A stretch of 64,000 nt of DNA from an uncultured Gemmatimonadales bacterium (GTDB lineage: Bacteria > Gemmatimonadota > Gemmatimonadetes > Gemmatimonadales > GWC2-71-9). Numbering within the stretch: the stretch's first letter is position 1; every line of letters begins with the position of its first letter. The stretch lies in the NCBI GenBank assembly GCA_963842945.1, contig CAWJIM010000016.1:128001-192000 (forward strand), written 5' to 3'. This document shows, piece by piece, positions 1 through 64,000 of this stretch. The position numbers were made by a program, and so were the translations under genes. Below the pieces are notes generated by a model that did no database searches, was not told where the DNA came from, and worked only from the letters and a program-made list of their open reading frames with translations.

Positions 1-1148
1 CTCCGACCCAGCCCGTTGTACAGCATGGTCATGAGGATGGCCACGAACGGAATGGGCACCAGCTCGGGCCGACCCGGGAAGAAGCTGGACAGCGCCGCCG
101 TCAGCAGTACCACCAAGGCAAACAGCGCGCCCAGGAAAATCATTTCCCGCAGGTGGGCGTAGCTCTCCCGCCGGTAGACTGCGATCAGGAGCCAGAAGCC
201 GCTCAGGACCAGGCCATTGAAGAGCAGCGCTCCCGCCGCGCTCCGAACGGCGAGGCCGCCGCTGCCCCTCCGGCGATGCTCTTCGAGCATGGTGACCAGC
301 TTGGCGTGCGCCTCCTCGGTGATCGGCTCGCCGGCGCGGACGATGCGCTCGCCGGTTCGAACCGAGTACTTGATCGGATTGACGCTGCCCCGCAGCTGGG
401 ACCGGCGGGCCACGGTGACGAGGGGATCGAGCACGATGGTCGGCTGATAGAATGCGCCCACCAGACGGCGCAAGGTGCGCTGGCCCACCGCGGTGGGCAG
501 GTTGAGTCCCGCCGCCTCGGCCTGCTCCATGAGGTCGGCAAAGGTGAGAATGGAATCTCGCGGGATGATCCGTTCGGTCTCGCCCCGGCGCAGTGCGATG
601 GTCGGGCTGACCTCGCCTCGTATCGCCCCGGCATCGGCCACGCCGCGGGAAAGCGCCTCTGCCAGGAAATGGGTGCTCAGCTCCTGGATCTGCCGCCGAT
701 TGGTAGAGTCGGTAAGAAATCGGGTTTCCTCGGGACCCAAACGGAGCCGAGCAGCCACAGCCTGGGCCACGGAGTCGGGTCCACCCCTCTCGGCGGCCTT
801 GGCGAGATCGGCAAAGAAGCCGCGGGCGGCGGCGAGCGAGGAATCGTAGGCGGTGGGGCTGAAGCGGTAGACCGGTTGCGCGGTGAGCGCGCGGGACTCA
901 CCTTCCCGTGCGATTTCCTCGGGTGACTTGCGCACCTCATACGCAAAGGGCGCCACCACTGATTGCTTGGAGATCTGGCCCACAGCCGGAACCGGAGTCC
1001 CAATGCCGATGAGCGGCGGAAAGGCGAGATAGGTAAGAAAGGCTACGGCCAGCAGCGGAGCCCAGCGCGCCAGGTGGTACCGGGCGCGTTCCCGGAGCGT
1101 TGCACCGCCCAGATTGACCCAGACTCGCGCGCTGGAGCGTCGAGCCAT
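1..1148 (-). CDS. 7TM-HD (HDIG) family membrane phosphohydrolase, PgpH-like; N-terminal part, runs off the window edge
   Basis: Hand translation from ATG at 1148 (overlaps the phoH TGA): [45 protein letters not shown]...VVAPFAYEVRKSPEEIAREGE. TM helix, long extracellular region, then TM helices near the window start. Typical position directly after phoH. The HD domain itself is outside the window. Confidence 0.7.
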   Translation of the reverse strand, partial: MARRSSARVWVNLGGATLRERARYHLARWAPLLAVAFLTYLAFPPLIGIGTPVPAVGQISKQSVVAPFAYEVRKSPEEIAREGESRALTAQPVYRFSPTAYDSSLAAARGFFADLAKAAERGGPDSVAQAVAARLRLGPEETRFLTDSTNRRQIQELSTHFLAEALSRGVADAGAIRGEVSPTIALRRGETERIIPRDSILTFADLMEQAEAAGLNLPTAVGQRTLRRLVGAFYQPTIVLDPLVTVARRSQLRGSVNPIKYSVRTGERIVRAGEPITEEAHAKLVTMLEEHRRRGSGGLAVRSAAGALLFNGLVLSGFWLLIAVYRRESYAHLREMIFLGALFALVVLLTAALSSFFPGRPELVPIPFVAILMTMLYNGLGR

Positions 1149-2102
1149 CAGCCGCTCTGATCCTCCGCGTAAGCCTTGATGATCTCGCGCACGAGCCGGT
1201 GTCGCACCACGTCGGTCTCGTGCAGGTAACAAAACGCGATCCCCTCGATGCCGGGGAGCACCCGCTCCACCTGGATCAGCCCGGAGTCCTCCCGCTGCGG
1301 CAGATCGATCTGGGTCTTGTCGCCGGTGACGACGGTCTTGCTATTCACGCCTAATCGGGTGAGGAACATCTTCATCTGGGCGCCGGTGGCGTTCTGCGCC
1401 TCGTCGAGGATGATGAACGCGTCGGCCAGAGTACGCCCACGCATGTAGGCCAGCGGAGCGATCTCGATCGTACGGGTCTCCAGCGCCCGCTGCACCCGAT
1501 CGTGCGGCATCATGTCTTCGAGGGCGTCATACAGCGGACGCAGATAAGGATCCACTTTGGCCTGCAGGTCGCCCTGGCAGGAAACCGAGCGACTCGCCGG
1601 CCTCCACCGCGGGGCGAGCGAGGATGATTCGCTTGACCCGCTTCCGGGCCAGTGCTTCGACCGCCTTGGCCACCGCGAGATATGTCTTGCCGGTGCCGGC
1701 GGGCCCGATCCCGACTACGATGTCGTGGTTGCTGATGGCCTGGAGGTAGTCGCGCTGGCCCTGGGTCTTGGGCACGATAGCGCGGCGCAGCCCAGGAAGG
1801 ACGATCTTCCCGTCGGCCGTCTGGGCGGGGAGCTCGCCGGAGGTGCCCTCGGCGGCCAGGCGGGACACGTCGTCCGGGGTGACCGGCTCACCCATCCGGG
1901 CCAGGTCGAGCAACCCCTGGATGACAGGTCCCGCGCGCTCCACCTGGTCCGGCGTGCCCGACAAGGTCACTGCGTCACCCCGAAGGGAGACTCGCACGCC
2001 TAGGGCGCGCTGGAGCTCGAGCAGGTTGCTGTCATTGACGCCGGCGAACAGGAGGGGATCGGCCCCCTCGGCGGACATTCTGGTCTGGATGTCGTCAGCC
2101 AT
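1148..2102 (-). CDS. phoH: PhoH family ATPase (one frameshift near 1573)
   Basis: GPAGTGKT Walker A and [15 protein letters not shown] in ORF 1527-2102; [41 protein letters not shown] in ORF 1148-1555. Confidence 0.95.
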
Positions 2103-2110
2103 ATTTCCAA

Positions 2111-2172
2111 GGTAAGCGGTAAGCGGGGAGCCGTAAGCGGTAGCCGCTCACTGCTCACCCTCACCGCTCACG
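2111..2172. repeat. Inverted array of degenerate 7-bp tandem repeats (GGTAAGC-type, then GCTCACC-type)
   Basis: GGTAAGC GGTAAGC GGGGAGC CGTAAGC GGTAGCC, then GCTCACT GCTCACC CTCACC GCTCAC, between aspS and phoH. Confidence 0.8.
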
Positions 2173-3935
2173 CTTCGCCTCCAGGTGTAGGGCCTTCAGG
2201 TCCGCGGCATCAACCGGGCTCGGGGCTCCTTCGAACAGAGCTCGTTGCGCCGTCGTTTTGGGAAACGCAATGACATCGCGCAGCGATTCGGCCTGCGCCA
2301 GGAGCATGACGATCCGATCAAGACCAAAAGCAAACCCGCCGTGGGGGGGAGCCCCTGCCCTGAGTCCCTCCAGCAGAAATCCGAACCGCTGCTCCGCCTG
2401 TTGCTCGGGAATGCCGAGCAGGGAAAAGACCCGCCGCTGGAGAGAAGGATCGGCGATTCTGAGACTGCCCCCACCCAGCTCGGTGCCATTCAATACCATG
2501 TCGTAGGCCAGCGCGCGCACCCGTTCCGGGGCTGACTCGAGCAGCGGCAGATCGTCCGGATCCGGAGCGGTGAATGGATGGTTCACCGAATTCAACGCTC
2601 CGGTTTTCGGATCGCGCTCGAACAGCGGGAAGTCGATGATCCAGACGAATCGGTTCTGGCCCTCATCGATGAGGTTGAGCCTGGTGGCCACTTCGCTCCT
2701 CACCCGGTCCAGCGCCGGGCTGGAGACGTGGTCCGGCCCGGCCACCAGGAGCGCCAGGTCTCCATCGTGAAGCCCGAGACGACCGGACGCCTCGGTGGGG
2801 AGAAACTTGGCGGCAGGCCCCTCGAGGGCCCCCCCGGTAGCCTTGAGCCGCAATAGCCCCGCTGCTCCCGAGCGCCTTGGCAGCGGCTTCGACCTCGTCG
2901 AGCTGCTTACGACTGAGGGACGCCCCACCACTGACCCGGATTCCCCGCACCCGCCCGCCGGCTTCGATCGCTTTGCGGGTGACGGTAAAGTCGGACCCAC
3001 GGAAGGCCGTCCGTAGCATCGAAAATCTCCAGACCGTAGCGCAGATCCGGTTTATCGGTGCCGTATTTCTCCATCGCATCGGCGTGGCGGAGGCGTGGGA
3101 TGGGCAGCGACAGCTGGTGCCCCCCCTCGGACCAGAGCGTCTGCACCAGACCTTCACCGAACGCCAGCACGTCTTCCAGGCCGATGAAAGACGCCTCGAT
3201 GTCGATCTGGGTGAACTCAGGCTGACGGTCTGCCCGTAGATCCTCGTCCCGAAAGCAGCGGGCGATCTGAAAGTATCGGTCGAGTCCGGCCATCATCAGG
3301 AGCTGTTTGTATAGCTGAGGAGACTGGGGCAGCGCGAAGAACTCACCGGGGTGCACCCGGCTGGGCACCAGATAGTCGCGGGCACCTTCCGGCGTCGGCT
3401 TGGTGAGGATGGGTGTCTCGATCTCGAGAAACCCGTGCTGGTCGAAATACCGGCGGGTGGCCTGCATCAACCGATGGCGCAGGATCAGGTTCTGATGCAG
3501 CTCGGGACGGCGGAGATCGAGAACCCGGTGGCGGAGCCGGAGCTCCTCGGCGGGGAGCTCCTCCTTCTCCTTGCGAGCCACCGGAATGATGGGGGTCTGG
3601 GCTGGCCCGACGATCTCGAGTGCCGTGGCATGGACCTCGACCTCGCGGGAGCCGAGACGCTGGTCGCGCGACGGCTCGGGCCGCAGCGCCACAGTGCCGG
3701 TCACCAGCACCACCGTTTCCGCGCCCAGGCCGGCGGCGCGCTCTATCACCTCGGGCGACGTCCACTCCGGATTGAAGGAGAGCTGCACCAGCCCGGCCCG
3801 GTCGCGGAGATCGACGAACACGAGTCCGCCCAGATCACGCCGGCGGTGCACCCACCCGCCTAGGCGGACCTGCTGGCCCAGCTGCTCTCGGGTGAGCGCA
3901 CCGCCCCGATGGGTCCTGAGTGCGGTAGCCCCCAT
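2161..3935 (-). CDS. aspS: Aspartate--tRNA ligase (frameshifts near 3005 and 2870)
   Basis: GWVHRRRDLGGLVFVDLRD, PEGARDYLVPSR, LPQSPQLYKQLLM, ARCFRDEDLRADRQPEFTQIDIE, YGTDKPDLR, GAPPHGGFAFGLDR, DVIAFPKT spread over three frames. Confidence 0.97.
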
Positions 3936-4393
3936 CAGACGCGGGTTTCCGCCTCGGCGACGACGGCGCAAAACTCCTGAGCCGTGGCGGAGGCGCATAA
4001 CTGCTGGCGGAGGTCCTCTCGCCGCACGAGCCGGGCTATCCGACTCAGGACTTTCACGTGCTGACCGGCGGAAGACTCAGGGCCCACGATGAGGAAGAAG
4101 AGGCGGACGGGCTCTCCATCGATTGAGTCATAGGGAACCGGCAGTGCGCTTACCCCGCACACGACTGTGAGCTCCCGAACCGCGGCCGAGCGGGCGTGCG
4201 GAATGGCTACTCCGAAGCCAATTCCGGTGCTCTGAACGGCTTCACGCTCCTCGACGGCTCCGAGTACTTCGGCGAAGGCTCCGCCGGAATGATCGGTCAG
4301 GTGGTGAATGAGCTCGGCGATGACACCAGCCTTGTCGCGGGCGGCCAGGGGGATCACTATCCGCTCTGGCGTAAGAAACTCAGTCAGGAGCAC
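3935..4393 (-). CDS. PTS EIIA (fructose/mannitol/Ntr-type) domain protein
   Basis: EREAVQSTGIGFGVAIPHAR phospho-His motif, DGEPVRLFFL, HVKVLSRIAR; probable GTG start at 4393. Confidence 0.9.
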   Translation of the reverse strand: MLLTEFLTPERIVIPLAARDKAGVIAELIHHLTDHSGGAFAEVLGAVEEREAVQSTGIGFGVAIPHARSAAVRELTVVCGVSALPVPYDSIDGEPVRLFFLIVGPESSAGQHVKVLSRIARLVRREDLRQQLCASATAQEFCAVVAEAETRV

Positions 4394-4536
4394 AGGCGAC
4401 CCTAGGCGGCATGCGGTCAAACCTAAACCGCGTGGTAAAGAGGGGCAATGCGTTATTGCTGTTGAGCTTAGACGTATAATCCGGAACCATGACAATCCGG
4501 CAACTCACGGCAGAGGCGCGCGATTAAGTTTCGCCG

Positions 4537-5615
4537 ATGGCAGCAGCTTCGCTCGATCGATCACGCCCTGATAGCCTGCTGGATCTCTCCCCAGCCACCA
4601 CCCGCACCACTCTGGCGCGTTGGGTCGGAGATCGCGGACTTCCGGCCTACCGGGCTCGCCAGATCCACCGACGTCTCTGGCAAGTGCCAATCACGTCGTG
4701 GGCGGAGCGACGGACCTGCCCGCGCAGCTCCGAGCCGAGCTGGATCGAGATTTTCCGTTGCCCAGGCTGACATCCGACACCATTCAGCAGTCCGCCGATG
4801 GAACTCGCAAATATCTCTGGCGCCTGACCGACGGCGAGGCCATCGAGTCGGTCCTGATCCCAACAGGCAGCCGTCGCACGCTCTGTATTTCTTCGCAGGC
4901 AGGCTGTGCCCTGGGCTGTACCTTCTGCGCCACCGGGCGCATGGGATTCCGGCGCAACCTCACTCCCTTCGAGATCGCCGGCCAGGTTCGGGAAATTGTG
5001 CTGGCCAATCCGGACGAGAAGCCAACCAATATTGTCTTCATGGGCATGGGCGAGCCGCTGCTGAACTGGCCCTCGGTGGACACTGCGCTCAGCATCTTCA
5101 ACAGTCCTGAGGGCTTCGAGATCGGAGCCCGGCACATCACCGTCTCCACTGTGGGGATCATTCCCGGAATGGTCGAATTCGCCAAGCGGCCGGAGCAGTT
5201 CCGTCTGGCGATCTCGCTCCATGCTCCGACATCGCAGCAGCGCCGGGGCATCATGCCGATCGAGAAGAAGTACGATCTCGAGGCGGTGCTCAAAGCAGCG
5301 GAAGTATTCCGCAAGCGGATCACTTTTGAGTACGTGATGATCGGAGGATTCAATGACACCGATCAGGATGCGGACGAGCTGGCCAGGCTGGCGCGTCGCA
5401 TGGGTGCGCTGGTGAACATCCTGCCACTGCACCCTGGCGGCGCGCCGGACCTGACGCCGACCACCGCGTCGCGAATTCGCATATTTGCCGATCGGCTGCG
5501 GAATCAGGGAATCGAGGCGGTGGTACGCCGAAGTCGTGGACTGGACATCAATGCGGCCTGCGGGCAGCTGAGAGTCGAGATCGAAAGGAAGAGGAGACGT
5601 GAGCTACAACCGTGA
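4537..5615 (+). CDS. rlmN: 23S rRNA (A2503-C2)/tRNA methyltransferase RlmN (frameshift near 4705)
   Basis: CISSQAGCALGCTFCATG radical-SAM motif, FMGMGEP, ISLHAP, DINAACGQL; N-terminus in ORF 4537-4770. Confidence 0.95.
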
Positions 5616-5668
5616 GCGGGACTAGGAAAGCGTGAGCGGTAAGCGGGCTCGCCCTCATTCCGCTTACC
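5598..5668. repeat. Degenerate heptamer array (CGTGAGC/GGTAAGC), left flank of the four-helix-bundle remnant
   Basis: CGTGAGC at 5598, 5611 and 5631; GGTAAGC at 5638; inverted CCGCTTACC at 5660. Confidence 0.6.
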
Positions 5669-5679
5669 TCGCCTGAGCA

Positions 5680-6082
5680 TGCCGAGGACTAGCTTCTACT
5701 CATGCGATTTCGGCAAAGGAGGTGCACGCCGACCGCATTAGGGATAACTCCGGCATCGAGTGCAGATTCTCCTGGTAGCTCCTCCGTTTCGAGCTGCTGA
5801 TCCATAAGCGATTGCGAGATGTCTCATAATGTCGGCGTTTCTCAGTGTATCAACTCAGCGATATCGAGCTGGACAGAAGGATACTCATTTGGAGCTCGCC
5901 AACTTTCACAGAGCATCTCGGGATCGCGTATGGTTCCGCGGTCGAGGCCAGGTTGATCACTCCTAAGACTACCGCTCTAGCTTCTCCACGAATAAGGAGA
6001 GGTACTCCGGCCAGACGTAGTCCATCCTATTCTGAAACACGCTCAGCGCACTGAACGATTCTCTAGGTATGCTGAAACTGAG
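5680..6082 (+). pseudogene. Degraded or garbled four-helix-bundle protein gene (23S rRNA IVP / TIGR02436-like)
   Basis: Fragments in adjacent frames: EGYSFG..PTFTEHLGIAYGSAVE (about 5876-5946) and GMLK near 6070. These resemble the family EG...F..HL.IA.GS..E pattern. No intact ORF; lower GC than neighbours. Confidence 0.55.
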
Positions 6083-6104
6083 GAGGGGCATTTTACCATC
6101 TTAG

Positions 6105-6150
6105 CCGCTCCAGCTCACGGTCCACCCGTTCACGTTTACCCTTCACCCCA
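6105..6150. repeat. Degenerate heptamer array (GCTCACG/GTTTACC/CTTCACC), inverted relative to 5598-5644
   Basis: gctcacg gtccacc cgttcac gtttacc cttcacc immediately after the ppc stop. Confidence 0.6.
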
Positions 6151-6152
6151 TC

Positions 6153-8921
6153 TCATCCCGTCGCCCCGAATCCCGCGGCAATCGTATTGATCGACAACAG
6201 CAGCGCGGACAGTTGTTCTTCCTGAGACTTGTCGCCGCCCGATTCCCGAAACCGCCGCAATAACTCGATCTGTTGCCGACTCACCTGGTTGATGGTGGGC
6301 AGCCGCCGCGCCAGTCGCCGCCGGAACCTGGGATAGCGCTCGACCAGCTCGCTTGCACCGCTGATCTTGAGCACCGCCTCGACCGTCCGCTGGTACTCCT
6401 CCTCAACCAGCGTCAGGATGGTGTTTCGCACCCCGGCATCGGGCACCAGCTCGGCATACTCCCGGGCGATCTCGAGATCCACATACGTCAGCGTCTTCTC
6501 CACTTCATCGACGACCAGCCGAAATAGCCGTGACTCGGTGAACATCCGATCCAGCAGCGCGGCCCCGCGTTGGCCGCGCACCTGGAGGAAGGTGAGAATA
6601 CCGCTTCCCACGCCGTACCAGCCGGGTACAAAGTGCCGGTTCTGCGACCAGGCAAACACCCAGGGGATGGCTCTGAGATCGCTCAGGGATCGGGCTCCGA
6701 ACCTCCGGGCCGGCCGGGAGCCCAGGTTGAGCATGGACAGCTCTTCCAGCGGACTGGCGGCCTGATAATAGGCCAGCAGATCCGGATGGTCGATCAGACC
6801 GCGATACGATGCCTGCGCCGCTCCCGAGAGCGCCTCCATGGCTTCGTCGAACTCCGCCGTGGGCGCCAGGGCCTTCTCGCGTTCCGACTTGACCGAGTGT
6901 TCCACCACACTCGCGGCCAACAGTTCGATCTGATATTGGGCTGTCCCCCGGTTGGCGTACTTGAAGGACACCACTTCGCCCTGTTCGGTGATCCGCATCC
7001 GCCCCTGGATCGAGCCGGCCGGTTGCGCCGCGATGGCCCGGCCGGTGGGCGCTCCCCCCCGGCTGACCGATCCCCCGCGCCCATGAAAGAAGGCAATGGG
7101 AATTCCGGCTTCCTGACCGAGGCGAGTGAGCTTGATCTGCGCCTTGCTCAGCTCCCAATTGGACGTGAGAAAGCCGCCGTCCTTGTTGGAGTCGGAGTAG
7201 CCGATCATCACTTCCTGCACCCCGCCTTGCGTCCGAACGCTCCGGCGAACCAGAGGCACGGAGAGCAGCTCGCGCATGATGGCGGGAGCCCGCTGAAGAT
7301 CCTCGATGGTCTCGAACAGCGGCACGATCGGAAGGGTGCAGCTCTCGGTTCCTGAGGTATCGGCAAAGAGGCCGGCGTGTTTCGCCAGAAGGTAGGCACC
7401 CAGCACGTCGCTCACACTTCGGGTCATACTGAGCACGAAGCTCCCAAAAGCCTCGCGGTCGATCTCCTCCCGAAGCTGCCGGACCAGTTGAAACATGCCC
7501 AGGGTCTCGGCCGACTCCGGCGGGAGTTCCGGTGCCTGCGCGTTCCGCGGCAGCGGACGGCCCAGCTCGGTCGTGATCCAGCGCCTCCACGCGTCAGAGT
7601 CTTCATCGGGAGGATCGCCTGCATTTGACTGGCGCCAAAGGTCGGCCAGGGCAGCGCGGAGCTTGGTCGTGTTCTCCCGCACGTCGAGACGCACGGTACT
7701 GAAGCGGAACGACTCGACTTCCCGCCGAACCGGCCGCACCAGTGTCGCGGCCAGCGAAACGCTCCCGGCCGAGCTGAGTGCGTCTTCGATTCGGCGCAGG
7801 TCACTGGCAAGAGCGTCGGCGGAGGAATAGCCTTGCGGACTGGTGACGATCTCGCCCCGCTCGGCGCCGGTCACCATCACATCCAGTCGCCCCAGCATGC
7901 AGGCGAGATACTGGCGGAACACTTCGCCCGGGTTGCGGGCCGCGATCTCGTCGCCCTCTCCGCTTGCCGCCAGCTCCTTCTCCAGCGCCGCCCGAAAGCT
8001 CTCGGGCACCGGCATGGCGCGCTCGGTGATGCTGAGCGCCCTGACCAGCTCTCCCAGACGGCGGCGGTAGCGGCGGAGTCCGGTGAGCCGATTCTCCAGC
8101 AGAGTACCCCGGGTCACCGCGTTGGTGACGAACGGATTGCCGTCGCGATCGCCACCGACCCAGGAGCCGAACTGAAAGAAGGGGGGCACCTGAAACGACT
8201 CTCCGGGATACGCCTGTGCCAGGGCCCGCTCCAGCTTTTCCAGCAGATCGGGCACGGACTCGAAGAGGGTCTCGTTGAAGAAGTGAAGCGCCCAGAACAC
8301 CTCCTGGGGCACCGTCGGCTTGACCAGGCGCAGCTCACCGGTGTTCCAGAGCAGCTCGATCTCGTTCTGTAATCCTGCTACCAGTGCCTGACGCTCGCGC
8401 GGGGTCCACCGGGGCGACTCCAGATCCACCAGGCGGCGATAGATGCGGCGGTGTTTTTCGAGAACGGTGACCCGTTTGGCTTCGGTGGGATGGGCGGTGA
8501 TCACGGGGCGAACCCTAAGGATCTCCAGCAGCTTCCGCAGCTCGTCGGCGGAGATCTTTGCGGCGGCCGCGCTGGAGATCACCTGGGCAAAGGTGCCCCG
8601 CACCTGGTCATACCCCCGGTCGACTTCCGTCTGCCGCCGCCGGCGCATGCCCGCATTCTGCTCGGCGATGCTCAGCAGCTGGAACCAGAGGCCCTGCACC
8701 TGAAGAGTTCGGGCCAGCAGATCGGGGCTGAGCTCGGAGGCGGGGCGTTCGCCGCGCAGTGCCGACTCCAACTCCGGTTGCCGCTCCCGTACCAGGCCGA
8801 GGAGCAAGCCGGAGAGAAGCTCGACAACCTCGTTGGCGTATGCGGCCGCGCTGGCGGCCGCCGGATCGGCCGACTCGGGAAGACCGACGGCGGAGAAGGG
8901 ATCGAGCAGGGTCTGGGTCAC
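6153..8921 (-). CDS. ppc: Phosphoenolpyruvate carboxylase (serine-cycle type)
   Basis: VITAHPTE, GSWVGGDRDGNP, VPLFETIEDL, QEVMIGYSDSNKDGG, FHGRGGSVSRGG, LRAIPWVFAWSQ; 922 aa. Confidence 0.97.
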   Translation of the reverse strand: MTQTLLDPFSAVGLPESADPAAASAAAYANEVVELLSGLLLGLVRERQPELESALRGERPASELSPDLLARTLQVQGLWFQLLSIAEQNAGMRRRRQTEVDRGYDQVRGTFAQVISSAAAAKISADELRKLLEILRVRPVITAHPTEAKRVTVLEKHRRIYRRLVDLESPRWTPRERQALVAGLQNEIELLWNTGELRLVKPTVPQEVFWALHFFNETLFESVPDLLEKLERALAQAYPGESFQVPPFFQFGSWVGGDRDGNPFVTNAVTRGTLLENRLTGLRRYRRRLGELVRALSITERAMPVPESFRAALEKELAASGEGDEIAARNPGEVFRQYLACMLGRLDVMVTGAERGEIVTSPQGYSSADALASDLRRIEDALSSAGSVSLAATLVRPVRREVESFRFSTVRLDVRENTTKLRAALADLWRQSNAGDPPDEDSDAWRRWITTELGRPLPRNAQAPELPPESAETLGMFQLVRQLREEIDREAFGSFVLSMTRSVSDVLGAYLLAKHAGLFADTSGTESCTLPIVPLFETIEDLQRAPAIMRELLSVPLVRRSVRTQGGVQEVMIGYSDSNKDGGFLTSNWELSKAQIKLTRLGQEAGIPIAFFHGRGGSVSRGGAPTGRAIAAQPAGSIQGRMRITEQGEVVSFKYANRGTAQYQIELLAASVVEHSVKSEREKALAPTAEFDEAMEALSGAAQASYRGLIDHPDLLAYYQAASPLEELSMLNLGSRPARRFGARSLSDLRAIPWVFAWSQNRHFVPGWYGVGSGILTFLQVRGQRGAALLDRMFTESRLFRLVVDEVEKTLTYVDLEIAREYAELVPDAGVRNTILTLVEEEYQRTVEAVLKISGASELVERYPRFRRRLARRLPTINQVSRQQIELLRRFRESGGDKSQEEQLSALLLSINTIAAGFGATG

Positions 8922-9894
8922 ACGACGGGATCGCGCAGCGGCGCACCACCGAAAAATTGCCGCAGGTTTTCGACCGCTCGCTGACCCATGGCCACCCGAG
9001 TTTCGTGGGTCGCGCTACCCAGGTGGGGAAGCAGGACCACGTTCTCCATGGTGAGGAGCTCGGGCGCGATTTGCGGCTCGTGCTCATAGACGTCGAGGCC
9101 GGCCCCGGCAATCGTCCCGTCGGCAAGAGCATCTACCAAGGCGGCCTCGTCTACCACGTCACCCCGCGCGGTATTGATGAGAAAGGCGCTCCGCCGCATC
9201 CGGGCCAGGCGCTCCCGGTTCATGAGATGGCGCGTCTCCGGCGTGGCTGGGCAGTGGAGCGAAACGAAGTCCGACTCTTCCAGAACCTCTTCCGGGCTCT
9301 GCCGTGAGCTCCGCCCCGAGCGCGGCCGCTTCCGGCGCCGAGGGTGGGTATGGGTCGTGAAACAGGATCGTCATGCCGAACCCCATGTGGGCTCGACGGG
9401 CCACAGCGCGGGCGATGCGGCCCATGCCGATCAAGCCGAGAGTCTTCCCGCTGATTTGGGAACCGAGCATGTGGGTGGGACGCCATCCGGTCCAGGCTCC
9501 AGAACGCACGTGGCGCTCCCCTTCCCCAGCTCGGCGACCCACCATGAGCAGCAGGGTCATGGCGATATCGGCGGTGGCTTCGGTCAACACGTCGGGAGTG
9601 TTCGACACTGAGAGCCCGCGTGACTTGGCGGCATTGATGTCGATGTGATTGTAGCCGACGCCGAAGTTAGCCAGCATGCGGGCGCGCAGCGGCTCGGCAC
9701 TGAGGACCTCGGCGGTGAGCTTGTCCGTCACGGTGCAGAGAAGCGCGTCGGCGGTGCGCAACGCGTCCTGCAAGTCCGGCCGCTCCGAGTGGTCGATCGT
9801 CGCGGTTGAGTCTGGCGTCGAAGTCGCGGGTCAGCTCCTCCTCGACAACCAACGGCAGCCGGCGCGTCACCACCACCGTGGCGCGGCTGGTCAC
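8918..9894 (-). CDS. D-glycerate dehydrogenase / hydroxypyruvate reductase (frameshifts near 9775 and 9300)
   Basis: [67 protein letters not shown] across three ORFs. Confidence 0.9.
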
Positions 9895-10805
9895 TTCACG
9901 GCGACCGTGGTGCGCTGGGATCGCCTGGCCAGCGCCGCGGCCACTGTGATGCCGAGCTCCGCCGGACTGGGTGCCACGGTGAGTCCTGCAGTGCGCATGA
10001 TCTCGGCCTTTTCCGCCGCGGTGTCGCCGAAAGCGGAGATGATGGCCCCTGCATGGCCCATGCGGCGGCCCTTGGGCGCGGTCAGACCGGCGACATACCC
10101 GATCACCGGCTTGCTCATGCTCTCCTTCACGAAGAGCGAGCCTTCCGCTTCCTGGGGGCCGCCGATCTCGCCAATCATCATCACGGCCTCGGTCTCGGGA
10201 TCTTCCTCGAACAGCTTGAGCATGTCGACAAAGGAGCTGCCGTTGATCGGATCGCCGCCGATGCCCACACTGGTGCTCTGACCGATGCCGAGCGCGTTCA
10301 TCTGCGCCGCGGCCTCGTAACCCAGGGTTCCGCTTCGGGTCACCAGCCCGACATGGCCGCGGGAATAGATGTGGCCCGGCATGATGCCCAGCATTGCCTT
10401 TCCGGCGCTGATGATGCCGGCACAGTTGGGCCCGATCAGCGTAGTGCGCCGCTCCTTGGGAAAGCGCAGCAGGTAGCGCTTCACCATCATCATGTCCTGC
10501 GCCGGTATGCCATCGGTGATGGTACAGATGAGGCGGATGCCGGCGTTGGCCGCTTCCATGATGGAGTCGGCACAGAACGCGGCGGGCACAAAGATGATGC
10601 TGGCGGTGGCGCCGGTGGCCCGCACGGCTTCTCGAACGGTGTTGAAGACGGGGCGTTCCAGGTGCCGGGTGCCGCCCTTTCCGGGCGTCACCCCGCCCAC
10701 GATCTTGGTGCCGTACGCCATCATCTCTTTGGCGTGGAACGTGGCCTTGTCGCCGGTGAAGCCCTGCACCAGCACCCGGGTAGTTTCATCGATGAGGATG
10801 CTCAT
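9891..10805 (-). CDS. mtkB: Malate--CoA ligase (malate thiokinase) alpha subunit, SucD family
   Basis: [57 protein letters not shown]; context with mcl and sgaA. Confidence 0.88.
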
Positions 10806-12031
10806 GACTGTCCATTTCCTCCGGCAAGACCGCTGGTGGCACGGCCGCGGGATGAAGCCTGAGACCGGGAGGCGTTGAAGGCTTGAACCACCCGCTCCGC
10901 CGCCTCGGAGAGACTATGCGCCGTGATGATTGGCAGACCACTGTCCTTCAAAATCCTCCGGCCTTCCTCGACGTTGGTGCCGGCCAGCCGAACGACGAGC
11001 GGTATGGTCAGTTGAGTTTCCCGAGCCGCTTGCACCACGCCTTGAGCGACCCAGTCGCAGCGGTTGATGCCGGCAAAGATGTTCACCAGGATGGCGCCGA
11101 TCTTCTCGTCTGACAGGACCAGACGAAAGGCCGCCGCCACCCGGTCAGGTGAAGCCCCCCCGCCCACATCGAGAAAGTTTGCCGGGTGTCCACCGGCGTG
11201 CTTGATCATGTCCATGGTGGCCATGGCCAGGCCGGCACCGTTGATGATGCAGCCGATGTCGCCCTCGAGCGCGACATAATTGAGCCCGTACTCGGCCGCC
11301 TGAGATTCCCGGGGATCCTCCTCGGCGTAGTCTCGCAGCTCGCTCACGTTGGGCCGGCGGAACATGGCGTTGTCGTCAAAGGTCATCTTGCAGTCGAGAG
11401 CCAGAACCTGGCCGTCCTTGGTCACCACCAGTGGATTGATCTCGACCATGGTAGCGTCGAGATCGCGGAACGCCCGGTACGCGCCCAGGAGGGTGGTGAC
11501 GGCGCGGCTCACCTGCGCAGGCGCGAGGCCGAGACCATACGCGATCTCCCGGGCCTGAAAGGCGCTCATCCCGATCGCCGGCTCCACAACTTCCCGGAGG
11601 ATCGAGTCGGGCGCGCTCTGCGCAATCTCCTCGATCTCCATGCCCCCTTGGGGGTGAGCCACGATCATGATGCGCTCGCTCTTGCGGTCGAGCACCAGGC
11701 CGAGATAGAGCTCCCGATCAATGGGCACGGCTGCCTCGATATAGAGCCGGTGCACCACTCTTCCCTCCGGTCCCGTCTGATGGGTAACCAGCCGCTTCCC
11801 CAGTAGGCCCTTTGCCGCCTGGCGCACCTCATCTTCATTGGAGCAGAGCTTGATGCCTCCGGCCTTGCCCCGGGCCCCGGAATGGATCTGCGCCTTGACT
11901 ACCCAGCGCGATCCTCCGATCTCCGAGGCGCGGTACACCGCCTGTTCCGGACTATACGCGACGCCACCTCGGGGAATGGCGACGCCGAAGCCGGCAAGGA
12001 GCTCTTTGGCCTGGTACTCGTGGATGTCCAT
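10802..12031 (-). CDS. mtkA: Malate--CoA ligase beta subunit, SucC family
   Basis: [67 protein letters not shown] (MtkA-like rather than the SucC NIFGGIVRCD). Confidence 0.9.
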
Positions 12032-12046
12032 GGTTGCTTCGCAGCT

Positions 12047-12148
12047 AGGAGTCGTGAGTCAGGAGTCGAGAGTTACGTGAAGAGCAGAAGCGCCAGCCGG
12101 AACGTTAGGAGACGGGAACTCCCGACTCGCGGCCCCTGACTCCCGACT
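12047..12148. repeat. Inverted heptamer arrays (AGGAGTC-type and GACTCCC-type) between mcl and mtkA
   Basis: AGGAGTC GTGAGTC AGGAGTC GAGAGTT (12047-12074) ... GACTCGC GGCCCCT GACTCCC GACT (12124-12148); the second array overlaps the mcl 3' end. Confidence 0.75.
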
Positions 12149-13082
12149 TGCTGTTAATAGCCTGGTCCGTATCGACCACGTTCTGAGCCATGCGGGCCGA
12201 CGCCGCATCGATCATCCGTCCATCGAGCTGGGCCGCCCCCCGGCCTTCGCGGGCCGCCTGCTCCAGTGCGTCCAGGATTCGCCGGGCCCGCTCCACCTCC
12301 TTGGCAGGCGGGGTGAATACCTCATTGGCCAGCGCAATCTGGGATGGGTGAATGGCCCACTTTCCTTCGATGCCGAGGGCGGCTCCGCGCCGGGCAGCAA
12401 GGGTATAGCCGTCCGGATCCTTGAAGTCTCCGAAAGGACCATCGATCGCGCGGAGCCCGTAGGCCCGGCAGGCCACCACCATTCGGGACAGCGCCGCGTG
12501 CCACTGGTCCCCCGGGTAATCGGGGTTCAAACCGCCGATGTTTACCGTTCGGGCCCGGCAGCTGGCGGCGTAGTCGGCGACGCCGAAGTGCATGGCCTCG
12601 AGCCGCCGGCTCGACTGGGCGATGGCCTCGACGTTGGCCATGCCCAGAGCAGTCTCGATCAACACATCGATCCCAATGCGCTGTTCGATGCCTTTCGCCT
12701 CTTCGATCTGGGTCAGCAGTGCGTCCACCAGGTAAACGTCGGCCGGCACACCAACTTTGGGAATCAGCACGATATCCAGCCGGTCGCCCGCCTGCTCCAC
12801 GACATCCACCACGTCCCGGTACATATAATGTGTATCGATGCCGTTGATCCGCACCGCAATCGTTTTGCCCCGCTCCCGCCAGTCGTGGTCGTGCAGCGCG
12901 GCTATGACGTTGAGCCGGGCCTGAGCCTTGTCGGCCGGCGCCACAGCGTCTTCCAGATCGAGGAAGATGCAGTCCGCCTCGCTCTCCAGGGCCTTCCGAA
13001 ACATTCCCGGCTGGGAGCCTGGAACCGCCAGCTCACTGCGCTGAAGCCGCGCCCGCGCCGGCTCGTAGCGGGTATGGCTCAT
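12105..13082 (-). CDS. mcl: Malyl-CoA lyase (CitE/HpcH family)
   Basis: RLQRSELAVPGS, FLDLEDAVAP, VRINGIDTHYMYRDVVDVVEQAG, LIETALG, HFGVADYAAS, IDGPFGDF, GKWAIHPSQI. Confidence 0.92.
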   Translation of the reverse strand: MSHTRYEPARARLQRSELAVPGSQPGMFRKALESEADCIFLDLEDAVAPADKAQARLNVIAALHDHDWRERGKTIAVRINGIDTHYMYRDVVDVVEQAGDRLDIVLIPKVGVPADVYLVDALLTQIEEAKGIEQRIGIDVLIETALGMANVEAIAQSSRRLEAMHFGVADYAASCRARTVNIGGLNPDYPGDQWHAALSRMVVACRAYGLRAIDGPFGDFKDPDGYTLAARRGAALGIEGKWAIHPSQIALANEVFTPPAKEVERARRILDALEQAAREGRGAAQLDGRMIDAASARMAQNVVDTDQAINSKSGVRGRESGVPVS

Positions 13083-14338
13083 CGCCCGGCGCCGACCGTG
13101 ACCTTCTTGGCTCCGCCGGAGGCGGGCTGCGCCTCGGGAGCCCGGGGTGGGAGATCTCGCTTGGATAAGGGAGCCGACGTGCTCCGCCAGTATTCCTGCG
13201 CCGCGGCCACGCCGCTGCCGAGAGTCACCTTCATGCCCACGTCCCGCATGGCCATCTCTGCCCCGGCGAGGGCGCCGAGCAACATCAGCTCGTTGAGATC
13301 ACCCAGATGACCGATCCGGAAAAGTTTGCCGGCCATGCGGGCGAGTCCGGCACCAAGGGCCAGATTGTAGCGCCGATACGCTACATCGATCACTTCGGCG
13401 CCGTTGATCCCCGGCGGAACCATGATCGCGGTGACCGTGTCGGAGTTCCACTTGGGCGCGCGGGCACAGAGCTCCAGGCCCCACGCCTTCACGGCCAGGC
13501 GGGTTCCTTCCGCCAGACGATGGTGGCGGGCAAAGACATTCTCCAGCCCCTCCTCCAGCAGCATGGCAATGGATTCCTTCAGGCCGTAGAGCATGGGAAT
13601 CGACGGCGTATAGGGGAAGTAGCCGGTGGCATTGGCCTTCCTCATATCACCAAAATCGAAGAACACCCGGGGCAGCCTGGCCTGGTCGTAGAGACCGAGC
13701 GCCTTCTGGCTCGCGCAGACGATGCCAAGTCCGGCGGGTAGCATGAAGCCCTTCTGGGATCCGGTAACGGCCAGATCCACACCCCACTCATCCATTCTGA
13801 AGTCGATGCTCGCGATGGAGCTCACCCCGTCCACCATGAGCAGGGCCGGGTGACGGGTCTCGCTCAGGGCACGACGGATTCCCGCCACATCGCTGGTGAC
13901 CCCGGTGGCAGTCTCGTTGTGGGTAAACAGCACCGCCTTGATCCGATGTGCGCTGTCAGCCGCCAGCGCCTCCTGGTACCGCTCGATGGGCGCGCCCTCT
14001 CCCCACTCCGCATCCAGCACCTCGACATCCAGGCCCAGTCGCTGCGCCATGTCGATCCAGAGATGGCTGAACATCCCGAACCGGCCGGCGAGCACCCGGT
14101 CGCCCGGGGATAGAGTGTTCGAAAGCGATGCCTCCCAGGCTCCGGTCCCACTCGCCGGAAAGAGGAATGGCTGGCCGGAAGTGGTTTTGAAGACTTTCTT
14201 CAGGTCCTCGAAGATCGGCGCCACGAAAGCTGGAAAATCAGAAGAGCGGTGATCTTCCATGGTGCGGTGCATGGCCCGGAGAACGCGGTCGGGCACGTTG
14301 GTGGGCCCGGGAACGAAAAGAAAGTTGCGGCCGGCCAT
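13079..14338 (-). CDS. sgaA: Serine--glyoxylate aminotransferase (PLP class V)
   Basis: MAGRNFLFVPGPTNVPDRV, SGTGAWEA, HNETATGV, VDGVSS, GSQKG (PLP Lys), GYFPYTP, FRIGHLG; GAGG RBS before ATG 14338. Confidence 0.93.
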   Translation of the reverse strand: MAGRNFLFVPGPTNVPDRVLRAMHRTMEDHRSSDFPAFVAPIFEDLKKVFKTTSGQPFLFPASGTGAWEASLSNTLSPGDRVLAGRFGMFSHLWIDMAQRLGLDVEVLDAEWGEGAPIERYQEALAADSAHRIKAVLFTHNETATGVTSDVAGIRRALSETRHPALLMVDGVSSIASIDFRMDEWGVDLAVTGSQKGFMLPAGLGIVCASQKALGLYDQARLPRVFFDFGDMRKANATGYFPYTPSIPMLYGLKESIAMLLEEGLENVFARHHRLAEGTRLAVKAWGLELCARAPKWNSDTVTAIMVPPGINGAEVIDVAYRRYNLALGAGLARMAGKLFRIGHLGDLNELMLLGALAGAEMAMRDVGMKVTLGSGVAAAQEYWRSTSAPLSKRDLPPRAPEAQPASGGAKKVTVGAGR

Positions 14339-14353
14339 GGGGACCTCTTGGAA

Positions 14354-14381
14354 AGATGGCAGACTAGAGATGGCAGACTGA
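14354..14381. repeat. Four heptamer units (14-bp tandem duplication) in the sgaA 5' leader
   Basis: AGATGGC AGACTAG AGATGGC AGACTGA. Confidence 0.75.
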
Positions 14382-14402
14382 GGGTACGTCAGATTCTTCC
14401 CG

Positions 14403-14431
14403 ACCATAACACTTTGTGAACTTTTTCACAA
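14403..14431 (-). promoter_or_regulatory. Predicted sigma70 promoter of the sgaA operon
   Basis: Minus strand: TTGTGA (14431-14426), 17 bp, then TATGGT (14408-14403) preceded by an extended TGn. Confidence 0.7.
14414..14431. promoter_or_regulatory. Rex-type operator
   Basis: Perfect palindrome TTGTGAA-CTTT-TTCACAA, matching the established Rex consensus TTGTGAA-N4-TTCACAA. Confidence 0.8.
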
Positions 14432-14474
14432 GAGCGCAACGCTGAGCCCAGCCCACCCACTCCAGCCCCGGGAA

Positions 14475-15765
14475 TTGCTGGGAAACCTTTACTCTGCTGC
14501 CACCGACGCGGTTGCGCCAGGACCGGCTCTGGCGCGACGGCTGGAGGCTGCCCCCGAGAGTGGCCGGCCGGTCTGGATTCTGGCTCTCGGCAAAGCCGCG
14601 TTCCCCATGGCGACCGCTGCACTGGACGTACTTCGCCGGCGCGGAACCTCCCCTGCCGGTGGACTGATCGTGGGCCCGGCCGAGGCGACCAGCCCGGATT
14701 CTTCTCTCGAGTGCACCGCCGGAGACCACCCGGAGCCGGGACAGCGGTCCCTGGCGGCAGCGGCCGCGCTGGAACGAACGGTAGGGCGGGTTCCGAGAAC
14801 CGATGAAGTCTGGCTTCTGCTTTCGGGTGGAACCAGCAGCCTGATTGCCGCTCCGGAGCCCGGACTGACGCCGGCGGAGCTGACATCGATCTATTCCCTG
14901 CTTCTGGGCTCAGGACTCGACATCACCGCGATGAACCGGATTCGCAAGCGGTTCTCCCGCTGGGGTGGTGGGAAGCTGGCTCGAGCCCTGGCGCCGGCCA
15001 AAGTCCGCGGATACGTGATCTCGGATGTGATAGGGGACGACCTCGCCTCCATCGGATCGGGTCCGTGTGTTCCGGACCCAACCACCGCGCGAGAAGTTCG
15101 CGAGCAATTGGAGCAAGCCGGCATTTGGCGTCGACTACCCGAAGCAGGGCGGTCCCTGGTGCTTTCGGTGGAAGCGGGAGAACGACCCGAGACTCCGAAA
15201 CCCGGAGACCATGCATTTGCCGGAGTGAGCCTCGAGGTGATCGCCAGTAACCGGCTGGCCTTGGAGGCAGCAGCCGGAAGAGCTCGCGAGCTTGGTCTCA
15301 CGCCGGTGGTAGTGGGATAGGCCGATATCGGGCGAAGCAGCACCTGCCGGGGCGCTGCTGGCCCGCAGTCTACTCGATCGCTGCGCGCAATCGGATATCG
15401 AAACAGACACTCGGGTGTGCTTGATCTGGGGCGGCGAAACGACGGTGAGTCTGGGCGAGCAACCGGCTGGGCTCGGTGGCCGCTGCCAGGAGCTGGCGCT
15501 CGCCGCCGCGAGAGCCTTGAGCGGTACATCCGAGAGAGTTGCCCTGCTGGCGGCGGGTACCGATGGTCGAGACGGTCCTACCGATGCGGCCGGAGCCATA
15601 GTGGACGGCCGGACTTGGCAGGCCATCGAGAGCTCGGGGCGCAATCCTGCTCAGGATCTGGCCGACCACAATTCCTATCCGGCGCTCGACGCCGCTGGAG
15701 CTCTACTCCGAACCGGACTGACCGGAACCAATGTGATGGATGTAGTGATAGGCTGCTGCCTCTAG
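14475..15765 (+). CDS. Glycerate 2-kinase (DUF4147 + MOFRL), frameshift near 15315; start uncertain
   Basis: LGKAAFPM, GDHPEP, LLSGGTSSL, SDVIGDDLASIGSGP, WGGETTV, GGRCQEL, AGTDGRDGPTDAAGA, TGTNVMD. Confidence 0.9.
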
Positions 15766-16223
15766 GGATGCACCTCCAGCCTGGGGAGGAAGTCTTCTCC
15801 GAGGATCACGCTCACATCAACTCGGCGAAACGTGTCGATCTCGACCGTCACCGCGCCGGCGCCAAGAGCAGCGGCAACGTATCCCGCCTGAACCGAGTCC
15901 CCCCGGCGGGCCAGAACGCGGGTCAGAGGCGCGGTGGAATCGGCATTGCCGAGGAATACCACGTCCAGTCCTCGGCGGCGCAGCATTCGAGTGGCGGTTC
16001 TGGCCGCGCCCTGCCGCCGAGTCCCATTGAGCACCTCAACGGTTATTCGTTCTTTCGGCGTGATCACAGCAGAGGCGGCAGAGGTGCGCTCCGGCCTGGC
16101 ACGCGGCCAAAGCCAGAGTCCCACTCCCAGCACCAGCAGCAGCAAGCCTGCGCCTAGCGCGAGCTCCCGCCAGTGCCGACGATACTGTTCCAGAATCGGT
16201 ATGTAGGCTCGAGAACGGGCCAT
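15762..16223 (-). CDS. Membrane-anchored LytR C-terminal domain protein (start uncertain)
   Basis: TM helix, then VEVLNGTRRQGAA...GNAD...DVSVILGEDF. Confidence 0.8.
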   Translation of the reverse strand: MARSRAYIPILEQYRRHWRELALGAGLLLLVLGVGLWLWPRARPERTSAASAVITPKERITVEVLNGTRRQGAARTATRMLRRRGLDVVFLGNADSTAPLTRVLARRGDSVQAGYVAAALGAGAVTVEIDTFRRVDVSVILGEDFLPRLEVHP

Positions 16224-16723
16224 CCAGATTCGATGATGTGGGACAGTCGAGCGCGTGCGACTTCGCGGAGGACACCTTGCGGATCGTCAGGCAACCGTTG
16301 AGCCAATTCGGCTCGTTGCTTCCGCTGGAACGGCCGCCCGGGATCGAGGTAATCCGCGCAATATAGAATGCGGCCGACCATATCCCATTCGGCCAGTCCC
16401 AGTGAGTGGTACCGCACCGCATCCAGCACGCCGCGGTCGTCCTCTCCTTCGGCCCGGGCCCGACCCGCGCTGGCCGGGCCGTGGCGTAGCTCGGGCGGGC
16501 CCGGAGAGTCGGCGGCCCACCTCTCCAGCTCCTCCGGCGAAGCGTCGCGCAGAGCGTCGTGCAGCCATACTGCGCGAAGCCACCGGTGTTTTTCCGAATC
16601 GGGGACGCCGATCTGTTCCGCCCAGACAGCGGCCAGCCGGGCTACTCGCTGAATGTGTTCCAGCCGCTTGGGAGTGACCACCGCCCATTGGGGCAGGGTT
16701 GGCCGGAGCCCGGCATCAACCAA
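16154..16723 (-). CDS. HD-domain hydrolase, YqeK/Ap4A hydrolase-like
   Basis: KRLEHIQRV, WLHDA, HGPASA, DAVRYHSLG, ILYCADYLDPGR. Confidence 0.8.
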   Translation of the reverse strand: MVDAGLRPTLPQWAVVTPKRLEHIQRVARLAAVWAEQIGVPDSEKHRWLRAVWLHDALRDASPEELERWAADSPGPPELRHGPASAGRARAEGEDDRGVLDAVRYHSLGLAEWDMVGRILYCADYLDPGRPFQRKQRAELAQRLPDDPQGVLREVARARLSHIIESGWPVLEPTYRFWNSIVGTGGSSR

Positions 16724-17570
16724 GGCCTTGAGCCAGGTGGATGTTGTCGATCAGACGAGTACTGCCGACCCGGGCAGCGACGGCGATAATAGTTCGGGCA
16801 TCCGCGGTTGAAACCGGACTGAGGCCTTCTGGCTCGACGATGGCAACGTACTCTATCCGCACACCGGGTTCGGCGTTGAGTTCCCGGCGCATCCGATCTT
16901 CCAGCCTCGCAGCCTGGCGTTCCCCTTCGCAAAAGCTGCGGTGCGCCGCGACGAGCGCCCGGCTGAGGGCCCGGGCCTGCCGGCGCTCGTCCTCATTCAG
17001 GTAGGCGTTCCGGCTGCTCAGCGCGAGCCCGTCGGGCTCGCGAATCGTCGGCACGGCGGCAAGCTCGATGGGCCAGTCGAGATCCCGTACCATTCGTCTG
17101 ATCAGCGTCAACTGCTGGATGTCTTTTTGCCCGAAGCAGGCCAGGTCCGGCTGGACCAGATGAAACAGCTTGGCCACCACCGTGAGCACACCGGTAAAGT
17201 GCCCCGGCCGGGCTTCGCCTTCCCACCGTTCCGCCGTTGCACCCGGGGTCACCCGGACCTCGGAACCGGCCGGGTACATCGTCTCGACTGAGGGCACAAA
17301 GAGGGCGTCCACACCACGGCCCTGTGCAAGGCTGCGGTCCCGAGGCAAATCTCTGGGGTAACGGGCCAGATCTTCTCGGGGACCGAATTGCAGCGGATTC
17401 ACGAAGATGCTGAGCACAACCGCATCGGTCCGCCGCTTTGCCTCATCCACCAGCGCGAGATGGCCCTCGTGGAGATATCCCATCGTAGGCACCAGACCGA
17501 TGCGGCGCCCCGCACTGCGTTGGGCCCGGGTCCAAGCACGCATATCGGGAATGGTGGTCAGCTCAGTCAA
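16716..17570 (-). CDS. panC: Pantoate--beta-alanine ligase
   Basis: VPTMGYLHEGH, SIFVNPLQF, RPGHFTGV, FGQKDIQQ, REPDGLALSSRN, RLIDN; probable TTG start at 17570. Confidence 0.96.
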   Translation of the reverse strand: MTELTTIPDMRAWTRAQRSAGRRIGLVPTMGYLHEGHLALVDEAKRRTDAVVLSIFVNPLQFGPREDLARYPRDLPRDRSLAQGRGVDALFVPSVETMYPAGSEVRVTPGATAERWEGEARPGHFTGVLTVVAKLFHLVQPDLACFGQKDIQQLTLIRRMVRDLDWPIELAAVPTIREPDGLALSSRNAYLNEDERRQARALSRALVAAHRSFCEGERQAARLEDRMRRELNAEPGVRIEYVAIVEPEGLSPVSTADARTIIAVAARVGSTRLIDNIHLAQGLG

Positions 17571-18375
17571 AGCTGTGCTCTCGCCCCGGATACTTTCCGT
17601 CACGCACATCCGCGGCAAAGGCCCGCACCGAATCCCGCACCGATTGCCCCAGCTTGCCGTAATGCTTGAGAAACTTCGGGGCAAACTGCTCATTGAGCCC
17701 GAGCATGTCGTGCAGCACCAGAACTTGGCCGTCGCAGTGAAGTCCGGCTCCAATACCAATGGTTGGAATGGTCAGTGACTGCGAAATGCGGCCGGCAACG
17801 GCAGCGGGGATCAGCTCGAGAACAACGGCGCACGCTCCGGCAGACTGCAGGAGCTTGGCATCTCTGACCAGGCGCTCGGCGGCTTCCTCGTCCCTCCCCT
17901 GCACCCGATAGCCGCCGAGAGCATGCACCGATTGCGGGGTGAGACCGAGATGCCCCATCACCGGAATCCCCCGCTCGACCAGCGCCGCCACGGTATCCAC
18001 CATGTGGCCTCCGCCCTCGAGCTTCACTCCATGGGCGCCGGTCTCCTGCAGCACTCTTCCCGCATTCCGGATGGCCTCGGGGATCGAGATCTGATAGGTG
18101 AGGAATGGCAGGTCCACGAAGACCAGCGCGCGGCGGGAGCCCCGCCGGACGGCGGCGGCATGATAGATCATCTGGTCGAGAGTGGCGCTAAGGGTGGTCT
18201 CGTGACCGGCTATCACCTGGTTCAGCGAGTCGCCCACCAGCAGGACATCTACGCCTGCGTCTTCCAGCAGGCGAGCAAAGATGGCGTCGTAGCAGGTGAG
18301 CATGACGACGCGTTTGCCTGCTGCTTTCATCGTCAGCAGGTCGGTGACCGTGAGCGGCCGCGGGTCAGCGTTCAT
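17563..18375 (-). CDS. panB: 3-methyl-2-oxobutanoate hydroxymethyltransferase
   Basis: LTCYD, LVGDSL, VKLEGG, GHLGLTPQS, IGIGAG, DGQVLV. Confidence 0.97.
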   Translation of the reverse strand: MNADPRPLTVTDLLTMKAAGKRVVMLTCYDAIFARLLEDAGVDVLLVGDSLNQVIAGHETTLSATLDQMIYHAAAVRRGSRRALVFVDLPFLTYQISIPEAIRNAGRVLQETGAHGVKLEGGGHMVDTVAALVERGIPVMGHLGLTPQSVHALGGYRVQGRDEEAAERLVRDAKLLQSAGACAVVLELIPAAVAGRISQSLTIPTIGIGAGLHCDGQVLVLHDMLGLNEQFAPKFLKHYGKLGQSVRDSVRAFAADVRDGKYPGREHSFD

Positions 18376-18799
18376 CGGGCTTCAACTCCGCCAGCTCTCG
18401 GCGCCAAAAGTCGCGGTTGGACAGCTCGGGATGAGGAATGATAAGGTCAGGCTCGGCTACCCGCCTCTCTCCGAAGCGAACGATATCCAGATCCAGGGTG
18501 CGCGAGCCCCAACGCTCGGTTCGCTTTCGGTCCTGCGCCTGTTCAATGGCCTGCAGGGCCTGGAGCAGCTGCCGGGGCTCGAGGCGAGTTTCCAGGAGAA
18601 CCATCTGATTGAGATAGGGAGGTTGTTGCTTGCCACCCAGCGGCGCGGTTTCCTCGATGCTGGAGGCGGAAACCAGAGTGGTATCCGGCAGAGCCGCTAA
18701 GGCCGCACGCGCTGCCCGTAGATGGCCCTCCCGGTCGCCCAGGTTGCTGCCCAGCGCCACGTAGGCCTTCTCCGGCAGTCTTCGCTCAGACCTCGACAA
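18365..18799 (-). CDS. folK: 2-amino-4-hydroxy-6-hydroxymethyldihydropteridine pyrophosphokinase (start approximate)
   Basis: [36 protein letters not shown]. Confidence 0.93.
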
Positions 18800-20867
18800 C
18801 AAAGTGACTCGCGATCCGCTGGAGATCGGAAGCGAGGTCGCCGAGCTCGCGGATGGACCGCTCCAGCTCAGCCTGTCCGGCCGAGGCTTCTCCCGCCCGT
18901 TTGGCAAGTGTATCGGTATCGGCCCGGCTCTTGGCCGAACTGGCGGCAACCTGCTCGATCTGACCGGTGAGGGAGTTCACCGCGTCACGCTGTTGTGCTG
19001 CAGTGGCAGCAATGGCCTTGGCGTGGCCGCCAGCCTCGCCAGTGGTCCCCACGATAGCATCCAGCGCCTTGGCGGCATCGGCGCTCAGCTCTTCTACTCC
19101 GGCCACAACATCTCGGCCACGCTCCATCTGGCTGGACACGGACGATACCTGATCGGCGATTTCGCCGAGCAACCCGCCGGCTTCCTGAGCAGCGTGCAGG
19201 CTTTGCGCGGCGAGCTCCCGGACCTCGGAGGCAACGACGGCAAAGCCCCTGCCCTCCCGACCGGCTCGCGCGGCTTCGATCGCGGCGTTCAGGGCGATGA
19301 GATTGGTCAGATCGGCGATCTCACGGATGGTGCCAATGAAACCGGTGATGCGCTGAGTCAGCGCGCCGAGGGAAGCAACCCGATCGGCGCCGCCGGCGAC
19401 AAAGCCCTTGAGCTCGACCAGCCGGGCGATGGCGTCGCCGATGACGTCGCGGTTGCGGGCCGCAACCTCGGCGGCCGTGCCGCTTGCCGCCGCGGCCTGG
19501 GCTCCCTGATTCATCATTTCCTGCGAGGCGTTCGCCAGCGATCCGGTTGCGCGGAGCCCGCCGGTAGCGAACCGCTCCAGCTCCATGGCACCCTGACGCA
19601 TGCCCAGCGAAACATCGGCCAGCGCGCTCGCGGAGGTTCGCAGCGAGTCTGCGACCCGAGCCAGCGAGGTGACCTGCTCACCGATCTGCCCCACGGTCAG
19701 CACCAGCGGCCGCCGGAGCTCGGCAATATGAATGGCCGTGGCCATTTGGCCAGCCAGTGTGCTCATGGCCAACAGATCTTTGGAGCGATAGACGTGACGC
19801 TTCTGGTGTTCCACCTCGAGCAGGCCCAGGATGTCATCACCGAACCGAATGGGATGGATGACCAGAGACAGGGCGTGGCGCAGCACTCCGGCCACGCGGT
19901 CGTCCTTGCGGCTATCCCGGATCACGAGCGCCTCTCGAGTTTCCAGCACTGCCTGTCTGAGGGCCGCCACTTCCGAAGGCGGCTCGCCACGATTGGGCCG
20001 GCCCATCGAGCTGCGGAAGACCAGGGAAATCTGCGATCCGTTCACCCGGTATACTCGAAAGTCGCTCCAGTCGAGCAGACGATAGCCGAGCCGCTCGATT
20101 TGGGTGAAGGAGCCCTGAAGGGTGGCATTACTCGCGATAGCCCCCTCCATCAAGTGGACCTTGTTCAGGTCCTCGGCGCCTATCGCCTCATCCAGAATCT
20201 GACGGGCGAGCAAGCCCACGACACCAAGGGCAAGTGCGACGGCTACCCAGGCGCCGGGCTCCAGTTTGGCCAGGGTGGCAATCACGATCGTAGTGGCGAT
20301 GAGAGTCAGCAGGTACGAGCTGACCTCCCAACGCAGGATCAGGATCTTCTCGGCACTCTCCAGCTTGTTGCGGACCAGCAGGCTGAAGTAGAAGAGAGCC
20401 CGACTCAGGAAGAAGTAGAGGGCGACAAGGATGGCAGCGGCTGGTAGAAAATCCAGGGTCACCTCGTTGGTCCCACCCATCGCGAGAATCGCGGCGTAGG
20501 CACCATAGGCCGCCACAAAGCTGATTACCTCCCGGCCGGCGTTGATCACGCCGGATCGCGGGGGCTTCCGGAGACCGAAGACGTCTGCGGCCGCTACCCC
20601 GACCCACAGCGCGGCGGCAACCGGCGACGGCCCAACGCATACCGCTCCGACGAGTGTGGGTATGGCCGATTGGGTCAGGTAGGAATACTTGCTCAACCGG
20701 ACCGGCACGGCCCGAAGGGCAAAGATGGTGAGCATCAATACACTGGTGGAGATGGGGCTGGCCATCCACCGGGAATCGACCGCCAGCACTCCTGCCAGGA
20801 GTGCGAGCCCGCCCAGCCAAAGCATTCTGCTGTAGCCGTTCAGCAGCCCCTGGACCTTGATGGTCAT
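18786..20867 (-). CDS. Methyl-accepting chemotaxis-like protein: multi-TM N-terminus, GAF-like domain, MCP signalling domain
   Basis: [37 protein letters not shown] hairpin tip; GAF-like DSRKDDR...[17 protein letters not shown]; about 7 hydrophobic helices. Confidence 0.88.
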
Positions 20868-21655
20868 CCGTCTACCCCACTGTCCAGGCCTGCGCGAAGC
20901 CGGCGAAGAAAGCGGGCCGCTTCGCGGACGCCATCGCGGCCCAGAACATCCACCAGGGCGCTCCCGACCACGACACCATCAGCCATTTGCCCCACGGCGT
21001 GCGCTTGCTCGGGCGTTGAAATGCCAAATCCGACCGCTACCGGCAGTGGGGTGGCCCGCCGCACTTGCCCGATCGACTCCGCCAGGTTCCCTGACAACGA
21101 CGCGGTAGCACCGGTCACACCGAGTCGGGCAACCAGATACACAAATCCCTGAGCCCCTGCGACAGCGACTTTCAATCGAGCCGCCTGCGTGGTAGGGGCG
21201 ATCAGCCGGATGAGATCGAGACTGCTGGCCTGAACCGCGGACTCCACCGCAGGATCGGATCCGGCCGGCAGATCGGTCAGGATCAAGCCGGCCACGCCCA
21301 GAGCCCCGGCATCGGCAAGGAAGCGGTCCATGCCGTAACGCAGAATCGGATTCAGGTAACTGAATAACACAACGGGTCGGTTGAGCTCGAGCTCCGCAAT
21401 GAGCTGGATAGTCCCGGGCAGGGTCATGCCCTGTTGCAAGGCCTGGAAAGTGGAGCGCTGGATAGTGGGGCCGTCGGCCAGCGGATCGCTGAATGGAACA
21501 CCCACTTCGATGATGTCCGCCACCTCCGCTGCCGCCCGAATCGCCGCGCCACTCGTGTCCCGGGTGGGATAGCCCGCCGTGAGATAGGGGATCAGGGCTC
21601 GCCGTCCGTCGGATCGGAGGGCAGCCCAGGTCCGCGTTAGCGGCGAATCAGACAA
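20864..21655 (-). CDS. trpA: Tryptophan synthase alpha subunit
   Basis: [43 protein letters not shown]. Confidence 0.96.
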
Positions 21656-23105
21656 AGTAATCGCCAACCGTGATCCCATAGCGCGATGGATTAGTGACTT
21701 TGATGATCGATCGCCGATAAGCCCCGCTCTGATCCTTCTCGCTCAAATCAACCCCGAGCCCGGGCGCTGGAACCGGTCCGCCGTCGGCATCCACCGCAAT
21801 CCGCACCAGGGGCCGCTTGAGCTGTTCGCCATCAGGATTTGGAGCGGACACGACGGCCACCTCGAAGCTGTCGAGAATGACGCAGGTGCCAACCGGGTAG
21901 ACGCCGATCAGATTGATCAACGCCTTCACCAGAACCCGGTCGTAGCCCCGGTTTGGGTTCTCCCACATTTCCCGGAGCACCTGGTCAGGCTCGATCGGCA
22001 CGGTCTGGTACACCCGGCGCGTGGTGGCGGCATCGAAGCCGTCGGCCACGGCGACGATGCGCGAGAAAATGCCGAGGGTCCGAGGCCGGACGACCTTGGG
22101 GTAGCCGGTCAGGTCCGATTTCATATGGTGCTCGTGGGCCACCAGGATCGACCGGTACGGGATCTCCTCGTACCCGCGCATGCTGAAGAGGGTCAGAGCG
22201 CCATACCATGGGTGCGACTGGATCACCTTCCACTCGTGCTCGTCGAGCTTTCCAGCCTTGTTCAAAATTTCCGGCGGGATCCTCGCTTTGCCCACATCAT
22301 GCAGCAGGGCGGCCATGCCCAGATCGCAGAGCTGGGGTTTGGAGAGTCCCAGCTTCTTGCCCAGTGCGACCGAGAAGATGCAGACATTGACGGAGTGGGT
22401 GAAGGTGTATTCGTCGTAATCGCGAATGGTGGTCAGGCCCACCATCGAGATCTCGTTGTTGAGCACCTGGTCCACCACCATCTGGACGGCGCGCTTTACC
22501 CGTTTGAGGCCGGTGGCGCGGCCCAGGCGTACCCCGGCGATCACATCCTTGGTCACCGCCACGCCCTGGGCGTACACCTGCTTCGAGGCCTGCCGGGCTT
22601 CGGCCGAGCTGCTGCCCTCCGTGGGCAGACCGCGCTCGATCTCCAGGTCGGCGACCTTGGCGGTATCGAGCCTTTCGTGCAGTTCCTTGAGCCGTTCTTC
22701 CGCCGAGCCCCGTCCCGCCAGGCTGAGCAGGAGGCTGAGGAAGATCTGCCACTGCCGGCGGTCGGTGCCGGTCTTCACTCGAAGAGCCCCGATCTCGTAT
22801 CCCCGAAAGATCGCGAGGATGTGGCTGAACGAGGCGTAATTGTCGAGCTCGAGCCGGAGGCGGGTAGAGTTTACGAAGATGAAATCTCCGGCCAGCCGGA
22901 TCTCCAGTTCGATCTCACTCTTGAGCAACGCCCGCGTGGTGTTGTCCAGGTCGCTGAGCGACTTCTGGACGGTAGCGTTCTCCAGGGGATACAGCTTGAG
23001 GCTGCGAAGCGCGGTGTACAGCGCGAGCAGCAGTGAGCGGCCGCCCTGACGAAGCTGTCCGTCATCGCCGGGAGCGCCGGTAGCCAGCTCGATCGGGCTG
23101 CTCAC
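21648..23105 (-). CDS. HD-GYP domain protein (putative c-di-GMP phosphodiesterase) with N-terminal domain
   Basis: DEYTFTHSVNV, LHDVGK, HEHH...GYP, VADGFDAAT.RRVY. Confidence 0.9.
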   Translation of the reverse strand: MSSPIELATGAPGDDGQLRQGGRSLLLALYTALRSLKLYPLENATVQKSLSDLDNTTRALLKSEIELEIRLAGDFIFVNSTRLRLELDNYASFSHILAIFRGYEIGALRVKTGTDRRQWQIFLSLLLSLAGRGSAEERLKELHERLDTAKVADLEIERGLPTEGSSSAEARQASKQVYAQGVAVTKDVIAGVRLGRATGLKRVKRAVQMVVDQVLNNEISMVGLTTIRDYDEYTFTHSVNVCIFSVALGKKLGLSKPQLCDLGMAALLHDVGKARIPPEILNKAGKLDEHEWKVIQSHPWYGALTLFSMRGYEEIPYRSILVAHEHHMKSDLTGYPKVVRPRTLGIFSRIVAVADGFDAATTRRVYQTVPIEPDQVLREMWENPNRGYDRVLVKALINLIGVYPVGTCVILDSFEVAVVSAPNPDGEQLKRPLVRIAVDADGGPVPAPGLGVDLSEKDQSGAYRRSIIKVTNPSRYGITVGDYFV

Positions 23106-24796
23106 CGGGCGGCCTCACGCAGCGCGCGGCTGACGGCGTTCCGAACCACCAGCTCCTTGTCGTCCTGGGCCCGCTGCAGCACCTCCCGGGCTTCGGGAGT
23201 CTTCAGTCGCCCCAGCGCCATTGCGGCGCATGCGCGGATCTCCGGAGGTTCCTTCATCCGCAGCAAGCCACGCTCAAGCAGAAGCGCGCCGAGCGGCTTC
23301 AGCGCATTGGCTCCGGCAATGGAACCATAGGCTTCGAAGAAGGCCATCTTCTCGGTCAGGTCCACGTCCTTGAGCGCTTTGCCCAGGACGACGGCTTCGA
23401 TTCGCCGGAGGGCGCCCTTATAGCCGCGAGAACCGGCAGACCGTACGGCAGCGAGCCGGACGTTTCGATCGCTGTCCTCGATGGCTCTGTCCACCACCGT
23501 CATTGCGCCGGGGGTACCGAGCAGGCCCAGCGTTTGGACCACGGCAAGGCGGATGGCGGGATCGGGATGATTGATGGTCTCTCCCAGCCCCTGAACGGCC
23601 TGATGCAGACCCAAGCGGCCACACAGGGTGACCATTCCGAGCAAGGACGGGGAGTCGGGCAGCTTGAGAATTCGCTGGACCTCCGCCGGATAGGCATGCG
23701 CCAGCCGATCGACGACCTCCTCCAGCATCTTTCGCAGCGGTTCGGAGGTGAGATTGGGCAACCAGCCCACCAACGGCTCCAGCGCAGTTGCCCGAAGCTC
23801 GCGCAACACTTCGGCGGCATAGGTTTCCACGCCAAGATGGCTCGCCTCGTCGAGGGACTGCAGCAGCTGTCCCACGATAGCGGGCTCGCTCAACTTGAGG
23901 ACAAAAACCTCGAGCCGTTCGGTAAGCTCCGGCTGCAGTTGTGCCGCTTTTTCTCGCAGCACCTTGGATTCGCGGAGCACCGCGGCGGCGCTCCGGAAGT
24001 CGCGGGCGTTGAGAAGATTGGGGAACAGCCGCTCCAGAGCCCGGAGAATCTCCTGCCGGACGTTCAGGTCCGGATTGATCTCGAACAGGTCGAACAAAAT
24101 GTTGAACGCGCTGCCTCGAACGTCTCGCTGATATTCCTCCTCCAGCTCCCGAGCCAGGTAGCCGATCTCGGCTTCATCCAGGAAGTAGAGAGTGGAGTCA
24201 ACATCATCGATATCAATCAGACTCTTGGCTCGAGCGGGTGCTTCCTCCGCGACTTGCGCCTTTCGGTCAGCGGGAGTCTGCCCTTGGCCTAGCGGCTGAC
24301 CCGTGGCTTGCGGCATGGCCGTGCCGCCACCCTCGCCGGTGAAGAAATCGATGAAGCGATACTCGATGAATTCGAATTCCTGTTCCCACAGGAGGGTCGG
24401 CAAATCGTCGCCGGCATCGGGTGGCAGAAAGCGCGCCCGGTTGATCGTGGCCAGAAGGAGCGGCAGCTCTTTCCCCTCGGCTCCGCGGCGGATGGTCACG
24501 GCACGCATGCCGTCCTTGAACAGACTCCAGCTCAGACTCTCGTTCTTGTTGTTCTGCCGGTAGACGACCTGTTCTTCCCAGGTGAACTCAGACTCCGAGA
24601 TGTTCAGCACCAGCTCGTCGGTCCCCGACCAGATCGGAGCACAAGCTGCCTGGACGTTCTGAACGGCCCGCTGATGAATCGGGTTGTTGGGCAGGTAGAT
24701 CTGGAACGCCCGAAGCGCCTTGACCATCGCCGCGACCAGCTCGACCACCTGAGCTGTGGGAACAGCCGTGGGCTGGACCTCGGGCTGGGCCGTCAC
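23102..24796 (-). CDS. HEAT-repeat protein
   Basis: [56 protein letters not shown]. Confidence 0.85.
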
Positions 24797-25994
24797 AGCC
24801 GGATGCCCAGAGTAGCTGCGACGTGAGCCACATCTTTGTCGCCCCGGCCGCTCAGGCAGACCAGGACGAGGGCCTCTGCCGGAAAAGTTCCTGCCGCCCG
24901 GCGAATCCAGGCCAGGGCATGCGCAGTCTCGAGCGCGGGGATGATACCCTCCAGCCGACAGAGGTCCTGAAATGCGGTGAGGGCCTCGGCATCGGTGGCG
25001 GTCTCATAGCTCACCCGCCCCGTATCGCGCAGGTAGCTGTGCTCAGGGCCAACCCCCGGGTAATCCAAACCAGCCGAGATCGAATGGGCGGGTGTGACCT
25101 GTCCGTCGGCGTCCTGCAGCAGATAGCTCAGACTTCCATGCAACACGCCCGGGCTTCCCGGCGCTCAGGGTCGCACTGTGATGGCCCGAGCCGAGACCCT
25201 CGCCCGCCGCCTCGACCCCTACGAGCCGCACATCTGGATCATCGAGAAACCCGCTGAAGATGCCCATGGCATTGGAGCCGCCCCCAACGCAGGCAACCAC
25301 CGTGTGCGGCAGCCCGTGAAAGCGGGCGAGCATCTGCTCCCGTGCCTCCTGCCCAATCACAGACTGGAAGTCGCGGACCATCCGGGGAAAGGGATCGGGC
25401 CCAACCACCGACCCGATGATGTAATGCGTGCTCGGCACGTTGGTGACCCAGTCGCGCAGCGCTTCGTTGGTTGCGTCTTTCAGGGTCCGGGTGCCGGATT
25501 CCGACCGGGACCACTGTGGCCCCGAGCAGCTGCATCCGGTACACGTTCAGGCGTTGGCGCTCGACGTCCTCGGCGCCCATGTAGACGACGCATTCCAGGT
25601 CGAAGTGGGCGCACACCGTGGCCGTGGCAACGCCATGCTGTCCTGCGCCGGTTTCCGCAATGATGCGCCGCTTGCCCATCCGTCTGGCCAGCAGGGCCTG
25701 TCCTATGGTGTTGTTGATCTTGTGGGCCCCCGTGTGATTCAAGTCCTCCCGTTTGAGGACGACGCGAGCACCGACACTGCGGCTGAACCGGGGGGCCTCG
25801 GTCAAAGGCGAAGGGCGGCCGACAAAATCGTGAAGCAGGCTCTCCAGTTCGCTCCAAAATGCCGGGTCGGAGCGGGCGCTGTCATAGACTGCCGACAACT
25901 CATCGAGCGCAGCGACGAGGGTCTCGGGTACGTAGCGGCCACCATAGGGGCCAAATCGGCCTGAGATCTCAGGTGATCGGGCTATGAGCAACAA
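24793..25994 (-). CDS. trpB: Tryptophan synthase beta subunit (frameshifts near 25500 and 25150)
   Basis: [71 protein letters not shown]. Confidence 0.96.
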
Positions 25995-26613
25995 CAGCCT
26001 CCACGAAATTCAGAATCTTGTCGGGGTCCTTCTTGCCGGGGCGGCACTCCACTCCGGAGCTCACGTCCACGATCTCAGGGCGGACCAGGGCTAGAGCCTC
26101 GGAGACGGATTCGGGGGTAAGTCCTCCGGCCAGCACCATGGCATGGCCGCTCAGCCGATCTCGAGCTTGCCGGGCAATTGCCAGATCGAGGGAGATTCCC
26201 GTCCCACCCAAGGCTCGGGAGACCCGCGGCTCAACCAGTACTGCGTCGGAATCGGGGATGGCGGCGGCCACAAGATCCAGATGCGCCGGCGCCGCGATTC
26301 GCACGACCCGCCAAACCTCGAGTCCTTCGCTCCGGAGCCGGTGTGCGTCAGGCTGAGAATAGGAGCCATGCAGCTGAGCGCCGCTAAGGTCCGCGTACGC
26401 ACAGATCTGGAGAATTTCCTCGACCGGCTCTTCGCCAAAGACACCGATGACCGGCACGCCAGCCGCTGCGGCAACCAACTCGCGGGCTTGGCTGCGGGTG
26501 ACAGTTCTCTCCCCCGCAGCAAAAACAGCGCCCAGATATGACGCGCCGGCTCGAGCCGCCGTGGCCGCATCCTCTGCTCGCATCAGCCCACAGATCTTGA
26601 CCTTAGCGGTCAT
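25969..26613 (-). CDS. trpF: Phosphoribosylanthranilate isomerase
   Basis: [36 protein letters not shown]. Confidence 0.95.
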
Positions 26614-27394
26614 GTCGCCTGACCTCTGACAGCTCGCGCAGGAGTTGGTCCGGGGCTTGGCTTTCAGAGAGCGCAGTCCCCACTAGGACCGCGTCAGCCC
26701 CGGCCGTCGCAGCGCGGGTCACGTCGGTCCGATGGGCAATGCCACTCTCCGCCACGGCAATCGGCTCCCTGGGCACCTGCGCCATGAGCGCCCAGGCAGC
26801 CTCCAGATCGATCCTGAAGGTATCCAGATCTCTGCTGTTGATCCCCACGATCTGGGCCTCACTTTCCAGAGCGATCTCCAGCTCGGACCGGGTATGCACC
26901 TCGACCAGAGCATCGAGCCCGAGCTCCCCGCAGTATCGAAGGAGCGATCTCAGCCGCGCCCTATCCAGGACCCTCACGATCAAGAGAACGGCCGACGCAC
27001 CCGCCGCTCTGGCTTCGAGCACCTGGACCTCATCCAGGATGAAGTCCTTGCGCAGGATCGGCAAAGAACAGTTATCGGCGGCGGTACGCAGATCCTCCAT
27101 CGAACCCCCGAAAAATGGGCCGTCGGTGAGGACGGAGATGGCTGCGGCACCATGCTGGCCGTAGAGCGCCGCCCGATGAGCAGGATCCAGATCTTCCCGG
27201 ATGCTCCCCGCCGACGGCGATCGGCGCTTCAACTCGGCAATGACGGCCACAGTGGGACGCCGGAGGGCTGAGCGAAACGAAGGAGGGGCTGCCCCAGCCC
27301 GCTCCAAGTCCCGTTCCAGAGCGCCTCTCCGCCTCTGTAAGGCGGGAAGGCTTTGGCGGGTTGCATTGACGATCTCGTCCAGGCGTCCGGCCAT
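26603..27394 (-). CDS. trpC: Indole-3-glycerol phosphate synthase
   Basis: IAELKRRSPSAG, ISVLTD, LRKDFI, LVEVH, GINSRDL, AESGI. Confidence 0.96.
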   Translation of the reverse strand: MAGRLDEIVNATRQSLPALQRRRGALERDLERAGAAPPSFRSALRRPTVAVIAELKRRSPSAGSIREDLDPAHRAALYGQHGAAAISVLTDGPFFGGSMEDLRTAADNCSLPILRKDFILDEVQVLEARAAGASAVLLIVRVLDRARLRSLLRYCGELGLDALVEVHTRSELEIALESEAQIVGINSRDLDTFRIDLEAAWALMAQVPREPIAVAESGIAHRTDVTRAATAGADAVLVGTALSESQAPDQLLRELSEVRRHDR

Positions 27395-27401
27395 CTTGTC
27401 C

Positions 27402-27442
27402 TTCGGCGGGTATTCGGGTAGGTTTTTTCGGGCTCTATTCGG
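27402..27442. promoter_or_regulatory. Two CCGAA-N6-CCGAA direct-repeat boxes upstream of lexA (candidate SOS boxes)
   Basis: TTCGG at 27402 and 27413, and at 27427 and 27438; 11-bp period within each pair. Confidence 0.6.
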
Positions 27443-27481
27443 TCAACCTGTCTGTCGCAATCACCTCATGGAGGAGTCCTG

Positions 27482-28091
27482 ATGCCGCTGACCAAGCGCC
27501 AGAGTGAAATCCTCAGCTATCTGCAGACCCACATCAACGGGCAGGGATACGCGCCAAGCTTCGAGGAAATCGCTGAGAAATTCGGCTTTCAGTCGCTGGC
27601 CACCGTACACGAGCACCTCACGAACCTGGAGCGGAAGGGGTACATCCGGCGCTCCTACAATGAGAGCCGGTCGATTGAAGTGCTCCCTCCCCGGGGTACC
27701 TCCTCCGCCAGCGAAATCCCCCTCCTGGGAAAGGTTGCCGCCGGCACTCCGATCGAATCGCTCATGCAGGAGGAGAGCATTGCCGTGCCCGGAGCACATG
27801 CTGCCGCGGCGCGGGCCGAACTACGCGCTCAAGGTCGAGGGCTCCTCGATGGTCGACGACCACATCGTCGATGGTGACATCGTCGTGGTCCACGGCAAGC
27901 AAACCGCCGAGAACGGCGAAATGGTCATCGCTCTGGTCAATGGCAGCGAAGCCACCGTCAAGAAGTTCTACCGTGAGCCGGGTGGATGGATCCGGCTTCA
28001 GCCGGCCAACGCCACCATGCAGCCGATGAGGTTTCAGGAGCGGGACGTGCTCATCCAAGGCGTAGTGGTCGGCGTCATCCGCAAGTATTAG
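27482..28091 (+). CDS. lexA: SOS repressor LexA (frameshift near 27790)
   Basis: LTKRQ.EIL, GYAPSFEEIA, TVHEHL..LERKGYI, VAAG cleavage site, VEGSSM, TVKK; GGAGGAG RBS. Confidence 0.96.
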
Positions 28092-28095
28092 GGGC

Positions 28096-29142
28096 CTATG
28101 CCTGAGCCAGGGGCTTTGGTGCCGCCGCCCGCAAGCGCTGGAGCGCCGAAGCCGCGGCACCGCTGTCCAGCGCGGCCCGGGCACGCTCTACCGATTCTTC
28201 CAGCGACCAGCCGTTGCCCGAGACGTAGAGCGCCGCGGCCGCGTTCAGCACCGCCGCGCAGAGCCGAGCCCCGCTTTCCTCTCCAGCCAGGAGACGGGTG
28301 ATCAGGTCGGCGTTTTGTTGCGGGTCACCCCCTGCCAAACCATCCAGGTCATTGCACTCCAATCCCAGGCTGGCGGGATTCAGCTCCCAGGTTCGGGTGC
28401 TCCCCTCCACCACCTCCCACACGTAGGTGCATCCGGAGGGACTGATCTCGTCCATCCCCACGGCGGCATGCAGCACCAGCGCGTGCCTGGCGCCGAGCTC
28501 CGCCAGCGCCTCCGCTAAGACTGGCGCACGGGAGCCATCCGAGACGCCCACCACCTGACGAGTTACGCCGGCCGGGTTAGCCAGTGGGCCGAGAAGATTC
28601 ATGATCGTGGGGACTCCGAGCTCTTTGCGCACCGGCGCGAGATGACGCATGGCCGGGTGGTAGCTCGGCGCGTACATGAATACCACACCGCTGGAGCGAA
28701 GCACCCGCCCCACCTCCCGAGGATCCATTACGATGTCGATGCCCAACGCCTCCAGAACATCCGCGGATCCACACCGGGAGGTGTAGCTCCGGTTGCCGTG
28801 TTTGGCGACGGGAATGCCGGCCCCAGCGACGATAAAAGCGGCAGCGGTTGAGATGTTGAACGTGCCGATCCGGCCTCCACCAGTTCCGCAGGTATCCACC
28901 AAAACATCCCGCTCACCCAGGTCGGCCTGAAGCATGGCCCGTCTTAAAGCCTCAGCTGCTCCGGCCACCTCCTGGGGTGTCTCGCCTTTGATCCTTAGTC
29001 CAATGAGCAACGCGGCCGCCTGGGCGGGGGCAAACCGGCCTTCCATCAGCGCGTCGAAGGCGGCCCCCGCCTCCTCCCGTTCCAGAGAGAGCCGCTGGGA
29101 CAGCTTCTGCACAGCAGACCGGAGGGCGGAGTCGTCTGTCAC
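28096..29142 (-). CDS. trpD: Anthranilate phosphoribosyltransferase (start 29142 or 29178)
   Basis: DTCGTGG, FNISTAAA, KHGNRS..SRCGSADVLE, HPAMR, NLLGPLANP, GMDEIS. Confidence 0.95.
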   Translation of the reverse strand: MTDDSALRSAVQKLSQRLSLEREEAGAAFDALMEGRFAPAQAAALLIGLRIKGETPQEVAGAAEALRRAMLQADLGERDVLVDTCGTGGGRIGTFNISTAAAFIVAGAGIPVAKHGNRSYTSRCGSADVLEALGIDIVMDPREVGRVLRSSGVVFMYAPSYHPAMRHLAPVRKELGVPTIMNLLGPLANPAGVTRQVVGVSDGSRAPVLAEALAELGARHALVLHAAVGMDEISPSGCTYVWEVVEGSTRTWELNPASLGLECNDLDGLAGGDPQQNADLITRLLAGEESGARLCAAVLNAAAALYVSGNGWSLEESVERARAALDSGAAASALQRLRAAAPKPLAQA

Positions 29143-29199
29143 CGGTGTGACCTGTGGGGCCGGGTTGGGGTAGCTCACGGGGAGAGGCGAAGGAGGGAA

Positions 29200-29229
29200 A
29201 GTGTATCCGCCGAAGAGGCCTTTTGTCAA
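29200..29229 (-). promoter_or_regulatory. Predicted trpD promoter
   Basis: Minus strand: TTGACA (29229-29224), 18 bp, TACACT (29205-29200). Confidence 0.6.
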
Positions 29230-29250
29230 TTCTGACAAGCAGTTGCAGCC

Positions 29251-29279
29251 TTGCTCCGAGTTTGGGGCTCGGCTAAATT
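29251..29279 (+). promoter_or_regulatory. Predicted truA promoter (leaderless)
   Basis: TTGCTC, 17 bp, TAAATT ending 6 nt before GTG 29286. Confidence 0.55.
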
Positions 29280-29285
29280 CCGGCG

Positions 29286-30086
29286 GTGAGCCGGACCTTC
29301 CTCGCCACGCTTCACTACGACGGCACCGGCTTTGTCGGATGGCAACGTCAGCCGGCCGGCCGTTCGGTTCAAGCTGAATTCGAGCGGGTCCTCGAACGCA
29401 TCTTCGGCCGTCACGTGGCAGCCCATGCCGCCGGTCGCACCGATGCCGGTGTGCACTCGGTGGGTCAGGGTGTCAGCTTTACCGCTCCGGCCGGCTGGAC
29501 CGAAGAATCCCTTCATCGCGCGCTGAACGCCTTGCTTCCCGGTGACTGCTGGGCCGCATCCGTTCATCCCATGCTCTCAGGATTCCACGCCAGAAAGTCG
29601 GCCCTTTCCCGGCGCTACCGCTACGACATCGGAACCGACGAGGCCTCGGCTTCACCGTTTCGCCGCCGATTCGAATGGGCGCTGAAGCGGTCGCTGGATT
29701 TTGCCCTGCTCCAGTCCTCTGCTGAGCGGCTCCGCGGCGAGCACGACTTCAAGGCCTTTGCTGCCAAGGGCGATAAGCCGCACCACCATTGCCGGCTGCT
29801 GCTCTCCTACTGGGAGCACCGGCCTGGTGAGCGGGGCGTGAGCTATCACGTGGAGGCAGACCGCTTCCTCCATCACATGGTCCGGATGCTGGTAGGCACC
29901 ATGGTCGATGTCGGATTGGGCCGGCGTCCGATTGACGACATAGACGCGCTGCTCGTGCGGCAGGATAACAGCGAGACCAGTCCTCCGGCTCCGCCGCAGG
30001 GGCTGTACTTCACCAGCGTGACGTATTTGCCGGAGTTGTTCCAGTCGTCAGTGGAGGCAACTCATGCCGCTGCGCCGGTCAGCTAG
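29286..30086 (+). CDS. truA: tRNA pseudouridine(38-40) synthase
   Basis: YDGTGFVGWQRQ, AGRTDAGVH, FHAR, GEHDF, FLHHMVR, APPQGL. Confidence 0.96.
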   Translation: MSRTFLATLHYDGTGFVGWQRQPAGRSVQAEFERVLERIFGRHVAAHAAGRTDAGVHSVGQGVSFTAPAGWTEESLHRALNALLPGDCWAASVHPMLSGFHARKSALSRRYRYDIGTDEASASPFRRRFEWALKRSLDFALLQSSAERLRGEHDFKAFAAKGDKPHHHCRLLLSYWEHRPGERGVSYHVEADRFLHHMVRMLVGTMVDVGLGRRPIDDIDALLVRQDNSETSPPAPPQGLYFTSVTYLPELFQSSVEATHAAAPVS

Positions 30087-31482
30087 CTTTTTGCTGGCGG
30101 CGGGGGTCGCCGGCATCGGCTGCCGTGATGCGCCAGAGCGCGAGCTCAGGGTGGCCACGGCAGGAGCCCAGACATCATCTCGAGTCGCGTCGACCCAAAA
30201 GTCCGTCGATGTCTCCCGCCGGACCGCGCTGGTCACGGCCGCAGATCGGGTCTCCCGGTCGGTCGTCTCGATCAACGTCTCGTCGCGCCAGCAAGTAACG
30301 CCCCGGTCGCCCTGGGATTTCTTTTTCGTGCCGGAGGGAGCTCGCGTCGTCCAGGGCTACGGGACCGGTTTCATCCTCCGGCCGAGCGGTATCATCGTCA
30401 CCAATCAACACGTCGTGGCCGGTGCCGAGCGGGTGGTGGTCACCCTGCCCGACGGCAGCGACCTGCCCGCCACCGTGCTGGGCGAAGACCCGGTCACCGA
30501 CATCGCGGTATTGCGGGTCAAGCGGGACGGACTGCCGACCGTGGTGGTAGGCCGCAGTACGGACCTGATGATCGGCGAATGGGTCGTCGCCCTGGGCAAT
30601 CCATATGCGTACCTCCTGGGCAACGCGGAGCCGACCGTCACCGTTGGGGTGGTGAGCGCCACCGGCCGCAACATTCTTCCGGGAGGCGACCAGACCGGAC
30701 TGTACCTGGACATGATTCAGACCGACGCCGCGATCAACCCGGGGAATTCGGGCGGACCGCTGACCAACGCGCTGGGTGAGGTCGTGGGAGTCAACTCCTC
30801 CATTTTCAGTAATAGCGGCGGCTCGGTCGGCCTGGGATTCGCCATACCGATCGAACGGGCGGTCCGGGTGGCCGATGAGATCATCAAGAGTGGCACGGTG
30901 CGGCGGGCCTGGGTCGGGCTCGAAGTCGAAGGAGCGAGTGCCATGCGTGAATGGAAGAGTCAGGGAGGCGTAGCGCTCGCCAGTGTAGCGCCTGGTGGGC
31001 CGGCCGCGCGTGCCGGCCTCCAACCAGGCGATGTTCTGGTCGAGGCCAACGGCCGGCGGCTACGGAACTACCTCGACTGGGAAGCAGTCAAGCTCGATCT
31101 CCACGTGGGCGACACGGTGTCGGTGGTCCAGCGGAGCGGGAGCAGCACGGCACGGCGCCGGATCGTTACCGGCGACCTCCCGACGGTCACTGCCGAAAAG
31201 ATCACGGTGCTCCAGGACCTGCAGCTGATCAACGTCACCCCGGCCATTCAGGCGGAGCGCGGTATCCGGAGCGAGCGTGGCGCCCTGATCTTTCGGATCT
31301 CGCCTCAGGTGGGTCGCGCGACCGGGCTGCAGGCAGGAGACGTAATCCTGGCGATCAATCGCTCACCGGTTCGCAATGCCGCGGATGTATCCGACCTGAT
31401 GAACGTGCGGCCGGGACAGGTGATTCGAATCTACGTCGAGCGCGAGGCGCAGGTCACCTTTACCGATCTGATCTTCCGATGA
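30064..31482 (+). CDS. HtrA/DegP-like serine protease with two PDZ domains, probable lipoprotein
   Basis: TNQHVV, DIAVL, QTDAAINPGNSGGPL; signal peptide ending GIGC. Confidence 0.93.
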   Translation: MPLRRSASFLLAAGVAGIGCRDAPERELRVATAGAQTSSRVASTQKSVDVSRRTALVTAADRVSRSVVSINVSSRQQVTPRSPWDFFFVPEGARVVQGYGTGFILRPSGIIVTNQHVVAGAERVVVTLPDGSDLPATVLGEDPVTDIAVLRVKRDGLPTVVVGRSTDLMIGEWVVALGNPYAYLLGNAEPTVTVGVVSATGRNILPGGDQTGLYLDMIQTDAAINPGNSGGPLTNALGEVVGVNSSIFSNSGGSVGLGFAIPIERAVRVADEIIKSGTVRRAWVGLEVEGASAMREWKSQGGVALASVAPGGPAARAGLQPGDVLVEANGRRLRNYLDWEAVKLDLHVGDTVSVVQRSGSSTARRRIVTGDLPTVTAEKITVLQDLQLINVTPAIQAERGIRSERGALIFRISPQVGRATGLQAGDVILAINRSPVRNAADVSDLMNVRPGQVIRIYVEREAQVTFTDLIFR

Positions 31483-32918
31483 CAGACGACCGCTGGCGTT
31501 CTCCGCTGAGCACGCGCTACGCCTCGCCCGCCATGCAGACGCTCTGGGGCGAGGCGCGCCGGATTTCCCTCTGGCGCAGGCTCTGGCTGGCCCTGGCCGA
31601 ATCAGAGCGGGAGTTGGGCCTGGATATCCCCGATTCGGCCATCTCGCAGATGCGAGCCCACCTCGACGATGCCGATCTGGCGGCGGCTGCACGCTACGAG
31701 CGCCGATTCCGACATGATGTCATGGCTCACATTCACGCCTTTGCCGACCAGGCCCCCGCGGCTCGGCCGTTCCTCCATCTGGGCGCCACCAGCGCGTTTG
31801 TTACCGACAATGCGGACCTGATCGTCATGCGGGACGGTCTGCGGCTTCTGTTGGGCCGCCTGATTGCCGTGTTGCGCGCGCTGGAGCGGTTCGCCACTCG
31901 GTATGCCGGGCTGCCCTGCCTGGCTTACACTCACTTCCAGCCGGCCCAGCTTACCACGGTTGGAAAGCGGGCCACGCTATGGATGCAGGACTTTTCCCTC
32001 GACGTGGAGGAGATGTGTCACCGCATCGAGGGGCTTCGGCTGCGGGGTTGTAAGGGCACGACCGGGACGCAGGCCTCTTTCCTTCAGCTGTTCGGTGGGG
32101 ACCACGAGAAGGTCCGCGAGCTCGACCGGCGGGTGGCGATGAAGCTGGGAGTTCACCAGACGTTTGCGGTGACTGGCCAGACCTATACCCGCAAGGCCGA
32201 CAGCGTGGTCCTGGAGGCCCTTGGCGGCATCGCCCAGTCAGCATCGAAGATGGCCGGTGATCTCCGGCTGCTGCAGCACGAGGGAGAGCTGCTCGAGCCC
32301 TTCGAGTCTGAGCAGATCGGCTCCAGCGCCATGGCCTACAAGCGCAACCCGATGCGGGCGGAGCGCATCAGCGGCCTGGCACGGTACGTCATGGCATTAC
32401 CGGCCAACACCTCCCAGACCGCAGCGACCCAGTGGCTGGAGCGCACCCTGGACGACAGCGCAAACCGGCGGCTCACACTCCCCGAAGGATTCCTGGCCAC
32501 CGATGCCATTCTGGTTCTGGCCACGAACATCGCCGCAGGGCTGGAGGTGCGGGAAGACGTGATCCGGCAGCACGTGGCGGACCAGATGCCGTTCATGGCC
32601 ACTGAGCGCTGGCTGATGCTGGGGGTTGGTGCGGGTGGGGACCGCCAGGCGCTGCACGAGGTAATCCGGCGGCACAGCCTGGCCGTGGCGGAGGCGGTGA
32701 GCCGGGGCGAGGCCAACGATCTGCTGGCACGGCTCGCGGCGGATCCCGCCTTCCGGACCGTCTCGACGGCTGCACTCCAGGCCGAGCTGGACCCGGTTAA
32801 CTACACCGGCCGGGCGGCGCAGCAGGTCCCGGAGTTTATCGACGAGTACCTGCAACCGCTGCTGGCTCGTGCCCGGCCGTTGGCAGCAGAGGCCGAAGCA
32901 ACGGAGGTGGTGGTATGA
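31479..32918 (+). CDS. purB: Adenylosuccinate lyase
   Basis: SPLSTRYAS, RHDVMAH, HLGATS, THFQPAQ, GSSAMAYKRNP; ATG 31479 overlaps the htrA stop. Confidence 0.96.
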   Translation: MTDDRWRSPLSTRYASPAMQTLWGEARRISLWRRLWLALAESERELGLDIPDSAISQMRAHLDDADLAAAARYERRFRHDVMAHIHAFADQAPAARPFLHLGATSAFVTDNADLIVMRDGLRLLLGRLIAVLRALERFATRYAGLPCLAYTHFQPAQLTTVGKRATLWMQDFSLDVEEMCHRIEGLRLRGCKGTTGTQASFLQLFGGDHEKVRELDRRVAMKLGVHQTFAVTGQTYTRKADSVVLEALGGIAQSASKMAGDLRLLQHEGELLEPFESEQIGSSAMAYKRNPMRAERISGLARYVMALPANTSQTAATQWLERTLDDSANRRLTLPEGFLATDAILVLATNIAAGLEVREDVIRQHVADQMPFMATERWLMLGVGAGGDRQALHEVIRRHSLAVAEAVSRGEANDLLARLAADPAFRTVSTAALQAELDPVNYTGRAAQQVPEFIDEYLQPLLARARPLAAEAEATEVVV

Positions 32919-33844
32919 GGCCGCAGGCCACGCTGGTGCAGAGCCGTTTGCCGCTCCCTTTGCTGCGCCGGGGAAAGGTGCGCGAGGTCTACGAGGTCGA
33001 CGACGAGCACCTGCTGATCGTCGCGAGCGATCGGGTGAGTGCGTTTGACGTGGTGATGCGGGAGCCGGTGCCCTACAAGGGCGCGGTGTTGACTCAAATC
33101 AGCGCTTTCTGGTTCGAGCGCTTGGCCGACGTCTTTCCCTCGCATTACATCACGGCCCGAACCGGGGAAATCATTGAGCGGCTACCTGAGCTGGGCGGCA
33201 TCCGGTCCGAGCTGGCGGGTCGGGCCATGCTGGTTCGACGGGCGCCGCCCGTGCCCTTCGAGTGCGTGGTGCGAGGTTACCTCTCGGGCTCGGCCTGGGC
33301 GGAATACCGCGACCGGGGAACGTTGGCGGGCGAGCGGCTGCCGCAGGGACTGGTGGAAAGCCAGCGGCTGGATCCTCCACTCTTTTCGCCCGCAACCAAG
33401 GCGGAAACCGGACACGATCTCAACGTCACCTTCGGTGCCGTGGGGGAGACGCTGGGACGCGATCTCGCAGAGCGGCTCCGGGATGCCAGCTTTGCCATCT
33501 ATGAGGCGGGTCGAGACCACGCCGCCCGGAACGGTATTATCATCGCCGATACAAAATTCGAGTTCGGGATGGACCCCCACGGCGAGCTGCGGCTGATCGA
33601 TGAGCTTCTGACGCCCGACTCTTCCCGGTTCTGGCCGGCCGACCGGTACCAGGCGGGCCATGCCCAGCCCAGCTTCGACAAGCAACCGCTCCGGGACTAT
33701 CTGGCCTCCCTCAAGTCGGCCAGCCAATGGACCGGCGAAGCCCCTCCGCCGGCGCTTCCTCCTGAAGTTGTGCAGGCCACCAGCCGACGCTATCTCGAGG
33801 CCTTCCGTTTGCTCACCGGACGTGAGCTGGTGGTCGACCCGTGA
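32915..33844 (+). CDS. purC: SAICAR synthase
   Basis: RGKVREVY, SDRVSAFD, ECVVRGYLSGS, ADTKFEFG, DELLTPDSSRFW, DKQ. Confidence 0.96.
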   Translation: MRPQATLVQSRLPLPLLRRGKVREVYEVDDEHLLIVASDRVSAFDVVMREPVPYKGAVLTQISAFWFERLADVFPSHYITARTGEIIERLPELGGIRSELAGRAMLVRRAPPVPFECVVRGYLSGSAWAEYRDRGTLAGERLPQGLVESQRLDPPLFSPATKAETGHDLNVTFGAVGETLGRDLAERLRDASFAIYEAGRDHAARNGIIIADTKFEFGMDPHGELRLIDELLTPDSSRFWPADRYQAGHAQPSFDKQPLRDYLASLKSASQWTGEAPPPALPPEVVQATSRRYLEAFRLLTGRELVVDP

Positions 33845-34494
33845 TCCGAACGGCACCGGAAGGTCGCTGGTTCATGGTTATCGCCTGGGCCATTTCGCTG
33901 GGGCTCTGGCTGGCAGTTTGGCGCTACGCGACTCCAACTTGGTGGATCGCCGCTGTGCTCTGGACCGTGCTGGCGGTCTGGGTGGTAGCCTTCTTTCGAG
34001 ATCCCAATCGCCAGGGCCAACGGGGAGACCGACTCATCCTGGCTCCGGCCGATGGCAAGGTGGTGAGTATCGTCGAAGTCGAGGAGCCGGCTTTTTTCCA
34101 GGGGCGGGCCACCCGGGTCTCGATTTTCATGAACGTGTTCAACTGCCACGTGAATCGGTATCCCACGGACGGAACGGTGGAGTACCGCCAGTACAACCCC
34201 GGCAAGTTCGGTCACGCCGCCGCTGAGAAGTCGAGTCTGGACAACGAACAGTCCAGCGTTGGGCTGGTCAATGGGCGGGGGAAGGTTCTGATCCGTCAGA
34301 TCGCGGGTCTGATCGCTCGACGGATCGTCACCGATCACGAGGTGGGAACTCGAGTGCAGCAGGGTCAGCGCATGGGGATGATTCGCTTCGGCTCTCGAGT
34401 CGACCTGTTCTTGCCTCCGGCCAATGCCCGCGTCCTGGTCAAGACCGGCGATAACACTCTGGTAGGAGTAACTGTGGTGGCCGAATGGAGCTGA
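33841..34494 (+). CDS. psd: Phosphatidylserine decarboxylase proenzyme
   Basis: FFRDPNR, APADGKV, IFMNVFNCHVNR, QIAGLIARRI, IRFGSRVD self-cleavage motif. Confidence 0.93.
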   Translation: MIRTAPEGRWFMVIAWAISLGLWLAVWRYATPTWWIAAVLWTVLAVWVVAFFRDPNRQGQRGDRLILAPADGKVVSIVEVEEPAFFQGRATRVSIFMNVFNCHVNRYPTDGTVEYRQYNPGKFGHAAAEKSSLDNEQSSVGLVNGRGKVLIRQIAGLIARRIVTDHEVGTRVQQGQRMGMIRFGSRVDLFLPPANARVLVKTGDNTLVGVTVVAEWS

Positions 34495-35363
34495 GACAGC
34501 GACGCGAGCGCCTTCCCCGACCGACCATGCGTCATGTGGTGGTGGTGATGCCGAGTGCCTTCACGCTCGGCAATCTGTTCTTTGGCTTCTGGTCTATCGT
34601 GTCGGCGTTCAACGGCAATTTCCGATGGGCGGGATGGTTCATCGTCTTCGCCGGAATTCTCGACATGCTGGATGGGCGGGTGGCCCGACTGTCCGGCACC
34701 GGAACCCGCTTCGGCGAGCAGCTCGATTCTTTGGTGGACCTGATCTCCTTCGGGATGGCCCCCGCCCTGCTGATGTACTTCCTTGATTTTTCCAATGCCG
34801 GCCGCTTCGCCTGGATCCTGTGCTACATCTACGTGGTCGCGGTTGCACTGCGATTGGCCCGCTTCAACGTGCTCTCTGCCGGCAGGCCTTCCACCGGCTG
34901 GTTCACTGGCATGCCCTCACCCTCGGCCGGCATGACGCTGGCCGTCTACTATCCCTTCAGCCAAACCAACTGGTATCGCGCCTCACTGGCCTACCTCGAT
35001 TTGCAGCACGAGGGATTGGTCGTGCTCATGCTGTTGCTGGCGGTGCTGATGGTCAGCAACGTCAAGTACCCGAAGTTTCCTCCTATCGGGGTCCGAAGCG
35101 CGCGAGGGATTCTGGGCCTCACCGTCCATCTCCTCATTCTGCTCGGCGGAATCTTCGCACCTGAGTATTTTTTGTTCCCATTGGGATTGTTGTATATGGC
35201 CTTCGGACTGATCCGCACGACAGTGCTGGGACTGATGGAACGGCCGGAGCCGGTCACGGTGGTCGGGGAGCGTGTGGCCGACGCCCATGATCCTACGCTG
35301 CCGCCACCGCTCTCGCATGAGCGCCGGAGACACTCAGGGGACCGCCGACAGGAGGCCGAATAA
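34485..35363 (+). CDS. pssA: CDP-diacylglycerol--serine O-phosphatidyltransferase
   Basis: DMLDGRVAR...FGEQLDSLVDLISFG CDP-alcohol motif, LRLARFN, FTGMPSP. Confidence 0.93.
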   Translation: MELRQRRERLPRPTMRHVVVVMPSAFTLGNLFFGFWSIVSAFNGNFRWAGWFIVFAGILDMLDGRVARLSGTGTRFGEQLDSLVDLISFGMAPALLMYFLDFSNAGRFAWILCYIYVVAVALRLARFNVLSAGRPSTGWFTGMPSPSAGMTLAVYYPFSQTNWYRASLAYLDLQHEGLVVLMLLLAVLMVSNVKYPKFPPIGVRSARGILGLTVHLLILLGGIFAPEYFLFPLGLLYMAFGLIRTTVLGLMERPEPVTVVGERVADAHDPTLPPPLSHERRRHSGDRRQEAE

Positions 35364-35614
35364 TGACCTTTCGGGTACACGTGCGAGTGATGCCGCGCAC
35401 CGGGCTGCTGGATCCCCAGGGCCAGGCCGTCGAGCACGCGCTTTCGGCCCTCGGTTTTGCCGAAGCCGGAGCCGTCCGGGTCGGCCGGGCGATTGAGCTG
35501 GACCTGGATGCCGGTTCACGGGACGAGGCAGAAGCGAGGGCCCGGCTGATGTGCGACAAGTTACTGGCCAATCCGGTCACCGAGGACTATCTGCTGGCCG
35601 TGGAGGAGGACTGA
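35363..35614 (+). CDS. purS: FGAM synthase subunit PurS
   Basis: LDPQGQAV, VRVGR, MCDKLLANPVTEDY. Confidence 0.95.
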   Translation: MTFRVHVRVMPRTGLLDPQGQAVEHALSALGFAEAGAVRVGRAIELDLDAGSRDEAEARARLMCDKLLANPVTEDYLLAVEED

Positions 35615-36330
35615 TGACCCGGGTGGCGATCGTGCGTTTTCCCGGCAGCAACTGCGACTTCGACACCCTGCGTGCCGCCCAGAGCCACGGTGGAGAGGCC
35701 TACTTTGTGTGGCATCGCGACACCGATCTGAAGGGCGCCGACATCGTCATACTCCCCGGCGGCTTCAGTTACGGCGACTACCTGCGGAGCGGTGCTATTG
35801 CGCGATTCAGCCCCATCATGCAGGCGGTGCAGCGCCACGCCGCCGATGGAGGACCGCTGCTCGGGATCTGTAATGGATTCCAAATCCTGTGCGAGGCCCA
35901 GCTGCTGCCCGGGGCTCTGTTGAGGAATGCGGGGCTCACGTTCGTTTCCAAGCCGGTCGATGTCACCGTCGAGCAAACCGACACGGCGTTCACCTGTGAT
36001 TACGAGCCGGGAGCCCGGCTGCGCCTACCGGTAGCTCACGGAGAAGGGCGGTACGTGGCCTCGCCCGACACCCTGCGCATGCTCGAGGCCGAGGGCCTGG
36101 TAGTTCTCCGGTACGTCGCCGCTACGGAGCGCTCGCCGTTCCAACCGAACCCCAACGGCGCGACCAATCACATCGCCGGTATCTGCAATCCCGCGGGCAA
36201 CATCGTGGGCATCATGCCCCATCCCGAGCGGGCAATTGACCGCCTGCTCGGCTTAACGGGAGGGGGCGGGTTCTTCACCTCTCCCGTCTCATCGCACCAG
36301 AACGCCGCCACCGCAAGGACTCAGGAATGA
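35614..36330 (+). CDS. purQ: FGAM synthase glutaminase subunit
   Basis: FPGSNCD, PGGFSYGDYLR, GICNGFQ, AHGEG, MPHPER. Confidence 0.96.
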   Translation: MTRVAIVRFPGSNCDFDTLRAAQSHGGEAYFVWHRDTDLKGADIVILPGGFSYGDYLRSGAIARFSPIMQAVQRHAADGGPLLGICNGFQILCEAQLLPGALLRNAGLTFVSKPVDVTVEQTDTAFTCDYEPGARLRLPVAHGEGRYVASPDTLRMLEAEGLVVLRYVAATERSPFQPNPNGATNHIAGICNPAGNIVGIMPHPERAIDRLLGLTGGGGFFTSPVSSHQNAATARTQE

Positions 36331-36695
36331 AGTCGGACAAGCCCAGTCGCAACGAAGAGGAATACTTTGCCCGCGAAGACGCCGAATTGATGCGGCGTGA
36401 GCGGGCGCGCGCCCACGCGGCTTCCACCGCGGCGGAACGCGAGTCACACTACATGAAGTGCCCCAAGGATGGCTACGATCTCACCAGCAGCAATGTTCAC
36501 GGGGTTCAGATCGAGACCTGTCCTCATTGCGGCGGCATGTGGCTCGACCCGGGTGAACTGGAGGCCGTGTCCCACGAGGAGCGGCCGAATGTGTTCACCC
36601 GAGTGCTGTCCGACGTGCTTTCGACCTTCCGCCGGTCTCCCCGGGGTCGCCAGGCGGACAAGCCCGTGCATGACCCGGGCAACCCTCTCAGCTGA
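36327..36695 (+). CDS. Small zinc-ribbon (zf-TFIIB-like) protein
   Basis: NEEEYFARE helix, then CPKD...CPHCGGMWLDPGELE. Confidence 0.8.
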   Translation: MKSDKPSRNEEEYFAREDAELMRRERARAHAASTAAERESHYMKCPKDGYDLTSSNVHGVQIETCPHCGGMWLDPGELEAVSHEERPNVFTRVLSDVLSTFRRSPRGRQADKPVHDPGNPLS

Positions 36696-36704
36696 GGAGC
36701 GGGA

Positions 36705-39017
36705 GTGACGGTTTCCGGCGTTGTCAGCGCAGCCAGCGAAACGATCACAGGGCCGGGGGAGCGTCCGGTAACTCCGGAGCTGGTGCGAGAGCACAACATC
36801 AACGAGCTCGAGTACAGCCGGATCGTCGACCTGCTTGGCAGGACGCCCAGCTTCACGGAGCTCGGGGTCTTCTCCGCATTATGGTCGGAGCACTGCTCGT
36901 ATAAGCACTCCAGGCCGGTGCTGAAATCGTTCCCCACAGCAGGACCCCACGTTGTCCAGGGCCCGGGGGAGAACGCCGGAGTCCTGCGTCTGCCGGATGG
37001 GTGGGCGGTGGCCTTCAAGATCGAGTCCCACAATCACCCCTCTGCGGTCGAGCCCTACCAGGGGGCTGCTACCGGAGTCGGGGGTATCCTGCGCGACGTG
37101 TTCACAATGGGTGCTCGTCCGGTCGCTCTCCTGAATAGCCTCCGTTTTGGTCCACTGGATCATCCCCGCAACCGCTACCTCTTTGCCGGGGTGGTTCGCG
37201 GGGTCGGGGATTACGGGAACTGCGTCGGAGTCCCCACCCTCGGCGGCGAGGTGAACTTCGCTCCCGGGTACACCGGCAATCCGCTGGTGAACGCGATGTG
37301 CGTGGGACTGCTCCACGAGAACGATCTGATCAGAGCAGCCGCGCACGGTGTGGGGAACGTGCTGCTGGCAGTCGGTGCCCGCACCGGCCGCGATGGCATT
37401 CACGGTGCCAGCTTTGCGTCGGAGGAACTGTCCGAGAAGAGCGAAAGCCGGAGGCCCCAGGTCCAGGTGGGAGATCCCTTCACCGAAAAGCTGCTGCTGG
37501 AGGCGAGCCTGGAGCTGATCACCTCGAGGCTGATCGTGGCGATTCAGGATATGGGAGCGGCCGGACTCACCAGTTCCTCGGCCGAGATGGCCGCGCGGGG
37601 CGGCGTCGGGGTGGAGATCGATACCGGGCTGGTTCCCGTCCGGGAAGCGGGAATGACGCCGTACGAGATTCTCCTGTCCGAGTCGCAGGAGCGCATGCTG
37701 GTGGTGGCGGAGCCATCTCGGGTGGCCGAGGTCCAGGCGGTGTGCGCCAAATGGGAGCTCGACGCCACCGAGATCGGCCGGGTGACCGACGATGGCATGT
37801 TCCGGGTCAAGCACCATGGGCAGACGGTCGTCTCCATTCCTGGCCGCCGCCTGGTCGAAGACTGCCCGGTCTATTACCCCGAGGCCGAAGAAGCTGAAGA
37901 GGCGCGGCTTCGGCGATCTCAGATCGATCCGGGAGAGCCGGTGGCCGATCTCGAGGGCGCATTGGAGCTGCTTCTCGACAACGCGAACATCGCCAGCAAG
38001 CGCTGGGTCTACGAGCAATACGATTCGACAGTGCAGGCCTCCACCGTGCTTCCCCCCGGGTCTGACTCCGGCGTGATCCGGGTCCCGGGCAGCAACTTTG
38101 GCATTGCCATGTCGGTGGACTGCAACGCCCGGCTGGTAGCCCTCGATCCCTACGAGGGAGGCAAGGCCGCGGTGGCGGAAGCGGCCCGCAACGTGGCCTC
38201 GAGCGGAGCCAAGCCGTTGGGCATTACCAACTGCCTCAATTTCGGGAATCCCGAAAAACCCGACGTCTTCTTTCAGTTCCGCGAGGCTTGCCGAGGGATA
38301 GGGGACGCGTGCCGCGCCTTCGGCACTCCGGTCACTGGGGGCAACGTCTCCTTCTACAACGAGAGCCCCACCGGGGCGGTCGATCCCACTCCCACCATCG
38401 GCATGATCGGCCTGCTGGACGATGTAGAAGACCGGGTTGCCAGCTATTTCGACTCCCCGGGCGATGAGGTGTTCATTCTGGGCCAAACCAGCGGAATCCT
38501 GGGCGGGTCAGCCTATTGGGCCGACGTCTGCGATTTTGTCGGAGGCGATCCGCCGGCGGTGGATCTCGATGCCGAGCTTCGGCTGCAACGTTTCCTGGTG
38601 GACGCGGCTCAGCGCCGGATGCTGCGCTCGGCGCATGACTGCTCCGAAGGCGGCCTGGCGGTGGCGCTGGCGGAAGCCGTGATCGGCGGCCCTTACGTTC
38701 CGGGGAGCCTGGGTGCCGGACTCGACCTGACCGGCTACGCCCCCGAGCTGCCCATGGACGGACTGCTGTTCGGCGAGGATGGGGCCCGAGCGGTCATTTC
38801 GTGTTCCCCGGCCGCTGCCCGACCGCTCATCGCGTTGGCGGATCAGCACACTGTGCCGATCTTCCGGGCCGGGCTGGTCGAGAGTGCTGGAACCCTGGAA
38901 CTCCAAGTGGGCCCCCACCTGTTCTCCTGGAGCACCGAAGCATTGCGACGGATCTACTACGAGGCGATCCCCCGGCGAATGCAGCATGCCGACGTGGACC
39001 GCACGGCAGGAGAATAG
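36705..39017 (+). CDS. purL: FGAM synthase subunit PurL
   Basis: [55 protein letters not shown]. Confidence 0.97.
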
Positions 39018-39018
39018 C

Positions 39019-40409
39019 ATGTGTGGTATCATCGGCGTTTCCGCGCTACCTGACGCAGCCCGGCTGGCCTATCTCGGCCTCTACGCTCTGCAGCATCGGG
39101 GACAGGAGAGCGCGGGTATCGTGGCCATGGATGGGGAGGGTGTGGCCCGCTCTCACCGAGGCATGGGTCTGGTCTCGGAAAACTTCGACGATCAGAGCCT
39201 GGCCGGCCTTCCCGGTGACGTCGCGGTAGGGCACACCCGCTACTCGACCACCGGTAGCACGGTTCTCGCAAACGCACAGCCCTGCAGCGTCAACACCAGG
39301 TGTGGTCCCCTGGCCATCGCCCACAACGGCAACCTGATCAATGCCGATGCCATCAAGCGGGATCTGGTCGAGCGCGGCGCCATCTTCACTAGCTCGAGCG
39401 ACACCGAGGTGTTGGTGCACCTCATTGCCCGCTCGGACGAGGACACCGTAGATGATCAGATCCGGGATGCCCTGGAGCAGGTCGACGGCGCCTACAGCCT
39501 GATCATTACGGTTGGCCGGACCATGTATGCGGCGGTGGATAGCCGGGGCTTTCGGCCGCTGGTTATCGGCCGGCTGGGGACGGGCATCGTGGTAGCCTCG
39601 GAGTCATGCGCTCTCGATCTGATCGGGGCCACCTTCCATTGCGAGCTCCGGCCCGGTGACTTCGTCCGGGTCGACAATGGCCAGGTAACCCACCTGCCTC
39701 GCCTGGCTCCCCGGCCGGTCACGCGCTGCGTGTTCGAGCTGGTTTACTTCGCCCGCCCCGACAGCACCGTGTTCGGCGAGTCAGTCGACCGGGTCCGTCG
39801 GGAGCTGGGACGGCAACTAGCTCGGGAACAGCCCGCGCCGGACGGTGAGGTGGTGTTCAGCGTTCCCGACAGCTCCAACGCGATGGCGCTGGGATTTTCC
39901 GAGGTATCCGGGATCAAGCTGGAGTACGGGCTCATCCGGAACCATTATGTGGGGCGCACGTTCATCAATCCCACGCAGGCGCTCAGGGTGGCCAAGGTCA
40001 AGATCAAGTTCAACCCGGTGCGAGAAGTGATCCATGGCAAGTCGGTGGTTGTGGTGGATGACAGCCTGGTCCGGGGCAACACCAGCAAGGAGCTGGTGCA
40101 GATGATCCGCTCCGCCGGCGCCCGGGAGGTGCATCTCCGCCTGAGTTCACCGCCGATTACCGGCCCATGTCACTACGGCATCGACACGCCCAGCCGGGAA
40201 GAGCTGATCGCCGCCACCCACTCGATTGAAGAGATCCGTCAGTTCCTCGGCGTCGACAGCCTGGGCTACCTCTCGCTCAACGGGATGCTTCACGCGGCCG
40301 GCAAGGACACCGGATTCTGTCACGCCTGTTTCTCGGGCAAGTACCCTACCCCGACCCCTGACGACCCGGTGCGTCTTCGACATGCGACACCCCTGATCGC
40401 TACTCCCGC

Positions 40410-40413
<4 letters not shown>
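39019..40413 (+). CDS. purF: Amidophosphoribosyltransferase
   Basis: MCGIIG (N-terminal nucleophile Cys), LQHRGQE, GHTRYST, CVFELVYFARPDS, VDDSLVRG, CHACFSG. Confidence 0.97.
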
Positions 40414-43076
<2,663 letters not shown>

Positions 43077-43187
43077 CGTGCCGCGCGACGCAGGCCCGCG
43101 CAAAGATCCTTGCCATCCGCATCGGCCCGCCTCTAATTCCTGCCTCTCGAAGGTGATTGCGCGGCCCCAGTCTCCCGGAGGATGCGA

Positions 43188-43682
43188 ATGACGCAGCCCT
43201 TAGTAGGCATCGTGATGGGCAGCGACTCCGACTGGGACGTGATGCAGCACTCGGCCCGGCGGCTCAACGACTTCCAAGTCGAGTATGAAGCGCGCGTGGT
43301 TTCCGCTCATCGAACTCCCGACCTGCTCTACCGCTACGCCGAAGACGCCGCCGGGCGCGGACTGCGCTGCATCATTGCCGGAGCCGGTGGCGCAGCACAC
43401 CTGCCGGGCATGCTGGCGGCCAAGACGATTCTCCCGGTTCTCGGCGTTCCGGTTCCGACCAAACATCTCCAGGGGCTCGATTCGCTCCTTTCCATCGTGC
43501 AGATGCCCGCCGGCATTCCGGTGGCCACCTTTGCCATTGGCACCGCCGGCGCGGGGAACGCGGGACTCTATGCCATAGCGATTCTGGCGTTACAGGACCC
43601 CGACCTCGCCGAACGGCTGGAGGAGTTCCGCCGCTCCCAGGAGCGCCGGGCCCTCGACATGAGGCTGCCGGATCTCTCGTGA
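43188..43682 (+). CDS. purE: N5-CAIR mutase
   Basis: [36 protein letters not shown]. Confidence 0.97.
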
Positions 43683-44809
43683 TTCTTCCCGGCGCGACGG
43701 TGGGAGTTCTGGGCGGAGGGCAGTTGGGAAGGATGTTTGCCCTGCAGGCAAGGACGATGGGATACCGGGTCGTGGTGCTCGATCCCGATTCGAAGAGTCC
43801 GGCCGCGGCCGTGGCCGATCAGCACATCCGGACCGGATACGAGGACCCGAAGGGCCTGGACCACCTGGCCAAGCTCTGCGCCGCGGTGACGACCGAGTTT
43901 GAGAACGTGCCGGCGGGGGCACTCGAGCGCCTGGCCAATTCGTGCATAGTGCGTCCATCCGGCCAGGCGGTGGCAATAGCTCAGGATCGGATTTCTGAAA
44001 AGACCTTCTTCCAAAGCCACGGCCTCGCCACAGCCAAGTTTCGTCCCGTCCGAGATTTGAAGGAACTGGAAGCCGCCGTGATCCATGTCGGGCTTCCGGG
44101 GCTACTGAAGACCAGCCGGTTGGGGTACGATGGGAAGGGACAGATTCTGGTGACCGAAGCGGCGGCAGCGCGCGAAGCCTTTGCCCGGCTGGGGTCGGTG
44201 CCCTGTGTTCTGGAGGAGCGGGTCGAGCTCGAGTGCGAGCTGTCGGTCATCGTAGCCCGGGGCGCAGACGGAGCGCAGGCCGTGTTCCCGCTAGCCGAGA
44301 ATCGGCATCGTGACGGGATCCTGGACACCTCCGTGGTACCGGCCAGGGTCTCGGAAAAACTGGCTAAGCAAGCCAGCGCGCTTGTCACCGAAGTTGCCGC
44401 GGCTCTCGAATATGTAGGAGTGCTCGGCGTCGAGCTGTTCGTCACCAAGGCAGGAGAGCTGCTGGTCAATGAGATGGCGCCCAGGCCTCATAACACCGGA
44501 CACTACACGCTGGATGCCTGCTCAGTAGACCAGTTCGAGCTCCAGCTGCGGACCCTCTGCGGCCTTCCATTGGTCCAGCCCTGGCTACTATCCCCGGTCA
44601 CCATGATCAACCTGCTCGGCGACCTGTGGAACGGGGGCGAGCCCCGGTGGGAGGAGGCCCTGCGCCGACCCGGGGTGCGTCTGCATCTTTACGGTAAGGC
44701 AGAAGCCCGGCCCGGCAGAAAGATGGGTCACTTGAACTGCCTGGCCGCGACTGCCGATCAGGCCTTGACCCTCGCGCTGGAAAGCCGCAAGGCCTTGCGA
44801 CGCAACTAA
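43679..44809 (+). CDS. purK: N5-CAIR synthetase
   Basis: [47 protein letters not shown]. Confidence 0.96.
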
Positions 44810-44828
44810 CAACTGAGGAGCCAGGATC

Positions 44829-45407
44829 ATGTTTTTTCTGCCCGCGCTTATGCTGGTCAGCCGCATCAGCGTCGCCTCACCTGCCGTAGCACATCCCGAC
44901 ACCACCTGCCCCCACCGAAATGTTCCGCTGGAGGCACGCAAGAGTCCGCTCGACTCACTGACATTCGGCGTCTCCGGTCAGCAGGTGAAAGTTTGCTATG
45001 GCCGCCCCAGCTCGAGGGGAAGGACCATGCTCGGCGGAGCGGAGGTGCCCTACGGGAAGCTGTGGCGAACCGGGGCCAACGAGCCCACCATCTTCTACGC
45101 GCCGGTTCCCCTGAGTGTGGCGGGTATTCGGGTGCAGCCCGGCGTATACTCGTTGTATACGGTGCCGGGGAAGAGCGAGTGGGAAGTCATCGTAAATCGC
45201 TCAATTTCCCAGTGGGGCAAAGAGGACCAGTACACCGACCAGGTGAAGGCTCAAGAGGTAGGAAGAGCGAAGGTGAAGAGTGAGACCACCAGCAAACCAG
45301 TGGAGACCTTCACCATCCGGAGCGAGCCCGGCGGTGGCAAAGCCGCGTCGCTGGTGCTCGAGTGGGAAAAGAGCCGAGTAAAGATCCCGGTGCAGGCCGC
45401 GAGCTAG
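44829..45407 (+). CDS. DUF2911 family secreted protein
   Basis: Signal peptide; YGRPSSRGR, VPYGKLWRTGANEPT, GVYSLYTVP, LEWE. Confidence 0.85.
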   Translation: MFFLPALMLVSRISVASPAVAHPDTTCPHRNVPLEARKSPLDSLTFGVSGQQVKVCYGRPSSRGRTMLGGAEVPYGKLWRTGANEPTIFYAPVPLSVAGIRVQPGVYSLYTVPGKSEWEVIVNRSISQWGKEDQYTDQVKAQEVGRAKVKSETTSKPVETFTIRSEPGGGKAASLVLEWEKSRVKIPVQAAS

Positions 45408-45419
45408 TTCGCCACGGCG

Positions 45420-46664
45420 CTATCGGGCGCAGAGGTCGCGTACACCGTCGATAAGCCGCTCGACCTCTTCCATGGTGGTGTAGCAGGCGCAGCCGGCGCG
45501 GACCAGGCCTTCGGATTGTCCCAGCCGCTGCGCCACCGTGGTGGCGTAAAAGTCTCCGCAAGACACGAAGACAGCCCGGTCCGCCAGTCGGCGCGCCACG
45601 GAGTCCGGGGAGCGGTTCGCCACTGTGAACGCCACTGTGGGCGTTCTCGGCTGGCCTGGCCTCGGCCCGTACAGGCTCACACCGTCGATCGACTCCAAGC
45701 CGGCCCACAGCCGCTGCAACAACGCCTCGCCCCTCCCGCGCAGCTCGGCAAAGGTTTGGGTCAGCCGGTGTCTCCGCGAATCTCCCTGACTGAGCGAGGC
45801 CAGGTAGTCCACCGCTGCGGCCGCGCCCACAATCCCCTCATGATTCAAGGTTCCCGTCTCGATTCGCTCCGGCACCGTATCAGGTGCGGGCAGTAGCTTC
45901 GGGACCTCGAGCGCAGCGAGGACGGCCTGCCGAGCGTACAGAATGCCGATATGCGGTCCATAAAACTTGTATGCGGAACAGGCCAGGAAGTCGCACCCGA
46001 TACGGCGCACGTTCACCGGCTCGTGAGGTGCGAGATGCACTGCATCCACGAAGGTCAGTGCTCCCGCATCTCGGGCCAGGTTGGTTGCGCGGGTGACATC
46101 ATTCACGGTCCCGAGCGCGTTGGAGGCGCCCCCGATGGCGAGCAATCGGGGGCGAGTGGCCATGAGAGCTTCCAGCCGGGACCAGTCGAGCTGTCCGGTT
46201 TGAGGAAGCATTGGAACCGTCGCAATGGTGACGCCGCGATCGCGCTCCAGGGCTTGCCAGGGCGCAATGTTGGCGTGATGGTCGAGCTCGGTCACCACGA
46301 TCGTATCGCCTGGGCCCCAGGATCGTCCCAGTGCGCGAGCCAGGTGAAAGGTGAGAGTGGTCATGTTGGCCCCGAACGCGATCTCGGTGGTGCCGGCACC
46401 AAGAAAATCCGCCAGGCATTCGCGGGCTGCCAGGATGAGCGCGTCCGTCTCCTCGCTCGTGGGATAGGGCCAATGGGTGTTGGCGTTATGCTGGTACAGA
46501 TAGGATTCCATGGCGGCCACCACACTCCGGGGTACCTGGGTGCCGCCCGGCCCATCGAAGTACGCTACTGGCACACCGCGGTGACGTCGCTCCAGAGCCG
46601 GGAAGGAAGCTCGGATTTCAGCCACGGATTGGGTTGCCAACGGGGGAGCTGTGACCGCGCTCAT
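45420..46664 (-). CDS. Cysteine desulfurase-like protein (class V PLP enzyme, VC1184 subfamily)
   Basis: YFDGPGGTQVP, LDHHANIAPW, ASNALGT, VDAVH, CSAYKFYGPH, ETGT. Confidence 0.88.
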   Translation of the reverse strand: MSAVTAPPLATQSVAEIRASFPALERRHRGVPVAYFDGPGGTQVPRSVVAAMESYLYQHNANTHWPYPTSEETDALILAARECLADFLGAGTTEIAFGANMTTLTFHLARALGRSWGPGDTIVVTELDHHANIAPWQALERDRGVTIATVPMLPQTGQLDWSRLEALMATRPRLLAIGGASNALGTVNDVTRATNLARDAGALTFVDAVHLAPHEPVNVRRIGCDFLACSAYKFYGPHIGILYARQAVLAALEVPKLLPAPDTVPERIETGTLNHEGIVGAAAAVDYLASLSQGDSRRHRLTQTFAELRGRGEALLQRLWAGLESIDGVSLYGPRPGQPRTPTVAFTVANRSPDSVARRLADRAVFVSCGDFYATTVAQRLGQSEGLVRAGCACYTTMEEVERLIDGVRDLCAR

Positions 46665-46840
46665 GCTGATCCTGTGATGGAGCAGGTTTACCGTGAGACC
46701 GGATGAGAAATCTTGCATGTGCCGGGCGTAACACCGTTGAACTCTCTGGCGCCCGAGACGACCTCAACGTACGTTCAACCCATATTATCCACCACCCTGC
46801 AGTGACCATCTTTCCACGATTTTTCTGCCTGGAGTTTCCG

Positions 46841-48328
46841 ATGGAGTGGCTTTGCCCGAGAGCGTTCGCCGGGTACACCGGACTGCTGTGTGCCCTGGCC
46901 GTGCTCGCCGGGTGTGGCGGGAACAGTACCGAGCCCAACGGTCCGGCGAACATCACTCTCGATCCACCATCCCTCTCATTTAACGCCCTCGGTCAGACCC
47001 AGCAACTCTCGCCGACGGTTACAGACCAACAGGGAAATGCGATCACGGACGCGGCAGTCACCTGGACCACCAGTGACCCGGCCGTGGCGAGCGTCTCATC
47101 CAGCGGTGTCGTCACCGCTGCCGGCAGTGGGTCCGCCCAGGTAACCGCCACGGCGGGTTCAGCCAGCGCCGTTGCGGAGGTCACCGTATCGCAGACACCG
47201 GCGCAGGTGGAAAAGAATCAGGGGGACGGGCAGACCGTGGTTGCAGGTCAACCGGTGCCGACGCCGCCTTCCGTCCTGGTGACGGACGCAAACCACAACC
47301 CCGTTCCGGGGGTCGAGGTGACCTTCCAGGTGACCTCCGGGCGAGGACAGGTGACCACGGGTGTGGTCGCCACGGACAACAACGGCATTGCCCAGGTGGG
47401 CAGCTGGAGTCCGGGCAGCAAAGGATCCAACGTTCTCACCGCCACAGCGGCGGGAGCCGGAATCTCGGGTAACCCCGTCACGTTCACGGCCACAGGAACC
47501 AGCGCTTTCGACATCGAGATCCAGTTCCTCAGCTCGGCAACGGCCAGTCAGCGCCAGGCTTTCACCGATGCTGCGGAGCGGTGGAGAGCCTGGTCACCGG
47601 AGACATCGAGAACATTCCGCTCCAGACCCTGGCAGACCATTGTGGCCAGGGCTCGCCGGCAGTTGAACCAGACCATAGACGACCTGCTGATCTTCGTGAC
47701 ACTCGAGCACATCGATGGACCGGGCGGAGTGCTCGGATCGGCCGGTCCCTGTTTCATTCGGAATTCCAATAATCTCAGCGTGCTGGGAGCCATGATCTTC
47801 GACAAGCAGGATCTGGCGAACATCGAGGACGCGGGGCTGCTGCAGGTGCTCATCCTGCACGAAATGGGGCATGTGCTTGGCTTCGGGAGCCTTTGGCCAA
47901 CCATGGGACTGTTGGCCGATCCGTCCTTGCCGCCGGCAACCGGTACCGATCCGCATTTCACCGGTGCACAGGCAATCACGGCCTTTAACCAGGTCGGGGG
48001 CAACGCCTATACCGGCGCCAAGGTCCCGGTCGAGAACACCGGCGGAGAAGGCACCGCAGATGGTCACTGGCGGGAGTCGGTCTTCATCAACGAGCTAATG
48101 ACCGGGTTCGTGGACCTGGGAGAGAATCCCCTGAGCGTTGTCACCGTGTCTTCCCTGGCCGATCAGGGTTACGTCGTGAACAAGGTTGGGGTCGACCCGT
48201 ACTCCCTGACTCTGAGCCTCAGAGCTCTGGGCGGACGGCACCGGTTCCAGCTGGGAAGCGATCTGCTGCGGATTCCGATCAGGAAGGTCGACCGAGCCGG
48301 ACGGGTGACTGGATACTTCCGGCGATAG
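46841..48328 (+). CDS. Lipoprotein with Ig-like (Big) domains and a leishmanolysin (M8)-like zinc metallopeptidase
   Basis: Lipobox LAGC; VTWTTSDPAVASV Big_2 repeat; HEMGHVLG, GHWRE, ELMTG. Two compensating frameshifts at about 47584 and 47662. Confidence 0.85.
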   Translation: MEWLCPRAFAGYTGLLCALAVLAGCGGNSTEPNGPANITLDPPSLSFNALGQTQQLSPTVTDQQGNAITDAAVTWTTSDPAVASVSSSGVVTAAGSGSAQVTATAGSASAVAEVTVSQTPAQVEKNQGDGQTVVAGQPVPTPPSVLVTDANHNPVPGVEVTFQVTSGRGQVTTGVVATDNNGIAQVGSWSPGSKGSNVLTATAAGAGISGNPVTFTATGTSAFDIEIQFLSSATASQRQAFTDAAERWRAWSPETSRTFRSRPWQTIVARARRQLNQTIDDLLIFVTLEHIDGPGGVLGSAGPCFIRNSNNLSVLGAMIFDKQDLANIEDAGLLQVLILHEMGHVLGFGSLWPTMGLLADPSLPPATGTDPHFTGAQAITAFNQVGGNAYTGAKVPVENTGGEGTADGHWRESVFINELMTGFVDLGENPLSVVTVSSLADQGYVVNKVGVDPYSLTLSLRALGGRHRFQLGSDLLRIPIRKVDRAGRVTGYFRR

Positions 48329-48340
48329 GATCAGCAGGAG

Positions 48341-48378
48341 AAAAACAAAAGGGACTCTCGGTCGGGAGTCCCTTTGTT
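48341..48378. terminator. Bidirectional intrinsic terminator between the peptidase gene and ssrA
   Basis: AAAAACAAAAGGGACTCTCG-GT-CGGGAGTCCCTTTGTT stem with T-rich tails on both strands. Confidence 0.85.
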
Positions 48379-48383
48379 GCTGA

Positions 48384-48745
48384 TGGAGGCGCAGGGAATC
48401 GAACCCTGGTCCGAGTAAGCTTCCAGAACCGCGTCTACGTGCGTAGGCTCGACTTCTTGCCGTCACTTCGGGGCGGTGCCGAGCCGACCTCCCCGAAGCC
48501 TATCTCCTGAAGATCTCGCCGACCGCGCCGGAGCGACGCGGCCAGCCAGCCCGGATTTGCGATTCGACGCGCGGCGCCCCAGGCGGGCTCCGTCTGCCGA
48601 AGGTGCGTAAGCGAGCTTAGCTCAGCTTACGCAGCCAGTGCCAGTTCAGTGTTGGCAGTTGAATCATTCCAGACGGTTTTACCAGGAACCTGGACCTGGG
48701 CACGCTGCAATTCCTTCATCAAACCCGTCGAAGCCAGTCGCCCCC
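48384..48745 (-). ncRNA. ssrA: tmRNA; tag peptide ANTELALAA* at 48656-48627
   Basis: 5' GGGGGCGACTGGCTTCGAC; 3' GACCAGGGTTCGATTCCCTGCGCCTCCA with G3-U70 alanine acceptor pair; TATTAT -10 at 48761-48756. Confidence 0.96.
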
Positions 48746-48759
48746 GGGTGGTGGAATAA

Positions 48760-48918
48760 TAGACGGACAGTCGGTAGGGACAGGATAGGCGGGACGGACG
48801 AGTAAGGCAGTAAGAAGGGCTGAGCAGTGATTGGTACCATATCACGTCTCACTGACGTGTCACCGGCTCATCCCCTTCCGCTTCCCGTCCTCCGCCCCTA
48901 CCGCCCCGCCGTTCCACC
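48760..48918. repeat. Purine-rich then pyrimidine-rich degenerate short-repeat arrays (GCGGTAGGG/CCCTACCGC-like)
   Basis: gacggacagtcggtagggacaggataggcgggacgg ... cccttccgc ttcccgtcctccgc ccctaccgc cccgccgt. Confidence 0.5.
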
Positions 48919-50302
48919 CGGTTCCGGCCGCTGCTCTTGGCCACGTACAGCGCGGCGTCCGCCTGGGCCGGCAGGTTGTCGAGGCTGCGGCTGGTCTCGG
49001 GGCAGGCGGCCACTCCGAACGAGGCGCTGAGCGGCCAGGCCGGCCCCGCCAGTCCCAGGGGTCGTTCCCAGCTTGAGCCGGATCCGCTCGGCGATCCGGG
49101 CGCCGAGCTCGAGGCCGGTGCCCGGCAGCCAGACCGCGAACTCCTCGCCGCCGATCCGGGCCGCGGCGTCGCCGGTCCGGATCTGCTCCCGGATGATCCG
49201 GGCGAAGTGCACCAGCGCCGCGTCTCCGGCGGGGTGACCCAGCGTGTCGTTCAGCCTCTTGAACCGGTCGAGGTCGGCGTAGATCAGCGCCCCGTCCCGG
49301 CCGTGTCAGGCGGAAGAGCCTCGTCGAGCCCGCGGCGGTTGAGGAGCCCGGTCAGCGGATCGATCGTCGCCGCGCGCTTGTGCTGGTCGGCCTCGAGCGC
49401 GCGGTCGATACGCGCGGGCCGCATTGCTGAGGGCCTCCATGATCTCGGCGCGCACCGAGCCGGTCGGCTCCCGGCCCGGCCGAGAGCCAGAGCGCCACGG
49501 CGCCGACCGGACCGGGTCCCGGCCATCGGCAGCACCAGGACGGGCTCGGGCTGCTGCCGCCGGTCGGCCACGACGCCGCCGAGGGGGTCGCCCTCGGAGA
49601 TGTGATGACTCGAGCTCGCCCGCGCGACCCGGGCGAGCTCGCTCTCCGGCGGGCAGCAACGTGTCGAGCAGGCGCCGGTCGCCTCGTCCCGAGACGCCGA
49701 TCACCCGCGACGTGCCCGCTCGGGCTGTCGTCGAGCGCCGCGACGACCACCTGCGCATCGAGCGATGCGCTCCAGCTGGTAGGCCAGCCGCAGCCCACGC
49801 TGCCCACCGACTCGAGCGACGCTTCCTGGGCTGCGCCTGGGCAGCGCGATGATCTGTGGCCGCCGGCGCACTCCTTCCAGCAGGCGGCGAAGGTCGTCTT
49901 CCGCCCGGCCAGGCGCGCCGGCCCGCCCCGTCGGGCAGCAGGAGCCCGACGGCCGCGCCGCCGCGCGTGGAACACCAGCGTGCCGCCCTCCATCCGCTCG
50001 GCCCCGCTCTGCTCCTGGTCCCGCGCCCGCTCCAGCCGGCGGTCCACGGCGACGATCTGCGCCACCGACAGCCGCTCCGGTCCACGATCCGCTCGGCCCG
50101 GGGGCCCTCTTCGCTCGGGATCCAGCTCGGCGATCCACACGCCCATCGCCTGGTGGGCGCGGCGCAGCCAGTCCAGCGCCGGATCCGGCAGCAGGTGCGG
50201 AGCCACGCCGGAGCGAGCACCCAGTGCCACTGCCGGCGGCCCAGGAGCCACCCAGCCACGCCGCACCCGCCAGCAGCGACCAGGAGGAGCCGAGGCCGTC
50301 AT
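48898..50302 (-). CDS. GGDEF diguanylate cyclase (multiple frameshifts)
   Basis: IDPLTGLLNRRG, DLDRFKRLNDTLGHPAGD (hand translation, about 49225-49280), ARIGGEEFAVWLP. Confidence 0.85.
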
Positions 50303-51236
50303 TCCCGGAGCCAGCCCCGGCGGCGGAACCAGAGGTAGATCACCAGGGTCACCAGCACCATGGCCGCCAGGACCGCCGGATACCCCAGCGCTGCGCGAGC
50401 TCGGGCATGTACTCGAAGTTCATCCCGTAGACGCCCACGATGAACGTGAGCGGCAGGAAGAAGACCGAGAAGACCGTGAGCACCCGCATGACCTCGTTGG
50501 TGCGGTGGGAGGCCAGCGCCAGCTGGATGCTGAGCAGGTTGTTGACGTCCTCCAGCAGCTCGTCGGCGTAGAAGTGCATAGCTCTCCGCGTTCTCCCGGA
50601 CGTCCTGGAACAGCGGCGCCGTCGGCTCCGAGCCGGGCACCAGCGCTGGACGACGTCCTGGGTCTGCCAGAGCAGGCGCTTGATCAGGGTCACCCGGCGC
50701 TTGAGGATATGGATCTCGTGCAGCGTCGCCGCGGAACTCCTGGCATCGCCGAACAGCGTCGCCTCGAACGCGTCGATGCGTGCTCTCGGCCTCCTCCAGC
50801 GGCTCTCGATAGGTCGTCGAGCCGCATTGAAGAGCTCGATCAGCAGCCGGGGCATGAAGCCCTTCCGCCGCTCGCTGGTTGCCCCGCGGATGGACCGCGC
50901 TCGTACTCCTCGCATGGCGCGTGAGCAAGGCTGGTCCTTCCGATGGATGGTGATGAGGAAATCGTCGCCGTAAGAAGATCGCGATCTTGCGGGTCAGCTC
51001 CTGCACCGTGACGCAGTCGGCGGTCCTCGTCGTCCAGGCCCGCAGGATGATGAACGTGTGGAGCCGAACCGCTCGAACTTGGGCAGGTGCTCGGGGTCGA
51101 GGCAGTCCTCCACCGCGTCGGAGTGCAGGCCGTACCGCTCGGCGATGTCGGTCCAGCTCCTCGCGGGTGCGGATGCACCACGTCGATCCAGATGAACGCC
51201 GGATCCGTGCTGCTGCAGCACGGTGCGGAGCGTCAT
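50299..51236 (-). CDS. corA: CorA family Mg/Co transporter (multiple frameshifts)
   Basis: [41 protein letters not shown] signature, WFRRRGWL. Confidence 0.88.
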
Positions 51237-51980
51237 GGGCGGCAGATCCGGCTGGCGGCGGCCGCGGCGCCGAACCCGTTGTCGATGTTGACCACGGTGA
51301 CCCCCGCCGCGCAGGAGTTGAGCATGCCGAGCAGGGCCGCGAGTCCGCCGAACGAGGCCCCGTAGCCGACGCTGGTGGGCACCGCGATCACCGGCACCGC
51401 CACCAGCCCGCCCACCACGCTGGGCAGCGCGCCCTCCATCCCCGCCACCACGATGATCGACTCGGCCCGCCGGAGCTGCTCGCCGCCGCCAGCAGCCGGT
51501 GCAGGCCGGCGACGCCCACATCGGTGAGCCGCTCCACCGGGTGCCCGAAGGCCTCGGCCACCACGGCGGCCTCCTCGGCCACCGGGAGGTCGCTGGTGCC
51601 CGCGGAGATCACCAGAATGGTGCCCGTCGGCCGTGCGCGGGCCGCTTCGCCGGCAGGTGCACGGTGCGGGCCAGCGGGTTGCCACGACCAGCCGGGAAAG
51701 CGCGCCGCAGCCGCTGCGGCTCGCTCTCGCTGGCGCGCGTGCCGAGGAACGTGCCGGTGGCCGCGTCGAGCCGCTCGCAGATGGCGACGACCTGGTCGGT
51801 GGTCTTGCCCGCGCAGAAGACCACCTCCGGCTGACCCTGGCGCAGGGCGCGGTGATGATCGATCCGGGCGAAGGCGAGATCTTCGAAGGGAAGGTGGCGC
51901 AGCCGCTCGAGCGCCGCCGCGGGGGCCAGTCGGCCCGCGGCCACCTCCGCGAGCAGGGCCTCGAGCTGCTCGGCGGTCAC
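51233..51980 (-). CDS. larB: Nickel-pincer cofactor biosynthesis protein LarB (PurE-like; frameshifts)
   Basis: [76 protein letters not shown]. Confidence 0.9.
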
Positions 51981-52963
51981 GCCACCTGGGCGACCGGCTC
52001 GAGATAATCGAGGAAGATCGCCTCGGCCTCCGCGATGGACTCGACCTGGAAGAGCCGCTGGCGGAGGGCGCTCGAGCCGTGCAGCCCTCGGGTGTACCAG
52101 CCGAGGTGCTTGCGGAACTCGATGACCGTCTTGCGGGTGTCGCCCTGGAGCCGGAGCGCCAGCCGGGCATGCTCCAGCGCCACCGCGAAGCGCTCCGGCC
52201 GCATCGGGCGCGGCGGCAGCGGCTCTCGCCGCCAGCAGCGCCTGCCCGTCGCGGAAGATCCAGGGATTCCCGAACGCGCCCCGCCCGACCATGACGCCGG
52301 CGCAGCCGGTGTGCTCGCGCATGCGCAGGACGTCCTCCGCGGTCTCGATGTCGCCGTTGCCGATCACCGGAATGTCGAGCGCCTCGACCACCCGGGCGAT
52401 CTCGTCCCAGTCGGCCTTGCCGGAGAACATCTGGGTGCGGGTGCGCGCGTGCAGCGTGAACGCCGTGGCGCCGGCGTCCTGCATCCGCAGCGCGATCGCC
52501 ACCGGGTCCCGCGTCTCCTCGTTCCAGCCGCTCCGGGTCTTGACCGTCACCGGCAGGTGGGTGGCGCCGATGACCGCGCGGATGATCCGGTCGACCAGGT
52601 CCAGATCGCGCAGGCAGCCCGAGCCGCCGTTCCGCTGCACCACCTTCTTGACCGGGCAGCCGAAGTTGATGTCGATGAACTCCGGCTGGTAGTGCTCGGT
52701 GATGAGGCCGGCGGCCTCCGCCATGGCGTTCGGATCGGCGCCGTAGATCTGGATCCCGATCGGCCGCTCGACCGGCTTCGAACTCCGCGCCTTCGAGGGT
52801 GGTCCGGATGCGCCGCCGGATGGCCTCGGAGGACAGGAACTCGGACATCACGACGTCCGCGCCCATCCGCCGGCAGATCTGCCGGAACGGCGCCTCCGAG
52901 ACCCCGGCCATCGGGGCCAGGATCAGCGGGAAATGCATGCGCGGACGGATAGGGCAACTGCAT
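51977..52963 (-). CDS. dusB: tRNA-dihydrouridine synthase B (frameshifts)
   Basis: [59 protein letters not shown]. Confidence 0.93.
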
Positions 52964-52998
52964 GGGGAGAAAATACTTGGCCTATCGATTGCGAGGCT

Positions 52999-53028
52999 TT
53001 GACACGTCATGCAGCGCCGATGTAGGTT
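52999..53028 (+). promoter_or_regulatory. Predicted promoter of the second EIIA gene
   Basis: TTGACA, 18 bp ending in TG, TAGGTT, 8 nt before ATG 53037. Confidence 0.6.
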
Positions 53029-53036
53029 GCCGGGCC

Positions 53037-53483
53037 ATGCAACTCAAAGATTTCTTCAGCCTCGACGCCATCTCACTCTTCGCTCCGTGGAAGCTCCAAA
53101 GACGAGATCTTGGCCGAGATGGTGTTGCTGCGAATCGATGAGCGGTCCGCCGGAACCCTGCTACGCATCCTTCAGCGGCGGGAAAATCTGGGCTCCACGG
53201 GAGTGGGACGAGGCATCGCCATACCCCACTGGTCGGTCGCTGGTGGTCAGCCGATTACGTCTGGCGTTCGGGCACAAGCGAGGGCATCGAGTTCCAGGCC
53301 ATCGATGGGCAGCCGGTCTTCAGCCTGTTCCTGATCGTCGCCCCGCCGCTCGAAATCTCGAATCAGTACCTCCCGTACTAGGGAAAATCGCACAGTTCGC
53401 CGGAGGGAGGACGTTCCCGACCGGCTCGCCGCCCTGCATCCCACGACGACTTCTTTCGCCTCCTGGAGGAGAAGGGGGTGTAA
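53037..53483 (+). CDS. PTS EIIA (Ntr-like) protein, heavily frameshifted
   Basis: [12 protein letters not shown]..., [34 protein letters not shown] in shifting frames. Confidence 0.8.
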
Positions 53484-53530
53484 GTAGCGCGGCCTGAGAC
53501 GTCAGATACAGAGGGATCTCCTGGCACCGA

Positions 53531-55696
53531 TTGCCCAGTGGCCTGCTGTTCCTGCTTACGCTACCGACACCGCTTCTTACCGGCCAAACCTCGAGCTCGC
53601 GGTCCGAGTTCGAGCGGCTCAAAGACTCAGTCGCCAGTACCAGCCGATACGCTTCGGCTCCTCCCGCATTACCGGCACAGCGATGGACCACTCCGCGCCG
53701 GGATCATTGGTATCCGCCTGGGTGAGCTGGGTGCCGATCCCGATTTCAGCGAGGCACTCTCGCTTCCCGCGAGGCCGCCAGCGCGCCTCTCACCGGCCGG
53801 AACCGTGGTACTGGCCTGGGACTCGCCCAGGAAGGGCGGAGCGCAGTGGGAGATGCAGGACTGACTCAGCTGGGCAGTCGCGTGGGCGGTGAAGGCGCTG
53901 GAACGGGCCAGCGCTCACCACCGCAGGGCCCTCGTAGCATCGATCCCTCGCTACACAGCGGCCGCGCATCGCATGGCGCAGTTCGACCTTTCGCTGCAGC
54001 GACACACGCCCGCGACTTGCCCAATCCATACCCGCCCTTCGGAAAGCCGCCGTAGGTCAGCCGAGGCTTCGGCGCTGACGTCGTGCTTGCCTACGGGGGC
54101 GGGTCGAGAGAGCCGCTGGGAGCCTCGCGTGGCAGCTGCGGGCGCTTTTCGCCAGTACCTTCACGCCGGGCACGAACCGCGCCCTCGGACAGCCTAGAGC
54201 TAGCGCGAACGCTGCCTGGCACTGGGTGAAAGTCCTGAGGGACAGATCGCGTATTACGAGGGTGCTTCCCTGGCTGATGCCCGTAGCCCATCATCAGATT
54301 ACCAGGCCAGACCTCGTAGCCCCTGGCGGGTGACTACCGTCCGTCGTCAGTTGGACACCTCGTGGGACTCACGGGCGAGCGCCTCGCGCTGGCGCTTGCT
54401 CCATCGCTTCTGGAACGATCGCGATCGCCTGGAGTTTCGGTCCCGAGGGAGAACGGTTACGCGAGCATTACCGCCGGCTTCAGTATGCTCGGCTTCACTT
54501 CCCCCTGACTATCAGCCGCCGTTTCTACGGCGGGCCGATGCCTATAGGTCCGGGGAGCCTTCGAAGCTCGACGACCGCGGGATCATCTACATTCGCCAGG
54601 GCGAGCCCTCGAGCGGCTTCGGCCGTTCGTGTTCGGCGCCATGCCCAACGAGTCCTGGAGCTACAGCCGGGCGGAAGGCGATTTGCTTCTGCATTTCAGC
54701 GGTGGCTTCGACGGAACGGTGGAGGCGACCTGTACGATTATCGGCTGGTTCAGAGCGTGCTCGATTTACGCGGTGCTGCCGACGCACCCCGGACCAACTG
54801 ATCCTGTCTCGGCAGACATTGTCCCCCGTTTACGCCGCATGCTGAACTGGGGTCGCTTCGGCTCGGCCGACGACGCGGCGCGGGAGCGGCAGCATTGGGG
54901 CGGCAAGCATCTGGGTAGGCACTACCAGCGATAGCTACGAGCTTCAGTTCCGCCGCAGGCTGGGGGCGGTAGCCGATCTCATCGCCGTTGGCGGAGTCCG
55001 AGGAGGCGTTAGCCCACTTCGTCTTGGGATCGCGGCACCCGGCACAACGGGCAGAGATCGCGCGGGAATCCAATATCGTGTCGAGCTCGCCTCGTGGCCC
55101 TGGACCGCCACGAACGGGCGGTCGCCACCCTGGATACGACCCTGGTGATCCGGCACGACCATGCCGCTGACTGAGAAGGAGTTCGTCGTCGGTCGGGTCG
55201 AGCTGCCGCTCCCGCCGGGCGATGGGGCTACCGCTCGGCCATGCAGGAGGGAGACAGCGGGGGCGTGATCGTTCCCCGCGACTCCGTATTGGTAGCCACC
55301 ACGGTGGGTGCCCCCGCCCTGAGCGACTCGCGCTGGGGTCGCCCGGCCGGGCCGTTCCCTGGATAACCGACGCCGGGGACACCGTACTGCTGGCGCCGTC
55401 GAAGATCTTCCGGGAAGATTCTCAAGTGGTGATCTACTATGAGGTCCGTGGTGTCAGGACTGGCGCCGGGTATCGCCACCAGATTGCCGTACTTCGAAGC
55501 GGCCGTGAAACCGGCGCCGGCGTCCGCTCGTGGCGTTGTCGTTCGAGGAAGTCGCCGCAAGCCCGGTGATCCGATCTCGCCGAGTGGTAAAGCTCGAACG
55601 GCTCAAGCAGGGCGGCTACATCGTAGAGGTGAAAGTGAGTGGTCCTGGAGGGCAACAGAGGTCAGACGGCGGCTCATCCACATCATCGGCAACTAA
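53531..55696 (+). CDS. Large secreted hypothetical protein with GWxTD-like region; sequence badly garbled
   Basis: Signal-like N-terminus; fragments FWNDRDRLE, LDDRGIIYIRQGEP, PNESWSY, IYYEV, GGYIVEVKV in different frames. Confidence 0.55.
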
Positions 55697-55705
55697 GCCC
55701 GTCGT

Positions 55706-61396
<5,691 letters not shown>

Positions 61397-61456
61397 GGGG
61401 CGGAATAATACGGTACGGGCGTAGCGAGGAAGCTGGTCCGAAGCGATGCCGGCTGC

Positions 61457-62717
61457 TCAGACACTCGCAATCCCGAGCGCGCTGCATCACGTCGCCGACG
61501 GTGTGGAACGAGCCGGTCACCAGGACGGTCCCCGCGCCCTCGCTGGACCGTGCGCGAGCGCCTCCTCGAAGTCCGGCACCAGGGTCCACGCCGCCTGCGC
61601 CGGCGGCCGGGCGGGCTCGGCGCAGCCAGCGGCCGAGCCAGTCGAGGTCCCACCCGCGGCCGGCCGCGGTCGGCGCCATCGTGAGGATGCCCCGGTCGAC
61701 GCCCGGTCGAGCTCGACCAGCATCTCGGGCCAGTCCTTGTCGCCCAGGATCGAGACCAGCGCGTGGAGCGGCCGCGGCGGGCCGAGTCCTGCGAGCGCTC
61801 GCGACCAGCGCGCGCACGCCGTCGGGGTTGTGGGCGACGTCGAAGAGCCAGCGGCCCCGCCGGTCGAGCCGCCCGGCGATCCAGGCGCACGCCGAAGCCG
61901 CGCGCTCGACTGCGTCCGGGGCGGGCCGGTAGGGCGCCGGCAGGGCCATCAGGATGCCGTGGGCGACCGCCGCGTTCCGCCGCTGGTGCGGGCCCGCCAG
62001 GCCGAGCGGGCCGCGTCCACTCGTACTCCGGCGGCAGCACCCGGATGTCGGCACCGAGCCGCGCCGGGGCCGCCCGCGCCACCGCCCGCCGCGCTTCCCG
62101 GCGCAGCACCTCGACCAGGGCCGGGTCGCGTCTCGCCGATCACGAACGGCGCGCCGGGCTTGGCGATGCCGGCCTTCTCGCAGGCGATCTGCTCCAGCGT
62201 GTCGCCCAGGTACTTCATGTGGTCGCAGCTCGATCTTGGTCACCGCGCTGACCAGCGGGCTGCACCACGTTGGTGCTGTCGAGCCGTCCGCCGAGGCCGA
62301 CCTCGACCACCGCGATCTCGGCGCCGCGGGCCGCGAAGTCGGCGAAGGCGATGCGCGGTGGTGGCCTCGAAGAACGTGGCCTTCGCGCTCCGGATGAGCG
62401 GCCGGAGCCGCTCGGTCCACATCGCCACCGCCTCCTCGCGCGATCGGCACGCCCGTCCACCCGGATGCGCTCGCGGAAGGAGACCAGGTGCGGCGAGGTG
62501 TAGAGCCCGACCCGCCATCCCGCCTCGCCCAGCGCCGCGCGCCACCAGCGTCGACGACGCTGCCCTTCCCGTTGGTGCCGCCGACGTGAATCGATGGGCA
62601 TGACCGTGCGGGTTGCCCAGCGACCGCGAGCAGGGCGCGCGTGGTGTCGAGCCCGAACTTGATCGTGGTGGTGCGGGGAAAGAGGAAGTCGAGCGCCTCG
62701 TCGTAGGTCAGCGACAT
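61457..62717 (-). CDS. folC: Folylpolyglutamate/dihydrofolate synthase (multiple frameshifts)
   Basis: HVGGTNGKGS, YTSPHL..FRERI, EVGLGGRLDSTN, EKAGI, DVAHNPDG, VTGSFHTVG. Confidence 0.93.
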
Positions 62718-62758
62718 GTCAGGCTCGGTGAGGTCGCGGTCAGGGGCCCGGAACGACA

Positions 62759-62791
62759 GGCGCCCCACCCGGCGATCGCGGGTGGGGCGCC
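62759..62791. other. Perfect 13-bp GC-rich hairpin between accD and folC
   Basis: GGCGCCCCACCCG-gcgatcg-CGGGTGGGGCGCC; no U-tract. Confidence 0.7.
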
Positions 62792-62800
62792 GGACACCGA

Positions 62801-63697
<897 letters not shown>

Positions 63698-63806
63698 AGG
63701 AAGCAGGTGCGTCAGAGGGTCGAAGGGGACCGAGGCGACTCGAAAGGCCCATGGCAATCTCATGCGACCCGGCCTCCGCGCCAGACCCTAACACGTAAGT
63801 CGTTGC

Positions 63807-64000
63807 TCATACATCAGGATAGCCAGACAGCCTCGAGTCCCAGGCCACCCGGAGCGCCAGCCCCAGGCAGAGCGAGCAGATCATGAAGAACGAGCCGCCG
63901 TAGGAGAAGAACGGCAGCGGAATGCCGGTGATCGGCATGAGGTTGATCGTCATCCCGACGTTCTCGAACACGTGGGTGAAGAACAGTCCCAGGATCCCGA
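63807..64000 (-). CDS. rodA: SEDS family protein (RodA), C-terminal end only
   Basis: Hand translation: HVFENVGMTINLMPITGIPLPFFSYGGSFF...SGYPDV*. RodA rather than FtsW is inferred from the ITGIPLP motif. Confidence 0.8.
   Translation of the reverse strand, partial: GILGLFFTHVFENVGMTINLMPITGIPLPFFSYGGSFFMICSLCLGLALRVAWDSRLSGYPDV

Follow-up and report, generated by a model that had tools for sequence, protein, structure and literature searches.

A putative Rex operator on the likely promoter of a serine-cycle operon in an uncultured genus of Gemmatimonadota

The serine-cycle operon and its predicted promoter

The window analysed here is a stretch of 64,000 nucleotides, C16:128001-192000 of the genome G000, whose assembly of 4.30 Mb has a GC content of 65%, is divided into 24 contigs and is 86.9% complete with 6% contamination. 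Its minus strand carries a string of six genes that starts with an sgaA-like class V aminotransferase gene (13079..14338). The protein has the Pfam domain Aminotran_5, and its top NCBIfam match is the aspartate-glyoxylate aminotransferase BhcA, with 631 bits just under the cut-off of 650; the gene context suggests a serine-glyoxylate role. A malyl-CoA lyase-like gene of the HpcH/HpaI, CitE family (12105..13082) follows, with a 4-bp overlap with the end of sgaA, and after that come mtkA for the beta subunit of malate--CoA ligase (10802..12031; NF010647, 704 bits against a cut-off of 604) and mtkB for the CoA ligase alpha subunit (9891..10805; NF004230, 433 bits), which overlap each other by 4 bp. 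The fifth gene encodes a hydroxypyruvate/glyoxylate reductase-like 2-hydroxyacid dehydrogenase (hpr, 8919..9890, minus strand). Its frame is broken in the assembly; a fragment at 9159-9773 matches the models for 2-Hacid_dh and glyoxylate reductase, and the gene reads on to a TGA at 8919-8921, overlapping the GTG of ppc. This last gene of the string (6153..8921) encodes phosphoenolpyruvate carboxylase (Pfam PEPcase, 812.6 bits). The six genes are tightly packed, with overlaps or short gaps of which the largest is 73 bp, and a terminator scan of the minus strand from 6153 to 14338 found no terminator-like site.

Divergently from sgaA, on the plus strand, lies a gene for glycerate 2-kinase (gck, 14475..15765), the two domains of which are in different frames, DUF4147 at 14475-15320 and MOFRL at 15415-15765, with the frame break between 15320 and 15415. 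Six serine-cycle functions are in this way matched at least at the family level, namely serine-glyoxylate aminotransferase, hydroxypyruvate reductase, glycerate kinase, PEP carboxylase, malate thiokinase and malyl-CoA lyase, and mtkA is above its equivalog cut-off. C1 modules are found elsewhere in the genome, with scores of 858.8 bits for FTHFS and 228.6 bits for Fae, and scores beyond the TIGR03075 cut-off for three PQQ alcohol dehydrogenases, which does not imply an assignment of substrate. With these genes present, it is fair to speak of a serine cycle in a genome of the methylotroph type. Besides hpr and gck, broken frames are seen in aspS (two ORFs, window 2161-3998) and in a second copy of formate-THF ligase (C1:150808-152433). 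Downstream of trpA, at 18786-24796 of the window, there are genes for an MCP with a GAF domain, an HD-GYP-type HD_5 protein and a HEAT-repeat protein, all unrelated to the operator discussed below.

The spacer between sgaA and gck contains a perfect palindrome of 18 bp, TTGTGAACTTTTTCACAA (14414..14431, without strand), which is a predicted Rex operator. It had been pointed out in a first-pass annotation of the window as TTGTGAA-CTTT-TTCACAA, and the inverted repeat is confirmed to be exact, matching 14 of the 14 specified positions of TTGTGAA-N4-TTCACAA. The local GC content is 0.50-0.55, against about 0.65 for the genome. The same annotation proposed that one arm of the palindrome doubles as the -35 of an sgaA promoter with a 17-bp spacing and an extended -10, and this is backed by conservation in the relatives. 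The predicted -35 hexamer, TTGTGA (14426..14431, minus strand), is at the same time the left half-site of the operator, and TTGTGAAAAA stands at this place in 40/40 genomes of the genus. A spacer of 17 nt (14425-14409, minus strand) separates it from the predicted extended -10, TG-T-TATGGT (14403..14411, minus strand), with the TG at 14411-14410 and TATGGT at 14408-14403; in a comparison of the 40 genomes a TG-n-TA block with fixed spacing is aligned in most of the sgaA promoters. Transcription of sgaA would then start near 14396 on the minus strand, and a ribosome-binding site, AAGAGGT (14349-14343, minus strand), precedes the ATG of the aminotransferase at 14338-14336. The centre of the box is at about -26.5 relative to this presumed start. 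The box covers the -35 and the spacer of a promoter that is conserved throughout the genus, which is, for the promoter as predicted, the position of a repressor.

A sigma-70 promoter scan did not list the proposed promoter, which matches 8 of the 12 hexamer positions with the threshold at 9, and named TTCACA-16-AAGAAT on the same strand instead. We prefer TTGTGA-17-TATGGT because it aligns across the 40 genomes of the genus. Since the left half-site is the -35 in every one of these, the promoter alone explains part of the conservation of that half-site. Among public sequencing runs none holds half of the sampled words, and no coverage of the promoter was found in public RNA runs. Three rhizosphere RNA libraries have short contigs that are 90-99.5% like sgaA at 14058-14276 and gck at 14694-14957 and 14991-15190; as these matches are contigs, and the libraries may contain DNA, neither transcription nor a start site can be read from them.

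Rex, its boxes and a CRP-like regulator

The genome has one copy of rex (C18:98173-98793, 206 aa), as the first reading of the palindrome requires. The protein scores 66.7 bits with PF06971 and is above the cut-offs of two NCBIfam Rex models (NF003995, 246 against 126; NF003993, 239.5 against 217). Its match to chain 3ikt of Thermus Rex has an E value of 4e-47, Rex structures of Thermus and Thermotoga align with it at E about 5e-47, and the alignment to 3ikt, 1xcb and 5zz5 spans residues 3-204. The DNA-binding stretch QVRKDLSxFGxxGxRGxGY is kept, and so are the Rossmann motif GxGxxG (GAGKIG), FDxDP (FDSDP) and ILNFAP. The Asp of 'NVDF' in Thermus and 'NIDI' in Thermotoga, which we take to participate in the NADH switch of Rex, is aligned to an Asn in this protein, and the Arg of GMGRLG in Thermus, presumably also among the switch residues, is a Lys here and an Asn in Thermotoga. 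With Asp replaced by Asn at a residue of this kind, sensing of NADH is likely for this Rex, though not certain. In this genome rex is preceded, at a distance of 15 bp, by a box with one mismatch. In the comparison of rex upstream regions, for which the best 30 were taken out of 41 matching genomes, 30/30 loci from three families of the order have a box with 0-2 mismatches at 23-39 bp upstream of rex, and this fixes the Rex motif of the lineage.

In the whole genome of 4.3 Mb the pattern TTGTGAA-N4-TTCACAA occurs 1, 6, 1 and 33 times with 0, 1, 2 and 3 mismatches, and the site at sgaA is the sole perfect one. Six genomes simulated with a first-order Markov model of the same dinucleotide make-up gave means of 0, 0, 3.0 and 32.5. 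The seven sites with one mismatch or none, a class that had no member in any of the six simulated genomes, are a signal, and the sites with two and three mismatches are at the level of chance. On the window alone, a chance test allowing up to 3 mismatches tells little (0.46 matches expected and 1 observed, with at least one in 38 of 100 shuffles). The near-perfect boxes are few and coherent in what they precede: apart from sgaA, they are found before rex, before three ATP synthase operons (two atpZ-atpB-E-F-H loci and atpA-atpG), before a gene of the isocitrate lyase family and before the gene of a cupredoxin lipoprotein. There is also a weaker box before the nuoA-nuoB ORFs, 11 bp from the nuoA ORF, which has 3 mismatches with the core GTGAA...TTCAC intact; for sites with 3 mismatches our GC3-based call of coding and non-coding sequence is too crude to serve as anything but a rough guide. 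When 31 genomes of the genus were scanned, each had 4-7 boxes with no more than one mismatch, and the reversed pattern, used as a control, was absent from 30 of them and occurred once in the other.

The gene of the isocitrate lyase family (C24:27724-28907, 378 aa) is divergent from a gene for a GFO/IDH/MocA oxidoreductase. With one query it was found in 22/24 genomes of the genus and in 0/16 from two neighbouring families, and it carries the box in all 22 genus loci that have upstream sequence (2 of 24 loci are without). The best NCBIfam match of the protein is isocitrate lyase, and as the score of 167 is far under the cut-off of 562, the reaction it catalyses is not certain.

The two atpZ-atpB-E-F-H copies (C19:691977-699977 and C21:326608-334608) are syntenic and 71-81% identical in DNA, and each has a MoxR ATPase gene in divergent orientation and its own Rex box. 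The pair may be genuine paralogues, or may stem from a second, related genome in the bin, the contamination of which is 6%. The box at C24:199673 lies upstream of the gene for a lipoprotein of 310 aa with a C-terminal plastocyanin-like cupredoxin domain. In several relatives a box with this spacer type, TTGTGAACCCTTTCACAA, occurs in perfect form.

A protein of the Crp/Fnr family is also encoded in the genome (C2:219049-219726, 225 aa). Its recognition helix reads SSRETVSR (R-E-x-x-x-R), its best solved relatives are the CRP of Mycobacterium tuberculosis (the closest, E 1e-38), Thermus CRP, GlxR and E. coli CAP, and it scores 118 bits with the NCBIfam CRP model, below the cut-off of 266. The palindrome at sgaA contains the CRP core TGTGA-N6-TCACA, and a regulator of this cyclic-nucleotide type could bind the site instead of Rex or besides it, in which case the signal would be a nucleotide and not NADH. 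There are 14 exact copies of the core in the genome, and they split into two clean groups by the base at position 7. The four with an A there are the sites at sgaA, rex, atpA and the isocitrate-lyase-family gene. The other ten (C16:87320, C19:12312, C19:165532, C19:424412, C21:106566, C23:253372, C23:381442, C24:448435, C6:81128 and C8:17848) never have an A at position 7 nor a T at position 12, and the sgaA site has both. These ten compare with about 1.4 expected by our own arithmetic from base composition, and by the rough GC3 test none of them is within a long GC3-rich open reading frame. Nine of them were assigned a neighbouring gene that they lie upstream of, and these are genes for two PAS histidine kinases, a HAMP protein, a TPR protein, an outer-membrane efflux protein (OEP), GSDH/TonB, SRPBCC and UPF0182 proteins and one ORF without a Pfam match, and we think that the ten sites probably make up the regulon of the CRP-like protein. 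Two classes of sites with different bases and different gene themes point to two regulons, and the sgaA site is, in both its sequence and its theme, assigned to that of Rex. The box of the sgaA type before rex in every one of the 30 loci compared speaks against the CRP-like protein as well, and so does the centre of the site at about -26.5 from the presumed start, since the promoter classes at which CRP activates are not known to include a centre there. The first-pass annotation had named binding by another regulator, for instance of the CRP/FNR family, as what would overturn its reading. That concern holds insofar as a protein of the family is encoded, but its probable sites form a class separate from that of the sgaA site, and we consider control of sgaA by the CRP-like protein to be unlikely, though as far as the sequence tells it may cross-bind there.

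The reading that we prefer, and regard as quite probable, is that the palindrome at 14414-14431 is the operator of the single Rex, which would hold sgaA-mcl-mtkAB-hpr-ppc off until NADH rises. The presence of a rex gene, the box in front of it, the coherence of the box set and the distinctness of the probable CRP sites all support the identification of the palindrome as a Rex site. It could be argued that Rex binds here with gck as its main target, or that the control follows the general respiratory state rather than C1 assimilation. The operator ends only 43 nt from the TTG start (14475, plus strand) of the glycerate-kinase ORF, so that any gck promoter would also overlap it, and the remaining Rex regulon is respiratory; but the box lies exactly on the conserved -35 and spacer of sgaA, and on reading the sequence no convincing -10 for gck was seen downstream of the box. 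We find this quite unlikely, and it is a refinement of the main reading and not a contradiction of it.

Promoter forms across the genus

The sgaA upstream regions of 40 genomes of the genus were compared, 20 from a first draw and 20 from a draw on the phylum, leaving out three partial matches (L032, L035 and L036) in which the start of the gene is missing. The 18-mer has three discrete forms. On the sgaA strand the perfect form reads TTGTGAAAAAGTTCACAA and is present in 15/40 genomes, G000 among them. In 19/40 there is a form with two mismatches, TTGTGAAAAAAAGCACAA, in which the outer arms TTGTG/CACAA are kept, and the remaining 6/40 have a non-palindromic form, TTGTGAAAAAAGGTGCAA, with the promoter retained. 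Each form is invariant among its carriers, and the adjoining -10 region varies. Outside the genus the sgaA-type aminotransferase is common, with a match at E 1e-80 or better in 164 of 401 genomes of the phylum. Among 20 upstream regions of the aminotransferase from ten other genera, none (0/20) has a site with at most 3 mismatches, and two sgaA loci of another family from the first draw have no site. The conservation upstream of sgaA that the first-pass annotation looked for is partial. With a perfect box in 15/40 only and no site in the upstream regions compared from other genera, the pathway is not generally dependent on control by Rex, and the predicted link between Rex and the serine cycle is specific to this lineage.

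In a maximum-likelihood tree of the aminotransferase, which is a single gene, two sequences of another family served as the root, and 9 of 19 inner branches are left open. Three carriers of the two-mismatch form are placed at the base of the genus, and the other 17 rows form a poorly resolved clade with all three forms. The basal position of the two-mismatch carriers makes the perfect operator probably the derived form, which we say tentatively. It would probably have arisen from the two-mismatch form through changes at three bases, of which two are consensus positions.

The weakest alternative, that no regulator is involved and that the 18-mer is merely a promoter (a -35 and a constrained A-rich spacer) that has become palindromic by chance in one subclade, has in its favour that TTGTGAAAAA serves as the -35 in all 40 genus promoters regardless of the right arm and that six genomes keep the promoter without the palindrome, but we hold it to be very unlikely, since a chance change of the probably older two-mismatch form to the exact consensus is not to be expected when six simulated genomes of 4.3 Mb have no site with at most one mismatch, since each form of the 18-mer is invariant while the -10 region varies, which would be unexpected for a plain spacer, and since the other near-perfect boxes of the genome all precede typical Rex targets.

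Contamination was considered as a source of the site and rejected, as the site is on a contig of 258 kb with its own operon adjoining, and the identical 18-mer is found at the same place in 14 other genomes of the genus.

Proposed control and known systems

Control of the operon by Rex could work as follows. Bound at 14414-14431, Rex would cover the -35 and the spacer of the promoter of sgaA-mcl-mtkAB-hpr-ppc and block RNA polymerase, and any promoter that the divergent glycerate kinase gene may have would be blocked as well. At a low NADH/NAD+ ratio the genes would be kept off, and with rising NADH Rex would let go. Binding, repression and release by NADH at the sgaA site are proposed here by analogy with the established behaviour of Rex (PMC5355995) and with Rex structures. 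A build-up of reductant, as could occur during C1 oxidation or under oxygen limitation, would then raise the serine-cycle operon together with ATP synthase, complex I and a glyoxylate-producing enzyme. We infer from this that assimilation through the serine cycle and the glyoxylate node may be licensed by surplus reductant. It is plausible, if speculative, that such control suits the NADH-consuming reductase and the CO2-fixing PEP carboxylase steps, and the pathway might in that way act as an electron sink.

What is known of serine-cycle regulation comes for the most part from Methylobacterium. In M. extorquens the sga-hpr and mtk-ppc-mcl genes are controlled by QscR, a LysR-type activator that responds to metabolites of the pathway. 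The system predicted here is alike in being transcriptional control of serine-cycle genes, and differs in that the regulator would be a repressor that reads NADH/NAD+. Should the prediction hold, a direct NADH/NAD+ gate would be a control logic different from that of a LysR-type activator, and the NADH-consuming hydroxypyruvate reductase and the CO2-fixing PEP carboxylase would be tied to the supply of reductant. Rex regulons with the same motif were reportedly reconstructed by Ravcheev et al. in 2012 with the same comparative-genomic approach, and are said to comprise central carbon metabolism as well as energy metabolism in several phyla, with Gemmatimonadota and serine-cycle genes outside their coverage.

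The closest comparison is with Streptomyces. According to the portions of the study available to us, Rex of S. avermitilis binds the consensus TTGTGAANNNNTTCACAA at rex, atpI and nuoA1, the operators at atpI and nuoA1 include the -35 and lie between the -35 and the -10, and sites with 1-2 mismatches are bound better than those with 3 mismatches (PMC5355995). The Rex operators (ROP) of S. avermitilis and S. coelicolor given there are at rex-hem, atpIBEFHAGDC, nuoA-N and cydABCD (PMC5355995). As far as these portions go, the system predicted here has the same consensus, TTGTGAANNNNTTCACAA, a box at rex, ATP synthase and complex I in the regulon, an overlap with the -35, which in our case is predicted, and a regulator that is predicted to be a repressor released by NADH. 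It differs in belonging to Gemmatimonadota and not Actinomycetota, and in being known from sequence alone. A serine-cycle operon with a divergent gck and a gene of the isocitrate lyase family are unnamed among the Rex targets in the same portions of PMC5355995.

Another comparison is offered by Caldicellulosiruptor bescii, in which a Rex box on the serC/serA operon is described in the parts of two reports available to us (PMC8579813, PMC6391272). There Rex controls an operon the first gene of which is for a class V aminotransferase in serine metabolism. By the same parts, the operon of C. bescii belongs to an anaerobe that lives by fermentation, and serves to make serine through the phosphorylated route. 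The present one is of the serine cycle that runs over glyoxylate and hydroxypyruvate; it includes malate thiokinase, malyl-CoA lyase and PEP carboxylase, and the genome that contains it has methylotrophy genes. In a literature search that mostly left subscription journals outside, we found no published link of Rex with the serine cycle, isocitrate lyase, Gemmatimonadota or methylotrophs. What is new is the target pathway and the phylum, and the regulator and the type of operator are already known; as a prediction we consider this to be solid.

The lineage in question is an abundant, uncultured one from soil, which carries genes for methanol/ethanol dehydrogenase, H4MPT and formate-THF ligase, and the boxes described here constitute a first predicted Rex regulon in Gemmatimonadota. 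A wider interpretation, which we put forward tentatively and to which we give somewhat less than an even chance, is that Rex in this one soil genus may have taken over a node of C1/C2 assimilation. The serine-cycle operon, glycerate kinase and the isocitrate-lyase-family enzyme would then be placed in an NADH-gated regulon together with ATP synthase and complex I, the level of reductant and not a metabolite of the pathway would license assimilation, and the three promoter forms would be this rewiring caught in progress. Three such forms in one genus are a natural series for how a promoter gains an operator.

The sgaA leaders have features of their own. In the relatives (L014-L031 and L099-L116) they are mostly about 100-200 nt long and contain, some 40-50 nt ahead of the start codon, a GC-rich hairpin with arm pairs such as GCGAGAGCC...GGTTCTCGC, GCGGGAGCC...GCTTCCGC and GGTGGGGGCG...CGCTCCCGCC. 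The base changes preserve the pairing, and a T-rich run often comes after the hairpin. An Rfam scan of eight sgaA upstream loci gave no family for the hairpin, and a weak match to gyrA-RNA elsewhere (E 0.038). Blocks of GCATAAAAATTCAG and CCAATGTAGTC are present in the leaders of many members of the genus. In G000, as in its closest relative G011, the leader is short, at 58 nt, and lacks both hairpin and blocks, which are absent from 14339-14396 of the window. The leader hairpin, where it is present, may be a second layer of control.
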